Below the pieces are notes generated by a model. That model was given only the letters and a program-made list of their open reading frames with translations, was not told where the DNA came from and ran no database searches. Of a stretch of 64,000 bases of DNA, positions 1 to 64,000 are shown piece after piece. The stretch's first letter is position 1, and every line of letters begins with the position of its first letter. The DNA comes from Candidatus Cloacimonadales bacterium (lineage in GTDB: Bacteria > Cloacimonadota > Cloacimonadia > Cloacimonadales > JAIOQZ01). A program made the position numbers and the translations under genes. The DNA is taken from NCBI GenBank assembly GCA_963674825.1, contig OY771587.1:448001-512000 (forward strand), written 5' to 3'.

Positions 1-562
1 TGCTCATCTCGTTTTCAGGAACTTCATCGCGACAGGTGACACCGGCTCTCGAGTGTGCGAGGCGGGTCGTTACCCTGAAGAGTACCGGAAGATGGAACTT
101 CTCGGAAAGCTCGAATCCATGTTTCGCCATGTCGTAGGCTTCCTGCTGGTTCGATGGTTCCAGTGACGGAATCATGGCGAATTTCGCGAAGAAGCGAGAA
201 TCCTGTTCATTCTGGGATGAGTGCATGGACGGGTCGTCCGCAACCGCGACAATCAGGCCACCGCTTGCGCCTGTGAGCGCTGAATTCATAAACGGATCGG
301 CCGCAACATTGAGACCCACGTGTTTCATGGTCACAATCGCGCGCTTGCCGGCATACGACATACCGATCGCGGCTTCCATTCCTGTTTTCTCGTTGGCGTG
401 CCATAGGCGCTTGACATCGCGCTGCTCTGCTTGCTTTGAAGCCTGGATATATTCGCCGATCTCCGTAGAGGGGGTTCCCGGGTATCCGTAGAAACCGGAA
501 AGGCCGGCATCCAATGCTCCCTGCGCGAAAGCCTCGTCGCCTAACAACATCATTTTCTGCAT
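1..562 (-). CDS. iorA: Indolepyruvate:ferredoxin oxidoreductase alpha subunit (N-terminal part; runs off window start)
   Basis: Not in the ORF track. Manual translation from ATG at 562 (RBS AAAGGAG) gives MQKMMLLGDEAFAQGALDAGLSGFYGYPGTPSTEI...MKHVGLNVAADPF...VADDPSMHSSQNEQDSR, which are IorA motifs. Confidence 0.9.
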   Translation of the reverse strand, partial: MQKMMLLGDEAFAQGALDAGLSGFYGYPGTPSTEIGEYIQASKQAEQRDVKRLWHANEKTGMEAAIGMSYAGKRAIVTMKHVGLNVAADPFMNSALTGASGGLIVAVADDPSMHSSQNEQDSRFFAKFAMIPSLEPSNQQEAYDMAKHGFELSEKFHLPVLFRVTTRLAHSRAGVTCRDEVPENEMS

Positions 563-670
563 TGGCAACTCCTTTGATATTTCTGTATGTATGTGTTTTG
601 ATTTACCTGAATGACAGGCTGCAATCCACTCATATCATGAGAGATACACCCCGAGTAAAGAATGTGGGCA

Positions 671-698
671 ATCATATTGGATGTCGAATATCTGTCAA
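671..698 (-). promoter_or_regulatory. Putative sigma70 promoter of iorA
   Basis: TTGACA-N16-TATGAT on the minus strand, about 110 bp upstream of the start codon. Confidence 0.5.
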
Positions 699-714
699 CC
701 GAATCTGCGTTTTT

Positions 715-1794
715 CTAACCCTTGCAGTGATTACAACGAAGAATCTTCACCAACTTCCGGATACTCAACGCCGTTATCCTGCGCAGAGCTGGATGATTTG
801 CAATGAACTGTGCCAGTTTCGGTCCCTTTCGATAATACCATGCGATAAATGCTCTTCCGGGAGCCGTTCTCACCAATATGTGGTCGCGAACGTCTCGCAA
901 GATGTCCAGATCGGGATGGTCGCAACTGCCATAAGCCACGGTCGCGACGAAACAGTCTTTGAGCAATTTCGGAATCCGCGATTCGAAGAGCGTGCGGGAC
1001 GGTATCTTGCCTTCGTTGTTCTTTATATTCTGATCAGCGCCATGCTGTTGCAGCATTTTGATGATAGGTTGTCTATTAAGGTAATAAGCCAGATGCAGCG
1101 CGGTATCGCCTTTGTTGTCCTGGACATTGGCATTCGCATCGCGCGAAAGCAGGTATTTCGCCATCGCTGCCTGATCACCGAATACGGCATCTTGAAGCGG
1201 TGTGCGGCCCGACTTGGTTTGGGCGTTTATATCGGAACCAGCCTCCAAAAGTTTCTTTCCAAGGCTGATATCACCAAATCTCGCCGCGACATGCAACGGT
1301 GTGGCATTTTCTTTATTGGCGATGGATACATCAGCGCCTTTGCTGATGAGCAGCGCGGCAATATCCTCCATATCGTGTTTGAGAGAGAGAAAAAGCGCAG
1401 TTTCATTCTGATCGTTCACACCGTTGAGATAAATCCCTGATTCAATCATCTCTTTCGCAATGCGTGTCAGGCCTGTATCGATGGCAAGCAGCAGCGCTGT
1501 GGAGTCGTCGGGATTCATGCTGTTTTTCGTATCGCTGATGCGCGACCACAGGTAGGTTGAAGTGCTGTCCAGGTGACTGGCCAGCGATTGCCGGAAGAGC
1601 TTGCGAATGATCCGGTCATCCGGTTGATAGCGCGAGAAGAGACGTTTTGCGATCGTGTCCGCCATCTCTTTGCGTTGTGTTGCGATCGCCTGCTCCATGG
1701 TTTCTACCCACGGAATGTCCTGTCCTGTATCCAGAATCTGGCAAAGTGTATGCATGTCTCCGGTGCGGATCGCTTCTTTCAGCCGATCGTTCAT
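715..1794 (-). CDS. Ankyrin-repeat protein with C-terminal CFI-box-CTERM-like domain
   Basis: Ankyrin motifs (TALLLA, TALFLS, TPLHVAA, TPLQDA, TALHLA). C-terminal CFVATVAYGS...LRDVRDHIL...GRAFIAWYYRKGPKLA. GGAGG RBS before ATG at 1794. Confidence 0.85.
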   Translation of the reverse strand: MNDRLKEAIRTGDMHTLCQILDTGQDIPWVETMEQAIATQRKEMADTIAKRLFSRYQPDDRIIRKLFRQSLASHLDSTSTYLWSRISDTKNSMNPDDSTALLLAIDTGLTRIAKEMIESGIYLNGVNDQNETALFLSLKHDMEDIAALLISKGADVSIANKENATPLHVAARFGDISLGKKLLEAGSDINAQTKSGRTPLQDAVFGDQAAMAKYLLSRDANANVQDNKGDTALHLAYYLNRQPIIKMLQQHGADQNIKNNEGKIPSRTLFESRIPKLLKDCFVATVAYGSCDHPDLDILRDVRDHILVRTAPGRAFIAWYYRKGPKLAQFIANHPALRRITALSIRKLVKILRCNHCKG

Positions 1795-2063
1795 GAAGCT
1801 CAACCTCCGTTGAATAATATACCGTGTGTGTTCAATGTGCTTTCCAATCTCAGCAAGTCAGGTGTGCGTGTTACCAAAAAGTGGTCAGCGCTGCGAAATC
1901 TGTCAAATGAAATTCGGAGTACGAGGCATTCAAGAATGTTATGCAACAATTCTTCTTCAACTCGTTTGATATGTCCGCATATATATATACACCATCGCGA
2001 CGATATTAATCTTGACAGCTTTTTTTCAACAGCCATTAAATTGAACAAGTCAAGGAGGAATTT

Positions 2064-2777
2064 CTGGATCAACTTAAATTTGAAATTTGGGATGTTTTTG
2101 CAAATATCCTATCATACTTTCTGACTGGAACGATGGTGTTTTTGAATGTACTATTATATCGACACTCCATTATTCAGAATCTCACTCAGTGGATTTTCAA
2201 CAATGATACTCCAGCACCAACACTCATGCTTTTCATCATGATTGTTCCCTATGTCATAGGATTACTTCTTGAACCTTTCTCAGCATTTCACTACAGACTG
2301 ATAAGGTATCTCTTTACCACATTTGCGCTCCACAGAATCCAAAAAAGCAACGAGACTGCGGAAGATCCGCATGATTTCCGTATCTATCCTTTTATATCCC
2401 AATTTCGGCTCATTAACATTCTAAAAAATGAGGTAAAGAATTTCGTTCCCCATAAAAATATGATCTCCATAGAATTCTGTGAATCATATCTACAACAAAA
2501 AGGCATTGGAACAAGATTTCTTAGAAAACGCAGTATGGTGCTAATATATAGAAATATTGCCTTAATAATATTTGCCAACACGTTCTTTATTTTTTGCACA
2601 GGACTACTTATCTGGGAAAAAATCCTTATTGGATTCATTCTCGTTTTACTTTCAGTTGGCTTTGAGTTGAGATGCATTTCGTTCTGGCTCCAGTACTATT
2701 CCGAAACATACACTCTGTTTTTTATTACTCAGTCTCAAACAGGCGCGATTAAACAAGTACTTGATAAGACAGATTAA
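2064..2777 (+). CDS. Hypothetical multi-pass membrane protein, AT-rich (probable CTG start at 2064; first ATG at 2133)
   Basis: Several hydrophobic segments. AGGAGG RBS precedes an in-frame CTG 23 codons upstream of the first ATG. Confidence 0.65.
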   Translation: MDQLKFEIWDVFANILSYFLTGTMVFLNVLLYRHSIIQNLTQWIFNNDTPAPTLMLFIMIVPYVIGLLLEPFSAFHYRLIRYLFTTFALHRIQKSNETAEDPHDFRIYPFISQFRLINILKNEVKNFVPHKNMISIEFCESYLQQKGIGTRFLRKRSMVLIYRNIALIIFANTFFIFCTGLLIWEKILIGFILVLLSVGFELRCISFWLQYYSETYTLFFITQSQTGAIKQVLDKTD

Positions 2778-2804
2778 AGCCTGCCCATTTCTGAGCAGGC
2801 TTTT
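2776..2804. terminator. Bidirectional intrinsic terminator
   Basis: AAAGCCTGC...GCAGGCTTTT inverted repeat between convergent genes. Confidence 0.75.
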
Positions 2805-2823
2805 CTAGAAAATAGTCAGGCTT

Positions 2824-3360
2824 TTACGCCTTGTATTCCATTCCTTTCTTGATAGCGGTTTCGTTGAGTTCGAGCAGATCCGGGCGTTTCTTACCCAGAG
2901 TAGCTTCAAGCTCAGCGATAACGGTTTCGTATTTCACCAGATCGATGTTCGCCAGCAGCGTTCCGATCGCGACCATATTCAGCACCTTCTGGTTACCGAT
3001 CTCGGTTGCGATCTTCGACATCGGGACATTCACGATTCTAACATCGTCTTTCTCGATACCGCGCGGACACATATCTTCGTTGGCGATGATCAGTCCACCG
3101 GGGCGCACGGAAGGTCCGAACTTGTCCAGCGACGGCTGATTGAGTGCCACAAGGACATCCATCTTGGTTACGAGGGGAGAAGCCACGGGCTCATCGGCAA
3201 TAACGACAGCCACGTTTGCAGTACCGCCACGCATTTCGGGCCCATAAGAAGGCAGCCAGGAGACGTTCTTGCCGTCTTTCATGCCTGCCAGCGCAAGGAA
3301 CTTACCGAATGTCAGAGCGCCTTGTCCACCGAATCCTGAGCAGATGATATCAGCTTTCAT
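2824..3360 (-). CDS. 2-oxoacid:ferredoxin oxidoreductase gamma subunit
   Basis: MKADIICSGFGGQG...SWLPSYGPEMRGGTAN. The start at 3360 overlaps the beta-subunit stop (ATGA). Confidence 0.92.
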   Translation of the reverse strand: MKADIICSGFGGQGALTFGKFLALAGMKDGKNVSWLPSYGPEMRGGTANVAVVIADEPVASPLVTKMDVLVALNQPSLDKFGPSVRPGGLIIANEDMCPRGIEKDDVRIVNVPMSKIATEIGNQKVLNMVAIGTLLANIDLVKYETVIAELEATLGKKRPDLLELNETAIKKGMEYKA

Positions 3361-4112
3361 TTGTCTTCTCCTTCTGCACCGCGATCGCGGAACAAGCCGA
3401 GCTTGAAGAACGGCAGCATGTTTTCTTTCGCCCACTGCAGCGAGTCAACCGGCGTTAAACCCCAGTTGGTCGGGCAGGTCGAGATGAATTCGATGAAGGT
3501 GAAACCGCGGTTTTCTTTATTATAGGTAAGCGCTTTCTTCACGGCTTTCTTTGCCTTCATGATATCCGGCGCGGAAAGCAGCGACACCCTTTCGATATAA
3601 TAAGGCGCGTTCAGAGAATTGAGAAGCTCGCTGACCTGAATCGGATAGCCGATATCTTTCGCGTCGCGTCCGTACGGAGAAGTACTGGTCTTCATTCCGG
3701 GCAGCGTGGTCGGAGCCATCTGGCCACCGGTCATGCCGTAAATCGCGTTGTTGACGAAGAATACGGAGATTTTCTCACCACGATTGGCAGCGTGGATAAT
3801 CTCGGCTGTACCGATCGCCGCGAGATCGCCATCACCCTGATAGGTGAATACATGCATGTCGGGTCTGGCTCGTTTCATACCGGTGGCAACCGCCGGAGCG
3901 CGTCCGTGAGCGGCTTCCGCCATATCGATATCGAAGAATTTATAAGCGAACACGGAGCAGCCGACCGGAGCGACACCCATCATCTGATTGCGAAGTCCCA
4001 GTTCATCGATGGATTCCGCGATAAGACGGTGCGCCACGCCGTGCGTACAGCCCGGGCAATAGGTGAAATTGAGCTTTGTCAGTGATTCGGGGCGTTTTGC
4101 TATAACCTCCAT
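3357..4112 (-). CDS. 2-oxoacid:ferredoxin oxidoreductase beta (TPP-binding) subunit
   Basis: YCPGCTHG, HGRAPAVATG, GDGDLAAIG...NNAIYGMTGGQ (TPP motif), CPTNW. Confidence 0.93.
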   Translation of the reverse strand: MEVIAKRPESLTKLNFTYCPGCTHGVAHRLIAESIDELGLRNQMMGVAPVGCSVFAYKFFDIDMAEAAHGRAPAVATGMKRARPDMHVFTYQGDGDLAAIGTAEIIHAANRGEKISVFFVNNAIYGMTGGQMAPTTLPGMKTSTSPYGRDAKDIGYPIQVSELLNSLNAPYYIERVSLLSAPDIMKAKKAVKKALTYNKENRGFTFIEFISTCPTNWGLTPVDSLQWAKENMLPFFKLGLFRDRGAEGEDK

Positions 4113-4121
4113 GTGTTCCTC

Positions 4122-5198
4122 CTACAAATTCTCTTCGATTTTAGCTTTGGCTTCTTCGGGTGTGAAGACGATTCCGCCGACCTTACCGAGGAATTCGACT
4201 TCCTTCTTACCGTTCACAGCCAGCTTTACGTCTTCGATCATCTGTCCCGAATTGTATTCGAACACGATCACTTTCTTGATTCCATCGTGCAGCGCGTCTT
4301 CGATCGCCTTGTACGGATAAGGCCATACGGTGATCGGACGGATCAGGCCGACATTCTTGCCTTCTGCCTTGAGCATATCGACAGCCGACTTCACGATACG
4401 GGAAGCGGTTCCGTATGCAACGCACAGAATCTCATTATCTTCGGAAAGATTGTATTCTTCCCAACGTTGTTCATTCTCTTTGATCTCATCGTAGACCCTC
4501 AGGAGGCCTTCGACGTGTTTTTCCAGCACTTCAGGATCGATCTCGAGCGAGTTGATCTCGTGGTGATGGTGATTGGGCTCGTCTTCGTTCGGACGCATCG
4601 CCCATGCTTCGTGCTGCTTGTTCAGCGCATCGATCTCTTGCTGGGTTTTCGGTTCCGCAAATTCCACCGGTTCCATCATCTGGCCAAGAAGACCATCCGA
4701 CAGGATCATCGACGGGGTTCTGTATTTATCGGCCAGGTCGAACGCGAGGCTTGCCATGTCGGCGAATTCCTGCACGGTGCTCGGTGCGAGAACGATGCAG
4801 TGGTAGTCGCCATGACCGCCACCCTTGGTAGCCTGGAAGTAGTCACCCTGTGCAGGCGCGATATCGCCTAGACCAGGTCCGCCACGTTGCACGTTGACGA
4901 TTACCGCGGGTAACTTTGCGCCAGCGATGTATGAGATACCTTCCATCTTCAGCGAGATTCCGGGTGAAGATGAAGAGGTCATGGCTCTTCTGCCGCATCC
5001 GGCAGCGCCATAAACCATGTTGATAGCGGCAACTTCACTTTCCGCCTGAAGAAATGTTCCGCCCACCTTGGGCATCATCTTCGCCATGTACTCGATCAAT
5101 TCGCTCTGCGGCGTGATCGGGTATGCGAAATAAAGACGACAGCCGGCACGAATGGCGGCTTCCGCTACGGCTTCGTTTCCTTTCATCAAAACCTTCAT
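4122..5198 (-). CDS. vorB: 2-oxoacid:ferredoxin oxidoreductase alpha subunit (VorB/3-methyl-2-oxobutanoate dehydrogenase-like)
   Basis: MKGNEAVAEAA...YPITPQSE...QAESEVAA...TSSSSPGISLK...GGGHGDY. Confidence 0.88.
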   Translation of the reverse strand: MKVLMKGNEAVAEAAIRAGCRLYFAYPITPQSELIEYMAKMMPKVGGTFLQAESEVAAINMVYGAAGCGRRAMTSSSSPGISLKMEGISYIAGAKLPAVIVNVQRGGPGLGDIAPAQGDYFQATKGGGHGDYHCIVLAPSTVQEFADMASLAFDLADKYRTPSMILSDGLLGQMMEPVEFAEPKTQQEIDALNKQHEAWAMRPNEDEPNHHHHEINSLEIDPEVLEKHVEGLLRVYDEIKENEQRWEEYNLSEDNEILCVAYGTASRIVKSAVDMLKAEGKNVGLIRPITVWPYPYKAIEDALHDGIKKVIVFEYNSGQMIEDVKLAVNGKKEVEFLGKVGGIVFTPEEAKAKIEENL

Positions 5199-5210
5199 GA
5201 GAGCCTCCGT

Positions 5211-5414
5211 TTATTTCTCAATTGTTATTGCGACATCAGGGCAGATCGTGTAGCAAAATCTGCAAGCGATACAGGAATCCGGATCGAAACACTCCGAATA
5301 GTGGTAACCCTTCTGGTTAATATTCTCGGAAAATCGCAGGATCTTTTTGGGACATGCATGAATACATAACCCGCAGCCCTTACAATAGTTCGGATCGATT
5401 GTAACTCGCGGCAT
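5211..5414 (-). CDS. 2[4Fe-4S] ferredoxin-type delta subunit
   Basis: Two CxxCxxCxxxCP motifs; first gene of the oxidoreductase operon. Confidence 0.92.
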   Translation of the reverse strand: MPRVTIDPNYCKGCGLCIHACPKKILRFSENINQKGYHYSECFDPDSCIACRFCYTICPDVAITIEK

Positions 5415-5771
5415 GACGTTCTCCTTTCTAAATGATCATGATTAGGACACCCCTACTTCTGGACGCGGATTTGTCAACTGGAAATAATTGTTTTCATGCT
5501 TTCAAGATGTGCAAAATCCATTGTCCTCTCGATTGGGCAAGACTTCCGTCAGTTTTCACAGATTCGCTCGCAAATGTCAAGCGGGAAATCAATGTACGAG
5601 TGCTAAAACGTTTACTGGAATTCGTGTGTCTGCCATACTGGTTAACCACATCTAAAAAAGATTGACAATCAATAGAAATTGGGGAAAAATAATTTTCGTG
5701 GAACAGAATATGCAATAAATAAGAGAGGCATTTTTACAAACCGTTCCGGCGTAAACAGAGAGGAGGAATTT

Positions 5772-7859
5772 ATGCGTTATGCACTGTTTACTGGTATGCT
5801 GGTACTACTGATGTGGGGTAACCTTTTTGCCAACGGCGTAACCATCATTGATGGTGAGGATGGCGAATGTTTCGAACTTCGCGAGAGCCACGTGGATGTG
5901 GTTGTCGATAACCAGATTGCGATCGTAACAACAACCCAGAGATTCCGAAACCAGTACGGCTGGACTTACGCGCCCAAATACGGCTTCCCGCTCCCAGAGG
6001 GAGCCAGCGCGACTCAACTCCGCTGGTTGTATGAAGGCGATTGGCACGAAGCGGTTATCGCACCGGTTGTGCAGGATTCAACGCCACCAGGTCCCGGCGA
6101 AGAATGGGCTGACAACCTTGTTAACTATCTGGGTGCAACGCCACTGTACTACAATCTGAATGAGTACCCGATTTTCGCCAATCAGGACATCACCATCGAG
6201 CTGACCTACGTGATGCTTCTGCCCTATGAATTCGGCGTTGTAACCTTCGGTTACCCAAATGATTACGACCTGATCCAGAGTTCCGCACTCGAATCGGCAT
6301 CGCTGCATTTCGAGCTGGATTCCGTTCGGCAGATTTCGAGCATCCAGGCCACAAGCCACAATCCCTCACTACTTACCAACGACGGGCATCATGCCGTTCT
6401 GGAGGTGACGGAAACCAATCAGCCAGCCGACACGGACTACCAGATCGAGTACTCGCTGAGTACAGATGAACTGGGGTTATTCGGCTTCAGCACCATGCTC
6501 GATTCGGTCCCGGATCTTCATGGAAACGGATTTTTCACCTTTATTGCCGAGCCCGATCCCAGCGAGAACGTGGTGATCAACAAGGTCTTTACGCTGATCG
6601 TCGATCGCTCCGGAAGTATGTCCGGCAATAAAATCGTTCAGGCTCGCAACGCCGCGAGCTATATCGTCAACCACCTGAACGAAGGCGATATGTTCAACAT
6701 CGTCTCTTTCTCCAGTTCGGTGTCGGAATTCCGGGACGAACATGTCATGTTCAATTCAACGAACCAGCAAAGCGCGTTATCATATATATCGGAATTGAAC
6801 GCCAACGGTAGTACGAACATCTCCGGCGCATTCAGCACCGCAGTTCCCGAGTTTGACGCCGCTTCCGACGACACAGCGAACATCATCATTTTCTTCACGG
6901 ATGGTGAGGCTACGGCCGGTATTACGAGTACTCCGCAGCTCGTTCAGCACGTTCACGATCTCGTAGCAGAAACCGAAACCAACATCTATCTCTTCAATTT
7001 CGGCATCGGTGATGACGCAAACGAACAGCTTCTGACCCTGCTCGCGCAGGATAACCAGGGCATGGCACAATTCCTCGAGGACAATGACCTCGAAGAGATG
7101 ATCACCGAATTTTATATGCTGATCCAGAACCCTGTATTGATCGACCCGGTCATCTCGTATTCTCCGACCGGGATCGTGGAAGAAACCTATCCCGATCCAG
7201 TCCCGAACCTATACCAGGGCCGCCAGTTGATCGTCAGCGGCCGGTACAACCAGTCAACAAACATCAACATCACCTTCAGCGGTATGGCTTACAATCAGGA
7301 GATGGTTTACGAATACGAAATGGGGCTGATCGATTACGCCGATCCGGATAAACAGTTCCTGCCGAAAATCTGGGCGAAAGAGAAGATCGAACACCTGATG
7401 ATCCTCTACTACACTTACGATGAAGACAGCATCGAGGCGGAAGAGATCAAGCAGCAGATCATCGATATCAGCATCGCCTACGGCGTGATGAGCCCATTCA
7501 CAAGCTTCCAGGACGATTATGGCATCGATAATGAGGGCGAAGAAGGCGAAGAGATGACTGATGACGCCCCGGCTGTCACTTTCAAGCTGCTGGGCAACTA
7601 TCCGAACCCGTTCAATCCCAGCACCGCGATCCGTTTCCAGATCAACACGAAGATTGACCAGATCGTAAAGGTGAAAATCTACAACGTGAAAGGACAGCTC
7701 GTTCGAGTTCTTGCGCTGCATGTCGATAATCCCGGCACCTACGAACTCATCTGGGATGGTCGCGACATGAAGAACAACCTGTGTGCCTCCGGTACCTATT
7801 TCTATATGATCGACTTCGGCGATGCGATTCTGTCATCCAAGATGTTGATGTTAAAGTAA
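5772..7859 (+). CDS. Secreted VIT + vWA domain protein with FlgD-Ig/T9SS-type C-terminal domain
   Basis: Signal peptide MRYALF...LFA; VIT region (FPLPEGAS); MIDAS motif DRSGSM...T...TDG; C-terminal GNYPNPFNP...WDGRD...KMLMLK; AGGAGG RBS before ATG at 5772. Confidence 0.85.
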   Translation: MRYALFTGMLVLLMWGNLFANGVTIIDGEDGECFELRESHVDVVVDNQIAIVTTTQRFRNQYGWTYAPKYGFPLPEGASATQLRWLYEGDWHEAVIAPVVQDSTPPGPGEEWADNLVNYLGATPLYYNLNEYPIFANQDITIELTYVMLLPYEFGVVTFGYPNDYDLIQSSALESASLHFELDSVRQISSIQATSHNPSLLTNDGHHAVLEVTETNQPADTDYQIEYSLSTDELGLFGFSTMLDSVPDLHGNGFFTFIAEPDPSENVVINKVFTLIVDRSGSMSGNKIVQARNAASYIVNHLNEGDMFNIVSFSSSVSEFRDEHVMFNSTNQQSALSYISELNANGSTNISGAFSTAVPEFDAASDDTANIIIFFTDGEATAGITSTPQLVQHVHDLVAETETNIYLFNFGIGDDANEQLLTLLAQDNQGMAQFLEDNDLEEMITEFYMLIQNPVLIDPVISYSPTGIVEETYPDPVPNLYQGRQLIVSGRYNQSTNINITFSGMAYNQEMVYEYEMGLIDYADPDKQFLPKIWAKEKIEHLMILYYTYDEDSIEAEEIKQQIIDISIAYGVMSPFTSFQDDYGIDNEGEEGEEMTDDAPAVTFKLLGNYPNPFNPSTAIRFQINTKIDQIVKVKIYNVKGQLVRVLALHVDNPGTYELIWDGRDMKNNLCASGTYFYMIDFGDAILSSKMLMLK

Positions 7860-7955
7860 CTTACCAAACGTTTCACATCCACATAAAATGCCCTTCTCCG
7901 CTATTCGCGGGGAGGGGCGCTCCTTTTTCAGGCAATGATTCCTGCACTCCAATAG

Positions 7956-7986
7956 AAAAGACCCGGCAACCGAAGCTACCGGGTCA
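7956..7986. terminator. Intrinsic terminator between convergent genes
   Basis: GACCCGG...CCGGGTC stem with a 5' A-run (T-run on the minus strand). A near-identical hairpin follows the next MCP gene. Confidence 0.65.
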
Positions 7987-8004
7987 TTATTTTTAGCGAT
8001 TTAA

Positions 8005-11000
8005 TCAGAAATCCTTACCGTCGTATTCGTAACCATCATCCATGGGGAGAACGATTTCGATGTCGTCACCGGCGTATTTGTTTGAGGGTCCCGGAAGCGC
8101 TTTCTGCTTACCGGGAGCAGCGACTCTCGGCTGACGGTCTTCGAAGCGTCTATTCATCGCCGCATTTCTCGACTTGGTTAGCGTGAATTCGTTAACCATG
8201 GCTCGCAGCTCCGAAGCCTGAGAGTTCAGCTCTTCAGCCGCGCTTGCAGATTCCTCGGCGTTCGCGGCGTTACCCTGCGTGACCTTATTCAGTTCACCAA
8301 CTGCAAGATTCACCTGGCGGATCCCCTTTGCCTGTTCATCGGACGATACCGAGATTTCCTTCACGATGTCGTTCACCTTCGAGAAGCTTGTCTGGATGTT
8401 GCCAAACGACTTCGTTACTTCTTCTACGATCTTCGCACCTTCTTCGGAGTTTTTAAGCGAGGTTTCGATCAATTCATCTGTATTCCTGGCCGCCTCAGCG
8501 CTACGCAACGCTAGGTTTTTCACCTCTTCCGCCACGACTGCAAAGCCCTTTCCGGCTTCACCGGCGTGAGCGGCTTCCACTGCGGCATTCAGGGCGAGAA
8601 GATTGGTTTGGAACGCTATATCGTTAATCGTTTTGATGATGTTACTGGTCTCGTGTGCCGACTGCGTGATCGAGGCCATGGCGCTATTCATGCGGAACAT
8701 CGCGTTATTGCCAGAATCAACATGCTTCAGGGACTCTTCCGAAAGCGACATTCCCTGTTTGGCACTCTCTGCGTTGTTCAGGGTAAGCGAGTTCATTTGC
8801 TCAAGACTGGCAGCGATTTCTTCCAGCGAACTTGCCTGCTCTGACGATCCCGACGCAAGCGACTGACTACCGTTCGCGATCTCACCCGATGCCGACGATA
8901 TCTGCTGTACCGCGCGATCAACCTGAGAAAGCGCGTCTTCCAGATTATCACCCGCGTTGTTGATATTCTGCTTGAACGTGTTGAGATCACCTTTGTAGTT
9001 GTTACGCACACGAGCCGTCATATTCTTGTTTGCCAACTCGTGCATAACCTCCATCGCCTCGTTGATCGGATTGATGACGGCATCGAAAAGGCTGTTGATA
9101 CCTTGGACCAGGTCTTTGTAAGCCCCATTGTGCTTATCGGGATTTACGCGCTTTTTCAGTTTGCCGTCAGTCGCGGAATGGACAAGTTCCTGCGCATCTG
9201 TGATCAACTGCCCAAGAGCGTTCTTGACTCCCACTACACTCTTATTGATCGCAATGAAGTTCTTGCTGGTCTGCTCGGTGTCCTCGTCCGGCTTGGCTAT
9301 CGTCGTCTCGAAATCAAGCCGACCTGCAGCGAGAAGCTCCAGACGATCAAGGAGCTTCTTTACTTCCACCTGCTGGTATGCGCCGATCTTTTCCGTCTTT
9401 CGTTGGGCTGCCTTGATCGCGGTCAAGTCCATCACGACTTCAAGCGCTCCGATGATTTCACCATCACGATCTCTTACCGGAAGGCCTCGATACTCAATGT
9501 CAAGGTCTCTGCCTTGCGGATGCGCTTTTGTCTCACTTGTATTGGCCTGTCCAGTCCGCATGCACTTGCCGAGTGCGCAGTTTTCATTCTGACAATCATC
9601 CGTTTTGAAGTGATCGTAGCATTTCAATCCAACGAGTTCCTTCTGCGTCTTCCCAAGGATTTCAGCTCCACTCTTGTTCATGAACTGGATATTGAAGCCC
9701 TTATCAACGATCATAAAGGGTGTAGGTGCCAGATCAATCAGCGTGATGATTGAATCCATGATCTGGTTGATGCCCTCGACGATTTTACGATAGTCACCTT
9801 GCTGTTTTGTCGCCTCCGCACGCATCAGTAGCCGTCCATTGATTCCGGCATCAACGAGCCCGTCGATATCAGCCATCAGCGTATTGAGTGTTCTGATACA
9901 CTGATTGAGGCTGTCCTTGATTCTATTGAAGTCCCCATGGTACGTATCGGTAATCTCCGGAGGAATATCTCCCTTCGCGATGTGATCGACGTAATCGAGT
10001 GTCATGACGATCGGATTGAAGAAGGCTTCAATGAGGTTGTTGATCTGGCTTGTCATATCCCTGAAATCGACGATCACAGATTCCGGACTGAGGCGTTGCC
10101 TGAGATCACCGTTTATAACAGAGGCAGCAACATCCCCGACCAGATCTGCGACCTTCTGAATACTGTCTGCTATCTTTTTCCCAAACCATATTGCAATGAA
10201 TAAAACGATGATGATGACCAGGACCATTATAATCAATATGTGCATCATTAGCTGATTAACCGGCTGATCTACCTCAGCCATATCGATTTCGGAAATGATC
10301 GCCCATTGAATACCGCTTGGCAAATCGATGAGCGAGTATGACGATAGAACGTATTCGTTCCTGTAATCCTTGATGATGAAGTCTTCCTCGCGGGTTGCGC
10401 CATCGTTTGTGCGCCCGGCCAATGCGCTTCTCGTTGCCTCGGTATCTACTTTGTTGCCTTGCTCCATCGAAGCCTTGACCGAGAAATTCACATTGTCCAG
10501 GAAGGAGTCGGATCTCATCATTTTATCCTGTCCGACGAGATAAGTCTCACCGGTTTCGCCCATTCCAACCCGTTCCTGCGTGATTTTATTAATAAGCCCC
10601 AGCGACACTTGCAGCGCCATGAAGCCGATCAGACGGGATTTGTTTTCAGGATCCATCATCGGAGCAGCAATGAAACACGCGACATCATTTGAAGGTGGGT
10701 ACCATTCGAAATCCGCCAGTGACGGCTTCCCTTTTCGTGCCTCCTCGACTGCCACCCGAAGCGCTCCATCCACCGGTTGACCCAAATCGCTCTCTTCTGC
10801 AACCGTAAACGCGACTTCGCCGCCCGGCGTTATGAAGAAGAAATCATAGTAGCCGTACGTCTCTATAAATTGCCGATATAATCCGGCATATTGACCCTTC
10901 AGATCAGCCCATCGAGGACCACCAACAACATGCCCTTCTTCTTCGAACGCGGAAATGAACTTCTTCCCAATCTCTTTCAAGGCAGGATTCGTGGAATTTA

Positions 11001-11196
11001 CTTCGAGATCGTGCATTCTCTCTTCAAAGAAGGTTACTACCTGTTCCTTACGGATCGACTGATTTGCATTCAGCATGCGGAAGGATTGCTGCCTGAGCTC
11101 ACCTTTACTCTGGTAGAATGAAATGATGCTGACAATGATCAAGGGAATGAGGCCAATCAATAGAAATCCAATGATCAGTTTCTTACGGATCGTCAT
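8005..11196 (-). CDS. Methyl-accepting chemotaxis protein (TM-Cache-TM-HAMPs-PAS-HAMP-MA)
   Basis: Signalling tip [33 protein letters not shown]; Cache-like GMGETGETYLVG; internal PAS domain; GGAG RBS before ATG at 11196. Confidence 0.93.
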   Translation of the reverse strand: MTIRKKLIIGFLLIGLIPLIIVSIISFYQSKGELRQQSFRMLNANQSIRKEQVVTFFEERMHDLEVNSTNPALKEIGKKFISAFEEEGHVVGGPRWADLKGQYAGLYRQFIETYGYYDFFFITPGGEVAFTVAEESDLGQPVDGALRVAVEEARKGKPSLADFEWYPPSNDVACFIAAPMMDPENKSRLIGFMALQVSLGLINKITQERVGMGETGETYLVGQDKMMRSDSFLDNVNFSVKASMEQGNKVDTEATRSALAGRTNDGATREEDFIIKDYRNEYVLSSYSLIDLPSGIQWAIISEIDMAEVDQPVNQLMMHILIIMVLVIIIVLFIAIWFGKKIADSIQKVADLVGDVAASVINGDLRQRLSPESVIVDFRDMTSQINNLIEAFFNPIVMTLDYVDHIAKGDIPPEITDTYHGDFNRIKDSLNQCIRTLNTLMADIDGLVDAGINGRLLMRAEATKQQGDYRKIVEGINQIMDSIITLIDLAPTPFMIVDKGFNIQFMNKSGAEILGKTQKELVGLKCYDHFKTDDCQNENCALGKCMRTGQANTSETKAHPQGRDLDIEYRGLPVRDRDGEIIGALEVVMDLTAIKAAQRKTEKIGAYQQVEVKKLLDRLELLAAGRLDFETTIAKPDEDTEQTSKNFIAINKSVVGVKNALGQLITDAQELVHSATDGKLKKRVNPDKHNGAYKDLVQGINSLFDAVINPINEAMEVMHELANKNMTARVRNNYKGDLNTFKQNINNAGDNLEDALSQVDRAVQQISSASGEIANGSQSLASGSSEQASSLEEIAASLEQMNSLTLNNAESAKQGMSLSEESLKHVDSGNNAMFRMNSAMASITQSAHETSNIIKTINDIAFQTNLLALNAAVEAAHAGEAGKGFAVVAEEVKNLALRSAEAARNTDELIETSLKNSEEGAKIVEEVTKSFGNIQTSFSKVNDIVKEISVSSDEQAKGIRQVNLAVGELNKVTQGNAANAEESASAAEELNSQASELRAMVNEFTLTKSRNAAMNRRFEDRQPRVAAPGKQKALPGPSNKYAGDDIEIVLPMDDGYEYDGKDF

Positions 11197-11744
11197 AATG
11201 TCTCCTTTCCAGTTCAACTCTGAATTTCTGTAGGGTTTTCAGATTCTTTTTTTGGCGTCTGCGCTGAGAGTTCCATTTTCTCCAGCAAGGTCAATTCAGA
11301 TTCGGCACCACATGACATGTTTCTTGATTGATGTGTCTTGATTATCCGTGCGTAAAATGCCTCCATGATTGGATATCATACAGTGTCAAAAAAAAAGGAG
11401 AACTGCCTGTATGGAAGGACATTGTGGCTAAATGAAATGCTGTCTGGAATCATGATGTCTCTTCGATCTACATCAATGATCTCTTTGGTTTTAAATGAAA
11501 AAGTTCGCTATATATTTAATGCAATAAATCCACCAATCTCACCCCAGACATTCGGTGGTAAAGCCTATCAATACGCTTCATCATAGATAATCAATGATCA
11601 ATTGTAATATCACCCCGGCATTACAATATTACTCGGTGTATCACAATATTCGTTGGTAGCACACCTCAAATCTCGTGATACATCCTATGAATTAAATTAA
11701 GCGAATACTTTGGAATGACAAATTATAATTGAATATCGATGCAG

Positions 11745-11772
11745 AAAAACCCGGCAGCAGAGGCCACCGGGT
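11745..11772 (-). terminator. Intrinsic terminator
   Basis: ACCCGG...CCGGGT stem with a T-run on the minus strand, just after the MCP stop. Confidence 0.65.
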
Positions 11773-11793
11773 CGTAATAAATCAGCGTTCTAA

Positions 11794-14490
11794 TCAGAAA
11801 TCCTTACCGTCGTCGTCGTAACCATCGTCCAAGGGGAGAACGATTTCGATGTCGTCGGCCGCATACTTGTTTGACGGTCCCGGAAGCGCTTTCTGCCTAC
11901 CGGGAGCAGCCAGCTCTGGTTGACCTTCTTCGAATCGTCTACTCATCGCGGTATTGCTCGAATTGGTGAGCTTGAACTCGTTGACCATCGAACGAAGCTC
12001 GGAAGCTTGAGAATTCAGCTCTTCAGCAGCGCTTGCAGATTCCTCGGCGTTGGCAGCATTACCTTGCGTGACCTTGTTCAGTTCACCAACAGCAAGACTA
12101 ACCTGGCGGATACCCTTAGCCTGCTCATCGGACGATACAGATATCTCTTTTACAATGTTGTTCACCTTCGAGAAGCTTGTCTGAATATTTCCGAACGACT
12201 GGGTTACTTCATCAACAATCTTCGAACCATCTTGAGAATTCTTGAGAGAAGTCTCAATCAGTTCATCCGTGTTCTTTGCAGCTTCAGCGCTGCGAAGTGC
12301 AAGGTTCTTTACCTCTTCCGCTACTACGGCAAAGCCTTTTCCTGCCTCCCCGGCATGAGCAGCTTCCACTGCGGCATTGAGAGCCAGAAGGTTGGTCTGG
12401 AAAGCAATATCGTTGATCGTCTTGATGATGTTACTGGTCTCATGGGCGGATTGAGTAATCGCAGCCATGGCGCTCGTCATTCTTGTCATTGCAGTATTAC
12501 CCGATTCTACGTGCTTCAGCGACTCCTCGGAGAGTGTCATTCCCTGACGTGAATTCTCTGCGTTGTTTAGCGTAAGTGAATTCATCTGCTCGAGACTGGA
12601 TGCGATTTCTTCCAGCGAGCTTGCCTGCTCCGAAGATCCCGACGCAAGTGATTGGCTGCCGTTGGCGATCTCACCGGAAGCAGAAGATATCTGTTGGACC
12701 GCACGATCCACCTGGGAAAGTGCGTCTTCCAGGTTATTCCCCGCGTTGTTGATGTTCTGCGTGAAGGTATTCAGATCGCCTCTATAAGTGCCACGTACCC
12801 GGGCTGTCATGTTCTTGTTCGCAAGCTCATGCATGACCGTCATTGCTTCGTTGATTGGGTTGATGATAGCGTCCATCAGTTTATTGATTCCACCTACCAT
12901 TTCGCGCCAGGAGTTCTTGAACTTTTTCTCTTCACCACGTGCTTTCAACTGGCCATCGGTTGCGGCTCTGATTAGGGTTCCTGTTTCTTTTAATAGCGAA
13001 TCCATGATGTTGATCATCTGATTCAGATTGCTGATGATGATGTTGAAATCGCCCTGGTATTTATCCTTGATGAGTGGTGGCAAATTGCCCTCGGATATGC
13101 GTTGCAGGTAGTCCGAAGTGAGATTGATTGGGGTTACAAAGGCAACGACGAGATCGTTGATTCCCACAATGAGTTCTTTCCACGAATTCTGGAATTGATT
13201 AGCCTTACCACGCACATCCAGCTTTCCAGCCTTGATAGCTGCTATCAACACATTCGTCTCTGCAAGCAGGCCATTAATGTTGCTAATACACAGGTTCACA
13301 CTGGTTTTGATCTTGTTGAAATCACCTTTGTATTCCTCTGTGATAAGCGGCGGCATATCACCCACGGAAATCCGCTGTATAAGATTGGTTGTCGTATTGA
13401 TCGGCTTGACAAATGCATCGACGATATGATTAATTCCCGAGATCATTTCTTTCCAGGAGTTTTCGAATTTTTCTTCGTTACCACGAACTGCAAGGTTGCC
13501 GTTAGTAGCTGCGTTGATCAGACTGTCCGTTTCTTTCAAAAGTCCGTTGATGATTCTGATCAGATTGTTGACGCTATTCTTCAAAGTATCGAAGTCTCCT
13601 CGAACTTCAGCAGTAATTTCCGGCGGAATATCCCCTTTGGCAATTTTATCAAGATATTCGAGGATGATCTTTATCGGTTCATGGAAGGCAACGATGATTT
13701 CGTTCACGCCAATGCTAATGGGCCTGAACTCGGGAGCAATCATCGATGTATCAACACGTTCTTTTAGCCTGCCATTGACAACATTGTCTGAAATGTTTGC
13801 AATTCCATCGATAACACCTTTAATGGCTTTTGTTACAGTAAAGTGAATGAAGAACGAAAGCCCGATCCATGCCAGAATACCGATAACCAGAAGCACCATG
13901 AAGAGACTTTGATTACTCGTGTAAATCGCTTGAGATTCAACCTTCACCGCTTGGGCATGATCCCACTCTTTCTGACCAAGAACATCGATAACATCACGCA
14001 TCGCCTCAAACTCAACAGCCGCTTGTCCCCGGCTGAGAGCTAAGGCTTCCTGATAGCTGGTTTCAGTCCTTTTCATCAGTACATTGGGGATACTTCTTGT
14101 CAGAGGTAGCCATTTCTCGCGATTCGATTCATATTCTCGAATCAATTCATTCTCCGTGGTAAGATCGAATACTTTTTTAAATTCCTGCCACCGCTCATCA
14201 GTCTGCTGAATATTCTCTTCCATGTCGGCAACAAAATTATTAAAAGCTTCAGTACCCGGTTCTTCTTGCAGTATCGATCGCTCGGCGACCAGAACCTGCT
14301 GCAAGTCTCGATCTATTTCTGACAGTAGATGAACGGAAGGAAGTATATTCTCCACTGTCTGCTTTACATTGCCATTGAGCGTATTATTTGCTCTTATGCT
14401 GAATATTGTAATGACGAGCATAAGAGCAAAAAGAAGCGTAAGGCCAATAAATGCTTTAACGCTCGATTTCAAATTAATGAAGAAATCCAT
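11794..14490 (-). CDS. Methyl-accepting chemotaxis protein (4HB sensor, poly-HAMP, MA)
   Basis: Same signalling tip; helical periplasmic domain; three roughly 90-aa repeats (I.xG.xPPxIT..xxGDFxxxK); AGGAGG RBS before ATG at 14490. Confidence 0.93.
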
Positions 14491-14683
14491 CTTTCCTCCT
14501 GGATTGTGTTCTTTCATTTAAATCTAATCCGATATTCTGTCAGGCACAGAATAATCGTGTATTCCCGCAAAGATTATTTTAAACACAACACAGCCTTAAA
14601 TGACGATGAAGCAATATATTAGCGACAAACTGACGAACCATATTCAGCCATGAGCACCATTCAGTATAGATTGATGATTCAAT

Positions 14684-14715
14684 AAAAAAAAGCCCGGAAA
14701 GTGATTTTCCCGGGC
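14684..14715 (-). terminator. Intrinsic terminator
   Basis: GCCCGG...CCGGGC stem followed by a T-run on the minus strand. Confidence 0.7.
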
Positions 14716-14736
14716 CTTGTTTATATTCCTGATTAT

Positions 14737-17601
14737 CTAGAAATCCAGCTCTCGTTCCTCTTCCCCATGTTCTTCGTCCATGGGAAGAAGAATCTCGATT
14801 TCTCCACTCGTATATTTGTCCTTTCCTGGACCTGGTAGTGATTTGAGGCTCGGAAGCGAAGAAACCTTACTCGGCCCAACTTCGAAACGTCTGTTCATTC
14901 CAACGTTCGCCATTGACTGGCTCAGCTTGAATTCTCCAACCATCGAACGCAATTCAGCGGATTGAGAATTGAGCTCTTCCGCTGCGCTTGCAGATTCCTC
15001 TGCATTCGCAGCATTACCCTGGGTAACCTTGTTCAGTTCGCCTACAGCAACATTCACTTGGCGAATTCCCTCCGCCTGCTCATCTGATGAAACAGAGACT
15101 TCCTTCACGATGTTGTTCACCTTCGAGAAGCTGGCCTTGATATCCTCGAACGCCTTTGTTACTTCGGAAACGATACGTGCACCTTCAAGCGAGTTGCGTA
15201 ACGAGGATTCGATAAGCTCATCCGTGTTCTTTGCTGCTTCGGCACTGCGGAGCGCGAGATTTTTAACCTCCTCAGCAACCACTGCAAAACCCTTACCGGC
15301 TTCGCCGGCATGGGCAGCTTCAACTGCCGCGTTCAGCGCCAGGAGATTCGTCTGGAATGCGATATCATTGATCGTCTTGATGATATTGCTGGTCTCTTTC
15401 GCGGATTTTGCGATTGCCTCCATTGCGTTGTTCATATGAGACATGGCATCGTTACCCTTCTTGACATGTACCAGCGATTCTTCGGAAAGCGCCATGCCCT
15501 GACGAGAGTTATCCGCATTATTGAGCGTAAGAGAGTTCATTTCTTCAAGGCTTGATGCTATCTCCTCCAGCGAACTCGCCTGCTGGGAAGATCCGGAAGC
15601 AAGTGACTGGCTTCCGTTGGATATCTCACCGGCTGCTGTAGATATCTGTTGGACAGCACGATCAACTTGGGTAAGGGCATCTTCGAGGTTGTCACCAGCG
15701 TTGTTGATGTTCTGCTTGAACTCATTCAAATCGCCCTTATAACTGCCCTTCACACGCATGGTGAGGTTCTTGTTTGCCAATTCGCGCATCACATCCATTG
15801 CTTCGTTAATCGGATTGATAATCGCATCGAGCAGATTGTTGATACCTCTCATCAGCGCTTGATACTCACCTTTGTGTTTATTGGCCTGAGCGCGTGTGCT
15901 CAGCTTGCCATCCAGCGCTGCCTTGACAAGCACCTGCGCATCCTCTGTCAGAAGGCCGATTGCCTTTTTAACCTGCGCCAAACTGCTATTGATCGCCTCA
16001 AACCTGCTTCCAGTCTCATAGGTATCCTTATCTGTTGCAGCAATGCCGGTCTCGAACTGGAGGTTCCCATCCGCGAGATTTTGAAGACGATTCACCAGCT
16101 TCCCCACTTCTTCCTTCTGATAGGCAGTTATCTTATTGGAAAGCCGTTGCGCATTCTTGATATCTGTTTGATCTATGACCACTTCAAGTGCTCCATTGAT
16201 CTGACCATTACGATCACGAATAGGAACCCCCTCATATTTGATATCCAGATCCAATCCACCTGGATGCGCATCTGTCTCAGCGCTTTGCATCTGTCCCGTC
16301 TTCATGGCTCTGCTGAGAGCGCAGCGCTCGGTGTTGCAATCGCCCGTTTTGAACTGCTCATAGCATTTTTTACCCACGAGCTCACTCTGGCTCTTATTTA
16401 CAACATTAGCGCCAGTCTTGTTCATGAACTGAATATTGAACTGTTTATCGACGATCATAAAAGGACAAGGCGCACTATCGACCAGCATAACAATACGATC
16501 GATCGTATCATTAAGCCCAATGACGATATCTCTGTAACTTCCCTGATGCGCATCGGCGTTGGCACGCTCTAACAGACGACCGTCAACTGCGGCCGAAACA
16601 AGGCCTTCGACATCTGCCATCAGTTTGTTGAGAGTATCGATACATTGGTTCAGATTATCCTTTGTGACATTGAAATCACCGTGATATGTCGCCGTGATCC
16701 TTTCAGGGATATCGCCCTTCGAGATCCGCTCAATATAGTCTGCCGTCTCTTTGATTGGTTTGATGAAAGCCTCGATCAGTTCGTTTGCGTTTTCGACGAT
16801 CCCCCGAAAATCGATCGTTGTGGCATCCGGGTCACCCCGGCTATCAAGCCGACCCTGTTGTACATCGTGAGAAAGTGATGCAAATTGACGCACGATACCC
16901 TTGATCTGCCCCATGATTTTTCGAGGCAAAATCACAGAAATGAGTATGCCCAGAGCAATACCGAACGCCGACATAAAAATGATCAATATCATGGAATGAT
17001 GACTGTTCGCAACGCTCTCTTCTACCATGATATGAGTATTCCCGGTGTTTGTTTCCGTCAACTCGGTGAACGTATTACCCATTGCGTTGGATATAGGTAT
17101 CATGCGATCGATTGCTACCTGATATTGTGCATAGAGCCCTGCACGTTCCTCATCATTTGAGCTGTTCGCAAGTTGCAGTATTGTGCCGTCCAGTTCCTCA
17201 TAAACATCACGCCAGGCTTTGTACTGACCTTCAAGCTTTGCCATCAAGTCCCGCCCCTTCTGGGTTGCGCGAGGTATTTGCTTCAGCTCAGCCATGGCTG
17301 CATCCACTGCTTCCCAGCTCTTCTCCCGTTGTTTCTGAATGTTGCGAACATACGCCACGGCAGCCGACTGCTCCATTTTCTGTGAGAGCCAGACATCGAG
17401 CGTTTGCGCTCTGATGCTCATATGCTCCGTATTGAGCACGCCGATCAGTTGCATGTCTGGAATGCGATGGTGCCCGATGTTCTCCAGTTCAGTGCCAAGC
17501 ATCTCAAGCGAAGTGAAGCTCTCCAGTGAAATCGCTCCCACCACGATCAGCATGAGAATGAATACAGTGATTAAAATTGTCCCGATTGATAGTTTCTTCA
17601 T
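14737..17601 (-). CDS. Methyl-accepting chemotaxis protein (4HB sensor, HAMPs, PAS, MA)
   Basis: Same signalling tip; two TM helices; Cys-containing PAS domain. Confidence 0.93.
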
Positions 17602-17653
17602 GATTGTTCTCCCCCATCATGTAAGATACGCCATACGGCTATTAGGTGTTGCG

Positions 17654-18157
17654 TTAATGAGCCTTCTGCAGATTTTTCATCTTCAGCAGTTCCTCTTTCG
17701 AAAGGATGTTGTCCGTATCCAGAAGCGTTATAACCTTGCCTTTTACCTTTGCCATGCCCTCTACATACCGGTTTTCGATTCCGGTCCCAACAGAAGGAAG
17801 TTCATCTACCTGGTTGTTGTGAATGTCGATAACTTCCAGCACATTATCGACAATGATCCCCATTACGACTTCGCCGTCATTGATGTGGGCTTTGATGATA
17901 ATAATACTGGTTCTGTCGTCATACTCCCGTACCGGCAGTGTAAGTCGCATCCGTAAATCCATGACCGGTATGATCCTTCCACTTCGGTTGATCACACCTT
18001 TGATGTAATGCGGCGTTTGAGGAATCGGAGTGATTTCAGGAATTGCAATGATCTGGATGATGTTTTCGACGTGAATCCCGTATGGTTGCTGTTGAAGGAG
18101 AAAGGTCAAATACTTGTTGTGTTCCTGTTTAGAACCTTGTCCATATTGATTATCCAT
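17654..18157 (-). CDS. cheW: Chemotaxis coupling protein CheW
   Basis: KYLTF...YGIHV...ITPIPQTPHYIKGVINRSGRIIPVMDLR...GIIVDNVLEV. Confidence 0.93.
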   Translation of the reverse strand: MDNQYGQGSKQEHNKYLTFLLQQQPYGIHVENIIQIIAIPEITPIPQTPHYIKGVINRSGRIIPVMDLRMRLTLPVREYDDRTSIIIIKAHINDGEVVMGIIVDNVLEVIDIHNNQVDELPSVGTGIENRYVEGMAKVKGKVITLLDTDNILSKEELLKMKNLQKAH

Positions 18158-18367
18158 GTAGCCTCCTGAGTCAATTTCCCTATATAGCTAAAATGAAAAT
18201 TTTTTCGGGTAAATTGTTGATCAAGTAGCGCAAAACGAATTTAAAGGTCGATAATCAGTTACGAATCCTATCAGTTTTCATGAACAAATCTTTTCCCAAC
18301 ATCAGCATAAGCTACAAGAAGATACTATCGTGATAGCGAAAAGCAAACTATAAATATTATTTATATG

Positions 18368-18395
18368 ATATCGGCATAATTGCATTGTATTATTA
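18368..18395 (-). promoter_or_regulatory. Putative sigma28 (FliA/SigD)-type promoter of cheW-mcp
   Basis: TAAT-N16-GCCGATAT on the minus strand; the consensus is TAAA-N15/16-GCCGATAW. Confidence 0.5.
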
Positions 18396-18422
18396 ATATT
18401 TCAATCTCATCTTAATAAATGA

Positions 18423-18456
18423 ACACGGCTCGATATCAATAGATATGGAGCCGTGT
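18423..18456 (-). terminator. Terminator hairpin after the GNAT gene
   Basis: ACACGGCTC...GAGCCGTGT inverted repeat just past the stop codon. Confidence 0.6.
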
Positions 18457-18468
18457 CTCTGATAACCG

Positions 18469-21400
18469 CTATTTTATGATTGAGCCTTCACCCGGAAACA
18501 GCCCGAACAGGCTATATAGAGCTCGCTCATCAACAGGATGGTCTGTGAAAATGAAGAATCGCGGTTTGTTACTGACCATCTCACCCTTTGGAAGATCGAG
18601 AAAATCGTTGAACCAAATCCCAAGCAATTCGGGATCGCCAAGCACCTCAATTTCCTTCTCTTCCGGTTGCCAAAGCACTTGCAGTGAATCCTTACGTCTC
18701 TGGTGAACGTAGCGATAACTGCGATTCGGATGGATCTCCCAGTATTCTTCGCCCCAGAAGAAGCGCTTCGTCTTACCGTAGCGATTCGTATATTCCACGC
18801 AGACATCACCCGGATCGTTGCCCGGATTGATGAAGGTAATGGTTTCCGAGTGCTGCTCGAACGCATGCCCGATAGCTTCTTGCGAATAGGTTGAGAATAC
18901 CGCCATGATCGGAACTCCCGGCAGGCTCAAGTAATACTGGCTCCAGCTCTGACCTTTCCAGGCTTCAAGCTTTTCGATGCGACAATCTATACGGATGCCG
19001 CTCCAGCGATTACCCTTTCTATCGGAGACCTCGACGAATTCCGCACCCGTTTTCTCACCGATAGCCTTGAAATGTGAGATACCTTTAGGCTGTGCATACA
19101 TACCGCCATACCAGGGATTCCACCAACTGAAGGGTCGTGCCTCCGGGAACGAGCAGCTCAGCCATTCATTGCCGTTGTTCTTCAGTGAGATCAGGCCCAG
19201 ATTGAACGCAGGCGCTGCTTCGAAACGCACCTTACCATTGTCGTATGTCCATACATCGAATCCATTCCGTTCTTCTGTCGAAGTGCGAATATCTCCATTG
19301 ACAGTGAACATGGCCAATTGCCGCTGAATGCTTTCAGTTCCGTCATTGCGTTCCAGGGATAGAACTTCGATGGAAGGTGACGCTTCGCGCTTCAACTGGA
19401 CCGATTTCAGTTGTGCGTTTTCTTCTTTCGTGACCTCGAAGGATTCATTCTCGAACGAACCATGCTCGCTTTCGAGATGAAATTTACCGCAAAGCGGAAA
19501 TGCGCGATGTTCCACGATCTCGACCTTCGCATCACCGGTGATGAACGGGTTTCCATTCTCGCATGCCAATCGGAAGCAATCGACTTCCACAAGCTCCTGT
19601 TTGTTCTTCAATTCAGGCCTGATATACGCTCTGTACGATCGCCAATCGGCAAACCGGTTCATGGATATCCACATTGGATCGAGGCGCACATTTTCCCCTG
19701 TATCGGGCATCCCGGCGCAGTACTCGAAGTTTAATTTCCAGTCGTCCGCGTTTGGGTTGTCACCGAGCCAGCGAAAACCGAAGGATGTATCGAGCTTCCG
19801 CAGATAGCACCAGTTGCCGGTTACCGCACGCATATCCATGACATTGCCGTCAACCTGGATATCATCGGACGCTGTTACGACATACTCACCAGCTTCGTAG
19901 GCGTAATTGCTTCTGGGTACCCACACACCGCTGTGTACATGGATATCCTGTTCCGGCTCGACAGGCCCGGTGTTTTCGACCTCAAACCAGCGCTTGAAGT
20001 CGCCCGTAGCAAACAACTGCACAACTTGCTTCAGCACGATGCCCTGATATCGCTCGCTCCTGTAATGCAGCGTCATCTGCACGTATCTGGCTTCCTGCTT
20101 GAATTCGCATCGATCATACTTCCGGTTGTGAAACTCCTTGTTGTATGGCTTGCCCAGCATGGGAGCCAGGAAGAAGGCCTGTCCTTTGCGGGTCACGTCA
20201 TAGAGATTCGCCTCGTTATTCTGGTACGCGATATAGTGCCAGCGATCAACTCCAATGCAGGTCGCATAGCGAGTCTCGCCATAGAACATCTGCCCCGCTA
20301 CCGGAAGAATAACATCCGACTCCCGCAGGAATTTCACTTCGCCGCCACTTTCTGGCATAGCTGTGACTGCAATCTCCGGACGATACATGCATGCTTTTTT
20401 CACAATGGCGCGAATCGAAACGGTCGTCTTTTCATCGGCATCCAGCGTGATGTCGTGTTCGGACTGCATGAGCTCGATATCTGGAGTATCTTCCAGCTTA
20501 CACAGGAAGCGCGCTTTTTCGTCATAGCCATTACGGGCGTTCAGGTAAAGCGTGATCTCCTCACCGGCATGATACAGCCTCGTCTGCGCACCAAGCCACA
20601 GATTAAGCGGATACTTCGGGAAGATTCCCAATCGGAATTCCGCCATTTTCCGATCGATCGAGATATTCGCGCAGATGTTCGGGTGAATCTTGTTATCCTG
20701 TTGAGCCGATTCGATCGCTCCAACTTTGTATTGCGCCTTCAACTCGATTTTGTCGGCTACTTCGCCACTCCAGCTGAAATCGAACTCAATGTTGCGATCG
20801 CTGACCCCGTTGACCTCCACTGTTAGCGGCGTGTTGGTCTTGTTTTCGATGACAATGCGAGCTTCGTACTTCCTGCCGAACGGCTGTTTGAATTTATCAG
20901 CCAGCAGCCTTACCGTGAATCGCTCGTTTTCCACTGCACAGAGTCCCCGGCCATGGCGTGAATAGGCCAGCTTCATGAAACGCTCGCCATGCTTCCAGTG
21001 GTAGTCGTACAGCTCAAAGGTGTTTTCTTTACGGCCATCGGGGTTGATATCGATCTCGCGCACACTGTCCGCGTACCAATCGGCCTCCATGAAGAAGTCC
21101 TTCAGCAGATCCTGCTGCATAACGTTCGGAAGAAAGTTCATCAGGTGAGTACTGCCGTCTTTATCTTCGAAGAAGAAGCCGCATTTCTTGTAGAGCGGCA
21201 TAGCTTTCGTGTTTCCTGGCCAAGTGTAGAGATCAAGCCGGCTCCAGCCCAATTCGATGGAGCGCTCCACAGCTCGTTTGACCAATACCTTGCCAACCTT
21301 CTTGCCAAACCAGTCCGGGCGACAATTCAGCATTGCGATGTACAGTGTGTTCTTGTCACCGCTGAACTCCATCAGCGAACAATAGCCAACCACATCGTCA

Positions 21401-21585
21401 TTTGCCACTGCCAGAAAGACATTGAACGCCGGTGAGGCCGATTCCATGGCAAGCACGCGCTGTTCGGTCTGGTTAAACGTCTCTCCCAGCCAGCCTTCCG
21501 AGCTTTGGTTCCACATATCAGCCACTTTCGCGGCCCATTTCGGTTCATATTCAACTATTTCGAATGGATAGTTTTCCAGTTTCAT
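18469..21585 (-). CDS. Large GNAT-family N-acetyltransferase (N-terminal GNAT plus about 850 aa of uncharacterised sequence)
   Basis: Acetyl-CoA motif LNCRPDWFGKKVGKVLV and NTKAMPLYKKCGF. Start is 21585 (GGAG RBS) or 21618. Confidence 0.8.
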   Translation of the reverse strand: MKLENYPFEIVEYEPKWAAKVADMWNQSSEGWLGETFNQTEQRVLAMESASPAFNVFLAVANDDVVGYCSLMEFSGDKNTLYIAMLNCRPDWFGKKVGKVLVKRAVERSIELGWSRLDLYTWPGNTKAMPLYKKCGFFFEDKDGSTHLMNFLPNVMQQDLLKDFFMEADWYADSVREIDINPDGRKENTFELYDYHWKHGERFMKLAYSRHGRGLCAVENERFTVRLLADKFKQPFGRKYEARIVIENKTNTPLTVEVNGVSDRNIEFDFSWSGEVADKIELKAQYKVGAIESAQQDNKIHPNICANISIDRKMAEFRLGIFPKYPLNLWLGAQTRLYHAGEEITLYLNARNGYDEKARFLCKLEDTPDIELMQSEHDITLDADEKTTVSIRAIVKKACMYRPEIAVTAMPESGGEVKFLRESDVILPVAGQMFYGETRYATCIGVDRWHYIAYQNNEANLYDVTRKGQAFFLAPMLGKPYNKEFHNRKYDRCEFKQEARYVQMTLHYRSERYQGIVLKQVVQLFATGDFKRWFEVENTGPVEPEQDIHVHSGVWVPRSNYAYEAGEYVVTASDDIQVDGNVMDMRAVTGNWCYLRKLDTSFGFRWLGDNPNADDWKLNFEYCAGMPDTGENVRLDPMWISMNRFADWRSYRAYIRPELKNKQELVEVDCFRLACENGNPFITGDAKVEIVEHRAFPLCGKFHLESEHGSFENESFEVTKEENAQLKSVQLKREASPSIEVLSLERNDGTESIQRQLAMFTVNGDIRTSTEERNGFDVWTYDNGKVRFEAAPAFNLGLISLKNNGNEWLSCSFPEARPFSWWNPWYGGMYAQPKGISHFKAIGEKTGAEFVEVSDRKGNRWSGIRIDCRIEKLEAWKGQSWSQYYLSLPGVPIMAVFSTYSQEAIGHAFEQHSETITFINPGNDPGDVCVEYTNRYGKTKRFFWGEEYWEIHPNRSYRYVHQRRKDSLQVLWQPEEKEIEVLGDPELLGIWFNDFLDLPKGEMVSNKPRFFIFTDHPVDERALYSLFGLFPGEGSIIK

Positions 21586-21676
21586 TTCAATCTCCAAAAT
21601 CTTTAACGTGTTAATCATCTATGCGTAAACGCCTCCATTCCGCGACGCCGACCGGCGTCCTGTTTCCATCCGATCT

Positions 21677-21716
21677 AAAAAGAAAAGGCTCGCAAAGAAT
21701 CGAATCTTCACGAGCC
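21677..21716 (-). terminator. Attenuator terminator in the 5' leader of the GNAT gene
   Basis: Minus-strand GGCTCGTGAAGA-ttcgat-TCTTTGCGAGCC-TTTTCTTTTT: a 12-bp stem with two G-U pairs and a U-tract, upstream of the CDS. Confidence 0.75.
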
Positions 21717-21810
21717 AAAATTTATCGTGAGCACCTAACAAGATCGATTCTTCGACAGACCAATCCCGTCAGTGCAATGCTAATCAATGTACAGACCAAG
21801 ACCGGACGGT

Positions 21811-21846
21811 TTAACTCCTACTGCCAAGGTTGAAATCGTGACTCAT
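21811..21846 (-). CDS. Putative leader peptide MSHDFNLGSRS
   Basis: AAAGGAGGAAAG-ATG followed by an 11-codon ORF and TAA, directly upstream of alternative hairpins. Confidence 0.6.
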   Translation of the reverse strand: MSHDFNLGSRS

Positions 21847-21935
21847 CTTTCCTCCTTTTTTCTTTGATGCACCAAACACTGGCTATGAGTTCATTTCTGG
21901 CAATCTTTTTTTTGTTACAAACCAGAAATATTGAA

Positions 21936-21964
21936 TTGACACCTTTGAAAACAGATTGCAAAAT
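21936..21964 (+). promoter_or_regulatory. Putative sigma70 promoter of the rhomboid cluster
   Basis: TTGACA-N17-CAAAAT about 80 bp upstream of the first rhomboid gene. Confidence 0.4.
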
Positions 21965-22046
21965 ACGGACTCGAATGCAATATAAACAGCGTATTGAAAA
22001 TGACGAGGTTCTGGACATTAACCATGCTAACTGAAACGAGGTATTG

Positions 22047-23240
22047 ATGAAGTACAATTGTCCCGCTGATGGAACTGAACTCGAACCGAAATCGAAGTAC
22101 AACGGACTGGTGCATGGCTGCTCGCATTGTGGCGGCGAAATGCTCAATATAACCATCCTGAAGAAAGACCCTGAACTGGAAGAGACAGCCCATACGATCT
22201 GGAAACTCTCCAAACCGGCATCGGATTCTGCCGGTTTCCAGTGTCCAGAATGCCATCGCGACATGAAGCGAGTCTATTATGAGGAAGCCGGTATTACCCT
22301 GCGTCTGTGCAGGCATTGTCAACTTATCTGGTTCGAGGAAGGACAGTACGACAAGCTTCCCAGGATCGATCCGGAAGTGGCCGCTCAGAACGCAGCATCC
22401 GTACTTTCCGAAAAATCGATCGAAGCGCTGCTGAAAGCGGAACGAACCATCGATGAGGAGATCAAGGAAACAATAGACTCACCGCCCCCGCCCAAGTTTA
22501 ATAACCTGTTCGAGGCGGTCTCCAACCTCCCGACTATCAACGATGACTTGGATCAGTCCGATATACCCTGGATCAGCTGGGGATTGATAACCATTTTCAC
22601 AATCGTGTTTCTATCCGCACTGAGCCATCTGGGCAAGAATGTGATGCATTTTGGCTACAGACCCACCGATCCATTCAGGATGTATGGCCTCACCATTTTC
22701 ACATCGTTCTTTCTGCAGCGAAACTTTCTCCACCTCTTTGCCGGTGTTTACTTCCTGAAACTGTTCGGCGAAAGGCTTGAGAAAAAATCCGGCTCACTTC
22801 TCGTGCTGCTCTTGCTTGCAGTAGGACACATAGCAGGGATACTGTTTCTTACGCTGTTCAACTTCGGTGACAAAGTTACCGAAATCGGCATCGGTGCAGG
22901 GCTATCGGCTCTCATCGCCTACTATGTTGTCCTTACACCAACCGAGAAGTTCAGCTTCATTCTGCTGTCCAGATTCCATAAACGTACGCCAACGCTCAAG
23001 CAAAGGCTGTTCGGAAGACCGGCAGTGTACCGGATCCCGGCATACTGGAGCCTCATTTCCTGGATCGTAATCCAGCTCTTCCTGCAATCGATTGCCAGCA
23101 TCTTTCTGGCGAAACATACAAGCTTGCTACCGGTCGTTGGCGGCACACTCGTCGGCCTCATGTGGGGATATGTTGTGCGCATCCGAAATAGTGAAGAACC
23201 CCTTGATGAAGGGAGATATCACAACATCACGATCAAGTGA
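22047..23240 (+). CDS. Zn-ribbon (zf-TFIIB-like) + rhomboid-fold membrane protein, catalytic residues absent
   Basis: N-terminal CPxD...CxxCGGEM and CPEC...CRHCQLIWF. The rhomboid region has GIGAG in place of GxSxG and SLLPVVGG in place of AHxGG. Confidence 0.8.
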   Translation: MKYNCPADGTELEPKSKYNGLVHGCSHCGGEMLNITILKKDPELEETAHTIWKLSKPASDSAGFQCPECHRDMKRVYYEEAGITLRLCRHCQLIWFEEGQYDKLPRIDPEVAAQNAASVLSEKSIEALLKAERTIDEEIKETIDSPPPPKFNNLFEAVSNLPTINDDLDQSDIPWISWGLITIFTIVFLSALSHLGKNVMHFGYRPTDPFRMYGLTIFTSFFLQRNFLHLFAGVYFLKLFGERLEKKSGSLLVLLLLAVGHIAGILFLTLFNFGDKVTEIGIGAGLSALIAYYVVLTPTEKFSFILLSRFHKRTPTLKQRLFGRPAVYRIPAYWSLISWIVIQLFLQSIASIFLAKHTSLLPVVGGTLVGLMWGYVVRIRNSEEPLDEGRYHNITIK

Positions 23241-23283
23241 TAAATATGGATTTCTGAACAATACCATGAATGGAAGAGAATAA

Positions 23284-24414
23284 ATGACGTATAAATGTCC
23301 ACGTGATGGAACCGAACTGGAAGTCGAAGTCATCCACGGCAGCAGGTTCTACACATGCTCGACTTGCGGCGGCGAGATGGTGAATTACGCAGTATTGCGA
23401 AAAGAACCGAAGCTTGCGAAAACCGCGAGGGCGATCTGGGATACATCGAAAGAAATACTGAACAACGAAGGTGTAGTATGCCCGGAATGCAACCAGCGAA
23501 TGGCTAGGGTTTATTACAAGGAAGCCGATGTAATGTTGGATCTCTGCCAGCATTGCCATCTTATCTGGTTCGATCGAGGCGAATACGAAGTGCTTCCCCG
23601 CGAAGAAATCAAGCCGGTTCAGCCAAAAGAGCTTTCGCAGAAATCGATAAAAGCTTTGCTTCAGGCGGAACGGGCAATCAATTCGGAGATTCTCGAAGCT
23701 TCCGCTACAACAGACCGACTGGAGCAAGAGTCCTACCCGACTACACAGGACGACCCTCTCGGGCAAGATATTCTGCCATGGATTACCTGGATTCTGCTCG
23801 CGGCATGCTTCGCGGCATACATTTTTGTTTTCAAAGATCCCGGTAAAAATCTCCAGCTATTCAGCTTCGACCCCGAAAATCCACTTCGCATTTACGGCCT
23901 GACCTGGATTACCTCGTTCTTTGTGCAGGAAGGTTACATCGAGCTGTTTCTTGTTCTCTTGTATCTGAACCGGTTTGGAGCGGTTACTGAAAAGGACTTC
24001 GGGCATTTGCGTCTTGTCATGTTGTTTATCGTCGGACATATCGTGGGTTTGATCCTGCTGACGGTATTCGATCTCGGTGAAAAGGGGCTTTTTACCGGCA
24101 TGATAGCAGGGCTGACAGCGGTTATGGTCCATTACATTACGGTACTGCCCAAGCAAATACTCGAGATGCCACTATTTCTCAAATACCTGGGTAGATACCT
24201 ACTCCCAGCAAATCAATTCGCAACGTATGGCTTACGTGGATACTGGGCTGTTCTCCTGTGGGCGCTGCTCCATATGTTTTTCAAGATGCTGATCGATGTA
24301 ACGACAAAAGAGCCTTACAGCCTGCTCCCGATGTTCGGCGGCGCGCTTGTCGGCTATCTGTGGGGCTTCATCGTCCGCCTGAAGCGCAGCGACAACAGCA
24401 TGAGGTACCAATGA
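23284..24414 (+). CDS. Zn-ribbon + rhomboid-fold membrane protein, catalytic residues absent
   Basis: Same architecture; GMIAG and SLLPMFGG occupy the catalytic Ser and His positions. Confidence 0.8.
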   Translation: MTYKCPRDGTELEVEVIHGSRFYTCSTCGGEMVNYAVLRKEPKLAKTARAIWDTSKEILNNEGVVCPECNQRMARVYYKEADVMLDLCQHCHLIWFDRGEYEVLPREEIKPVQPKELSQKSIKALLQAERAINSEILEASATTDRLEQESYPTTQDDPLGQDILPWITWILLAACFAAYIFVFKDPGKNLQLFSFDPENPLRIYGLTWITSFFVQEGYIELFLVLLYLNRFGAVTEKDFGHLRLVMLFIVGHIVGLILLTVFDLGEKGLFTGMIAGLTAVMVHYITVLPKQILEMPLFLKYLGRYLLPANQFATYGLRGYWAVLLWALLHMFFKMLIDVTTKEPYSLLPMFGGALVGYLWGFIVRLKRSDNSMRYQ

Positions 24415-25517
24415 GTTACTTCTGCCCGGTCGATGGAACCAAGCTGGAAGCGATGGCCTTGAATAGCAGCCAGGTGTTTCGCTGCCCTCAATGCGGTGGT
24501 GAGATGGTCAACTACGCCACGTTGCGCAAAGACCCGAAGCGATTCGACAGCATGAAAGGCCTATGGAACGCCGCGCTTCAGATAACCGAACTCAACGGCA
24601 AGACATGCCCACTATGCGAACGCCATATGACGCGCGTCCATCTGCCGAACAGCGAGTCGTACGTCGATATTTGCAAGCCATGCCAGAATATCTGGCTCGA
24701 CAAGAGCGAATACGAGCTGATACCCACAAATGAGAACGCAAAGAACGTGCCGTTCGATCTCTACGAAGGCCTTTCCGAGAAAGCCAAAGACGAATTGCTG
24801 GCAGCCCAGCTTGAGGACTACCGGCGAGACAGAAAAGAAATGGAGAGTCCCATGCCGCGCGGATGGAAGCTGATACCGGCATTTCTCGGCTTACCGACCG
24901 AGGACGAAGGGATTCAGATCAGCAAGATGCCAATCGCAACCTGGATACTGGCTTCCATTTGCGTCATCGTGTACCTGTTCACGCGCGAAAATCCCGACTA
25001 CTATTATCAAACTTGGGGATTTATTGCCAACGGCCCAGTTATACACTCCATGATCACGGTCTTCACTTCGTTTTTCCTGCACGCTGGATGGTGGCATCTG
25101 ATCGGAAATATGTATTTCCTGGTGGTTTTCGGTGATAATGTGGAGGACGAAATCGGTTCACTACGTTTCTTGATTCTTATCTTTCTGGGTAACTTTTTCG
25201 GAACAATGCTCTATGCGCTCCTAGCGCTTTCGAGCGATATCCCATCGGTGGGAGCAAGCGCAGGGATATCGGCCGTCCTGGCCTATTACGTTGTGCTTTT
25301 TCCACGTTCGTACTTGCGGTTTCTTCTGTTCCGCTTCGTACCGTTCAAAATGCAAGCCTACTGGTTTCTCGTAATCTGGCTGATCATGCAGATAATCAAT
25401 TCAAGCTACCAGATGCGCTTCGAAGGGGGAGGTGTTAACGCACTGGCGCACCTTGGCGGCGCAGCGGTGGGACTTGTTTGGGGAATCGTCATGCGAAATC
25501 AGTATTCGAGAGAGTAG
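24411..25517 (+). CDS. Zn-ribbon + rhomboid intramembrane serine protease, catalytically intact
   Basis: FLHAGWWHLIGNMYFL, FGDNVED, GASAG (Ser) and AHLGG (His). ATG at 24411 overlaps the previous stop (ATGA). Confidence 0.9.
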   Translation: MSYFCPVDGTKLEAMALNSSQVFRCPQCGGEMVNYATLRKDPKRFDSMKGLWNAALQITELNGKTCPLCERHMTRVHLPNSESYVDICKPCQNIWLDKSEYELIPTNENAKNVPFDLYEGLSEKAKDELLAAQLEDYRRDRKEMESPMPRGWKLIPAFLGLPTEDEGIQISKMPIATWILASICVIVYLFTRENPDYYYQTWGFIANGPVIHSMITVFTSFFLHAGWWHLIGNMYFLVVFGDNVEDEIGSLRFLILIFLGNFFGTMLYALLALSSDIPSVGASAGISAVLAYYVVLFPRSYLRFLLFRFVPFKMQAYWFLVIWLIMQIINSSYQMRFEGGGVNALAHLGGAAVGLVWGIVMRNQYSRE

Positions 25518-25575
25518 AATGCCACGGCTTTGATACGCTCAGTGTTATGTGAACACGCTATTCTAATGGAAAAAC

Positions 25576-25602
25576 AAAGGCAGGTCTCTCGACCTGCCTT
25601 TT
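25576..25602. terminator. Bidirectional intrinsic terminator
   Basis: AAAGGCAGGTC-tctc-GACCTGCCTTTT perfect stem between convergent genes. Confidence 0.85.
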
Positions 25603-25619
25603 ATCTAAATCGAAGATAA

Positions 25620-25838
25620 TTCCGCTAACATGACTTCTCTTCGCGAAGTCACAACGTTCGACCATTTCGTTTCTGCTATGCAGAAGCTAACGATCCACTC
25701 TCGCTATTTCGCTTCGCGAAAGGCTTTCGTTCGATGTTTTCGTTTTCGCTTCGCGAAAGCCGACGTTCCACTAACATGACTTCTCTTCGCGAAGTCACAA
25801 CGTTCGACCATTTCGTTTCTGCTACGCAGAAGCCGAAA
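25620..25838. repeat. Tandem array of six hairpin units (36/37-bp period), REP/BIME-like
   Basis: Linkers CG(T/A)TC(G/C)A at 25655, 25691, 25728, 25764 and 25801. Palindromes have GCTTCGC/GCTAYGC/TCTTCGC apices. A 63-bp direct duplication (one mismatch) spans 25625-25687 and 25771-25833. Confidence 0.85.
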
Positions 25839-28367
25839 TTATTTCATCAGCATCGCTTTTCTTGTGAAAGACTTACCGGCTGAAGTCATGCGAATCAGAT
25901 ACAATCCGCTGGCTACCGGTTTCCTTCTTGCATCTGTTCCGTCCCAAATATAGCTGTGCGCACCTGAAGTCAGATTCTCATCGACCAGTGTCGTAATCTT
26001 CTGACCACGTGTATTGTATATCTCCACGCAAGCATGGCCGGCATTCTCGAGCGAGAAGGATACGGTCGTCTCGGGGTTGAACGGATTCGGATAGCATGCG
26101 TTGAGTGCTGTAGTATAACCAGGCGCCGAAGGGTCATCGCTACCGAGGTAGTCGATATAGACTTCGGTGACAGCGGGATCTTCCACCAGCTCCATCTCGT
26201 TCCACTTCGCAGACTGGAAGTAAACGTTGGTGTAGGTGTCGCTGAGTCCACTTACAGAGCTGCTGAAATTCAGTACGATGGTTGCTTCTTCCACGTTGAT
26301 CGGGCTTGACGAACTGCACGATACATGCACGATCCCGTTATCGCCACTGTATTCGATGCTGTTGAAGCTCATCCCTGGATATTCGATCGATTCGAACGCA
26401 AGGAGGCTGGCATCGTAAGTGAACGTCCAGCTACAAGCATATACGTTATCGACATTCGCCAATGTGAAAGGTACTTCGATGTAAGAACTTCCGCTGATCG
26501 TAACATCTTCGCCAAGAATCTCTGCCGAAGCATCGAATTCACCATCGAGAACCTCGTATGGCAGCTCGGTGATCGCGCCGACAACGTATTTCAGGATCAG
26601 TGTTGCGTCCAGTGACGTAATTTCACCATCGAAGCTCGCGTCTGCAATGACCATCTGAATTTCATCGAAATCAACCTGGCCCGTGAGATATTGCAGGATC
26701 AGAGAAGCATCCCAGGCCTGTACATCACCATTCATATCCACATCGCCGAACATGTCTTCCAGCCCAACCAGGATACGTCCTGGATGCGAAACAACCGGAA
26801 CGATACCGGTATTCACTGTTACCGGACCAAATGTCACATCTACGACATTCAGTTCGGGGGTAGACGGGATATCGAACACTATATTCGCCAGCAGGCCTTC
26901 GCCATTGATCGGTGTTGAGCCTGCGCACGCGATATAAAGGTCATCGCCTTCAAGATTCCATTCGGTTATCCAGTTGTTTGCATCCGGCATCGAGTCAGTA
27001 AACATCACATCCACCGGTGTTGCTTCTGTGCCAAAGCCGTTTACAACGATCTCAAAAGCCTGAATGTTCAACTCATCCGGAATAACACAGGTAATCGGAA
27101 CCGTTGCTGTAGAGCCTGCATCGGCAAACACCTGTCCTGCGTAGATATCGACCACAACATCATCTTCTTCCGGCTGGAATTCATAGCAGCCCATATCGAT
27201 ACCGACCACGCTGTCCAAATTGCCATCGACGAAGCGAGGATTACCCAGCAAATCCAGTTCGCAGAACGGATAGCCGATGTTCTCGTCGCTTCCGGCATCG
27301 ATGCAGGGAGAGTCTGAGCTCAGAGTAAATACGAAGTCCGTCGGTGCGACGAACATCGGATCCTCGGAGATACAACCAGTCCCAGCTGAACAGCCATAGT
27401 AGTTACCGGCAGTGTTGTTCCAGACGTCGTTATTATTAATCTGTAAGGCGTTTGTCGTACTGTAAATGCCATAATCGTCGTTGCTAGCCACAATGTTATT
27501 GTAGATAATGGGGTTACTATAGACCACACCGATACCGCCACCTGTGGGGGCATAGTGGGTTGATGAATTATTGACGATGATATTGTTCCTGATTACGGGA
27601 GCATTACTGCAGAGGCAGTAAACACCACCACCATGATCATCTGTTGTGTTTCCATAGAAGAGGTTGTTTTCTACCAACGCATCTGAGTAATAAATGGTAA
27701 TACCACCACCACCACCCATATAATCATGCCACGCTTCATTGTAGCGAATGATATTGTTGCGAACAATCGGGTAATCTCCAGGAGTATTTTGCGTGTGGTG
27801 TAAGCCAATTGCACCGCCTCCTGCAAAGTCTGTCGCGTCTGCTACGTTATATTCAAGAAGACAGTTCTCGATGATACCGTCTGCTCCATCGTTAAAAAAA
27901 ATCGCACCACCACACCCTCTGGCAGCATTCCCTGTACCGGCAATACAATGCCGAATGATACAGTTTCGGACGATAATTGATCCAGCCGTACAGAAGATAC
28001 CACCACCGTGTCTTCCTGCATTTCCATTCTCAATTGTAAAGCCTTCGATCACATCATCACGAGTCTGATTCGAATAGTTAAAATAGAAAGCCCGTCCCTG
28101 GTCTTCGCAATCGATGATACAGTTTTCTGGACCATTCTGAGACCTTACGATAAGGTGCTTTACAGCTCCATCCCAGCCCATTTCACGATTCGATTCACCA
28201 GTGTAGATTCCATCAAGAACAACAATTTCATCGCCATCGGACGCTTGAGCAATCGCTTCTGAAATCGATGTGAAGTCTCCTGTACCATTGACATCGACTA
28301 AGATCGTTTCAGCATATGCCCAGCTGCACAATAGCATGATGATCGTGAGGAAAAACGTTCGTTTCAT
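25839..28367 (-). CDS. Secreted protein: parallel beta-helix + cohesin-like + dockerin-like + cohesin-like + FlgD-Ig/T9SS-type CTD
   Basis: Signal peptide; GGGI..N beta-helix repeats; SPCIDAG...DMGCYE; duplicated GDVDMNGDVQAWDASLIL/ADASFDGEITSLDATLIL; C-terminal YPNPFNP...KAMLMK. Confidence 0.8.
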   Translation of the reverse strand: MKRTFFLTIIMLLCSWAYAETILVDVNGTGDFTSISEAIAQASDGDEIVVLDGIYTGESNREMGWDGAVKHLIVRSQNGPENCIIDCEDQGRAFYFNYSNQTRDDVIEGFTIENGNAGRHGGGIFCTAGSIIVRNCIIRHCIAGTGNAARGCGGAIFFNDGADGIIENCLLEYNVADATDFAGGGAIGLHHTQNTPGDYPIVRNNIIRYNEAWHDYMGGGGGITIYYSDALVENNLFYGNTTDDHGGGVYCLCSNAPVIRNNIIVNNSSTHYAPTGGGIGVVYSNPIIYNNIVASNDDYGIYSTTNALQINNNDVWNNTAGNYYGCSAGTGCISEDPMFVAPTDFVFTLSSDSPCIDAGSDENIGYPFCELDLLGNPRFVDGNLDSVVGIDMGCYEFQPEEDDVVVDIYAGQVFADAGSTATVPITCVIPDELNIQAFEIVVNGFGTEATPVDVMFTDSMPDANNWITEWNLEGDDLYIACAGSTPINGEGLLANIVFDIPSTPELNVVDVTFGPVTVNTGIVPVVSHPGRILVGLEDMFGDVDMNGDVQAWDASLILQYLTGQVDFDEIQMVIADASFDGEITSLDATLILKYVVGAITELPYEVLDGEFDASAEILGEDVTISGSSYIEVPFTLANVDNVYACSWTFTYDASLLAFESIEYPGMSFNSIEYSGDNGIVHVSCSSSSPINVEEATIVLNFSSSVSGLSDTYTNVYFQSAKWNEMELVEDPAVTEVYIDYLGSDDPSAPGYTTALNACYPNPFNPETTVSFSLENAGHACVEIYNTRGQKITTLVDENLTSGAHSYIWDGTDARRKPVASGLYLIRMTSAGKSFTRKAMLMK

Positions 28368-28501
28368 TGCGCACCTCCTAAAAGATATACGGTAAGATAC
28401 ACTGAATAGTTAATTGTTGTCAAATCTTTTTTGCTGAAAAAGATAAGGTTTCGCTAAGATGAGGTGATAACATGATTTTGGATTCTTATTTTCGAATGAA
28501 A

Positions 28502-29296
28502 TTAGCTAGTTCTTCGGTATAATCCAACTCCGCGCGTTGGTAGATCTTCAAGAACTGATACCAGTTTAAACCCCATAGATTCAAGGCGATTCGTCATCTC
28601 TTCCCGCGAGATAATCCAGTCATGCCACTCTAATAATACAGCATCAACTCGATCGAAGAAACTATTGCCAGGAACAAGAAAATCTTTTTCTCCACCCTCG
28701 ATATCGATCTTTGCAAGGCTGCATCGTACATCTCCGAAAGCTTTTAACCACTCTTCTTCGACATCGACTGTCGAAACCATTATCTTGTGCCACTTGCCTT
28801 TCTGCGGCAATCCTGGTTCTCCTTCCGGAAAGCGAGATGAAATAATGTGAGAATCACTTACAAAGAATTCTTCAATAGTCGTTTCTCCGGGAGCAGAAAC
28901 AAGCCCATTAACAACATGCAGGTTACTCAATCGATTTTTCTTAGTCATCCACCGAGTCTCTTCGCACATCTCAGGATTGGCGTCTATCGCGATCCCTTTC
29001 AAGGCCTTATTCTTTGTCTTATCCGCAACCAAAGCCGAAAAGTACCCTATATTGCAACCAATATCGATAAAAGAACCGATCGTTCCGTCGAATGCTTGTC
29101 CATAGACACCAGACGAAAACACTTCGCTTGCCAGTATGAATGATTCAACGTGCTTGATTCTATATCTTGTACCATTTGGCAAAGCTTTCACGATCGGAAA
29201 TTTATGTAGCAGCCACGTGATCAGGTAGCGGAAACCAAGCTTATTCAGCATAAAATGCACTATGCCAAGTCGATTCAGAAGCTCAACTACGCTCAT
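28502..29296 (-). CDS. FkbM-family methyltransferase
   Basis: FIDIGCNIGYFS, IDANP, KIDIEGGE; GGAGG RBS before ATG at 29296. Confidence 0.85.
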   Translation of the reverse strand: MSVVELLNRLGIVHFMLNKLGFRYLITWLLHKFPIVKALPNGTRYRIKHVESFILASEVFSSGVYGQAFDGTIGSFIDIGCNIGYFSALVADKTKNKALKGIAIDANPEMCEETRWMTKKNRLSNLHVVNGLVSAPGETTIEEFFVSDSHIISSRFPEGEPGLPQKGKWHKIMVSTVDVEEEWLKAFGDVRCSLAKIDIEGGEKDFLVPGNSFFDRVDAVLLEWHDWIISREEMTNRLESMGFKLVSVLEDLPTRGVGLYRRTS

Positions 29297-30302
29297 TGGC
29301 GTCCTCCGTTTCATCAAGTAATTCTTTACCGGAAAATATCGAAGTACCTGTCCAGCTCAAAGCGATCACCCCGAGAATGACGATCAGTAATCCCGTCAGC
29401 AAATGCCCGAAAGTCATAACGGCACTAACGAGGTTTTTGTCCAGCCCAAATCCAACACTGAAAATCAACACCATCAGTAACTCATTGCTGCCGATTTGTG
29501 CCGGAGGATGAGGCAAAACATAGGATAGATAGATCAAAGTGTAGCCGAAAAGCACAGTGAAAAATCCAATTGGTGTACCGAACGCCCAGAACAAAAGAAT
29601 AACAACAAGCGTATCGGTCAGCACAGCAAACAGAGTCAGAAAGACAATTTGCGGGATCAGCATATAATGGTGACGAAACAAGCCTACACCCTGCATAAAG
29701 AGCGAAAAGACTTCCTTAACTTTCATCTTCTGCTTTTCAGGCAAAAAGAAAAACAAGTTGAGGATCACAGCCGTCGTCTTTTCATGAGCCAATGACGCTG
29801 CAATAAGAATGAAGATGCCGATCAATACGATTCCAAGAATTATTGAAATCAGTCCCCACAGCGGTTTGCTTATATGAATAGGCAAGAAAGGAATCAACAA
29901 CAGCACAATGAAAATCGCGATAGAATCGAACAGCTTATCAATAAAAACCGTTGGCAGCGTTCGCGATACACGCAAGTTGTATTTTCTTTTCAGGAAATAG
30001 CATTTCGCAATCTCACCTGCACGAATAGGGATAACATAGTTTATGAAATTACTGCCCATGAAGATGTTGTATGTCGATAATGGGGGAACTCTTTGCACCG
30101 TGGAAAGTATCACATTCCAGCGCAGGGATCGTATCAGATATGATATAACATACACCAATGCAGATAACAGCGCTATACGAACGTCTATTTGAAGGAAATA
30201 TCCCACTAAAATCGAAGGATCAATCACATAGAACCAGATGCCCAGAAAGATAAGCCCGAGCAAAAAACTTAAGGCCATGCGCATATATTTATTTTTCAAC
30301 AT
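29283..30302 (-). CDS. Lysylphosphatidylglycerol-synthase TM / flippase-like membrane protein
   Basis: RSLRW...NYVIPIRAGEIAK...DKLFD, P-PAQIG; about 8 TM segments. Confidence 0.8.
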   Translation of the reverse strand: MLKNKYMRMALSFLLGLIFLGIWFYVIDPSILVGYFLQIDVRIALLSALVYVISYLIRSLRWNVILSTVQRVPPLSTYNIFMGSNFINYVIPIRAGEIAKCYFLKRKYNLRVSRTLPTVFIDKLFDSIAIFIVLLLIPFLPIHISKPLWGLISIILGIVLIGIFILIAASLAHEKTTAVILNLFFFLPEKQKMKVKEVFSLFMQGVGLFRHHYMLIPQIVFLTLFAVLTDTLVVILLFWAFGTPIGFFTVLFGYTLIYLSYVLPHPPAQIGSNELLMVLIFSVGFGLDKNLVSAVMTFGHLLTGLLIVILGVIALSWTGTSIFSGKELLDETEDANERS

Positions 30303-31404
30303 AGTGTTCGGGATTGGAAAAGCCTTTTACATGAATTCGTTGATGCGGACAGTGATCGAAACAGCGAAGACAACGAAGGCATTTCTTGGTATCAATTGAC
30401 CAATCATCCTTGATTGCTTTTACCGGGCAGTTATCGATACATATCCGGCAAGTATTACAGATTGGAAAGGAATTGATGTATGGATGTGTTCCAAAATATC
30501 CTGTTTTATACATGAACTCGTTGAAGTGGGTCTTGAACACAAGATTCCAGAAAATATCCACAACATACAGACCACGATAGAATAGCCGATAAATCCCACT
30601 TTGCTGTGGTAGTTCATACTTTCGCGGTACTATATCACCCTGAATATCGATATTTGATGGCGGCTGAGCCAGTCGGATGTATTCGATTGAGCGCCAATCG
30701 ACCTGCATAAAATCACAGAGAACCTTATCGAGCGCTTGTTGATGAGTCGATGCGAAAAGCATGTTCGAGCGAACCACCGTGCCGTAAACCGCACCATCGC
30801 CCTCCATGCTATTGAGTGCGTCACAGATGGTGATCGTCGGGGTTAAAAGCTTTGCCAGATCCGCAACACATCCATGTATGCCACGAACATGCATCTGTTT
30901 GCGAGTACGATTGTTAACCAGCCCCATGAGGTTCTTCATGCCAGTCGTTACTGTCGTTATGACATGTGTTTTCAGGATTGGCAGATTAACAAGCTTGGCA
31001 TCTTTGAGAAGCGGATTGACATAAGCTCGCTTAAGGAGTTTACCACCTGGAATCTTACGGCAAATGTAGTCTCTTTCATCTGGAATAGATACTTCAAGTC
31101 CACATGTCTCTGCAAGCTCCTTGATTCCGAGAAAATGAAAAACTTCTTGCGATCTGAATTCCATGCCGGGTAACTCGGTAAGATATGGCTTTGCCCCTAA
31201 TTGATTTAGACGCAAGGCAACAGCTTTTATTAAATCCAAGTTTGTTGTCGCTCCCGCAGTGCTTACACGCGGCGCAACAAAATTTGGCTTTAATATCACC
31301 TTATCGCCCCGATTGAATAGCGCATCGAATCCGATTTCGTCCAGAAATCGTACTAAATCTACATCTAAGTTATCAATCTTCCTTGCAAAAACAATGGGAT
31401 TCAT
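30289..31404 (-). CDS. DUF362 domain protein with C-terminal 2[4Fe-4S] domain
   Basis: VILKPNFV...ATTN...NLPILKTH...MKNLMG...MEGDG; two CxxCxxCxxxCP motifs. Confidence 0.85.
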   Translation of the reverse strand: MNPIVFARKIDNLDVDLVRFLDEIGFDALFNRGDKVILKPNFVAPRVSTAGATTNLDLIKAVALRLNQLGAKPYLTELPGMEFRSQEVFHFLGIKELAETCGLEVSIPDERDYICRKIPGGKLLKRAYVNPLLKDAKLVNLPILKTHVITTVTTGMKNLMGLVNNRTRKQMHVRGIHGCVADLAKLLTPTITICDALNSMEGDGAVYGTVVRSNMLFASTHQQALDKVLCDFMQVDWRSIEYIRLAQPPSNIDIQGDIVPRKYELPQQSGIYRLFYRGLYVVDIFWNLVFKTHFNEFMYKTGYFGTHPYINSFPICNTCRICIDNCPVKAIKDDWSIDTKKCLRCLRCFDHCPHQRIHVKGFSNPEHYVEK

Positions 31405-31500
31405 TCTCTCTCCTGTTTGCTTCACAGCATCAACCATTCCAGAATTGAAAACCGGTCAAGCATTTTATTCAGCGCGATGCCAGCCCGACATGGCTGGAAG

Positions 31501-31527
31501 AAAAAACCCCGCCGAAACCGACGGGGT
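31501..31527 (-). terminator. Intrinsic terminator
   Basis: Minus-strand ACCCCGTCGG-ttt-CGGCGGGGTTTTTT. Confidence 0.75.
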
Positions 31528-31549
31528 CGAGAACATATCGTCACATGCT

Positions 31550-34393
31550 TTATTTCAGCATGAGCGCTTTGCTTGTCATAACGGCACCGCCAGCTTCGAG
31601 CTTGAAGAGATAGATACCAGACGCAGCTGTTTTACCGGATGCATCGGTTCCATCCCAGATGGCTTCGTTCATGCCCTTCTGACCCGATCCGTAAACGAGT
31701 GTTCTCACCTTGCGACCACGAAGGTCGTAGACGGTCACGTTGACATGCATCGGTTCGGACAGCGTATAGCTGAGCCTGGTGGAAGGATTGAACGGGTTGG
31801 GATAGATCGCCTGGATCGCTGTTGCGAAGCTGGCATCAGGTGTATCATCCGGTTCTTCATCCTGCGTGATCGTAACCGTTGTGGGGCCGTACAGAGATAC
31901 GGATCCACTCAGGTCGATGCATTCGAGCCAGTAGTAGTACTGATTATCTTCGATCACATCGTTATCCACGAACTCGTAGCTCGTCTCGGATGTGCTATTC
32001 TCTGCCGGAACCAGGGCATTGTTGATTCCCTTCGCAAGCTGGATGTCGTCAGTTGAACCGCGAAGGATGTTGTAGCCGGCCATATCGTTCTCGGACTGCG
32101 TCGTCCACTTCAGCATCGCGAAATTCTCGGATGTTACTGTTGCGGAGAATGCCGAAAGCTCGACTGGAAGGGTACCACCGCCGTTATCCACGATGAATTC
32201 TTCTTCCCCACGACTCGTTGCACTATAATCGAATGTCACAGATCCCACACCGAAGGTCGCGAACGCGCTGATGTCTTCCCACCGATCGCTGTTCCAGCGA
32301 TAGAGCTGATCCGGCGTAAAGGTAGTGCCGAAAGTGAAGGTCAGCGTTGTGGTGATGCCAGCCGGGAACGTGGCGTTGAATGCCGCACCGCAATTCTGCA
32401 GTTCAGCAACGGGATGCATAGGAAGATCGGTCACCTGGCAGCCGAGAATCGGGATGTTTGGTACCGACCCAAAGGAGAAATCGAATGTCGGCTGTACATT
32501 TCCTGCGCCGAGGTTTATCACCGGCAAGGTAATCGGTGCCGGATCAGGATCGGTGACATCGGTCATTTCCGTATAAACAACCGAAGCGGGATACTCCTCA
32601 TCACCGACCGGCTCATCCGCCACGGTGAAGCTCCAGGATGCGTAGCCTGTTGTAACACCGGTTGCGTTGTAGGCTACCACATGCCAGCTCACAACCTCGC
32701 CCCAGGCTGCCTGCGCAAGCTGTTTTGTATAAACGATATCGCCGCTCCATAAGATATCGGAGCCAATCTGTGTCGCCCCCTGATACACACGGAAGCCTGT
32801 CGGAGCTCCATTGCCTTCCCAACGCCAGTCGATGGTAACCTGCCGTGGCAGTCCTGTAGCGTTGTTTTCCGGAAAAACATGACTTGGCTGATCGGGAATC
32901 GTTGTAAAGTTGAGGGCTGTTCCATAGCTTGTCCCCTCGCTGTTGGTCGCGAAGGCGCGTACGTAATAAGTCGTGTTTGGCTCGAGTGACGACATGGAGC
33001 ATGTGTAAGACCCAGTTCCACTGCCGTTTACTACCGTGCTGTTTGAGATCGTAGGTGAACTGGTCGAGCTGGAATAAGCGATACCGCGCGATGTCACAGC
33101 GCCACCGCCGTCAGCGGTTACCTGGCAGGAAACAGACGCCGATGTCTCGCCCACGCTAGAGACCGAATTCGTTACAACCGTAGCCGGATTGTTGTCGCGG
33201 CCAAGGGAGTAAAAAGCGTCTCCAGATGGCGTATATCCGTTGAAATAGACCAAATCGCCCGAAATACTGCTGCCGGAAGCGACAACCGAGTAGGTACTCG
33301 ATGTACTGGTTCTACGCATCAATTTGTAGTTCGACGCAGCGAGTTCGCTATCATAGAGGTCGCTACCAAAGTCACTGATATCGAAGCGAACGTTGATCGC
33401 ATCGTTGGCATTGTCGTCGAGGAACCACTCCCTTGCGGACCGCAAATCGACGTCAGAGGGAAGATACGTTGTTGCCGTGCCAGTCGAAGAGCTACAGCCA
33501 TAGGAGTAAAATTCTGTCGCGCTGATGGAAGCGGTGCTATAGTCCTGCATTTCCATACCATAGTTATTGCTGGTCCAGGAGGTCCCGAGATAGTTCCAGA
33601 GCGATTCGGGGTGCAAACCGGTGAACGTTGAGAACTGCCCTACCGGAGCGTACGAGGTTACCCAATCCGAGGATGAGTCCATGTTGACCATCGATCCCGT
33701 ATAGGTATAGGAATATTCGTTATGTACATAGCTGCCCGAGGTTTCGTTCATTTTCCAATAACCAATAAGATTACCACCGGTGCTGGGGAGTTCGCCGTAC
33801 ATTCTGTCCTGTATCTCCGTCGCTGTAAGATCGTCCGACCACAAGCGTACATCGTCGATCCGTCCATCAAAATAGTAGTTCTCATCATCGTCTTTATACG
33901 CGCCAATGGTAAAGAAATTCGGGATTGTCTCCCAACGGATCGTGCCAGCACCCTTACTGTACGAGTCCACAAGAGCACCGTTCTTGTAGAGATACATCAT
34001 ACCGGTCGAGCTGTTATACGTTCCGGCTATATGCGTCCAGGTGTTTGTGCTCAACGTGGTATGCGGATACGATGAATAGCTGTCGGTCGTTCCACCCAAG
34101 CGCTGAAGCCACCAGGTAAGATAACCGTTGTAGAAAAAGAAACCATATCCGTTCTCGTTACCGCCGCTATCTTCCAGGTAGGTTACAACACCTTCCCATG
34201 AGCCGACACTATTGACGTATACCCAACATTCGAGTGTGATGTAATTGCTCTGCCGAAGAGCACTGTAGGTGCCACAATTGACATAGTCGTTCGAGCCGTC
34301 AAAGTCAAGGCAATTGCCATAGGCTGATAGCTCGCCAAGTCCGAAGATGGTAAATAGTAAGATCATAAATACAACCGAATGATTTTTATTCAT
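31550..34393 (-). CDS. Secreted LamG/ConA-like + FN3 protein with LPVEL motif and FlgD-Ig/T9SS-type CTD
   Basis: Signal peptide; LDFDGSNDYV...WTHIAGTY...FDGRIDDVRLW (LamG); LEPNTTYYVRAFATN (FN3); TLPVELSAF; YPNPFNP...KALMLK. Confidence 0.82.
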   Translation of the reverse strand: MNKNHSVVFMILLFTIFGLGELSAYGNCLDFDGSNDYVNCGTYSALRQSNYITLECWVYVNSVGSWEGVVTYLEDSGGNENGYGFFFYNGYLTWWLQRLGGTTDSYSSYPHTTLSTNTWTHIAGTYNSSTGMMYLYKNGALVDSYSKGAGTIRWETIPNFFTIGAYKDDDENYYFDGRIDDVRLWSDDLTATEIQDRMYGELPSTGGNLIGYWKMNETSGSYVHNEYSYTYTGSMVNMDSSSDWVTSYAPVGQFSTFTGLHPESLWNYLGTSWTSNNYGMEMQDYSTASISATEFYSYGCSSSTGTATTYLPSDVDLRSAREWFLDDNANDAINVRFDISDFGSDLYDSELAASNYKLMRRTSTSSTYSVVASGSSISGDLVYFNGYTPSGDAFYSLGRDNNPATVVTNSVSSVGETSASVSCQVTADGGGAVTSRGIAYSSSTSSPTISNSTVVNGSGTGSYTCSMSSLEPNTTYYVRAFATNSEGTSYGTALNFTTIPDQPSHVFPENNATGLPRQVTIDWRWEGNGAPTGFRVYQGATQIGSDILWSGDIVYTKQLAQAAWGEVVSWHVVAYNATGVTTGYASWSFTVADEPVGDEEYPASVVYTEMTDVTDPDPAPITLPVINLGAGNVQPTFDFSFGSVPNIPILGCQVTDLPMHPVAELQNCGAAFNATFPAGITTTLTFTFGTTFTPDQLYRWNSDRWEDISAFATFGVGSVTFDYSATSRGEEEFIVDNGGGTLPVELSAFSATVTSENFAMLKWTTQSENDMAGYNILRGSTDDIQLAKGINNALVPAENSTSETSYEFVDNDVIEDNQYYYWLECIDLSGSVSLYGPTTVTITQDEEPDDTPDASFATAIQAIYPNPFNPSTRLSYTLSEPMHVNVTVYDLRGRKVRTLVYGSGQKGMNEAIWDGTDASGKTAASGIYLFKLEAGGAVMTSKALMLK

Positions 34394-34767
34394 TTATCCT
34401 CCGTTATTATGTCCATATAACGATTTTTCAATTCACCCGGCATGAATTGTATGATATATGATAACATAACCACGAACAACATTTCGTCAAGCTCATTATT
34501 TAACTTCGAATACCTTTACCTGACAGTTCCATACATTTTATTGCTGATTCAATCGATACCCAAAGACAAGCTATCGTACTTTGATATGCATTCATTCAGT
34601 TTTTCCCATCCTGTTGCCAGATATGCCTTATCTCTATATACACGCACCACGCAGCAGATTCGTTCAAGCCCGAGCAGCTGTGTTCATCCACTTCGAAGAC
34701 GTGGTGTTACACGGCGTCGCGAAAGGATTGGGCGAATATGCGACGTGACTGGTATAAGCATATAGGG

Positions 34768-34863
34768 CTCTCTGCTCCTGCTCTTTTCCATAGGGGGAGG
34801 CAGGATGGGTATCCATTGTCCTTCTTCTATTAAGGGGAGAGGGTTGGGGGGAAGGTCTCTTTC
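34768..34863. repeat. BoxC-like dispersed palindromic repeat
   Basis: 34835-34863 matches 38068-38096 at 26/29 nt; both copies are preceded by CTCTCTGCTCC. Confidence 0.6.
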
Positions 34864-34898
34864 ATAACTCGTAACGAAATGATTTGTGGCAAAAAAAA

Positions 34899-34975
34899 TG
34901 GCACGCCAGCAGGGACTCGAACCCCGGACCTACGGCTTAGAAGGCCGTTGCTCTATCCGGCTGAGCTACTGGCGC
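34899..34975 (-). tRNA. tRNA-Arg(TCT)
   Basis: GCGCCAGTAGCTCAG...ACGGC-CTTCTAA-GCCGT...GTTCGAGTC...CTGGCGTGCCA; 77 nt with encoded CCA. Confidence 0.95.
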
Positions 34976-35028
34976 GCGCTAAAATAAAAAATGCTTATCG
35001 TCCGCCGCGGCATAGATAAGCAAATATA

Positions 35029-35105
35029 TGGTAGCGGCACAGGGACTCGAACCCCGGACACTCGGATTATGATTCCGATGCTCTAACCAACTGAGCTATG
35101 CCGCC
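35029..35105 (-). tRNA. tRNA-Met(CAT), probably elongator
   Basis: GGCGGCATAGCTCAGTTGGTTAGAGC...TCGGA-ATCATAA-TCCGA...CCA. Ile2 cannot be fully excluded. Confidence 0.9.
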
Positions 35106-35120
35106 ACGTCTATTCAAAAA

Positions 35121-35197
35121 TGGTAGCGAGGGGAGGATTTGAACCTCCGGCCTTCGGGTTATGAGCCCGACGAGCTACCTGACTGCTCCACCTCGCG
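35121..35197 (-). tRNA. Initiator tRNA-fMet(CAT)
   Basis: CGCGAGGTGGAGCAG...TCGGG-CTCATAA-CCCGA; unpaired 1:72 position and three G-C pairs in the anticodon stem. Confidence 0.95.
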
Positions 35198-35307
35198 TCA
35201 CGTGCTGGACATAAAATAGCAGCCTGATTTCGTGTCAAGGAAAATCCAAAAAGAAATTGCTTGACGCTGGAAACGATATCACAGGAGTATATTCGTGGAG
35301 TTAGTAA

Positions 35308-36816
35308 ATGTTTAATGAAATCATTGTAAATGTACATCCCTACGAAACCAGAGTCGCCATCCTTGAAGATAACAGGCTGGTCGAACTCTTCGTAGAGAAA
35401 AGAGAACAGCAGAATATCGTAGGTAACATATATAAAGGATATGTTCAGGACGTCCTTCCAGGAATGGGAGCGGCCTTCATCAACATCGGGCTTGAACGTA
35501 CCGCGTTCCTGCATTACTCGGATATTGTGACCGACTTCTTCGACCTTGTTGATTCGGACAATAGTGCGCCCAGTAAGCTGGCGAAGGATTCGTCCAAGAT
35601 AGGCAAGTACCTCAAGGAAGGCCAGGAAATCGTCGTCCAGGTGCAGAAAGGCCCACTCGGGAAAAAAGGCGCAAGACTCACCGGACAGATATCGCTTCCG
35701 GGAAAGTTCCTCGTATTCTTCCCCAATAAAAACCGCGTCGCCGTTTCGCGCAAAATAAACACTTATGCCGAAAAGAATCGAATCAAGACAATCATCAGCC
35801 AGATAAAACACAAAGATATCGGGCTGATTGTGCGCACCGACGCCGAAGGCAATTCACTGGAAGAATTCGAAACCGAGTACAATGGCCTTTATAAAACGTG
35901 GAAATATCTTGAGAAACAGATTCAATACGCCAAGCCGCCTGTTTGCATCTTCAATCAGAGCGACCTGACAAACACGCTTATTCGTGACCTGTTCAACACC
36001 AAAATAGACCGCCTCGTCGTGGACGACCGAGCCTTCCGCGAACGACTCATCCAGAACTTGCAGCTCGGAGCACCGGAACTGGTCGAGCGAATCGAGCTTT
36101 ACAAAGAAGATTCCCCTATCTTCGACGCCTACGGCATCGAGAAAGAAATCGAGAAGATGTTCAACGCCCGAGTGGAACTTCCCAGCGGTGGTAACATCGT
36201 CATCGAACAAACTGAAGCGATGGTCTCCATTGATATCAACACCGGTAGCTACACCGGACGACGAAACTACGAAGACACCATTCGCCAGACAAACGTCGAA
36301 GCTGCCGAGGAAATCGCACGGCAGATCCGGCTTCGCGATCTGAGCGGTATCATGGTTATCGACTTCATCGACATGGAAAGTGAATCAAGCAAAAGCCAGG
36401 TGCTCGACACCCTGCGTCGCTGCCTCAAGCGAGATCGCGCGCGCAACAAGGTCTTCCCGTTCGGACCTCTGGGACTCGTCGAGATCACCCGTAAACGTAC
36501 ACGTCCAAATATCATTCTCGCTTATTCGGAGAGATGCCCCTGCTGCCATGGCGCTGGGCGCATTATCTCTCGCGATTCTGTCGCGATGAAAATCTTCCGA
36601 TGGATCAGCAGGTCGGAATATTTCCTCAAGGATAAACCACTGCAGATCCTTGTCGCACCACCCGTGAAAGAGTACCTCGACAACAACCCCGAGTACCTTT
36701 CACACGTTAAGAACAAACTCGAGATCACTGTCGATGATGAGATTGCGCTGGACGGATTCCGCGTACTCGACCTTCAGACAGGCAAGGAGATCACAACGCA
36801 TTTCAAGGCGCACTAA
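35308..36816 (+). CDS. rng: Rne/Rng family ribonuclease (RNase G-length)
   Basis: GNIYKG...VLPGMGAAFINIG, IDINTG, EIARQIRLRDLSGIMVIDFIDM, CPCCHGAG. Confidence 0.92.
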   Translation: MFNEIIVNVHPYETRVAILEDNRLVELFVEKREQQNIVGNIYKGYVQDVLPGMGAAFINIGLERTAFLHYSDIVTDFFDLVDSDNSAPSKLAKDSSKIGKYLKEGQEIVVQVQKGPLGKKGARLTGQISLPGKFLVFFPNKNRVAVSRKINTYAEKNRIKTIISQIKHKDIGLIVRTDAEGNSLEEFETEYNGLYKTWKYLEKQIQYAKPPVCIFNQSDLTNTLIRDLFNTKIDRLVVDDRAFRERLIQNLQLGAPELVERIELYKEDSPIFDAYGIEKEIEKMFNARVELPSGGNIVIEQTEAMVSIDINTGSYTGRRNYEDTIRQTNVEAAEEIARQIRLRDLSGIMVIDFIDMESESSKSQVLDTLRRCLKRDRARNKVFPFGPLGLVEITRKRTRPNIILAYSERCPCCHGAGRIISRDSVAMKIFRWISRSEYFLKDKPLQILVAPPVKEYLDNNPEYLSHVKNKLEITVDDEIALDGFRVLDLQTGKEITTHFKAH

Positions 36817-36913
36817 CTTTTTCGCCCTGAAATCTCTATTGTTCTTGACAATCAAACGCAACGATAATTATTTGGCTATTCCGTTTATTATAAATGGATA
36901 TAAGGAGTCTGAA

Positions 36914-37231
36914 ATGTATGCGATCGTAGATTTTAAGGGTCAACAGCTTCGGATGGAAAAGGACAAGACCGTTAAGGTCCCGTATCTTGCCGAACTCGAG
37001 CCCGGAAACGAGTTGGAACTCGACGATGTGCTTCTTCTGAAAGATGATAAAGATAACGTGCTTGTCGGTCAGCCTACGCTCGACAACGTAAAAATCGTGG
37101 CTGAAATTGTTGATCACGGCAAAGATAAAAAAATCGTCGTCTTCAAGAAGAAACGCAGAAAAGGTTATGCCAAGAAAACTGGTCACCGGCAGAACTACAC
37201 CACCATCCTGGTTAAGGATATTATTCAGTAA
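36914..37231 (+). CDS. rplU: 50S ribosomal protein L21
   Basis: [11 protein letters not shown]...[28 protein letters not shown]. Confidence 0.97.
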
Positions 37232-37248
37232 CCCCAGGGAGATGAAAC

Positions 37249-37509
37249 ATGGCACATAAAAAAGGTGTTGGCAGTAGTAAAAACGGACGGGACAGCAATC
37301 CGCAATATCTCGGCGTAAAACGTTATGACGGTCAGTTTGTGCTGGCTGGGAACATTATCGTTCGCCAACGCGGTACCAAGTTCCACCAAGGAAACAACGT
37401 GGGCCTGGGTAAGGACTACACGATCTTCAGTCTTGTCGACGGCTATGTCAAATTCCAGACAAAAGCCGGCGGAAAGAAATTCGTGAACGTTATCCCCGCT
37501 GAAGCCTGA
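37249..37509 (+). CDS. rpmA: 50S ribosomal protein L27
   Basis: [24 protein letters not shown]. Confidence 0.98.
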
Positions 37510-37528
37510 TTATAGTTTTTTCCGTACC

Positions 37529-37557
37529 AAAGGCAGCTACTACGTGGCTGCCTTTTT
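37529..37557 (+). terminator. Intrinsic terminator after rpmA
   Basis: AAAGGCAGCTAC-tac-GTGGCTGCCTTTTT. Confidence 0.85.
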
Positions 37558-37563
37558 CTATTC

Positions 37564-37911
37564 TCACTCTAACACATATGCATCCCAACATGAACAATGA
37601 CTCAATCTTTCTCCCAACATTTGATCAATATTTTCTGGATCCCTTCCACCACCATGATAATGCTCTTCACCACAAATAGGACATTTAACTATAAATGACA
37701 ACTGTCCATCACTCCACTCTCTCTTTGCTTTGAAATGTGGGCGACCTAATTCATCCACAGGAATTTCATCTCTGGATTTTAAACCCCTTTTCAAAATGAA
37801 TTTCTTACAGGATTTACATGTCACTTCTCTTATATCATCATTTGACTTCACTCCCGCACGATAACTATGGGCACAACCATGGATATTATCAAAAACAAAG
37901 TGAATCTTCAT
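37564..37911 (-). CDS. Small AT-rich Cys/His-rich hypothetical protein
   Basis: GGAGG RBS before ATG at 37911; VTCKSC, CPICGEEHYHG and RLSHC motifs. Confidence 0.65.
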   Translation of the reverse strand: MKIHFVFDNIHGCAHSYRAGVKSNDDIREVTCKSCKKFILKRGLKSRDEIPVDELGRPHFKAKREWSDGQLSFIVKCPICGEEHYHGGGRDPENIDQMLGERLSHCSCWDAYVLE

Positions 37912-38042
37912 ATTTACCTCCACAATTTACTTACTTGATATTATAATTGGAAATTAAGTGTTTCCAAGAGTTTTCTTCAATAACTTTATCTCGTACCAAC
38001 CGATTTCCAAAGTTTCGACTGAATGAGCATCTGTGAGTACCA

Positions 38043-38181
38043 CTCTCTGCTCCCTCGCCCATGGAATGGGAGAGGGCTGGGGCGAGGGTCTCTTTCTCCA
38101 TCCTGCTAATCGTGGTAATCCTGTAAATCATTTGAGGGGATTCAGGCAAAGAAGAGATGCAGGCAAGGATGCCTGCGCTCC
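38043..38181. repeat. Cluster of short repeats: BoxC-like palindrome, 9-bp ATCCTG-type tandem, REP-like hairpin
   Basis: 38043-38096 CCCTCGCCC...GGGAGAGGG; 38100-38129 atcctgcta/atcgtggta/atcctgtaa; 38159-38181 GCAGGC-aaggat-GCCTGCGCTCC. Confidence 0.6.
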
Positions 38182-38189
38182 AGAAAAGG

Positions 38190-39287
38190 CTATACCTCAG
38201 CCTTAAGTACGAAGAAGATACCGGCGATGGTAAATACGATATTGGCGATCCATGCAGCAAATAGTGGCGATAGAACACCGTTATAGCCGAGGCTCATGCT
38301 CACCCGCTGTGCTGAAAGATACATGAAGCAGATGACAAGCCCCAGCAGGAAGACCAATCCGCGTCCCCTGCTACGCGTTGATGTGGAAGCTAAAGGTACA
38401 CAGAATAGCAGGATAATCAGGTTCGCAAACGGAAACGACAGTTTGAAGTGAAGGTCGACAAGCTCCTTGCGGTACTTCTCCCCCACCTTCTTCAAGCGAT
38501 TGATGTATTCCCGCAGCTCGAAATAGTTCATCGACATCGGATCTTTCGCGCTCTTGATGAAATCCAAAGGCGTCGCATCCAGCTCCGGCACAACCGTCTC
38601 CGGATGAAACTCGGTGAGTGCTTCGATCTCACGACCTTCATGATCGAATGTGCGGATGTAGCAATTCTCCAGCACCCATTCCTCGCCATTCCAGTCGGCC
38701 TTACTTGCTGTTATCTTACGACTGATCGCCCCGTTCTCATGGTCGAATGTCGTGATGTCGATAGTCTTCAGGACATTGCGATAACCATCGAAGAATCCGA
38801 TGAAATAGAGGTTGTTACCGGTTCCGCGATAGTAAATGTTGCTGCGCATCTTGATATCTTCTATCTTGCGATTCTTGATCTTCTCGGTATAGATATACTG
38901 CCTTATCGCTTCGGATTTGGGCAGTACATACTCCCCGAAGATCATCACGAAAATGCTGAAGAACAGCCCGAACCACAGAATCGGTGACACCATTCGCAGA
39001 ATGCTGAGTCCAGCCGCGCGGATCGCGATCGATTCGTTATATTTGGATAGCGAATTCATGAGGAACAGACCGCTGAGCAGTACAGCCACAGGCGAAGTCA
39101 ACACAAAAAGATAGGGTATTCTCGAAATGAAGTACATCACAATGTCGTTTAACTCCGCATTATACCGCAAGAGCCGCGGCAAGCGGTCGAATATGTCCAC
39201 CACGATGAAAATCACCGAGAAAGACGCAGTGATCACCAGCAGCGTGATCAGATATTCTCTAAGGATGTAACGGTCTAATATCTTCAT
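38190..39287 (-). CDS. lptG: LPS export ABC transporter permease (LptF/LptG family)
   Basis: MKILDRYI...NESIAIRAAGLS..R...KLSFPF...AAWIAN; 3 TM + periplasmic domain + 3 TM. Confidence 0.85.
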   Translation of the reverse strand: MKILDRYILREYLITLLVITASFSVIFIVVDIFDRLPRLLRYNAELNDIVMYFISRIPYLFVLTSPVAVLLSGLFLMNSLSKYNESIAIRAAGLSILRMVSPILWFGLFFSIFVMIFGEYVLPKSEAIRQYIYTEKIKNRKIEDIKMRSNIYYRGTGNNLYFIGFFDGYRNVLKTIDITTFDHENGAISRKITASKADWNGEEWVLENCYIRTFDHEGREIEALTEFHPETVVPELDATPLDFIKSAKDPMSMNYFELREYINRLKKVGEKYRKELVDLHFKLSFPFANLIILLFCVPLASTSTRSRGRGLVFLLGLVICFMYLSAQRVSMSLGYNGVLSPLFAAWIANIVFTIAGIFFVLKAEV

Positions 39288-39311
39288 ATTCCGCTTAATA
39301 AAATCAGTGGG

Positions 39312-40412
39312 TTAATTCTGCAAGATATTTCTGTAGATTTGCAGGAATCGCGCTTGAATTACGTCCCGTTCAAAGTGCTCGTGAACGTAGTTGTACCCCT
39401 TATCGCCCATCGCTATCCTATCGCTCGCGGCAATCCGCCTGATGCCATCGGCCAGGGCCTGTGCATCGCTGTGTTGCACCACGATGCCATGACCGGGTAT
39501 GATATCCGGCAGGATACCGGCGTCAGTCGTGACAAGCGGCTTCCTCATTGCCATGAATTCCAGCGCGACACGGCTGTTTGCCTCGGATCCGATCGATGAG
39601 ATAACACCCGCATCCGAAGCCGCGATCAGCTCCGCGACATCATCCGCCCAACCAGCCAGTCGTACGCGTCCGTTAATCATGGGCTTGACCTCATCAAAAT
39701 GCGGATAATCGGTGTTGCCCACCAGGAGCAACGTAAAGTTGAATCCCTCGCTCTCCAGAATCTTCGCCGCCTCCAACAGGTACATATGGCCCTTTATCGG
39801 CTCGAATCTTCCGATGTGTACCAGGCAGAATTCATCGCCGATACCCAGTTTCTTTCTGGCAGCTTCACGATTATATTTCTCCAGGTTGAAATGCTCCGTA
39901 TCCAGCGGGAAATGCAGCGTTGCCACCCGATCTTCCGGCAGCCCGAAATCCAGAAGCTGTTTGCGCTCACGATCTGATGGAACGATAGTCAAATGCGTAT
40001 TACTCTGATAGAGGATGCGATTGCCCAGATTTCGGCGGATCGGCGTGGCGGTTCCACGCGTGCGAATAACGGTCGTACACGAGCCGGTCAGCCAGTTTGC
40101 CAGTATACCCAATGAATGCATGATAGATCGATAATAGATATGCAGTACGTCCGGTTTCTGTCTACGTAGGATCTTGATGATCTCCGCCAGGCCGATTATA
40201 TGATTGACGGGGCTCTTACGCGAACAGATGTAACGCGATTCAACGACCTTGATACCGATCTCTCGCGCCTGCTTCGTTACACGTGATTTCGGGCCCAACA
40301 CGACACATTCATACCCAGCCTCATGCGCGAACTGGAGATTCTCCCAAAGATTCTGGGCCTCAGCGTTATAGCCCTCGTAATTGAACAAAAATGCTATCTT
40401 ACGGCGTGCCAT
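39312..40412 (-). CDS. Glycosyltransferase family 4
   Basis: IGRFEPIKGH, SEANSRVALEFMAMRKPLV. Confidence 0.88.
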   Translation of the reverse strand: MARRKIAFLFNYEGYNAEAQNLWENLQFAHEAGYECVVLGPKSRVTKQAREIGIKVVESRYICSRKSPVNHIIGLAEIIKILRRQKPDVLHIYYRSIMHSLGILANWLTGSCTTVIRTRGTATPIRRNLGNRILYQSNTHLTIVPSDRERKQLLDFGLPEDRVATLHFPLDTEHFNLEKYNREAARKKLGIGDEFCLVHIGRFEPIKGHMYLLEAAKILESEGFNFTLLLVGNTDYPHFDEVKPMINGRVRLAGWADDVAELIAASDAGVISSIGSEANSRVALEFMAMRKPLVTTDAGILPDIIPGHGIVVQHSDAQALADGIRRIAASDRIAMGDKGYNYVHEHFERDVIQARFLQIYRNILQN

Positions 40413-41436
40413 AGGTCTTTACAATATACTGGAGAACCGTTTCGGGCTTGATATCGAGCATGCAACGATGGTGCTTCCGGGGGCATCTGTCGCCGCCGTG
40501 TTTCCCGCATGGGCGGCAGGCCAGATCAATCTCAAAGATGTGATCTTTCTCACCAATCGGCTGATAACCAAGCGCTCCGGTCGTGGGACCGAAGAACGCG
40601 ACCACCGGCGTCTGAACCGCGTTTGCCGCGTGCATCAGGCCGCTGTCGTTGCATATGAGCATCCTGCACTTGGAGATCACCGCGGTAGCTTTCAAAATCG
40701 TGGTACGACCCGCCATGTTGATCGCTTCAACACCCGATTTCTCGATGATTTCGCGGCATGTATCAACCTCAGCAGGAGCACCGAGGAAGATGAGCTGGAA
40801 ACCTTTCTCATAGAGTAGCCTTGTCAACTCGGCATAATGATTCATTGGCCAGCGCTTGGTGAACGACATCGACCCAGGCGCTATCGCGATACGGGGCCGT
40901 TCCGCATAAGGAAGCATTACCGTCTCAGCAAATTCATTGTCCGATGTGGATGGATACAGGTGCGTCTGGATGGGAAACGCTTCGTCCGTAATAGGCTTTA
41001 GCAGCGTCATGTTCTTTTCGACACGCCGCATTCCCTTTGGCCAAGGAACTCGGTAGTTATAATACTTCCCGGAAAAACCCTGATCGTACCCGATCCGATG
41101 CGGAATCCCCGCTATCTTCAGCATGAAGCCTGTTGTCACCGACCGGTGCGCGGACACAGCCAGATCGTAGTCGGTTCCCTGAATACGGGAAACCATCCCA
41201 AGAATTGAGAGCATCTTGAAAGGCCAGATCTTTGCAAGCGGAATGATGTTGTCGATCGCGGGATTGTTTTGCAGCACAGCCTGAAACTTCGCGTTGACCA
41301 TCACATCGATTGCCGCATCGGGATAGCACTTTTTCAGCGCACTGATGAGCGGCGTAATCAGGATCACATCACCGATAAGAGCCGTCTGGACAACCAGGAT
41401 GCGCTTGGGCTGGAAGGTTACGGGAAGATTCTTCAT
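40399..41436 (-). CDS. waaF: LPS heptosyltransferase (GT9, WaaF-like)
   Basis: ILVVQTALIGDVIL, APGS...KRWP, CNDSGLMHAA, FFGPT; start MKNLP at 41436. Confidence 0.8.
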   Translation of the reverse strand: MKNLPVTFQPKRILVVQTALIGDVILITPLISALKKCYPDAAIDVMVNAKFQAVLQNNPAIDNIIPLAKIWPFKMLSILGMVSRIQGTDYDLAVSAHRSVTTGFMLKIAGIPHRIGYDQGFSGKYYNYRVPWPKGMRRVEKNMTLLKPITDEAFPIQTHLYPSTSDNEFAETVMLPYAERPRIAIAPGSMSFTKRWPMNHYAELTRLLYEKGFQLIFLGAPAEVDTCREIIEKSGVEAINMAGRTTILKATAVISKCRMLICNDSGLMHAANAVQTPVVAFFGPTTGALGYQPIGEKDHIFEIDLACRPCGKHGGDRCPRKHHRCMLDIKPETVLQYIVKTYGTP

Positions 41437-41447
41437 AGTCTGCCTTG

Positions 41448-41479
41448 AAAAGAGAAACAGCCCGGTTGACCCGGGCTGT
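41448..41479 (-). terminator. Intrinsic terminator after serC
   Basis: Minus-strand ACAGCCCGG-gtcaa-CCGGGCTGT-TTCTCTTTT. Confidence 0.75.
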
Positions 41480-41492
41480 CCATATAAGTTGG

Positions 41493-42575
41493 TTAGCCGT
41501 TGTTCTTTTCGAATTCGATCATGAAATCTCTGAGCTGCTGGCAAGCCTCGATCGGGAGTGCATTGTATGTCGATGCGCGGCATCCGCCGACATCGCGATG
41601 ACCCTTGAGGTTGCTCATTCCAGCCGCCGCGCTTTCGGCGATAAACTTCTTCTCGAGATCTTCGGACGGAAGACGGAAGACGATGTTCATCAGCGAGCGA
41701 TCTTCCGGGTTCACCGGTGAGCGGTAGAATTCGGAGTTATCGATCACGTCGTAGATCAGTCCGGCTTTCTTGATGTTGTGCTGTTCAACTGCCACCAGTC
41801 CGCCGTTGTCTTCGATCCACTTGAGCATGAGACCGACGATATAGATCGGGAAGCAGGGAGGTGTGTTGAACATTGAGCCCTTATCGGCATGGGTCTTGTA
41901 GGAAAGCATGGTGGGAAGCCCGGAGTTGAGCTTTTCGAGCATGTCTTTGCGGATCACGACCATGGTCACGCCAGCAGGACCAATATTTTTCTGAGCGCCT
42001 GCATAGATGAGCGCGTGCTTATTGAACGGCAGCGGCTTGCTCAGGAAGTTCGAGGACATATCCGAGATGAGCGGGATGTCGCCAACTTCGGGGGTATATT
42101 TATATTCTGTACCCATGATGGTGTTGTTGGTAGTATAATGAAGATACGCGGGATTCGCCGAGAGGGTGAATTCCTTCGGAATGTACGTGAAACTTTTGTC
42201 TTCAGATGTAGCGGCTACATTGCAGCCCTTACCGATCTTCTTACATTCCTTGATGGCCTTTGTTGACCATACGCCAGTGTTGATGTAGTTCGCCTCTTTC
42301 CCATCCGGGCAGAGGTTCATGGGCAGCATCAGGAATTGCATGCTGGCACCGCCGCCAAGGAACAGGACTTCGTAGTCGTCACCCAGTTCCATGATGCGTT
42401 TTGCGCGATCCATTGCATCGTCGATGATTCCCTGATATACTTTACTGCGATGGCTCATCTCCATAACGGAAAGCCCGTGGCCCTTATAATTGAGTAAATT
42501 CTCCTGCGCTTCGAGCAGCACTGATTCCGGTAATACCGCCGGTCCGGCGCTGAAATTCGCGATTCTGCCTTTCAT
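41493..42575 (-). CDS. serC: Phosphoserine aminotransferase
   Basis: NFSAGPAVLP, MEMSHRS, DMSS, YAGAQKNIGPAG, GHRDVGGCRAS. Confidence 0.95.
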   Translation of the reverse strand: MKGRIANFSAGPAVLPESVLLEAQENLLNYKGHGLSVMEMSHRSKVYQGIIDDAMDRAKRIMELGDDYEVLFLGGGASMQFLMLPMNLCPDGKEANYINTGVWSTKAIKECKKIGKGCNVAATSEDKSFTYIPKEFTLSANPAYLHYTTNNTIMGTEYKYTPEVGDIPLISDMSSNFLSKPLPFNKHALIYAGAQKNIGPAGVTMVVIRKDMLEKLNSGLPTMLSYKTHADKGSMFNTPPCFPIYIVGLMLKWIEDNGGLVAVEQHNIKKAGLIYDVIDNSEFYRSPVNPEDRSLMNIVFRLPSEDLEKKFIAESAAAGMSNLKGHRDVGGCRASTYNALPIEACQQLRDFMIEFEKNNG

Positions 42576-42713
42576 CAATCCTCCTGAATCGGTTTTCTTT
42601 GAAATCCGTTGATCTAACCTGCGTAGCTCACAATGCAATCGCAGCATTTATGCTGAATTTTTCCCTGCTGTGATTCCACGCAAGTTATTTTTTTGTCTCA
42701 CCCCTAATTATCT

Positions 42714-43205
42714 TTATGTCATATTCTCTCGTGAAAATCTGTGGTCGCTTCGGTGCTTTCTCGCCTCGATAGCCTTCTTGTCCAGCCATCCTGTTTTCAC
42801 TTCCTCAGCCGATTCGAAATCAGGAACATAGGGCTTGATATCCAGCAGCGGTGTATCATCCAACATATCCGCGCCGTCGAACACGATGCGATTACCATCA
42901 ATGGAAATGAGCTTTACCAGCGAGAGCCCGATCGGGTTCGGTCTGCTGGGAGCTCTTGTAGAAAAAACGCCACGTGTTGTATTATCCAGGAATGGTTTGA
43001 CCAGAAGCTTGCTGTGCTCCATGCGGTGAAAGTGGTATAGCAGGTAGATGTGCGAGAATCCGTCGAGGTCTTTCAGGCCATCAACATATTGCTCATACAC
43101 GATGATCTCACCCTGTGCTCCAGCTGCTCCAACGGGCTGGATTGGCATCCCTTCGGGTTGCCGGTGAGGTGTGTGAATAACTCCGATTGGCTCGAACGTG
43201 ATCAC
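42714..43205 (-). CDS. tsaA: tRNA (N6-threonylcarbamoyladenosine(37)-N6)-methyltransferase TrmO
   Basis: PIGVIHTP, GVFSTRAPSRPNPIGLS, DMLDDTPLLDIKPY; GTG start overlapping the upstream stop. Confidence 0.92.
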   Translation of the reverse strand: MITFEPIGVIHTPHRQPEGMPIQPVGAAGAQGEIIVYEQYVDGLKDLDGFSHIYLLYHFHRMEHSKLLVKPFLDNTTRGVFSTRAPSRPNPIGLSLVKLISIDGNRIVFDGADMLDDTPLLDIKPYVPDFESAEEVKTGWLDKKAIEARKHRSDHRFSRENMT

Positions 43206-44392
43206 TTGCCGCTATATTTCCTGACCTTCAAGAATGTTATATCATCCGGTACATGTTCGCCGCTGATGTCAAATTTACCAACAAGCTCTTCCAGCGTAAG
43301 ATCAAGGCTTTGCATCTGTGCGAGCAGGTAATCGTTTTTTTCCTGTGGTGTGGGATAATCCAGCAGATCGAGAATTCCGTCTGAAACCAGATAGAGTGCG
43401 AATTCATCGGCGAGCGGGATCTCGACATCCTCATACTGAGTAAAATCGAAAACGCCGATCGGGAAACTCTTCTGTGGAATAAACTTACATTTGCCATCAA
43501 ACATGATCGGGAAAGGATATTGCCCGCCGTTCGCGCAGAGCATTGTCTGCTTTTCGGTATCGATCACACCGAAGAAAATGGTGAGAAATTTATCGATCTT
43601 CTGGTAGAGTATTTCTTCGTTGAGTTCCTTGAGTATCTTCGAGGGACTCAGGATGGTCTGGTCGCCTTCATCAGCGAATTCTCGCAACTGACGAGACATG
43701 AAGCTCTTCAGAAGAACCGTCACGAATGCAGAGGACACGCCGTGACCTGAAACGTCTGCAATATAGAAGCCGATGTGTGTATCGTCGATCGCAAAATAAT
43801 CCAGGAAATCGCCGCTGAGGAAAGTCGATGGAATCAGGTGCCGGCTGAATTCGTAGTCGCCGAACATCTGGATTTCCAGCGGAAGAAGCTGAAACTGGAT
43901 CCTTCTGCCGGATTTCTCGTCTTCTTCCAGCTTATAGATCATATCGTTCAGTTCCTGATTTGCTTTGATCAGGTGTTCGCGTTGCATGCGGTTGTCCCGA
44001 AGGAGGTGTGCACGCTCGAACGATCGTTCCAGCGAGTGCTGGAATATATCGAGCTTCGATACAGGCTTGAGGATGTAATCCCAGGCCCCCTGCCTGATCG
44101 CCTTGACCACCTCTTGAACATCGTTCAGGCCGGAAACAGCGATAATCGGAATTTCAGGGTACTTTTGGCTCACTTGAGCAATTACCTGGAATCCGTTCAC
44201 TTCCGGCATCATGAGGTCAACCAGAATCATATCAACGGATTCGTGTTTCAACGTCTCCAGCGCGATACCGCCGTGAGACGCTTCAAGTGTCTCGTAACCA
44301 AGCCTGTTTAGAATCGTGCACAGCGTATAGCGTACGATTTCCTCATCTTCGGTTACAAGAATCCTCTTTTTAATGTCGCTTTTCTGCATCAT
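43202..44392 (-). CDS. Response regulator with SpoIIE/PP2C phosphatase output
   Basis: REC domain (EDE, DLMMP, ILKP) plus SGDF, IADVSGHG, SDG and DDIT. Confidence 0.88.
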   Translation of the reverse strand: MMQKSDIKKRILVTEDEEIVRYTLCTILNRLGYETLEASHGGIALETLKHESVDMILVDLMMPEVNGFQVIAQVSQKYPEIPIIAVSGLNDVQEVVKAIRQGAWDYILKPVSKLDIFQHSLERSFERAHLLRDNRMQREHLIKANQELNDMIYKLEEDEKSGRRIQFQLLPLEIQMFGDYEFSRHLIPSTFLSGDFLDYFAIDDTHIGFYIADVSGHGVSSAFVTVLLKSFMSRQLREFADEGDQTILSPSKILKELNEEILYQKIDKFLTIFFGVIDTEKQTMLCANGGQYPFPIMFDGKCKFIPQKSFPIGVFDFTQYEDVEIPLADEFALYLVSDGILDLLDYPTPQEKNDYLLAQMQSLDLTLEELVGKFDISGEHVPDDITFLKVRKYSGK

Positions 44393-44498
44393 ATTTCCTG
44401 AATCACCCACTCGTTAGTGTTTGCTTAAAATGTCTCAAATACCTACACGTTTACATTTGCATCAAATCAACGATATATCGCTTAACCTGTCAACTTTT

Positions 44499-47400
44499 TC
44501 ATGATTCTTCAACCGAAATCTCATTCTTTTCCTGAACAGCGATCACTCTTTTAAGTACAGAGCCGAGTTCTTCGATCCTGTATGGTTTGGGTATCACATC
44601 CAGAAAACCATATTTTTTATAGGTTTCGATTTTCAATTCGTTGCTGTATCCGCTTGACGCAATTGCTCTTACATTGGGGTCGATCTCGCGTAATTGAACA
44701 ACGCATTCCTTTCCACCCATAGCGCCGGGAACCGTCAGGTCCAGAATTACCGCCGCATAGGGATTCTTCTCATTCAGCGATTGTCTGTATTTCTCAATTG
44801 CAACTTCACCATGATCGGCAAATTCGGCCTGGTAATTGAGAAATTCCAGGAAATTTCCTAAAGAATCCTGCACGATCATGTCGTCGTCCATTACCAGGAT
44901 CCGCTCCCGATTTCCTTGATAGTTCTGCGTAATGTAGTTCCGCGATGCCGAAACGCCATCGATAACAGGTAGATAGATATCGAATCGAGCTCCTTCGCCA
45001 AGATGAGAGTCGAGTAAGATATGTCCACGATGACGCTTAATGATGGAATAAGTCATTGCGAGCCCTAAACCATTGCCTTCGGACTTGGTCGTGAAATACG
45101 GGTCGAAGATTTTATCCTGAATCTCCTGAGGAATTCCGGGCCCGTTATCCTCGATAGTAAGCCGCACATACGAACCAGCCTCCAACGAAACAATCTGGTC
45201 TTCCTTCACGGTCACGTTCACGGCAGAAACCTTTATAATACCGCCATTCTTCATTGCTTGAACAGCATTGATCGTGAGGTTGTTGATTACCTGGCTGATC
45301 TGACCGGGATCGACATTGACCTGATTTAAATCTGCATCAAACTCCATCTCGCTTCGCACACTTGATCCACTGAGTACGAACGTCATCGTCTCTTCAACGA
45401 TATTCCGAAGATCGGTCGATTGCTTGATCGGATCGCCACCCTTGGAAAATGTGAGTAGTTGATGCGTCAGGTCACGCGCCTGAAGTGCTGCTTTTTCAGC
45501 GTTCGTTATCTTCTCGATAACATTGGAAGAATCTTTCGCGTAAATTTTCGCCAGCGAGATATTACCGATAATGGCTGTTAGGATGTTGTTGAAATCATGC
45601 GCGATACCACCCGCCAGAAGGGTCAGTGTCTCCATCTTCTGCATCCTGGTTATCTCGCGTTCAATATAGTGTTTGTCTGTGATGTCGCGGAATACGAGCA
45701 CAATACCGATTGTGTTTCCTTCATGGTCCCGAATTGGCGCACCGCTATCCGCAATCAGCCTCTCGGTTCCGTCGGCTGAGATCAATAATGTGTGATCGGG
45801 TAGCTCGATGATCTTGCCCGATTTCAGAACATCCATCACCGGGTTTACGGTCTTCATGCGCGTGGTTTCATGCACAACATTGAAAATCTGCGTCAATGGC
45901 TTGCCAATCGCATCCGCGAACGTCCATCCAGTCAGTTCGGACGCCACTTTATTAATCAGCGTGACATTTCCGTTGATGTCTGTCGCGATCACAGCGTCAC
46001 CGATACTCGAAAGCATGACGGACAGGTGCTCTTTTTCAGCTGCGAGCTCTCGTTCGGCTCGTTTCTGCCTTGAAATATCCTGTACCGCGACAATGAGCTG
46101 CTCCTGGTCATCCAGTCGGACTCTATTTCCAGCCGATATCACAGGAATGCGTTCACCATTCTTCCTTTGATTCTCGAACTCGGCGATGAACCAACCCAGC
46201 GATTTCACATCATGGGCATAATTCATCATTTCCTCGATCCGGTCCGGAGGCAGCAGACTCGCAACATTTTTCCCGATCAGCTCTTCGCGCGTATATCCCG
46301 TCATCGTCAGAGCAACTTGATTACAATCGAGAATTGTGCCGTCGATCGATTCCTGATAGAGGGCAACCGGAGTCGCTTCGAAGATCATCTTGAATTTATC
46401 CTGGTTTTCCTTCAGCTCGCGCTCGACAGCCTTACGTTTCGAGATATCGCCATAAATACCGAACACGCCAATCTGCTTGTCACTCATGTAGATCGGGTAA
46501 CCCAACACCGATACTTCGACCATAGTGCCGTCTTTTCTCATACGCTGCGTGTCTTTCTGAATCGACTTATGGTTGAGAACCACTTGTGAGATAGCGGTTG
46601 CATCTTTGTGTAAATCCTCAGGTACGATCAGAGAGTTGATCGTGCGGCCTACACATTCGGAAGCTTCATACTGGAAAAGGTGCGTAAAGCTGGCATTCAC
46701 TGACAGAATCTCATCGTGATTGTTCACGATGATGATCGCTTCGGGTGAGTTTTCGAAAAGCTGCTCGAAATATGCCTTCTGTACCTCGAGCTCGTTCTGC
46801 TTTGTTTTAATCTCGGTGATATCCGTGGTTATCGCGTAAAAGCCCTGGATCAGCCCATTCATATCGTAAATCGGGTTGATCGAAACCACTACAGCTATTT
46901 CTTTCGAATCGCGCGTTACCAGCTTGGTCTCGAAGCTGGCAGATTGTATCGCGGAACCATCCGTTGTTATGTACTTCTTCAGATCTGTTGGATCTTTATC
47001 CGCACAGAAATCGAAGAAGGTATAATTATAAACATCCTTCTGTTCGATCCCACTCATAAGACAAAAGCGTTCGTTTGCATACTGTATTTTACCATCCTGC
47101 CGGATCATCACAAAACCTTCGTTCATCGCCTCGATGATCTGCTCAAAACGAACCTGGCTCTCATAGGTCTGCTTTTCGGCTTGCTGGCGATATTCTCGTT
47201 CAGACTGAAGCTCTCGATCACGTTCGAATAACGTTTTCATCTTGGCTCGAATCTGCCTTCGGGTGAAGATTAAAAGCGCAATAGACACCAGAACAACAAG
47301 TATTAGTATATACTGGAGTATCGTGAGTTTGAGGACCTTCGTCGTATCTTGTGAGGGCATTGTTGCTGGAGTGATATTGAACCACTTGTTCATCGAGATG

Positions 47401-48110
47401 TGATAAGCTGACTTCGGGTCAGCTTTCATCACCGTAAGATGCCTGTCGATCGCCTTCAACAGGTCGTTGTTTGTCCCCTTTCGGCTGGCAAAACGAAGTT
47501 CGATCGGCTTGAAAATGATGCCTGTGGGACGAATATCGAACCGTTTCTCGTGAATCCTGCCGTAAAATCGAGCAACCACACCGGCTTCTGCAGCACCCGA
47601 TTCAATCTTCTGGAGTACGTCTTCATAATCTTCCGAGAGGACGAATTCTGCCTTGATCTCGAATTTCTCGAGTTTCAGTTTCAAATCTTCGTAGTAAATA
47701 TCGTCGGCAACATACGCGATACGAACGTTCTCCAGATCGAGAATCGATGAAATTTCCGAATCCTCGCGAATGTAGATCCGGCCCCAATTCGTCAGGACAG
47801 ATTGCGCGTTGTAGTCGTATCGCTGCGCTCGTGCATCCGTGTAAGCAATTGCCACCATCAGATCGACCCATCCCTGTTCGAGCAGATCGAGACATTCAGT
47901 AAATGAACCGCCGACAAAGATCAACGACCAGCCTTCCTGACTGGCAATGTCATTCAGAACATCAATGTATAGCCCTTCGATTTCGCCTTCGTCGTTTGTA
48001 AATACAAGTGGGTTGTTCTCGTAGATCGCGACCCGCACGATTGTTTCGGCATGAAGCGTCATCAATGATAGCACAAGAAGCGCTATCATGACCCAAAAAG
48101 TCTTTCTCAT
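44499..48110 (-). CDS. Hybrid sensor kinase (periplasmic SBP_bac_3-like domain, 4 PAS, HisKA, HATPase, REC)
   Basis: GLYIDVL...AYTDARAQRYDY; AGGIAHDFNN; FDPYFTTK..GNGLGL; C-terminal REC. Confidence 0.9.
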   Translation of the reverse strand: MRKTFWVMIALLVLSLMTLHAETIVRVAIYENNPLVFTNDEGEIEGLYIDVLNDIASQEGWSLIFVGGSFTECLDLLEQGWVDLMVAIAYTDARAQRYDYNAQSVLTNWGRIYIREDSEISSILDLENVRIAYVADDIYYEDLKLKLEKFEIKAEFVLSEDYEDVLQKIESGAAEAGVVARFYGRIHEKRFDIRPTGIIFKPIELRFASRKGTNNDLLKAIDRHLTVMKADPKSAYHISMNKWFNITPATMPSQDTTKVLKLTILQYILILVVLVSIALLIFTRRQIRAKMKTLFERDRELQSEREYRQQAEKQTYESQVRFEQIIEAMNEGFVMIRQDGKIQYANERFCLMSGIEQKDVYNYTFFDFCADKDPTDLKKYITTDGSAIQSASFETKLVTRDSKEIAVVVSINPIYDMNGLIQGFYAITTDITEIKTKQNELEVQKAYFEQLFENSPEAIIIVNNHDEILSVNASFTHLFQYEASECVGRTINSLIVPEDLHKDATAISQVVLNHKSIQKDTQRMRKDGTMVEVSVLGYPIYMSDKQIGVFGIYGDISKRKAVERELKENQDKFKMIFEATPVALYQESIDGTILDCNQVALTMTGYTREELIGKNVASLLPPDRIEEMMNYAHDVKSLGWFIAEFENQRKNGERIPVISAGNRVRLDDQEQLIVAVQDISRQKRAERELAAEKEHLSVMLSSIGDAVIATDINGNVTLINKVASELTGWTFADAIGKPLTQIFNVVHETTRMKTVNPVMDVLKSGKIIELPDHTLLISADGTERLIADSGAPIRDHEGNTIGIVLVFRDITDKHYIEREITRMQKMETLTLLAGGIAHDFNNILTAIIGNISLAKIYAKDSSNVIEKITNAEKAALQARDLTHQLLTFSKGGDPIKQSTDLRNIVEETMTFVLSGSSVRSEMEFDADLNQVNVDPGQISQVINNLTINAVQAMKNGGIIKVSAVNVTVKEDQIVSLEAGSYVRLTIEDNGPGIPQEIQDKIFDPYFTTKSEGNGLGLAMTYSIIKRHRGHILLDSHLGEGARFDIYLPVIDGVSASRNYITQNYQGNRERILVMDDDMIVQDSLGNFLEFLNYQAEFADHGEVAIEKYRQSLNEKNPYAAVILDLTVPGAMGGKECVVQLREIDPNVRAIASSGYSNELKIETYKKYGFLDVIPKPYRIEELGSVLKRVIAVQEKNEISVEES

Positions 48111-48194
48111 AGCCTGTCGCTTGCTTTTGGTTATGTGAAATCGAGAAAACTATCGACAATATATCGTAGCCCCAACAACTGCAAATCGAGGCAT

Positions 48195-49133
48195 TTACTC
48201 CATTATCTTGTAGAACGTTCCACGCTCGAGTACCTGTGTATCGACCCGGTGGTCTCGAACCATTTGTTTCAGCTCGCCTAATAGATCTTTTTCTGCTACA
48301 CCGAGCGCTGCCGAGATATCTTCCGCTGTGCAGGGGCGCCGACGAATCATAGCGAGAATTCTGTCTGCAAGGTCCGCAGCCTTATCAGCATAATGATCGA
48401 CAAGCGAGAACCGCGCGATGATCTCCACCGGCAGATCCTTCCACATCTCCGCGATACGCTTCATCTCATCTTGAGGCATCGGGTGAACCCATTCGACTGC
48501 ACCAGGACGATCCAGCGTGTTAAGTTGAACCCGACCTGGTTTGATCCTGAGAATCGCTTCATGGAGACGTTCGAGCTCCTCCGGCGAGTCGTTGATTCCG
48601 TGCAGAAGAAAGACCTCCAGCCAGATATCGCCTTCGAATTCGCTGCTGAACGCCACCAGCCCTTCGATCACATCTTCGATCTGTACACCCGGCGCTGGAC
48701 GATTGATCCTGAGAAAAACATCTTGCGATGCAGCATCCAGTGATGGAAGCACCAGATTGCATTTCGCGATGTCCTTCCGCACGCTCGCATCGGTCATGTT
48801 GAGCGAATTTGTCAGCAAAGCCAGCGGATATTGCGGATAATGCGAACGGATATAATCAGCGATACGTCCAAATCCCACATGCAATGTTGGCTCACCTGCA
48901 CCGGAGAATGTGATGATATCGAGCTTGGGAGAGCCGGACAGATATTGATCGATCTCATGAATAATCGAATCGGTGGGATACCATTCCCTGCGCTCTGTCG
49001 TGAGCGTAAGGGTTCTTCCAGCTTCGCAGTACATGCAATTCAGGTTGCATGTCTTGTGAGGGATCAGATCGACGCCGAGTGACATCCCGAGACGCCTCGA
49101 CGGGACTGGTCCGAAAAGGTATTTGTATTTCAT
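48195..49133 (-). CDS. Radical SAM protein
   Basis: FGPVPSRRLG.SLG, CNLNCMYC, FSGAGEPTL. Confidence 0.88.
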   Translation of the reverse strand: MKYKYLFGPVPSRRLGMSLGVDLIPHKTCNLNCMYCEAGRTLTLTTERREWYPTDSIIHEIDQYLSGSPKLDIITFSGAGEPTLHVGFGRIADYIRSHYPQYPLALLTNSLNMTDASVRKDIAKCNLVLPSLDAASQDVFLRINRPAPGVQIEDVIEGLVAFSSEFEGDIWLEVFLLHGINDSPEELERLHEAILRIKPGRVQLNTLDRPGAVEWVHPMPQDEMKRIAEMWKDLPVEIIARFSLVDHYADKAADLADRILAMIRRRPCTAEDISAALGVAEKDLLGELKQMVRDHRVDTQVLERGTFYKIME

Positions 49134-49178
49134 AATCGTATTCTTGGAGGGAGCCGAAGCCCCCTCCCATATCGTTGT

Positions 49179-50531
49179 TTAGCTGAATTTCGCGATGCGT
49201 TCCTCGACCAGCTTTTGGATTTCTTCCAAGCGCTGCTCTGTCTCCGCTTCGAACCTCATGACAAGCACCGGCTGCGTGTTGGACGCGCGAACCAGTCCCC
49301 ACCCATCCGAATACGTAACGCGCATTCCGTCGATATCGTTGACGTTCGCGCCTTCTTCGATGAAGGAGTCACGCACTTTATCGACTACCTCAAACTTGGT
49401 CTCGTCCGGGCATTCCACGCGGATTTCGGGTGTGTTGAACATCTTAGGCTGATCGGCCAGGAACTGGCTGACCGGCATATCGGCTTTTGCCATGATTTCC
49501 ACAAATCGGCAGCACGCATAGATGGCATCGTCGTATCCGAAATAGCGATCCGCGAAGAAGATATGGCCGCTCATCTCACCGCCCATGCGGACGTTGTCTT
49601 CTTTCATTTTCTTCTTGATCATCGAGTGACCCGTCTTGTACATGATGGGCTTTCCGCCATGCTTGGCGATGTCATCGTAGAAGTTCTTGGAGCATTTAAC
49701 GTCACCCACAACCATCTCGCCAGGATAGTTTTTCAGGAAATCGCGCGCGAAAATATTGAGAATCTGGTCGCCATAAACGGGATGTCCGTTCTCATCGACA
49801 ACGCCGATACGGTCAGCGTCGCCATCCAGGCCAAGACCGACTTCCGCGTCGGTGGTTTTCACCTCGTGGATAAGATCCTGGATGTATTCGATCACGGTGG
49901 GATCGGGATGGTGATTCGGGAAAGTTCCGTCCATCTCGCAATATAGCTCTTTGACTTCGCATCCAAGTCTGCGTAGAATATCGGGGAGAATCGGTCCGCC
50001 TGCGCCGTTACCGGCATCGACCACGACCTTTACCTTGCGGTCGATTTTCAAGTTCGCCACCAGGTAGTCCTGATAGATGGGGATGATTCCCTCGAAGACC
50101 TTCTTTGTGCCCTTGCCTTCGGTGAATTCCTGCTTCTGGATAATGTGCATGATTTTCTGGATCTCTTCACCGTAAATGCTCATCAGGCCGATATTGAGCT
50201 TGAAACCGTTGTATTCGGGCGGATTATGGCTACCGGTGATCATCACGCCTGCGTCGGCTTCCTGATGATGGATCGAGTAGTAGAGAACCGGTGTCGCGAG
50301 GATACCCATGTCCGTTACATCGCAACCACATTCGAGAAGCCCGGCGGTGAAACGTTCCTTGAAACGCGGTGAGCTGAGCCTTGCATCGCCGCCGATAACG
50401 ACTGTCTTCAGGCTGTGACGGCGAAGATATGTACCGAAACCGCGTCCAAGCAGAAAGACGGTATCGTCAGTCAGATCTTTGTCAACGATTCCACGAATGT
50501 CGTATTGGCGGAAAATTTGAGGATTGATCAT
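49179..50531 (-). CDS. Phosphomannomutase/phosphoglucomutase
   Basis: FRQYDIRG, TGSHNP, DGDADR, GEMSGH, RASNT. Confidence 0.93.
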   Translation of the reverse strand: MINPQIFRQYDIRGIVDKDLTDDTVFLLGRGFGTYLRRHSLKTVVIGGDARLSSPRFKERFTAGLLECGCDVTDMGILATPVLYYSIHHQEADAGVMITGSHNPPEYNGFKLNIGLMSIYGEEIQKIMHIIQKQEFTEGKGTKKVFEGIIPIYQDYLVANLKIDRKVKVVVDAGNGAGGPILPDILRRLGCEVKELYCEMDGTFPNHHPDPTVIEYIQDLIHEVKTTDAEVGLGLDGDADRIGVVDENGHPVYGDQILNIFARDFLKNYPGEMVVGDVKCSKNFYDDIAKHGGKPIMYKTGHSMIKKKMKEDNVRMGGEMSGHIFFADRYFGYDDAIYACCRFVEIMAKADMPVSQFLADQPKMFNTPEIRVECPDETKFEVVDKVRDSFIEEGANVNDIDGMRVTYSDGWGLVRASNTQPVLVMRFEAETEQRLEEIQKLVEERIAKFS

Positions 50532-50560
50532 AAGGCCTCCAATTCGTTTATTTCTAATGT

Positions 50561-51166
50561 TTATTTCGTGTTTATCAATTCATCCAGCAGGGGAAGGATG
50601 TTGCGAAAAGCACGTCCGCGATGGCTGATCTCATGCTTGGCGGCTTCGCCCATTTCGCCGAAGGTTTTCCCCGTCTCGATTGCTTCGAATACTGCATCGT
50701 AGCCAAAGCCGTTCTCGCCTCGTTCTTCTTCGGTGATCAGACCTTCCACGCTACCGGTCGCCGTACCGACAAGTCCCTGAGGACCTGCAAGCGCAACGAC
50801 GGTGCTGAATCGCGCGACGCGATCTTCCTTACCCCTCATTTCGGAGAGCATTTTCAGCCTATTGTCACGGTAACTGCAACCTTCACCCGCGAATCGGGCT
50901 GCCATGACACCAGGTTGGCCATCGAGCGCATCGACAAACAAACCCGTGTCGTCCGAGAGTGTAAGATATCCGGTCGCCTGGGCAATCTCGGTCGCTTTTT
51001 TAATTGCGTTGGCTTCGATGGTGTCCCCATCTTCGATAACGTCCGGGACATTAGGGACGTCGTCCGCGCTGAGGATTTTCACTTGTGGCAGCGACGACAT
51101 GATTTCTTTGATTTCGCGCACCTTGTCACGGTTGTGCGTTCCAAGTAAGACGGTTAATTCATTCAT
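50561..51166 (-). CDS. rdgB: Non-canonical purine NTP pyrophosphatase (RdgB/HAM1)
   Basis: THNRDKVRE, DDTGL, GFGYD, KHEISHRGRA. Confidence 0.93.
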   Translation of the reverse strand: MNELTVLLGTHNRDKVREIKEIMSSLPQVKILSADDVPNVPDVIEDGDTIEANAIKKATEIAQATGYLTLSDDTGLFVDALDGQPGVMAARFAGEGCSYRDNRLKMLSEMRGKEDRVARFSTVVALAGPQGLVGTATGSVEGLITEEERGENGFGYDAVFEAIETGKTFGEMGEAAKHEISHRGRAFRNILPLLDELINTK

Positions 51167-51684
51167 TTATTACTCGCTTTCACGTTTTTATGTATCCAGG
51201 AGCGAATCTTGTCGAGATTCTTTTTGCCGACGAAGCGATAAGCATGCTCAGTAATCTCGCGAATGGAAAGGAGCAGGTTCTTTTCTCCGCTCCAGTGATA
51301 CTCCAACACTTCCGGATCAACATCGTTCAGGATCGTATTCAGCCCGAAAACGACGATCAGAAGATCATCGATATAGCCAATGAACGGGATGAAATCGGGA
51401 ATGATATCGATGGGAAGAATCAGGTAGCCAATGATTGAACCAATGAAGATGCGGAACCGCATCGGAATGCGCTTTTCGGTAAGCAAACGTACGATCAAAA
51501 TCACCAGATCCGGCAACAGAAAGAGATATTCCATGAGTGGATGCTTTTTATCGCCATAGCGTGAAAGCCGCTTGCGTAGTTTCTCGTAGAAACCGAAGAG
51601 CTTCTTCTTGCCACCCGGTACTACTTCTTCCAGTATCTGATCGGTTTCCTGGTTGTCCCAGTTGTTCATATCTTCAGGATTCAT
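51163..51684 (-). CDS. YkvA/DUF1232 family membrane protein
   Basis: YLILPIDIIPDFIPFIGYIDD motif. Confidence 0.88.
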   Translation of the reverse strand: MNPEDMNNWDNQETDQILEEVVPGGKKKLFGFYEKLRKRLSRYGDKKHPLMEYLFLLPDLVILIVRLLTEKRIPMRFRIFIGSIIGYLILPIDIIPDFIPFIGYIDDLLIVVFGLNTILNDVDPEVLEYHWSGEKNLLLSIREITEHAYRFVGKKNLDKIRSWIHKNVKASNK

Positions 51685-51697
51685 GCGTCCCCCTGGA

Positions 51698-52540
51698 TCA
51701 CAGTTGTTCTGTTATCAGTTTTCGTATGTTCAGTTCATGCATAACAGGCACCCAGAAATCTTCCGATTTGGTTCCTGGCAGGCACGACTGCTGCGGTATT
51801 GCTTTGAATGCCATTTCGGCTATTTTATCCTCTTCGAGACCCACAACCTCCTGATTCAAGCGGAAGTTGCCAAAAGCCTTCTTGAGATTGTTCAGATAAA
51901 GCGAATGCTGCTGAACGATTCCCATATCTGCCGGATCGCCATGCCCTGGAATGATCGTGTCTATATCCAGCCAGCCAAGTTTGTCCAGAGAAAGGAGATA
52001 AATATCGCTATCACCCCAGTAGAAATAAGGCACCGATACCTTGTCGCTCGCGCCGCTGAGAACCGTATCGCCTGCAATAAGGACACGATCTTCGTGGATG
52101 TAAATCACCGAGCTGTCCATGGTGTGACCGGGTGTATGCAGGATGTTGATCTCGACAGGATGCTCGATTCGTGTTGAACCGAAGAAGGCAATATCAGGAA
52201 AAACCAGATTCTTGCGATCGAGAATTGATTTCGCCTGCGGAGCTATGACGTTACGCTCGCTGGTAATGGTGTCCATGTAGTCCGCATGAGCAATGATCGA
52301 TGTATGTGGATCTTTTAAGAAGCGATTCCCATAGCAGTGGTCACTGTGCCAGTGAGTATTGATAATATAACGAACCGGCTTGCCGTTGAGACGCTGCTTC
52401 AGCTCGCGAGAATCTTCAGGCAAATGCAGGGTATCGACGACAATACAGTAATCCCCACAATCGATGACTGTCGCGTTCAACATAGCGCGGCTCGCTTGAT
52501 ATACAGTGATGCGCTCGTTGATACGGGTTTCCTTCAGCAT
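51698..52540 (-). CDS. MBL-fold metallohydrolase
   Basis: NTHWHSDHCYGN, PGHT, AGD, IPGHG. Confidence 0.88.
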   Translation of the reverse strand: MLKETRINERITVYQASRAMLNATVIDCGDYCIVVDTLHLPEDSRELKQRLNGKPVRYIINTHWHSDHCYGNRFLKDPHTSIIAHADYMDTITSERNVIAPQAKSILDRKNLVFPDIAFFGSTRIEHPVEINILHTPGHTMDSSVIYIHEDRVLIAGDTVLSGASDKVSVPYFYWGDSDIYLLSLDKLGWLDIDTIIPGHGDPADMGIVQQHSLYLNNLKKAFGNFRLNQEVVGLEEDKIAEMAFKAIPQQSCLPGTKSEDFWVPVMHELNIRKLITEQL

Positions 52541-52665
52541 ACAAACTCCTTCATCATATCCAAAAAACACTGCGCAATCATGTCAACGAAAATTGTAATT
52601 AGGATAGCTCTACAGATATAGGTATGTTGTTGCATAGATACAACTTGTTACCGCTGGATTACGAT

Positions 52666-52863
52666 TCAGGATATCTTTCTCGGAATCCCTGAGCTCAAGC
52701 CCATTGAAAATCGCTTGAGAAGAATCACATATTTACTACCGCAGGCTTCACACTCGAAGTGCCTGCTATCCGGTAATAACCGCATCCATCCAAACCGAAC
52801 GAGACGATTAGCCCTGTTCGAATCGCAATACGGGCATGTCTGGGATCTGCGGATTGTCATCAT
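52666..52863 (-). CDS. Small Zn-ribbon protein
   Basis: CPYC...CEAC; ATGA overlap with the upstream stop codon. Confidence 0.6.
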   Translation of the reverse strand: MMTIRRSQTCPYCDSNRANRLVRFGWMRLLPDSRHFECEACGSKYVILLKRFSMGLSSGIPRKIS

Positions 52864-53651
52864 GGCTCGATAAATCCTTCGATCGATTCGCCCAGCTTAC
52901 GAGATTTTTCTTCGAATGGCAGATTGCGTTTGAAATCAAGAACCAGTTTCAGCCACGAGCCGGACATGGCATTGGGTAGCACGATGAAACGAGAACCGAA
53001 TTTGTCCCGGTTTTCGTCTGCAAGCGCTTTACGTTCCGCTATATCAGAAGTTTCCCGGAATATTCGGTCGAAGTCGTTCAGATTATCACCGACCAATAGA
53101 AGAATCTCATGCTTTTCCATCACGATTTCACGTCTTGCTTTCTTGTTGAGCCTACCGACGCGTAACATCACATGAACCGAATCCACCTGCGGGAATCCCA
53201 AATTGATCAGGTTTTTCATCGTCCCTTCGATATAGCTGTCGTTGCGATCCGAAATGTAGAATATCGCACATCCATGTTCATCTGCGTACTTCAGGAAATC
53301 CACAGCTCCCGGAACGGCTGAAGCCATCGCCTGCTGATTCCATCGCGCAAAATCGTCGGGATAGGTCGTGCCTCTGAGCGCGTCTTCGGCGTTGTACCGG
53401 CTGTTATCGAGAACGGTCTCGTCGATATCGACAACAACTGCCGGCGTCTTGGTGTATTCTTCATTAAGAAGCTGCTCAAGCCTGAGTGTCGCGATGTTGT
53501 ATGCCTGATAGCAAAGGGCCCTGTATTCCGCGGAATTCTGTTGCCATGATACAGGCATAAGAAGTGTGGGATCCTTTATAGCCAGGGAGTCCTGTGAGAA
53601 CAGGAAACTCGTGATAAAAATGACGACTATGATCGCCGTGATACGTCTCAT
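52860..53651 (-). CDS. Class C acid phosphatase / 5'-nucleotidase, e(P4) family
   Basis: AEYRALCYQAYN, DIDETVLDNS, GDNLNDF, LPN; the signal peptide has no lipobox Cys. Confidence 0.88.
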   Translation of the reverse strand: MRRITAIIVVIFITSFLFSQDSLAIKDPTLLMPVSWQQNSAEYRALCYQAYNIATLRLEQLLNEEYTKTPAVVVDIDETVLDNSRYNAEDALRGTTYPDDFARWNQQAMASAVPGAVDFLKYADEHGCAIFYISDRNDSYIEGTMKNLINLGFPQVDSVHVMLRVGRLNKKARREIVMEKHEILLLVGDNLNDFDRIFRETSDIAERKALADENRDKFGSRFIVLPNAMSGSWLKLVLDFKRNLPFEEKSRKLGESIEGFIEP

Positions 53652-53708
53652 TGTTCGCTCCAATAATCGTTTCAACCAAATTTACCAGAACGTCCTAAAA
53701 AATCAATT

Positions 53709-53789
53709 AAAAAAAAACCGTCATGCGTTAGCCAGGCGGTTTTTCATGGCTTTTAAAAAAAACCGCCACACCTAAGTATGACGGTTTTC
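53709..53789 (-). terminator. Nested double-hairpin terminator region
   Basis: AAAACCGTCAT/ATGACGGTTTT outer stem and GGCGGTTTTT/AAAAACCGCC inner stem, with T-runs on the minus strand. Confidence 0.7.
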
Positions 53790-53812
53790 CGTGGTATCTA
53801 TCGATTCACGAC

Positions 53813-56800
53813 CTAAAAGTCAGTGTGCGAATCATCGTATCCATCATCCATCGGCAGGACGATTTCGATGTCGTCGCCAGCGTATTTATTACTTGATTTT
53901 CCGGTGCTTGGAGCTGGTGGGAGCGACTTTCTCTTCGCAGGAGCCGGAATACTCGGACCGCGGTCTTCGAAACGGCGACCTGCTCCGGTGTTCATCGACT
54001 GGCTCAATTGGAATTCCTGAACCATCGAGCGAAGTTCGGCAGCCTGTGAGTTCAGCTCTTCAGCAGCACTTGCGGATTCCTCGGCGTTCGCCGCGTTACC
54101 TTGGGTAACCTTGTTCAGCTCGCCGACCGCTACATTCACCTGACGAATGCCTTCCGATTGTTCATCGGACGACACAGAGATTTCCTTAACGATATTGTTC
54201 ACCTTAGTGAAACTTGCTTGGATGTCTCCGAACGACTGGGTTACTTCTTCAACGATCTTCGCGCCGTCTTCGGAATTCTTCAGCGAGGTTTCGATCAGTT
54301 CGTCGGTGTTCTTGGCTGCTTCAGCGCTACGCAGCGCGAGGTTCTTCACCTCTTCCGCCACGACAGCGAAGCCCTTGCCTGCCTCTCCTGCATGCGCAGC
54401 TTCCACAGCGGCATTCAGTGCGAGGAGATTGGTCTGGAACGCGATATCGTTGATCGTCTTAATGATGTTGCTGGTTTCATGCGCCGATTGAGTAATCGCC
54501 GCCATTGCACTATTCATACGGGACATCGCGCTGTTTCCGGAATGTACATGTTTCAGGGATTGCTCGGAAAGAACCATTCCCTGTTTTGCATTCTCTGCGT
54601 TGTTCAGCGTGAGTGAGTTCATCTGCTCGAGGCTGGATGCGATTTCTTCCAGCGAGCTTGCCTGTTCGGATGAACCGGAAGCCAACGATTGGCTACCGTT
54701 CGAGATCTCACCCGATGCTGAAGAAATCTGCTGAACCGCACGATCGACCTGAGTCAGTGCGTCCTCTAAGTTATCACCCGCATTATTGATATTCTGTTTG
54801 AATTCGTTGAGATCGCCCTTATAGTTTCCGCGAACTCGAGCTGTCATGTTCTTGCTTGCCAGTTCGCTCATGACATTCATTGCTTCAGTCAACGGGTTGA
54901 CAACCGCGTCGAGCAGCCTGTTGATACCTTCCACGAGTTCCTGGTAAGCGCCTTTGTGTTTCGCGGCATTCGCACGTTTTTTCAATCTGCCGTCGGTCGC
55001 CGACTGGACAAGTTCCTGAGCGTCGTTGATAAGCTGCCCAAGAGCACCCTTCACGTCTGCAAGACTCTGATTGATTGCCTGGAAGCGCTTTCCAGTCTCT
55101 TCGGTATCTTTATCAGTCGATCCAACAGATGTCTCGAAGTTCACATCGCCATCTGCAAGAAGTTCCAGACGACCCAGAACCTTTTTAACTTCCACTTCCT
55201 GATAGGCGTTAATTTTTTCTGTTATCCGTTGAGCGGTTCTGATTACCGTAAGATCGGTTACTACCTCAAGTGCACCAACGATATCACCCTGACGATTCCG
55301 AACAGGAAGTCCACGGTATTCGATATCGAGATTCTTGCCCATCGGGTGTGCTTTGGTCTCACTCTGCATTGCGGCACCTGATCTCATGCACTTGCCAAGC
55401 GCGCACTTCTCGTTATTACAGTCATCCGTCTTGATATGATCGTAGCATTTCTGTCCAACAAGACTCTGTTGCGTTTTTCCGACCATTTCAGCGCCGCTCT
55501 TGTTCATGAACTGGATATTGAAGTTTTTATCAACAATCATATTGGGAGTTGGTGACATGTCGATGATTCCAATGATCGTATCGACGACTTCATTCACACC
55601 GGCCATGAGATTTTGATAGCTACCCTCGTGACGCTTTGCATCAGCGCGGGTCATGAGCTTACCAACAACAAGATCATTTACCAGTTGATCCACGTCGTCC
55701 AGCATACCGTTCAGCGTTGTGATACACTGGTTCAGGTTGTCTTTGATCTCGTTGAAATCGCCATTGTACTTGTCGGTAATCAGCGGAGGCATGATACCTC
55801 TGGATATCTTGCCAACGTAGTCAAGTGTAACATTGATCGGTTTGACGAAGGCTTCGATTAAGCTGTTGATACCGTTAACTGAATCGGTAAAATCCCGTCC
55901 AACCGTGGAGGAATCAAGGCGATCTTTCAACTGGCCTTGGATTACAGCATCAATGACGCTTTGAATCTGGGCATTTACACCCTTGATCTGCTTACCAATC
56001 GAATGTCCGAGATAAATTCCGATAAGTGTGAAGATTACACCAAGAACCAGCGCGGTTATAATAATGGTGATCAACATTTTGTGGACAGGGGCCAGGGCTT
56101 CGGAAGCATAAGAACCCATCGCGATTGACCAGGTTGTGCCTTCGATTGGAGAGTATCCCATATATCGGACTTCACCCTCGTAAAAGTAGTTACCTGTACC
56201 AAGCTTGCCATTGATCATCTCAGTCATAACCATCGCAAGTTCTTTAAATTTGGCATCTTTCTTAGATTCATTGATATAGTTGACCTGATTAAGAATCAAA
56301 TCTGCATTCTTGTGGCCAACCATAGTCCCTTCCGAATCAATAACAAAGGAGTAGCCCTTCTCACCATATGAAAGGCTATTTGTGATATCTGTAAGAAACG
56401 TTCCCGGAAGTCTTCCGATTAATACTCCCTGGATTTGTCGGTTGGAATTACGTATTGGAGTTGCAACAATGAATACTACCTGATTGGTCGCACGGCTGAC
56501 GATCGCATCGCTTATTACCGTTTTTCCGGCTAACGCATCTTTAAAATATTTGCGATCACTTACATCAAGCTGCTTTCCGTCAGGATACGTTGCATTTCCT
56601 GATTGATCTACAACTGCCATACCGATGAATTGAGTTGCACTCACTTCCTTTATCATTGCTGAGCGCTGCTGTTCCCATTCCCAGGATGTCATGACGTTGC
56701 GATCTGCAATTGTTTCAAGCTGTCTTTCAACAACCTCAATGTTTGCCGATACTGCTTTCGAACCAGTTTTGGCCAGTTCGACAAGTGTCAGCTCCAATGC

Positions 56801-56917
56801 ATTGATCAACGCCTTGGATGACGACATATAATTGATCGTGCCAAGTATCAGTACGATTGACAGTACTACCCCGACAATCAGTATCAGCACTTTGTTGCCA
56901 ATTGTGAGACCTTTCAT
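53813..56917 (-). CDS. Methyl-accepting chemotaxis protein (dCache, HAMPs, PAS, MA)
   Basis: DVSDRKYF...GYSFVIDSEG..VGH (dCache); same PAS domain and signalling tip as the paralogs at 8-17.6 kb. Confidence 0.93.
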   Translation of the reverse strand: MKGLTIGNKVLILIVGVVLSIVLILGTINYMSSSKALINALELTLVELAKTGSKAVSANIEVVERQLETIADRNVMTSWEWEQQRSAMIKEVSATQFIGMAVVDQSGNATYPDGKQLDVSDRKYFKDALAGKTVISDAIVSRATNQVVFIVATPIRNSNRQIQGVLIGRLPGTFLTDITNSLSYGEKGYSFVIDSEGTMVGHKNADLILNQVNYINESKKDAKFKELAMVMTEMINGKLGTGNYFYEGEVRYMGYSPIEGTTWSIAMGSYASEALAPVHKMLITIIITALVLGVIFTLIGIYLGHSIGKQIKGVNAQIQSVIDAVIQGQLKDRLDSSTVGRDFTDSVNGINSLIEAFVKPINVTLDYVGKISRGIMPPLITDKYNGDFNEIKDNLNQCITTLNGMLDDVDQLVNDLVVGKLMTRADAKRHEGSYQNLMAGVNEVVDTIIGIIDMSPTPNMIVDKNFNIQFMNKSGAEMVGKTQQSLVGQKCYDHIKTDDCNNEKCALGKCMRSGAAMQSETKAHPMGKNLDIEYRGLPVRNRQGDIVGALEVVTDLTVIRTAQRITEKINAYQEVEVKKVLGRLELLADGDVNFETSVGSTDKDTEETGKRFQAINQSLADVKGALGQLINDAQELVQSATDGRLKKRANAAKHKGAYQELVEGINRLLDAVVNPLTEAMNVMSELASKNMTARVRGNYKGDLNEFKQNINNAGDNLEDALTQVDRAVQQISSASGEISNGSQSLASGSSEQASSLEEIASSLEQMNSLTLNNAENAKQGMVLSEQSLKHVHSGNSAMSRMNSAMAAITQSAHETSNIIKTINDIAFQTNLLALNAAVEAAHAGEAGKGFAVVAEEVKNLALRSAEAAKNTDELIETSLKNSEDGAKIVEEVTQSFGDIQASFTKVNNIVKEISVSSDEQSEGIRQVNVAVGELNKVTQGNAANAEESASAAEELNSQAAELRSMVQEFQLSQSMNTGAGRRFEDRGPSIPAPAKRKSLPPAPSTGKSSNKYAGDDIEIVLPMDDGYDDSHTDF

Positions 56918-56956
56918 TATTTGCTCCTTACGTCTATAAAATTTACTTGTATTTGC

Positions 56957-57454
56957 CTATTTCTTCTGGCTGGCTTGCAGTTCCCGCATCTCGGTCAATT
57001 CCTTGCGTGAGAGTATCCGACCTGTATCGAGAAGGGTTATCACCTTCCCCTTGATCTTCGCCATACCTTCTATATAGTTATTATCGATGCTGGAACTCAT
57101 CGTCGGTAATTCGTCGATGAGCTGATCGTCGATATCGATAACCTCAAGCACATTATCCACAATCATTCCGATGATCACTTCGCTACCCTGCACCGGTACT
57201 TTCACCACGATAATGCTTGTGCGGTCGTCATATTCGCGTTCCGGCAGGTTAAGCCTCAACCGGAGATCCATTACAGGCGTGATTCGTCCGCTTCGATTGA
57301 TTACACCTTTGATATACGGCGGTGTTTGTGGTATTGGTGTGATTTCAGGAATTGCAATGATCTGGACAATGTTATCAACATTGATACCGTATGGCTGTTC
57401 TTTAAGGAAAAAGGCGAGAAACTTGATGTTGTTCTGGCTGACGTGATCGTCCAC
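56957..57454 (-). CDS. cheW: Chemotaxis coupling protein CheW
   Basis: Close paralog of 17654-18157; GTG start with AGGAGG RBS. Confidence 0.93.
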   Translation of the reverse strand: MDDHVSQNNIKFLAFFLKEQPYGINVDNIVQIIAIPEITPIPQTPPYIKGVINRSGRITPVMDLRLRLNLPEREYDDRTSIIVVKVPVQGSEVIIGMIVDNVLEVIDIDDQLIDELPTMSSSIDNNYIEGMAKIKGKVITLLDTGRILSRKELTEMRELQASQKK

Positions 57455-58083
57455 AAAACCTCCTGACGTGATAGGATTTTTTTTCTAGATAGCTGTTTGA
57501 ACCTGTTTTCGCAGATTAGCTCCTGCTGATAATAATCACCCCGGCATTGGACTGCATTAACGAATTTGATTCTCATGATCTCGGCTGCATTTCATAAAAA
57601 TGCATTCACATTTCAACGTCACCATTCATCAATTAACCTAATCCGATCTTTGAAATTTGCAAGGAGAAAAAAATGAACATTCCAGCTCTATATCTTCATA
57701 CAAACACAGTAACGAGACATGATGAGCGATTAAATCGTACTTCATTTCAAAATCTAACCAATTCGAATGTGAATCTACATTAAGGCTATCGTAAAGGTCT
57801 GTTCTCAGTTAGCTCATTCTGAATGAATTTCGTGCTGTTTCTTCATATAAGGACTGATACCAACAAATCGGATAATTTCCTTTTTTCTCTGCAATTATTT
57901 TCTCAGTAAAATTTGATCGAATCAGTTTACGTGATGGAGTACCAAGGAATAATTTGACAAATATCAAAGCGCACCTTGAGAATGTCGTGAAGCATTATCT
58001 ATCTCATTGTTCCGAATCAGTGGATATATCCGGACGTATTAACGCTTGAATTTTCCTACCGGAAGATCGTAAAGGAGGCAACA

Positions 58084-59166
58084 TTGACAGGTAGAAATAC
58101 GCTGTATCTAATAGTCTCGCTCATTTCCCTACTTCTTATCACGTCATGCGGTAAGAAATCAGATCGGAATGATACCACTCAACCCGACCGCATAAAGATC
58201 GGCCTCGCTCTTGGATACGACGGCATTGGCGACATGGCTTTCAATGACATGCAATACCGTGGTCTTATCCAGGCAAAGCACAAGTACCCGATCGACGTGG
58301 TTTATAAAGTCCCAAAACATGAGAGCGACGATGACCAGGGTCAATGCATTCAGGAACTGATTGATGAAAAATGTGATTTAATCTTCTCATCTGGAATCTT
58401 TTCTATCAATGGTATTAAACACTTTGCGCCGGATCACCCTGAAATCCGATTCGTCCTTCTGGATAATCCCATCAAAGGGTTTGAAAACGTCACATCGGTT
58501 ATCTACGCACAGCACGAAGGCTCGTTCTTGGTCGGATATTTAGCCGGTCGTTTTACAAGAACAGGAAAAGTTGGGTTCATTGGCGGCGTGGATATTCCTG
58601 TGATCAAGGCCTTTTACCAAGGATACAAAGAGGGCATCGAATATGCCAATCCCAACGTCGTTATCGATGTGAAGTACTGTAGCTTCTCTCCTGATTTTTC
58701 AGGTTTTAATAACCCCGAAAAAGGGCACACCCTCGCCAATGAGATGTACGATCGTGGTGTCGATGTCATCTATAACGTCGCCAGCGCTTCTGGAAACGGT
58801 ATTATCACCGCTGCAAGCGAACGCGGTAAATATGTAATCGGTGTCGATTCCAATCAGGACGCCCTGGCCAAGGGATACGTCCTGACAAGCATGATGAAAC
58901 GGCTCGATCTTTCCATTACTGACATCGTAGGAAAATATTTAAACAACGAACTCGTAGGCGACTCTATCTACGTTTACGGATTGAAAAACAACGGTGTCTC
59001 CCTCACCGATATGGAATTCACTCGTGATTTCATTGGTGATCAGACGATCGAAGAACTCGAAAAAATCAAAGAAAAGATCATAGACGGCAAGATTATCGTA
59101 ACCAATCTCCATGAGGAATACCTGAAGGACTACCTTGATGAACAGAATGAGGAAATTGAAAAATAA
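58084..59166 (+). CDS. BMP/PnrA-family substrate-binding lipoprotein
   Basis: Lipobox LLITSC; GIGDMAFN, EGSFLVG, KVGFIGG, IGVDSNQD, SMMKR; TTG start with AGGAGG RBS. Confidence 0.88.
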   Translation: MTGRNTLYLIVSLISLLLITSCGKKSDRNDTTQPDRIKIGLALGYDGIGDMAFNDMQYRGLIQAKHKYPIDVVYKVPKHESDDDQGQCIQELIDEKCDLIFSSGIFSINGIKHFAPDHPEIRFVLLDNPIKGFENVTSVIYAQHEGSFLVGYLAGRFTRTGKVGFIGGVDIPVIKAFYQGYKEGIEYANPNVVIDVKYCSFSPDFSGFNNPEKGHTLANEMYDRGVDVIYNVASASGNGIITAASERGKYVIGVDSNQDALAKGYVLTSMMKRLDLSITDIVGKYLNNELVGDSIYVYGLKNNGVSLTDMEFTRDFIGDQTIEELEKIKEKIIDGKIIVTNLHEEYLKDYLDEQNEEIEK

Positions 59167-61939
59167 CCTGTTTGCCAAATTCATCCTGACAATCAGCCTC
59201 TTGCTGGTGTCTTTTTTCTTCATCTTCGGCACAATACTGGTTCAGATTCTGGAAAACAGCATCCTTGATGAGGTGGAAAAAGGCACAGACAAACTCACGA
59301 AATCAATAGCCATGATCAGCGCTCCATATATCGCAAACTATACATATATGTCTTTGGAACAGAGCACATTGCAGCTTCAATCGGAACAAGATGGGCAGCT
59401 CGATATCCTATCTGTGCAGATCTTTGACGCGAATGGCTTTAAGCTAAACCTGAGCGGTACTGATACAAACAACATCAAAGTCCCCCGTAAATACTGGCTC
59501 ATCAAGAACGCGCCGTGCTTCATCAAGGATATTCACGGTAACGAAAAGCGCGTTGGTTATGTGCGAATCGTCTTCTCCCTTCAGTCGGCCATCGAACGCG
59601 TGCTGACATTCCGAATGTTCTTTATCATCGCAGTTGTGTTCATTATCGTGCTTCTCGATTTCCTGGTGATTCTGTTACTTTCAAAAACCGTTATCCGGCC
59701 TATCAATCGCTTGAAGCAAGCCGCTACGAAGCTCTCCGAGCGAGATTTTGATATCAAGTTCAATAATACACCTAAGGACGAACTTGGTTTCCTCATGAAT
59801 TCGTTCCAACAGATGGGGCATGATCTGAAAGAAAGTTTTAATACCATTCAGCAGCAATACCGCCAACTCCAGATCGACCACGATGAGATCAAGAAGAGCG
59901 AAGAGACCTTCTCGCTGTTGAACCAGTGCTTCCTCGAACTGGGTCCAAATTCGGAAGACAACATCAACCTCATTGCCCAGACAGCCGGCAATATGCTGAA
60001 AGGCGAGTTCGTGCTCTACAATCGTTATAACGAAGATACGAAGTTGATACAAATTCGCGGCTCCTGGAATTCGCCATCAGAGATCGGACCAACCATCGAC
60101 CCTGAAGGTAAAATATGCTACGATGTAATCACTGGAAAAAGTGATGAAGTAATGGCAGTAGAAAACCTGGAAGAGCATAAATCCTGGGGAACGGATCCGA
60201 TACTGAAAAAATACGGGATTAAATCGTATCTTGGTGTCCCCGTCACCTTGCACGATCGCATCGTCGGTTGCCTGAGCCTGTTCGATTGCAAAAACCGCAT
60301 TTTCAAGCCTGAAGAAATCAAAGCGATGTCAATGCTCGCGCAAGCTTTGCGAAACGAAGAAGAACGTGTGAGTTCCGCCCGTGAGCTGAGAGAGACACGT
60401 AACTACCTTCGCAACGTTTTCGATTCTCTCTCTTCATCGCTCATCACGATCGATGAAAACGATACCGTCATCGAATGGAACAACGAAGCCGACCGAACCT
60501 TCAAGCTTTCCGATATCAACAACGAAACGATGGACCTCTGGCAACTGATCCCAGCGCTGAACAAAGTAAAAACGCGGATCAAGCGCGCGATTGATCAGCA
60601 AGAGCCCATCAGCATGTATCGCATCGGTGTTAAGCTCGACGATATGCAATATTTCGATCTGTCGGTAGTTCCGCTGACACTCAGGGAAGCGAAGGGTACC
60701 GTTATCAGGCTCGATAACGTTACTGATCTGGTGAAGAAGGACAACCAGCTCCTCCAGGCCCAGAAGATGGAGACCGTCGGCAATCTTGCCGGTGGACTGG
60801 CCCACGACTTCAACAACGTCCTCTGCGGTGTAACGGCTACGGTTAGCCTGCTTCGCTACTATCTTGAGATGAAAAGCATCGATGATCCGCAGGTGTTCAA
60901 CTACATACGAACCATGGAGCAATCATCCAATAGAGCTTCCGAGATGGTGCAGCAGCTTCTCATGCTTTCCCGAAAACAAGAAGTATCTTATGACGCGATC
61001 AAGCTCAATGACTCCATCAACAACGTCATGGAGATATGCAAGAATACGCTGGATAAATCAATTCATCTTCATTTGGGTGCTATCGCGAACGATGCTTATG
61101 TCACCGCCAACCAGACGCAGATAGAGCAGGTTCTTCTGAACCTCTGCGTGAATTCTTCCCACGCCATGACGATCATGCGTAAACCCCATGACAAAAAAGG
61201 CGGCAGATTGGATGTATCGCTGTACAAGTACTTTGTGGAGAAGAGCTTCAGCTCCTATCACCCGGACGCAAGAGAAGGCTATTACTGGGTCTGCGCCGTA
61301 CACGACGAAGGTGTCGGCATGAGCGACGACGTCCTCAAACGCATCTTCGATCCATTCTTCACGACCAAAGACAGCTCACAGGGAACTGGTCTCGGCCTGG
61401 CGATGGTCTATAACATCGTGAAGATGCACAACGGATTTATCAATGTCTATTCAGAAGAAGGAGTTGGCTCTACGTTTCAAGTCTATCTGCCCGTCCTTTC
61501 ACGTCAAGTTGATGTGGAAGCGCTTGATGTACCCGAAGCTTCGCTTTATCATGGAGAGGGTACCATCCTGGTGGTTGATGACGAAGAGCATGTGCGCTTG
61601 ATCTCCGAAAACATCCTGCGGGAATGCGGCTATGAGGTGATTACTGCCGAAAACGGCCGCGAAGCGCTTCAGATATTGGAGGACAATCCAGATATTAGCC
61701 TGGTTCTACTAGACCTGTCCATGCCGATCATGTCGGGCAAGGAAGCCTTTACCCGAATCAAGGAAATCTACCCGGAGATGAAGGTTATTCTCACTTCCGG
61801 TTTCCGTCAGGATAAGCGCATCAACGAGATTATTAGCGCCGGCGCGGAGCAATTCATCCCGAAACCATTCACCATGGAAGGTCTCACCAAGACTATCTAC
61901 GCAGTGATGAACAGTAAAATAAACGGAGATAACGCATGA
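59138..61939 (+). CDS. Hybrid sensor kinase (TM-sensor-TM, HAMP, GAF, PAS, HisKA, HATPase, REC)
   Basis: DELG HAMP motif, SYLGVP GAF motif, [27 protein letters not shown]; start position uncertain (59135-59147). Confidence 0.9.
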
Positions 61940-62694
61940 CCGACAATCCGACCATCCAGCTGATGAAAAACCGTAAATCGATCCGAAAATACACCGACCA
62001 TATACCTAATGACGAAGCAATTCAAGCGCTCGTCGAAGCAGCAATATCAGCACCTTTTGCAGCCCAGACATACAGTATCCTGATGCGCAGGGAGGCATCG
62101 AAAAATCCGATGGGAGCTCCGCTATTCTTTATCTTCTGCGTGGATGCATTCAAACTGGAGAAGATCATGCACAAACGCGGCTGGGAAATGGGCCAAAACG
62201 ACCTCTCCTTCCTCATTCTCGGTATTCAGGATACGGCCTATGCGGCAGAAAACATGGTCATCGCTGCCGAGAGCATGGGTATGGGAAGCTGTTATCATGG
62301 ATGGGTTCCGTTCATGGCAGAGAAATTCAAAGCATCGTTCGAATTACCGGATCGCGTATTTCCGTTGGTGGGCCTTACTGTAGGTTATCCTGCGGAGAAT
62401 CCGCCTGTACGTCCGCGCTATCCGCTTGCCTACACGCTGCATGAAGACACCTATAAACAGCCGTCGGAAGAGTTGATCGAAGAAGCCATGCGCGTCATGG
62501 ACGAAGGCTATCTCGCACAGGACTACTATCGCAAGGTGAACTACATGGTAAAACTTGACGAAGAGATGGAAGAAACCTTCACGTTCGACACATACAGCTG
62601 GACCGAGCACATCTCACGCAAGAATGGGCTCTGGCATAAGGATATTAACGAAATCCTTCAGCAGATGAAAGCGTGCGGATTCAAGCTAAGTTGA
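61936..62694 (+). CDS. Nitroreductase family protein (NfsA-like)
   Basis: RKSIRKY, AAESMGMGSC, VGYP, RPRYP; ATGA overlap with the kinase stop. Confidence 0.88.
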   Translation: MTDNPTIQLMKNRKSIRKYTDHIPNDEAIQALVEAAISAPFAAQTYSILMRREASKNPMGAPLFFIFCVDAFKLEKIMHKRGWEMGQNDLSFLILGIQDTAYAAENMVIAAESMGMGSCYHGWVPFMAEKFKASFELPDRVFPLVGLTVGYPAENPPVRPRYPLAYTLHEDTYKQPSEELIEEAMRVMDEGYLAQDYYRKVNYMVKLDEEMEETFTFDTYSWTEHISRKNGLWHKDINEILQQMKACGFKLS

Positions 62695-64000
62695 TCAGAA
62701 CCCGATCTTGATTCCCGCCAGGAAGGTCCTTCCCCACTGATACACTGTCTCACGTTCGTGTTCGCCAGTATCTTTGTCCACGATGAAGTTATAATCCCAC
62801 ACATTCTGCGTATCGAATATGTTATCCACTTCCACATAATACTCGATTGTCACACTGTCCATAAGCCAGTGGTGATGCAAATGAAGGTCGAGCCTTTTAT
62901 AATCGGGAAGCCGCTTATTATTTATCGGTGTATCCTGATCTAAATACCATTTTCGAGATGTCTCGGAGAACGTCATCTCCGTGTAAGGCCTGCCACCCAT
63001 GTAACGGAATTTAAGCGAAATCTCAGCCTGATCGGATGGCACAATCCCCAAGAATCCCATGCAGAAAAGCCAGTCGCGGTTTTGAATATACCAGTCGTAT
63101 TGAAGGAAATCGAACTGGTATCCCAGAACGATCGAGAAGACATTTCGGTAATCGAATTCGAAGGGTACGCGCTTATCAGCGTATCTGTAGTCTTTCATGT
63201 AAGCTCTGGAAAGCGAGTATGCAACCGTTCCGAACCAGTTGTTCTGGAGCTTCTTCTGGAGGAAGGCCTCGATACCATAGCTCCACGATTCGCCGCTATT
63301 GAGCGTCCTGCTCGACCAGTCGAGCGTATCCACCGTTGCGTCATGTTCGCGCACAAACATATCGCCGTATTCCTTATAATAGGTCTCAATCCGGAACATG
63401 GCCGCTTCGGAAAGCAGAGCATCCCATCCCAAAACCAGGTGATCTGCGTATTTAGACTTCAGATCCTTGTTACGATCGTCGTACGAGAGCGTTAGGTTAT
63501 CGACCTTCTGGTAGTAGCGACCAAAGCCGAAGCGAAGATTGGAGAACTTTGTGATGCGGTATTTGGCACCAAAGGTAGGTGCGATCGTGGTTTCATCCGT
63601 ATAATCGAAGTAATCCACGCGACCACCGGCCGTGACATTCAGCTTGCCGAAGTTCTTATCCCATTGCAGATAAGCGCCAAGTTGAAGCGTCTGGAAGTCT
63701 TTCCGACTCCAGTCGATATCCCCTTGCCCGAATCCGTCCACACCGAGCGTATCAATGATTTCACCAGTTTCGGTGTCGTAAACAAAGGTTGTATCTGGCC
63801 GGAAATAGAGGTCTGAATCAATATAATCGTATACAATGGAGATTCCCGGCTCGAGCTTCCCGATGTCTGTCTCCGGCAGGAAGTGAGAATACTTGAATCC
63901 AAGCCTGTTTTCATCCGCGATGTATTCGGTCGAGAGGTGTTCGTCGTTCTTCTCACCTTCGATGTAAGTTTGCAGATCCCACCAGCGATGGCTGTTATAG
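62695..64000 (-). CDS. TonB-dependent receptor / outer-membrane beta-barrel (C-terminal part; runs off window end)
   Basis: Frame is open from 63999 to the stop; GRVDY, ETYYK, SYGIE, LPDYKRLD, VDNIFD; terminal Phe (FLAGIKIGF). Confidence 0.85.
   Translation of the reverse strand, partial: YNSHRWWDLQTYIEGEKNDEHLSTEYIADENRLGFKYSHFLPETDIGKLEPGISIVYDYIDSDLYFRPDTTFVYDTETGEIIDTLGVDGFGQGDIDWSRKDFQTLQLGAYLQWDKNFGKLNVTAGGRVDYFDYTDETTIAPTFGAKYRITKFSNLRFGFGRYYQKVDNLTLSYDDRNKDLKSKYADHLVLGWDALLSEAAMFRIETYYKEYGDMFVREHDATVDTLDWSSRTLNSGESWSYGIEAFLQKKLQNNWFGTVAYSLSRAYMKDYRYADKRVPFEFDYRNVFSIVLGYQFDFLQYDWYIQNRDWLFCMGFLGIVPSDQAEISLKFRYMGGRPYTEMTFSETSRKWYLDQDTPINNKRLPDYKRLDLHLHHHWLMDSVTIEYYVEVDNIFDTQNVWDYNFIVDKDTGEHERETVYQWGRTFLAGIKIGF

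What the first reader, a model, noticed from the sequence alone, without database searches (positions are those of the whole stretch)
22047..25517. Operon of two catalytically dead rhomboid pseudoproteases plus one active rhomboid, each with a double Zn-ribbon
Seen: three tandem paralogs share a two-Zn-ribbon N-terminus and a rhomboid membrane domain. Copy 3 has the full catalytic set (HxxxxHxxxN, GASAG at 25251, AHLGG at 25446). Copies 1 and 2 have lost both the Ser (GIGAG at 22887, GMIAG at 24097) and the His (SLLPVVGG, SLLPMFGG). They share the derived SLLP and TSFFxQ motifs, keep their Zn ligands, have no stops or frameshifts, and copy 2 is ATGA-coupled to copy 3. Known: rhomboids need a Ser-His dyad, and eukaryotic iRhoms/Derlins are dead rhomboids with adaptor or regulatory roles. 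Inference: a single inactivation followed by duplication and long retention points to functional bacterial pseudoproteases, acting as substrate adaptors or regulators of the active enzyme.
Basis: partly seen in the sequence, partly recalled or inferred. Interest (0 to 1): 0.8.

Follow-up and report, generated by a model that had tools for sequence, protein, structure and literature searches.

The report
Bacterial dead rhomboids beside active one
This bacterium keeps two intact copies of a membrane protease that have lost their cutting residues right in front of a working copy; natural selection preserves them, so they look like bacterial counterparts of the non-cutting rhomboids that regulate membrane proteins in animals and yeast.

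Summary
Confirmed. Three tandem paralogs (R1 22047-23240, R2 23284-24414, R3 24411-25517) each carry two zf-TFIIB ribbons and a six-helix rhomboid domain, and are the genome's only rhomboids. R3 has the Ser-His dyad. R1 and R2 lack it, and no replacement is conserved, yet R1 keeps the GlpG fold (Z 18.2). They are not decaying: another species of the genus has the same dead-then-active pair, 57% and 58% identical, dN/dS 0.25 and 0.18. The family (985 representatives at E<=1e-30) has switched state at least 10 times on a 69-row tree. A second dead-then-active pair occurs in two Lentisphaeria (dN/dS 0.09). It carries the iRhom-like GPx motif and probably, but not provably, arose independently. 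Three near-complete relatives keep only dead copies, so dependence on an active partner is not general. Best reading: selected bacterial rhomboid pseudoproteases that bind membrane clients without cutting them. Expression, binding and clients are untested. No natural bacterial example was found in the literature searches, but three key reviews were not available.

The parts
21936..21964 (+). Possible sigma-70-type promoter in the 428-nt gap between the divergent GNAT gene and R1
   Evidence: TTGACA-17-CAAAAT, 10 of 12; 5 sites found against 5.1 expected by chance, so weak
22047..23240 (+). R1 (P0001, 397 aa): double zf-TFIIB ribbon, linker and six-helix rhomboid domain; catalytic Ser->Gly, His->Val, Asn->Gly; pseudoprotease
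   Evidence: AlphaFold model pLDDT 89.2; GlpG fold Z 18.2, rmsd 2.6; GAGGT before the ATG
22059..22319 (+). R1 double zinc ribbon (C5-D8/C25-C28 and C66-C69/C88-C91); cytoplasmic by rhomboid topology (inferred)
   Evidence: Pfam PF13453; ligand positions kept in R1, R2 and R3; metal binding not tested
22887..22901 (+). R1 GIGAG, in place of the catalytic GxSxG
22947..23039 (+). R1 loop between TM4 and TM5: beta-hairpin with a basic insertion, the best-conserved stretch between R1 and its dead ortholog
   Evidence: 26 of 35 identical (74%) against 57% overall; 43-residue span, net charge +7; E301-308, H317-322, E324-331 in the model
23121..23144 (+). R1 SLLPVVGG: start of TM6 with Pro-Val in place of Ala-His
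23284..24414 (+). R2 (P0002, 376 aa): same architecture; Ser->Ile, His->Met, Asn->Val, both auxiliary His lost; pseudoprotease
   Evidence: GMIAG at 24097, SLLPMFGG at 24319
24411..25517 (+). R3 (P0003, 368 aa): same architecture with the full catalytic set H224, H229, N233, S283, H347; predicted active rhomboid; ATGA overlap with R2
   Evidence: model pLDDT 92.6
25576..25601 (.). 11-bp hairpin after R3, between the operon and the convergent 842-aa gene; candidate terminator
   Evidence: listed on the - strand; 10 sites found against 4.5 expected

Best explanation
R1 and R2 are functional rhomboid pseudoproteases. An ancestral double-zinc-ribbon rhomboid was duplicated, one copy lost the catalytic residues in a burst of change, was duplicated again before the species of this genus split, and has since been held by purifying selection (shown, as far as sequence can show). 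Most likely mechanism (inferred): the dead six-helix core still recognises transmembrane helices of client proteins but cannot cut them. It holds or escorts them, while the cytoplasmic zinc ribbons and the conserved basic TM4-TM5 loop recruit a partner or sense a signal. The client then goes to a cutting enzyme: the co-transcribed R3 here, or FtsH, as the catalytically dead YqgP mutant does in Bacillus subtilis. The role does not need an active rhomboid in the same cell, because some relatives keep only dead copies.
For: Selective loss: R1 and its G003 ortholog keep 23 of 29 and 25 of 29 conserved non-catalytic membrane positions (R3: 25 of 29) but 1 of 6 catalytic-site positions; R2 keeps 20 of 29 and 0 of 6. 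The fold is kept. Selection: dN/dS 0.25 [0.17-0.33] for R1 vs G003 dead, 0.18 for the active pair and 0.14 for the neighbouring GNAT gene; ML omega 0.16 for the four dead genes and 0.056 for three active ones. Neutral drift over the same distance left 0 of 2000 simulated copies without a stop and 12% identity, against 57% observed. Stem branch 0.67, then end branches 0.32/0.37 like the active pair's 0.33/0.34. Membrane regions are as conserved as the ribbons in R1 vs G003 dead (0.52-0.74 against 0.61). Dead-only genomes exist, and their dead copies are under selection too (omega 0.10 for one pair; 0.07 for six genes). FtsH peptidase domain found in 5 of 5 genomes tested. Precedent: YqgP acts as an FtsH adaptor independently of catalysis and has a metal-binding N-terminal domain (PMC7231995, abstract and passages).
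Against: No client, partner or phenotype is known. No neighbour gene is shared widely across the family (largest non-family neighbour clusters in 9 and 6 of 80 loci). FtsH is near-universal in bacteria (10 of 10 bacterial controls) and is not linked to the locus, so its presence says little. YqgP's adaptor role needs an unoccupied active site, whereas R2 (Ile, Met) and G003 dead (Asp, Met) have bulkier side chains there. Dead copies are less constrained than active ones (omega 0.16 against 0.056), dS is near saturation in the home genus (1.4-3.2), and G003 lacks R2 while G001 lacks both dead genes, so they are dispensable. Expression is not shown.
Confidence: 0.5

Rival explanations
1. The tandem dead copies are dedicated partners of the active paralog: made with it from one transcript, they bind R3 (or compete for its substrates) and switch its activity or specificity.
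For: Dead-then-active order with close or overlapping junctions in G000 (ATGA), G003 (1 nt gap) and two Lentisphaeria genomes, G232 and G470. The ML tree places the Lentisphaeria dead genes apart from R1/R2, and R1/R2 share the derived CPxD knuckle with R3 while the Lentisphaeria genes do not. All five tandem dead proteins whose loop is complete have a long TM4-TM5 loop (39-48 residues). Loops this long occur in 4 of 152 active rows and in 0 of the 17 other dead rows with a complete loop (26-32).
Against: Tandem position is also what gene duplication leaves behind. The tandem is rare: 1 of 80 loci, 2 of 301 genomes of that class among the listed matches, 0 of 116 in another class. The AU test does not reject one origin for both sets of tandem dead genes (p 0.195). 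The active G001 protein also has a 40-residue loop, so in this genus the long loop may be inherited. Dead-only genomes show that dead members can persist without a partner.
Confidence: 0.22
2. The double zinc ribbon is the working part. The dead rhomboid body is only a membrane anchor or scaffold for it and binds no client.
For: The ribbon Cys are kept in every dead member examined. The same ribbons occur on 165-245 aa proteins with only one or two membrane helices, in Cloacimonadota, in Lentisphaeria, and two genes upstream of the G232/G470 pair. G007 (one contig, 98%) has such a protein and no rhomboid domain. The dead paralogs of G018/G036 keep only 8-12 of 26-29 conserved membrane positions.
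Against: In R1 vs G003 dead the membrane part and the TM4-TM5 loop are as conserved as or more conserved than the ribbons. In G232 vs G470 TM4 is 22 of 22 identical and the loop 39 of 40. A mere anchor would not need six conserved helices.
Confidence: 0.18
3. R1 and R2 are still proteases or other hydrolases, with repositioned or different catalytic residues.
For: R1 keeps H229 and has a His at 357 and a Ser at 359 near the start of TM6.
Against: Neither His is conserved in the dead orthologs (Y/E/Q at 229; the residue at the Ser position is G, D or I). S359 is the family consensus and is present in active members too. Atomic coordinates of the model were not available, so geometry was not measured.
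Confidence: 0.04
4. They are recent, decaying duplicates (pseudogenes in the making).
For: Patchy presence within the genus, and omega higher than in the active copies.
Against: Open frames over dS 1.4 and more, dN/dS 0.09-0.25, and ortholog identity equal to that of the active pair.
Confidence: 0.03

Closest known systems
iRhom1/iRhom2 (metazoan rhomboid pseudoproteases)
   Same: Rhomboid fold without the Ser-His dyad (R1 model vs iRhom1 Z 16.6, iRhom2 Z 15.2). The GPx signature (PMC6451368 passage) recurs in the family: Pro before the Ser position in 7 of 23 dead rows against 1 of 152 active rows.
   Different: R1/R2 themselves have GIG/GMI, not GPx; six helices, not seven; no iRhom homology domain; zinc ribbons instead of the long tail; they arose within a bacterial family.
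Bacillus subtilis YqgP as FtsH adaptor (PMC7231995)
   Same: Bacterial rhomboid with a cytoplasmic metal-binding N-terminal domain and a role that does not need catalysis.
   Different: YqgP is a naturally active enzyme and its dead form is an engineered mutant. R1/R2 are naturally dead separate genes with an unrelated N-terminal domain, and no FtsH link is shown.
Derlins (Der1, Dfm1, Derlin-1)
   Same: Six-helix dead rhomboid fold used in membrane protein quality control; R1 model vs Der1 Z 7.8, Derlin-1 Z 5.8.
   Different: Much weaker match than to GlpG (Z 18.2); no DER1 Pfam hit at E<=0.1; eukaryotic.
Bacterial Rhomboid + Zn_ribbon_TFIIB family (PF01694 + PF13453), automatically annotated, no study found
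   Same: R1-R3 are members: Atlas cluster of 2,683 proteins at 0.95; 985 representatives at E<=1e-30; Planctomycetota, Lentisphaerota, Verrucomicrobiota and others.
   Different: Most members are single and have the dyad (135 of 143 non-seed top hits). Databases label a dead member 'rhomboid family intramembrane serine protease'.
E. coli / H. influenzae GlpG
   Same: Same fold (TM-score 0.73 by target length, E 4e-5); the family profile aligns its GxSG and AHxxG to the positions used here.
   Different: Different N-terminal domain; R1/R2 lack the dyad; longer TM4-TM5 hairpin.

Membership tests
Rhomboid superfamily (PF01694) | Profile match above the curated cut-off | tested here: met
   R1 34.6, R2 27.2, R3 105.1 bits; cut-off 22.6
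Rhomboid superfamily (PF01694) | Six-helix rhomboid fold | tested here: met
   R1 model: six membrane helices, GlpG Z 18.2, rmsd 2.6 over 154 residues; R3 model has the same elements; R2 was not modelled
Active rhomboid protease | Ser in GxSx of TM4 and His in TM6, for R3 | tested here: met
   S283 and H347, plus H224, H229, N233
Active rhomboid protease | Ser in GxSx of TM4 and His in TM6, for R1 and R2 | tested here: not met
   G/V in R1, I/M in R2, D/M in the G003 ortholog; no conserved substitute
Active rhomboid protease | Measured intramembrane cleavage | not testable with these tools
   Needs an assay; B. subtilis YdcA has all hallmarks yet no detected activity (PMC7231995 passage), so R3 is only predicted active
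iRhom | GPx in place of GxS | tested here: not met
   R1 GIG, R2 GMI; met in the Lentisphaeria dead proteins (GPG) and in G018a/G036a (GPD)
iRhom | Seven membrane helices | tested here: not met
   Six in the R1 model; definition from PMC6451368
iRhom | Cysteine-rich iRhom homology domain between TM1 and TM2 | tested here: not met
   Loop 1 is about 25 residues without Cys
Derlin | Sequence membership (Pfam DER1) | tested here: not met
   No DER1 hit at E<=0.1 for R1, R2 or R3
Rhombosortase (TIGR03902) | Model score above cut-off | tested here: not met
   R3 27.2 bits against 84; no hit for R1 or R2
Pseudoenzyme (functional, catalytically dead homolog) | Intact gene under purifying selection | tested here: met
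   dN/dS 0.25 (R1 pair), 0.21 (R2 vs truncated G002 gene, dS near saturation), 0.09 (Lentisphaeria pair); ML omega 0.16
Pseudoenzyme (functional, catalytically dead homolog) | Expressed, with a demonstrated non-catalytic role | not testable with these tools
YqgP-type FtsH adaptor | FtsH present in the cell | tested here: met
   PF01434 in 5 of 5 genomes; near-universal, so weak
YqgP-type FtsH adaptor | Binds FtsH and presents a client; open active-site cavity | not testable with these tools
   No coordinates or binding data; R2 and G003 dead have bulkier residues at the dyad positions

The most novel reading that the evidence does not exclude
One bacterial family, the double-zinc-ribbon rhomboids, has repeatedly produced iRhom-like pseudoproteases, several times through the same Pro-before-Ser change that marks animal iRhoms. 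In two phyla it has independently built a dead-then-active operon in which the dead protein, through an enlarged cytoplasmic loop, controls or feeds its active sibling: a bacterial pseudoprotease-protease module.
Probability: 0.25. Interest if true: 0.85.

Novelty: new variant of a known kind. Interest (0 to 1): 0.66.

Why it matters
Rhomboid pseudoproteases (iRhoms, Derlins) are described from eukaryotes. How a protease becomes a non-cutting regulator is an open question, and the bacterial evidence found here rests on an engineered dead mutant of YqgP (PMC7231995). This family offers natural dead and active siblings side by side, at 30-34% identity, in many separate lineages and at different stages (Ser only, His only, both, whole site remodelled). 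It allows a direct test of what a rhomboid core does without catalysis, whether a dead paralog controls an active one, and why Pro recurs before the Ser position. It also shows that automatic annotation labels dead bacterial rhomboids as proteases.

Tried and rejected
Complex prediction of R3 with R1 (alignments of 121 and 132 rows): 'no answer', score 0.00 in two runs, mark 0.32; it says nothing for or against binding. RNA runs: no RNA holder listed. A third DNA run (X3) held only patchy pieces identical over the genes, so no strain variants were available for pN/pS. The word-indexed protein search returned only R1 itself, with the single protein and with a three-row alignment. Two metagenome scans found no relative (158 and 119 pattern matches, none confirmed), so the context of P0008, P0013, P0050, P0126, P0142 and P0143 is unknown. 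R3 alone found nothing in the PDB by phmmer; the profile did. The wide fold search barely tested the N-terminal domain; its only sequence match is PDB 8yoz, a zinc-finger protein for which no paper was found. Neighbour analysis gave no widely shared partner gene. Earlier scan findings: nothing in three look-ups. Literature: 0 papers for 'rhomboid'+'zf-TFIIB', for the four-term zinc-ribbon search, for '8YOZ' and for 'zf-TFIIB'+'bacterial'. Searches listed 25 of 41, 12 of 33, 3, 1 and 2 papers, none on a naturally dead bacterial rhomboid by title or abstract start. Three reviews (Koonin 2003, Kinch and Grishin 2013, Adrain and Cavadas 2020) were not held and may mention such proteins. No supplementary files were read. 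Rejected: sequencing artefact, pseudogenes, iRhom or Derlin membership, rhombosortase, 'SLLP' as wholly derived.
Full report
1. Observation. The window is part of a single-contig genome, 99.6% complete, whose relatives are named Candidatus Cloacimonadota. Three + strand ORFs follow each other: R1 22047-23240 (397 aa), R2 23284-24414 (376 aa), R3 24411-25517 (368 aa). Each passes Pfam's cut-offs for Rhomboid and for two Zn_ribbon_TFIIB stretches. They are 30-39% identical to each other and are the only rhomboids found in the genome by tblastn, Pfam and family profiles. The unit lies between a divergent GNAT-domain gene and a convergent 842-aa gene and ends in a hairpin. A short-read contig agrees letter for letter over 21700-25654 (probably the same sample).

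2. The dead state is real. In a 175-row family alignment (152 rows with Ser and His, 23 without), R3 has all six catalytic-site residues, R1 one and R2 none. R1 keeps 23 of 29 and R2 20 of 29 conserved non-catalytic membrane positions (R3: 25 of 29), and both keep all ribbon ligands. The family profile aligns GlpG's GxSG and AHxxG to these same positions. The R1 model (pLDDT 89.2) matches GlpG best (Foldseek E 4e-5; Z 18.2, rmsd 2.6). No His or Ser that could form another dyad is shared by R1, R2 and the G003 ortholog. I could not inspect atomic coordinates.

3. They are conserved and selected. Of the three other genomes of the genus, G003 has a dead R1 ortholog (57%) 1 nt before an active R3 ortholog (58-59%), after the same GNAT gene. 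G002 has a dead-type gene at that place, cut by the contig end before TM4, so its dyad is not seen. G001 has one active gene elsewhere. Nei-Gojobori dN/dS is 0.25 [0.17-0.33] for the R1 pair (dS 1.4), 0.18 for the R3 pair (dS 2.0) and 0.14 for GNAT. ML omega is 0.16 for the four dead genes, 0.056 for three active ones and 0.11 for GNAT. Neutral simulation at the same distance left 0 of 2000 copies open and 12% identity. On a 69-row tree (all 23 dead rows and 46 of the active ones), the four dead genes form one clade (SH-aLRT 100) with a 0.67 stem, inside a group with R3, G003 active and G001 (93). R1 pairs with G003 dead (98) and R2 with G002 dead (84), so the second duplication predates these species. 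After the stem, R1 and its ortholog changed no faster than R3 and its ortholog (0.32/0.37 against 0.33/0.34). The most conserved stretch of the R1 lineage is a basic insertion in the TM4-TM5 loop (26 of 35 identical), which is cytoplasmic by standard rhomboid topology (recalled).

4. The family loses catalysis often. A profile search found 985 representatives at E<=1e-30. Of the 143 non-seed proteins among the best 150, 8 lack Ser, His or both; three of these are named from Planctomycetes, Zixibacteria and Acidobacteria. The tree needs at least 10 changes of state (direction not inferred, though loss is the natural reading). In the phylum search (232 genomes, 32 with a match) 12 genomes had full-length or nearly full-length members: both states in G000 and G003; active only in G001, G004, G171, G190 and G197; dead only in G006, G018, G036 and G141 (72% complete); G002 cut off. 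Two further partial hits (G143, G146) were not classified. In G006, G018 and G036 (98-99% complete) neither Pfam nor an active-member profile found an active rhomboid. G018 and G036 each hold three dispersed dead paralogs under selection (omega 0.07).

5. A second dead-then-active pair. Among the best 80 of 461 genome loci found with an active-biased pattern, one (L143, Victivallales, G232) has a dead 399-aa gene (GPGAA, His->Gln) abutting the active gene, and a ribbon-plus-one-helix gene further upstream. Three other loci had a lone dead gene. In 301 genomes of that class the pair was seen in G232 and G470 only (45 weaker matches were not listed; 66 loci fetched: 56 active rows, 3 dead rows representing 2 genes, 12 short forms). 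Between these two, dS is 0.36, and dN/dS is 0.094 [0.06-0.14] for the dead gene and 0.061 for the active one: the cleanest selection signal obtained. In 116 genomes of another class, 20 of 21 matches had the dyad and none was in tandem. The ML tree separates the two tandems and their motifs differ (CPxD against CPxC, GIG/GMI against GPG), but the AU test does not reject a common origin (p 0.195, long branch). All five tandem dead proteins with a complete loop have a long TM4-TM5 loop (39-48 residues). This length occurs in 4 of 152 active rows, one of them G001, and in 0 of 17 other dead rows. Pro before the Ser position, the iRhom signature (PMC6451368, passage), occurs in 7 of 23 dead rows from at least three lineages and in 1 of 152 active rows, but not in R1 or R2.

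6. How it most likely works. Shown: intact dead genes, kept fold, purifying selection, tight gene spacing, repeated occurrence. Inferred: a non-catalytic role. [quoted passage not shown] I put 0.5 on R1/R2 being client binders that hold or hand over membrane proteins, to R3 or to FtsH (present in 5 of 5 genomes, but near-universal). I put 0.22 on dedicated control of R3, 0.18 on the ribbons being the working part with the core as anchor (short ribbon-plus-anchor proteins exist), 0.04 on hidden catalysis and 0.03 on decay. Against the best reading: no client is known, YqgP needs an open active site while R2 has bulkier residues there, and the dead genes are dispensable within the genus.

7. Known versus new. 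R1 and R2 are rhomboid-superfamily members and meet the sequence criteria of pseudoenzymes. They fail the defining features of iRhoms and have no Derlin profile match, so they may work like these proteins but are not members. The architecture is already in Pfam-annotated clusters, labelled automatically as proteases. Nine literature searches showed no report of a naturally dead bacterial rhomboid or of this family. A 2025 review (PMC12615303, passages) gave only eukaryotic pseudoproteases in the passages shown, and a 2026 paper calls regulatory roles of inactive rhomboids in bacteria 'plausible' (PMC12944812, passages). Three older reviews could not be read and may note inactive bacterial homologs, so the claim of novelty is limited to the selection evidence, the recurrence, the operon pairing and the GPx convergence.

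8. Verdict. A real feature and a new variant of a known kind; interest 0.66. The finding holds up and is broader than first thought, but the mechanism is inferred and binding and expression are open.

Noticed in passing
window 25616-25850: Intergenic repeat after R3 with internal direct copies; 41 blastn hits in the genome and contig depth up to about 25 times the unique level. Looks like a REP-type element.
   Followed up: partly
L266 (G007:C1:1772342-1775936): Tandem array of about six 190-245 aa ORFs, each with two or more zf-TFIIB-like ribbons and mostly a short C-terminal hydrophobic stretch, in a genome with no rhomboid domain.
   Followed up: partly
L072:5000-5662, L073:4941-5603, L229-L237, L143:635-1366: Widespread short proteins with the same double zinc ribbon and only one or two membrane helices; their function is unknown.
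   Followed up: partly
L108:2876-3472: A soluble zf-TFIIB protein lies directly upstream of an active double-ribbon rhomboid in a Victivallales genome.
   Followed up: no
ESM Atlas: A 76-member cluster of 392-aa proteins with PF13453 but no Rhomboid hit scores 0.92-0.93 to R1 and to a G036 dead protein, and a 102-member cluster 0.90 to the latter; they may be further, more eroded dead members.
   Followed up: no
window 18469-21618 (-): 1049-aa protein with only an N-terminal GNAT domain recognised; 71-73% identical and adjacent to the rhomboid genes in G002 and G003.
   Followed up: partly
window 11794-18157 (-): Large methyl-accepting chemotaxis-like proteins and a CheW-like gene upstream of the GNAT gene (read from the translations; family names recalled, not scanned).
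   Followed up: no
window 25839-28367 (-): 842-aa secreted protein with cohesin, dockerin and C-terminal sorting domains, convergent on the operon.
   Followed up: no
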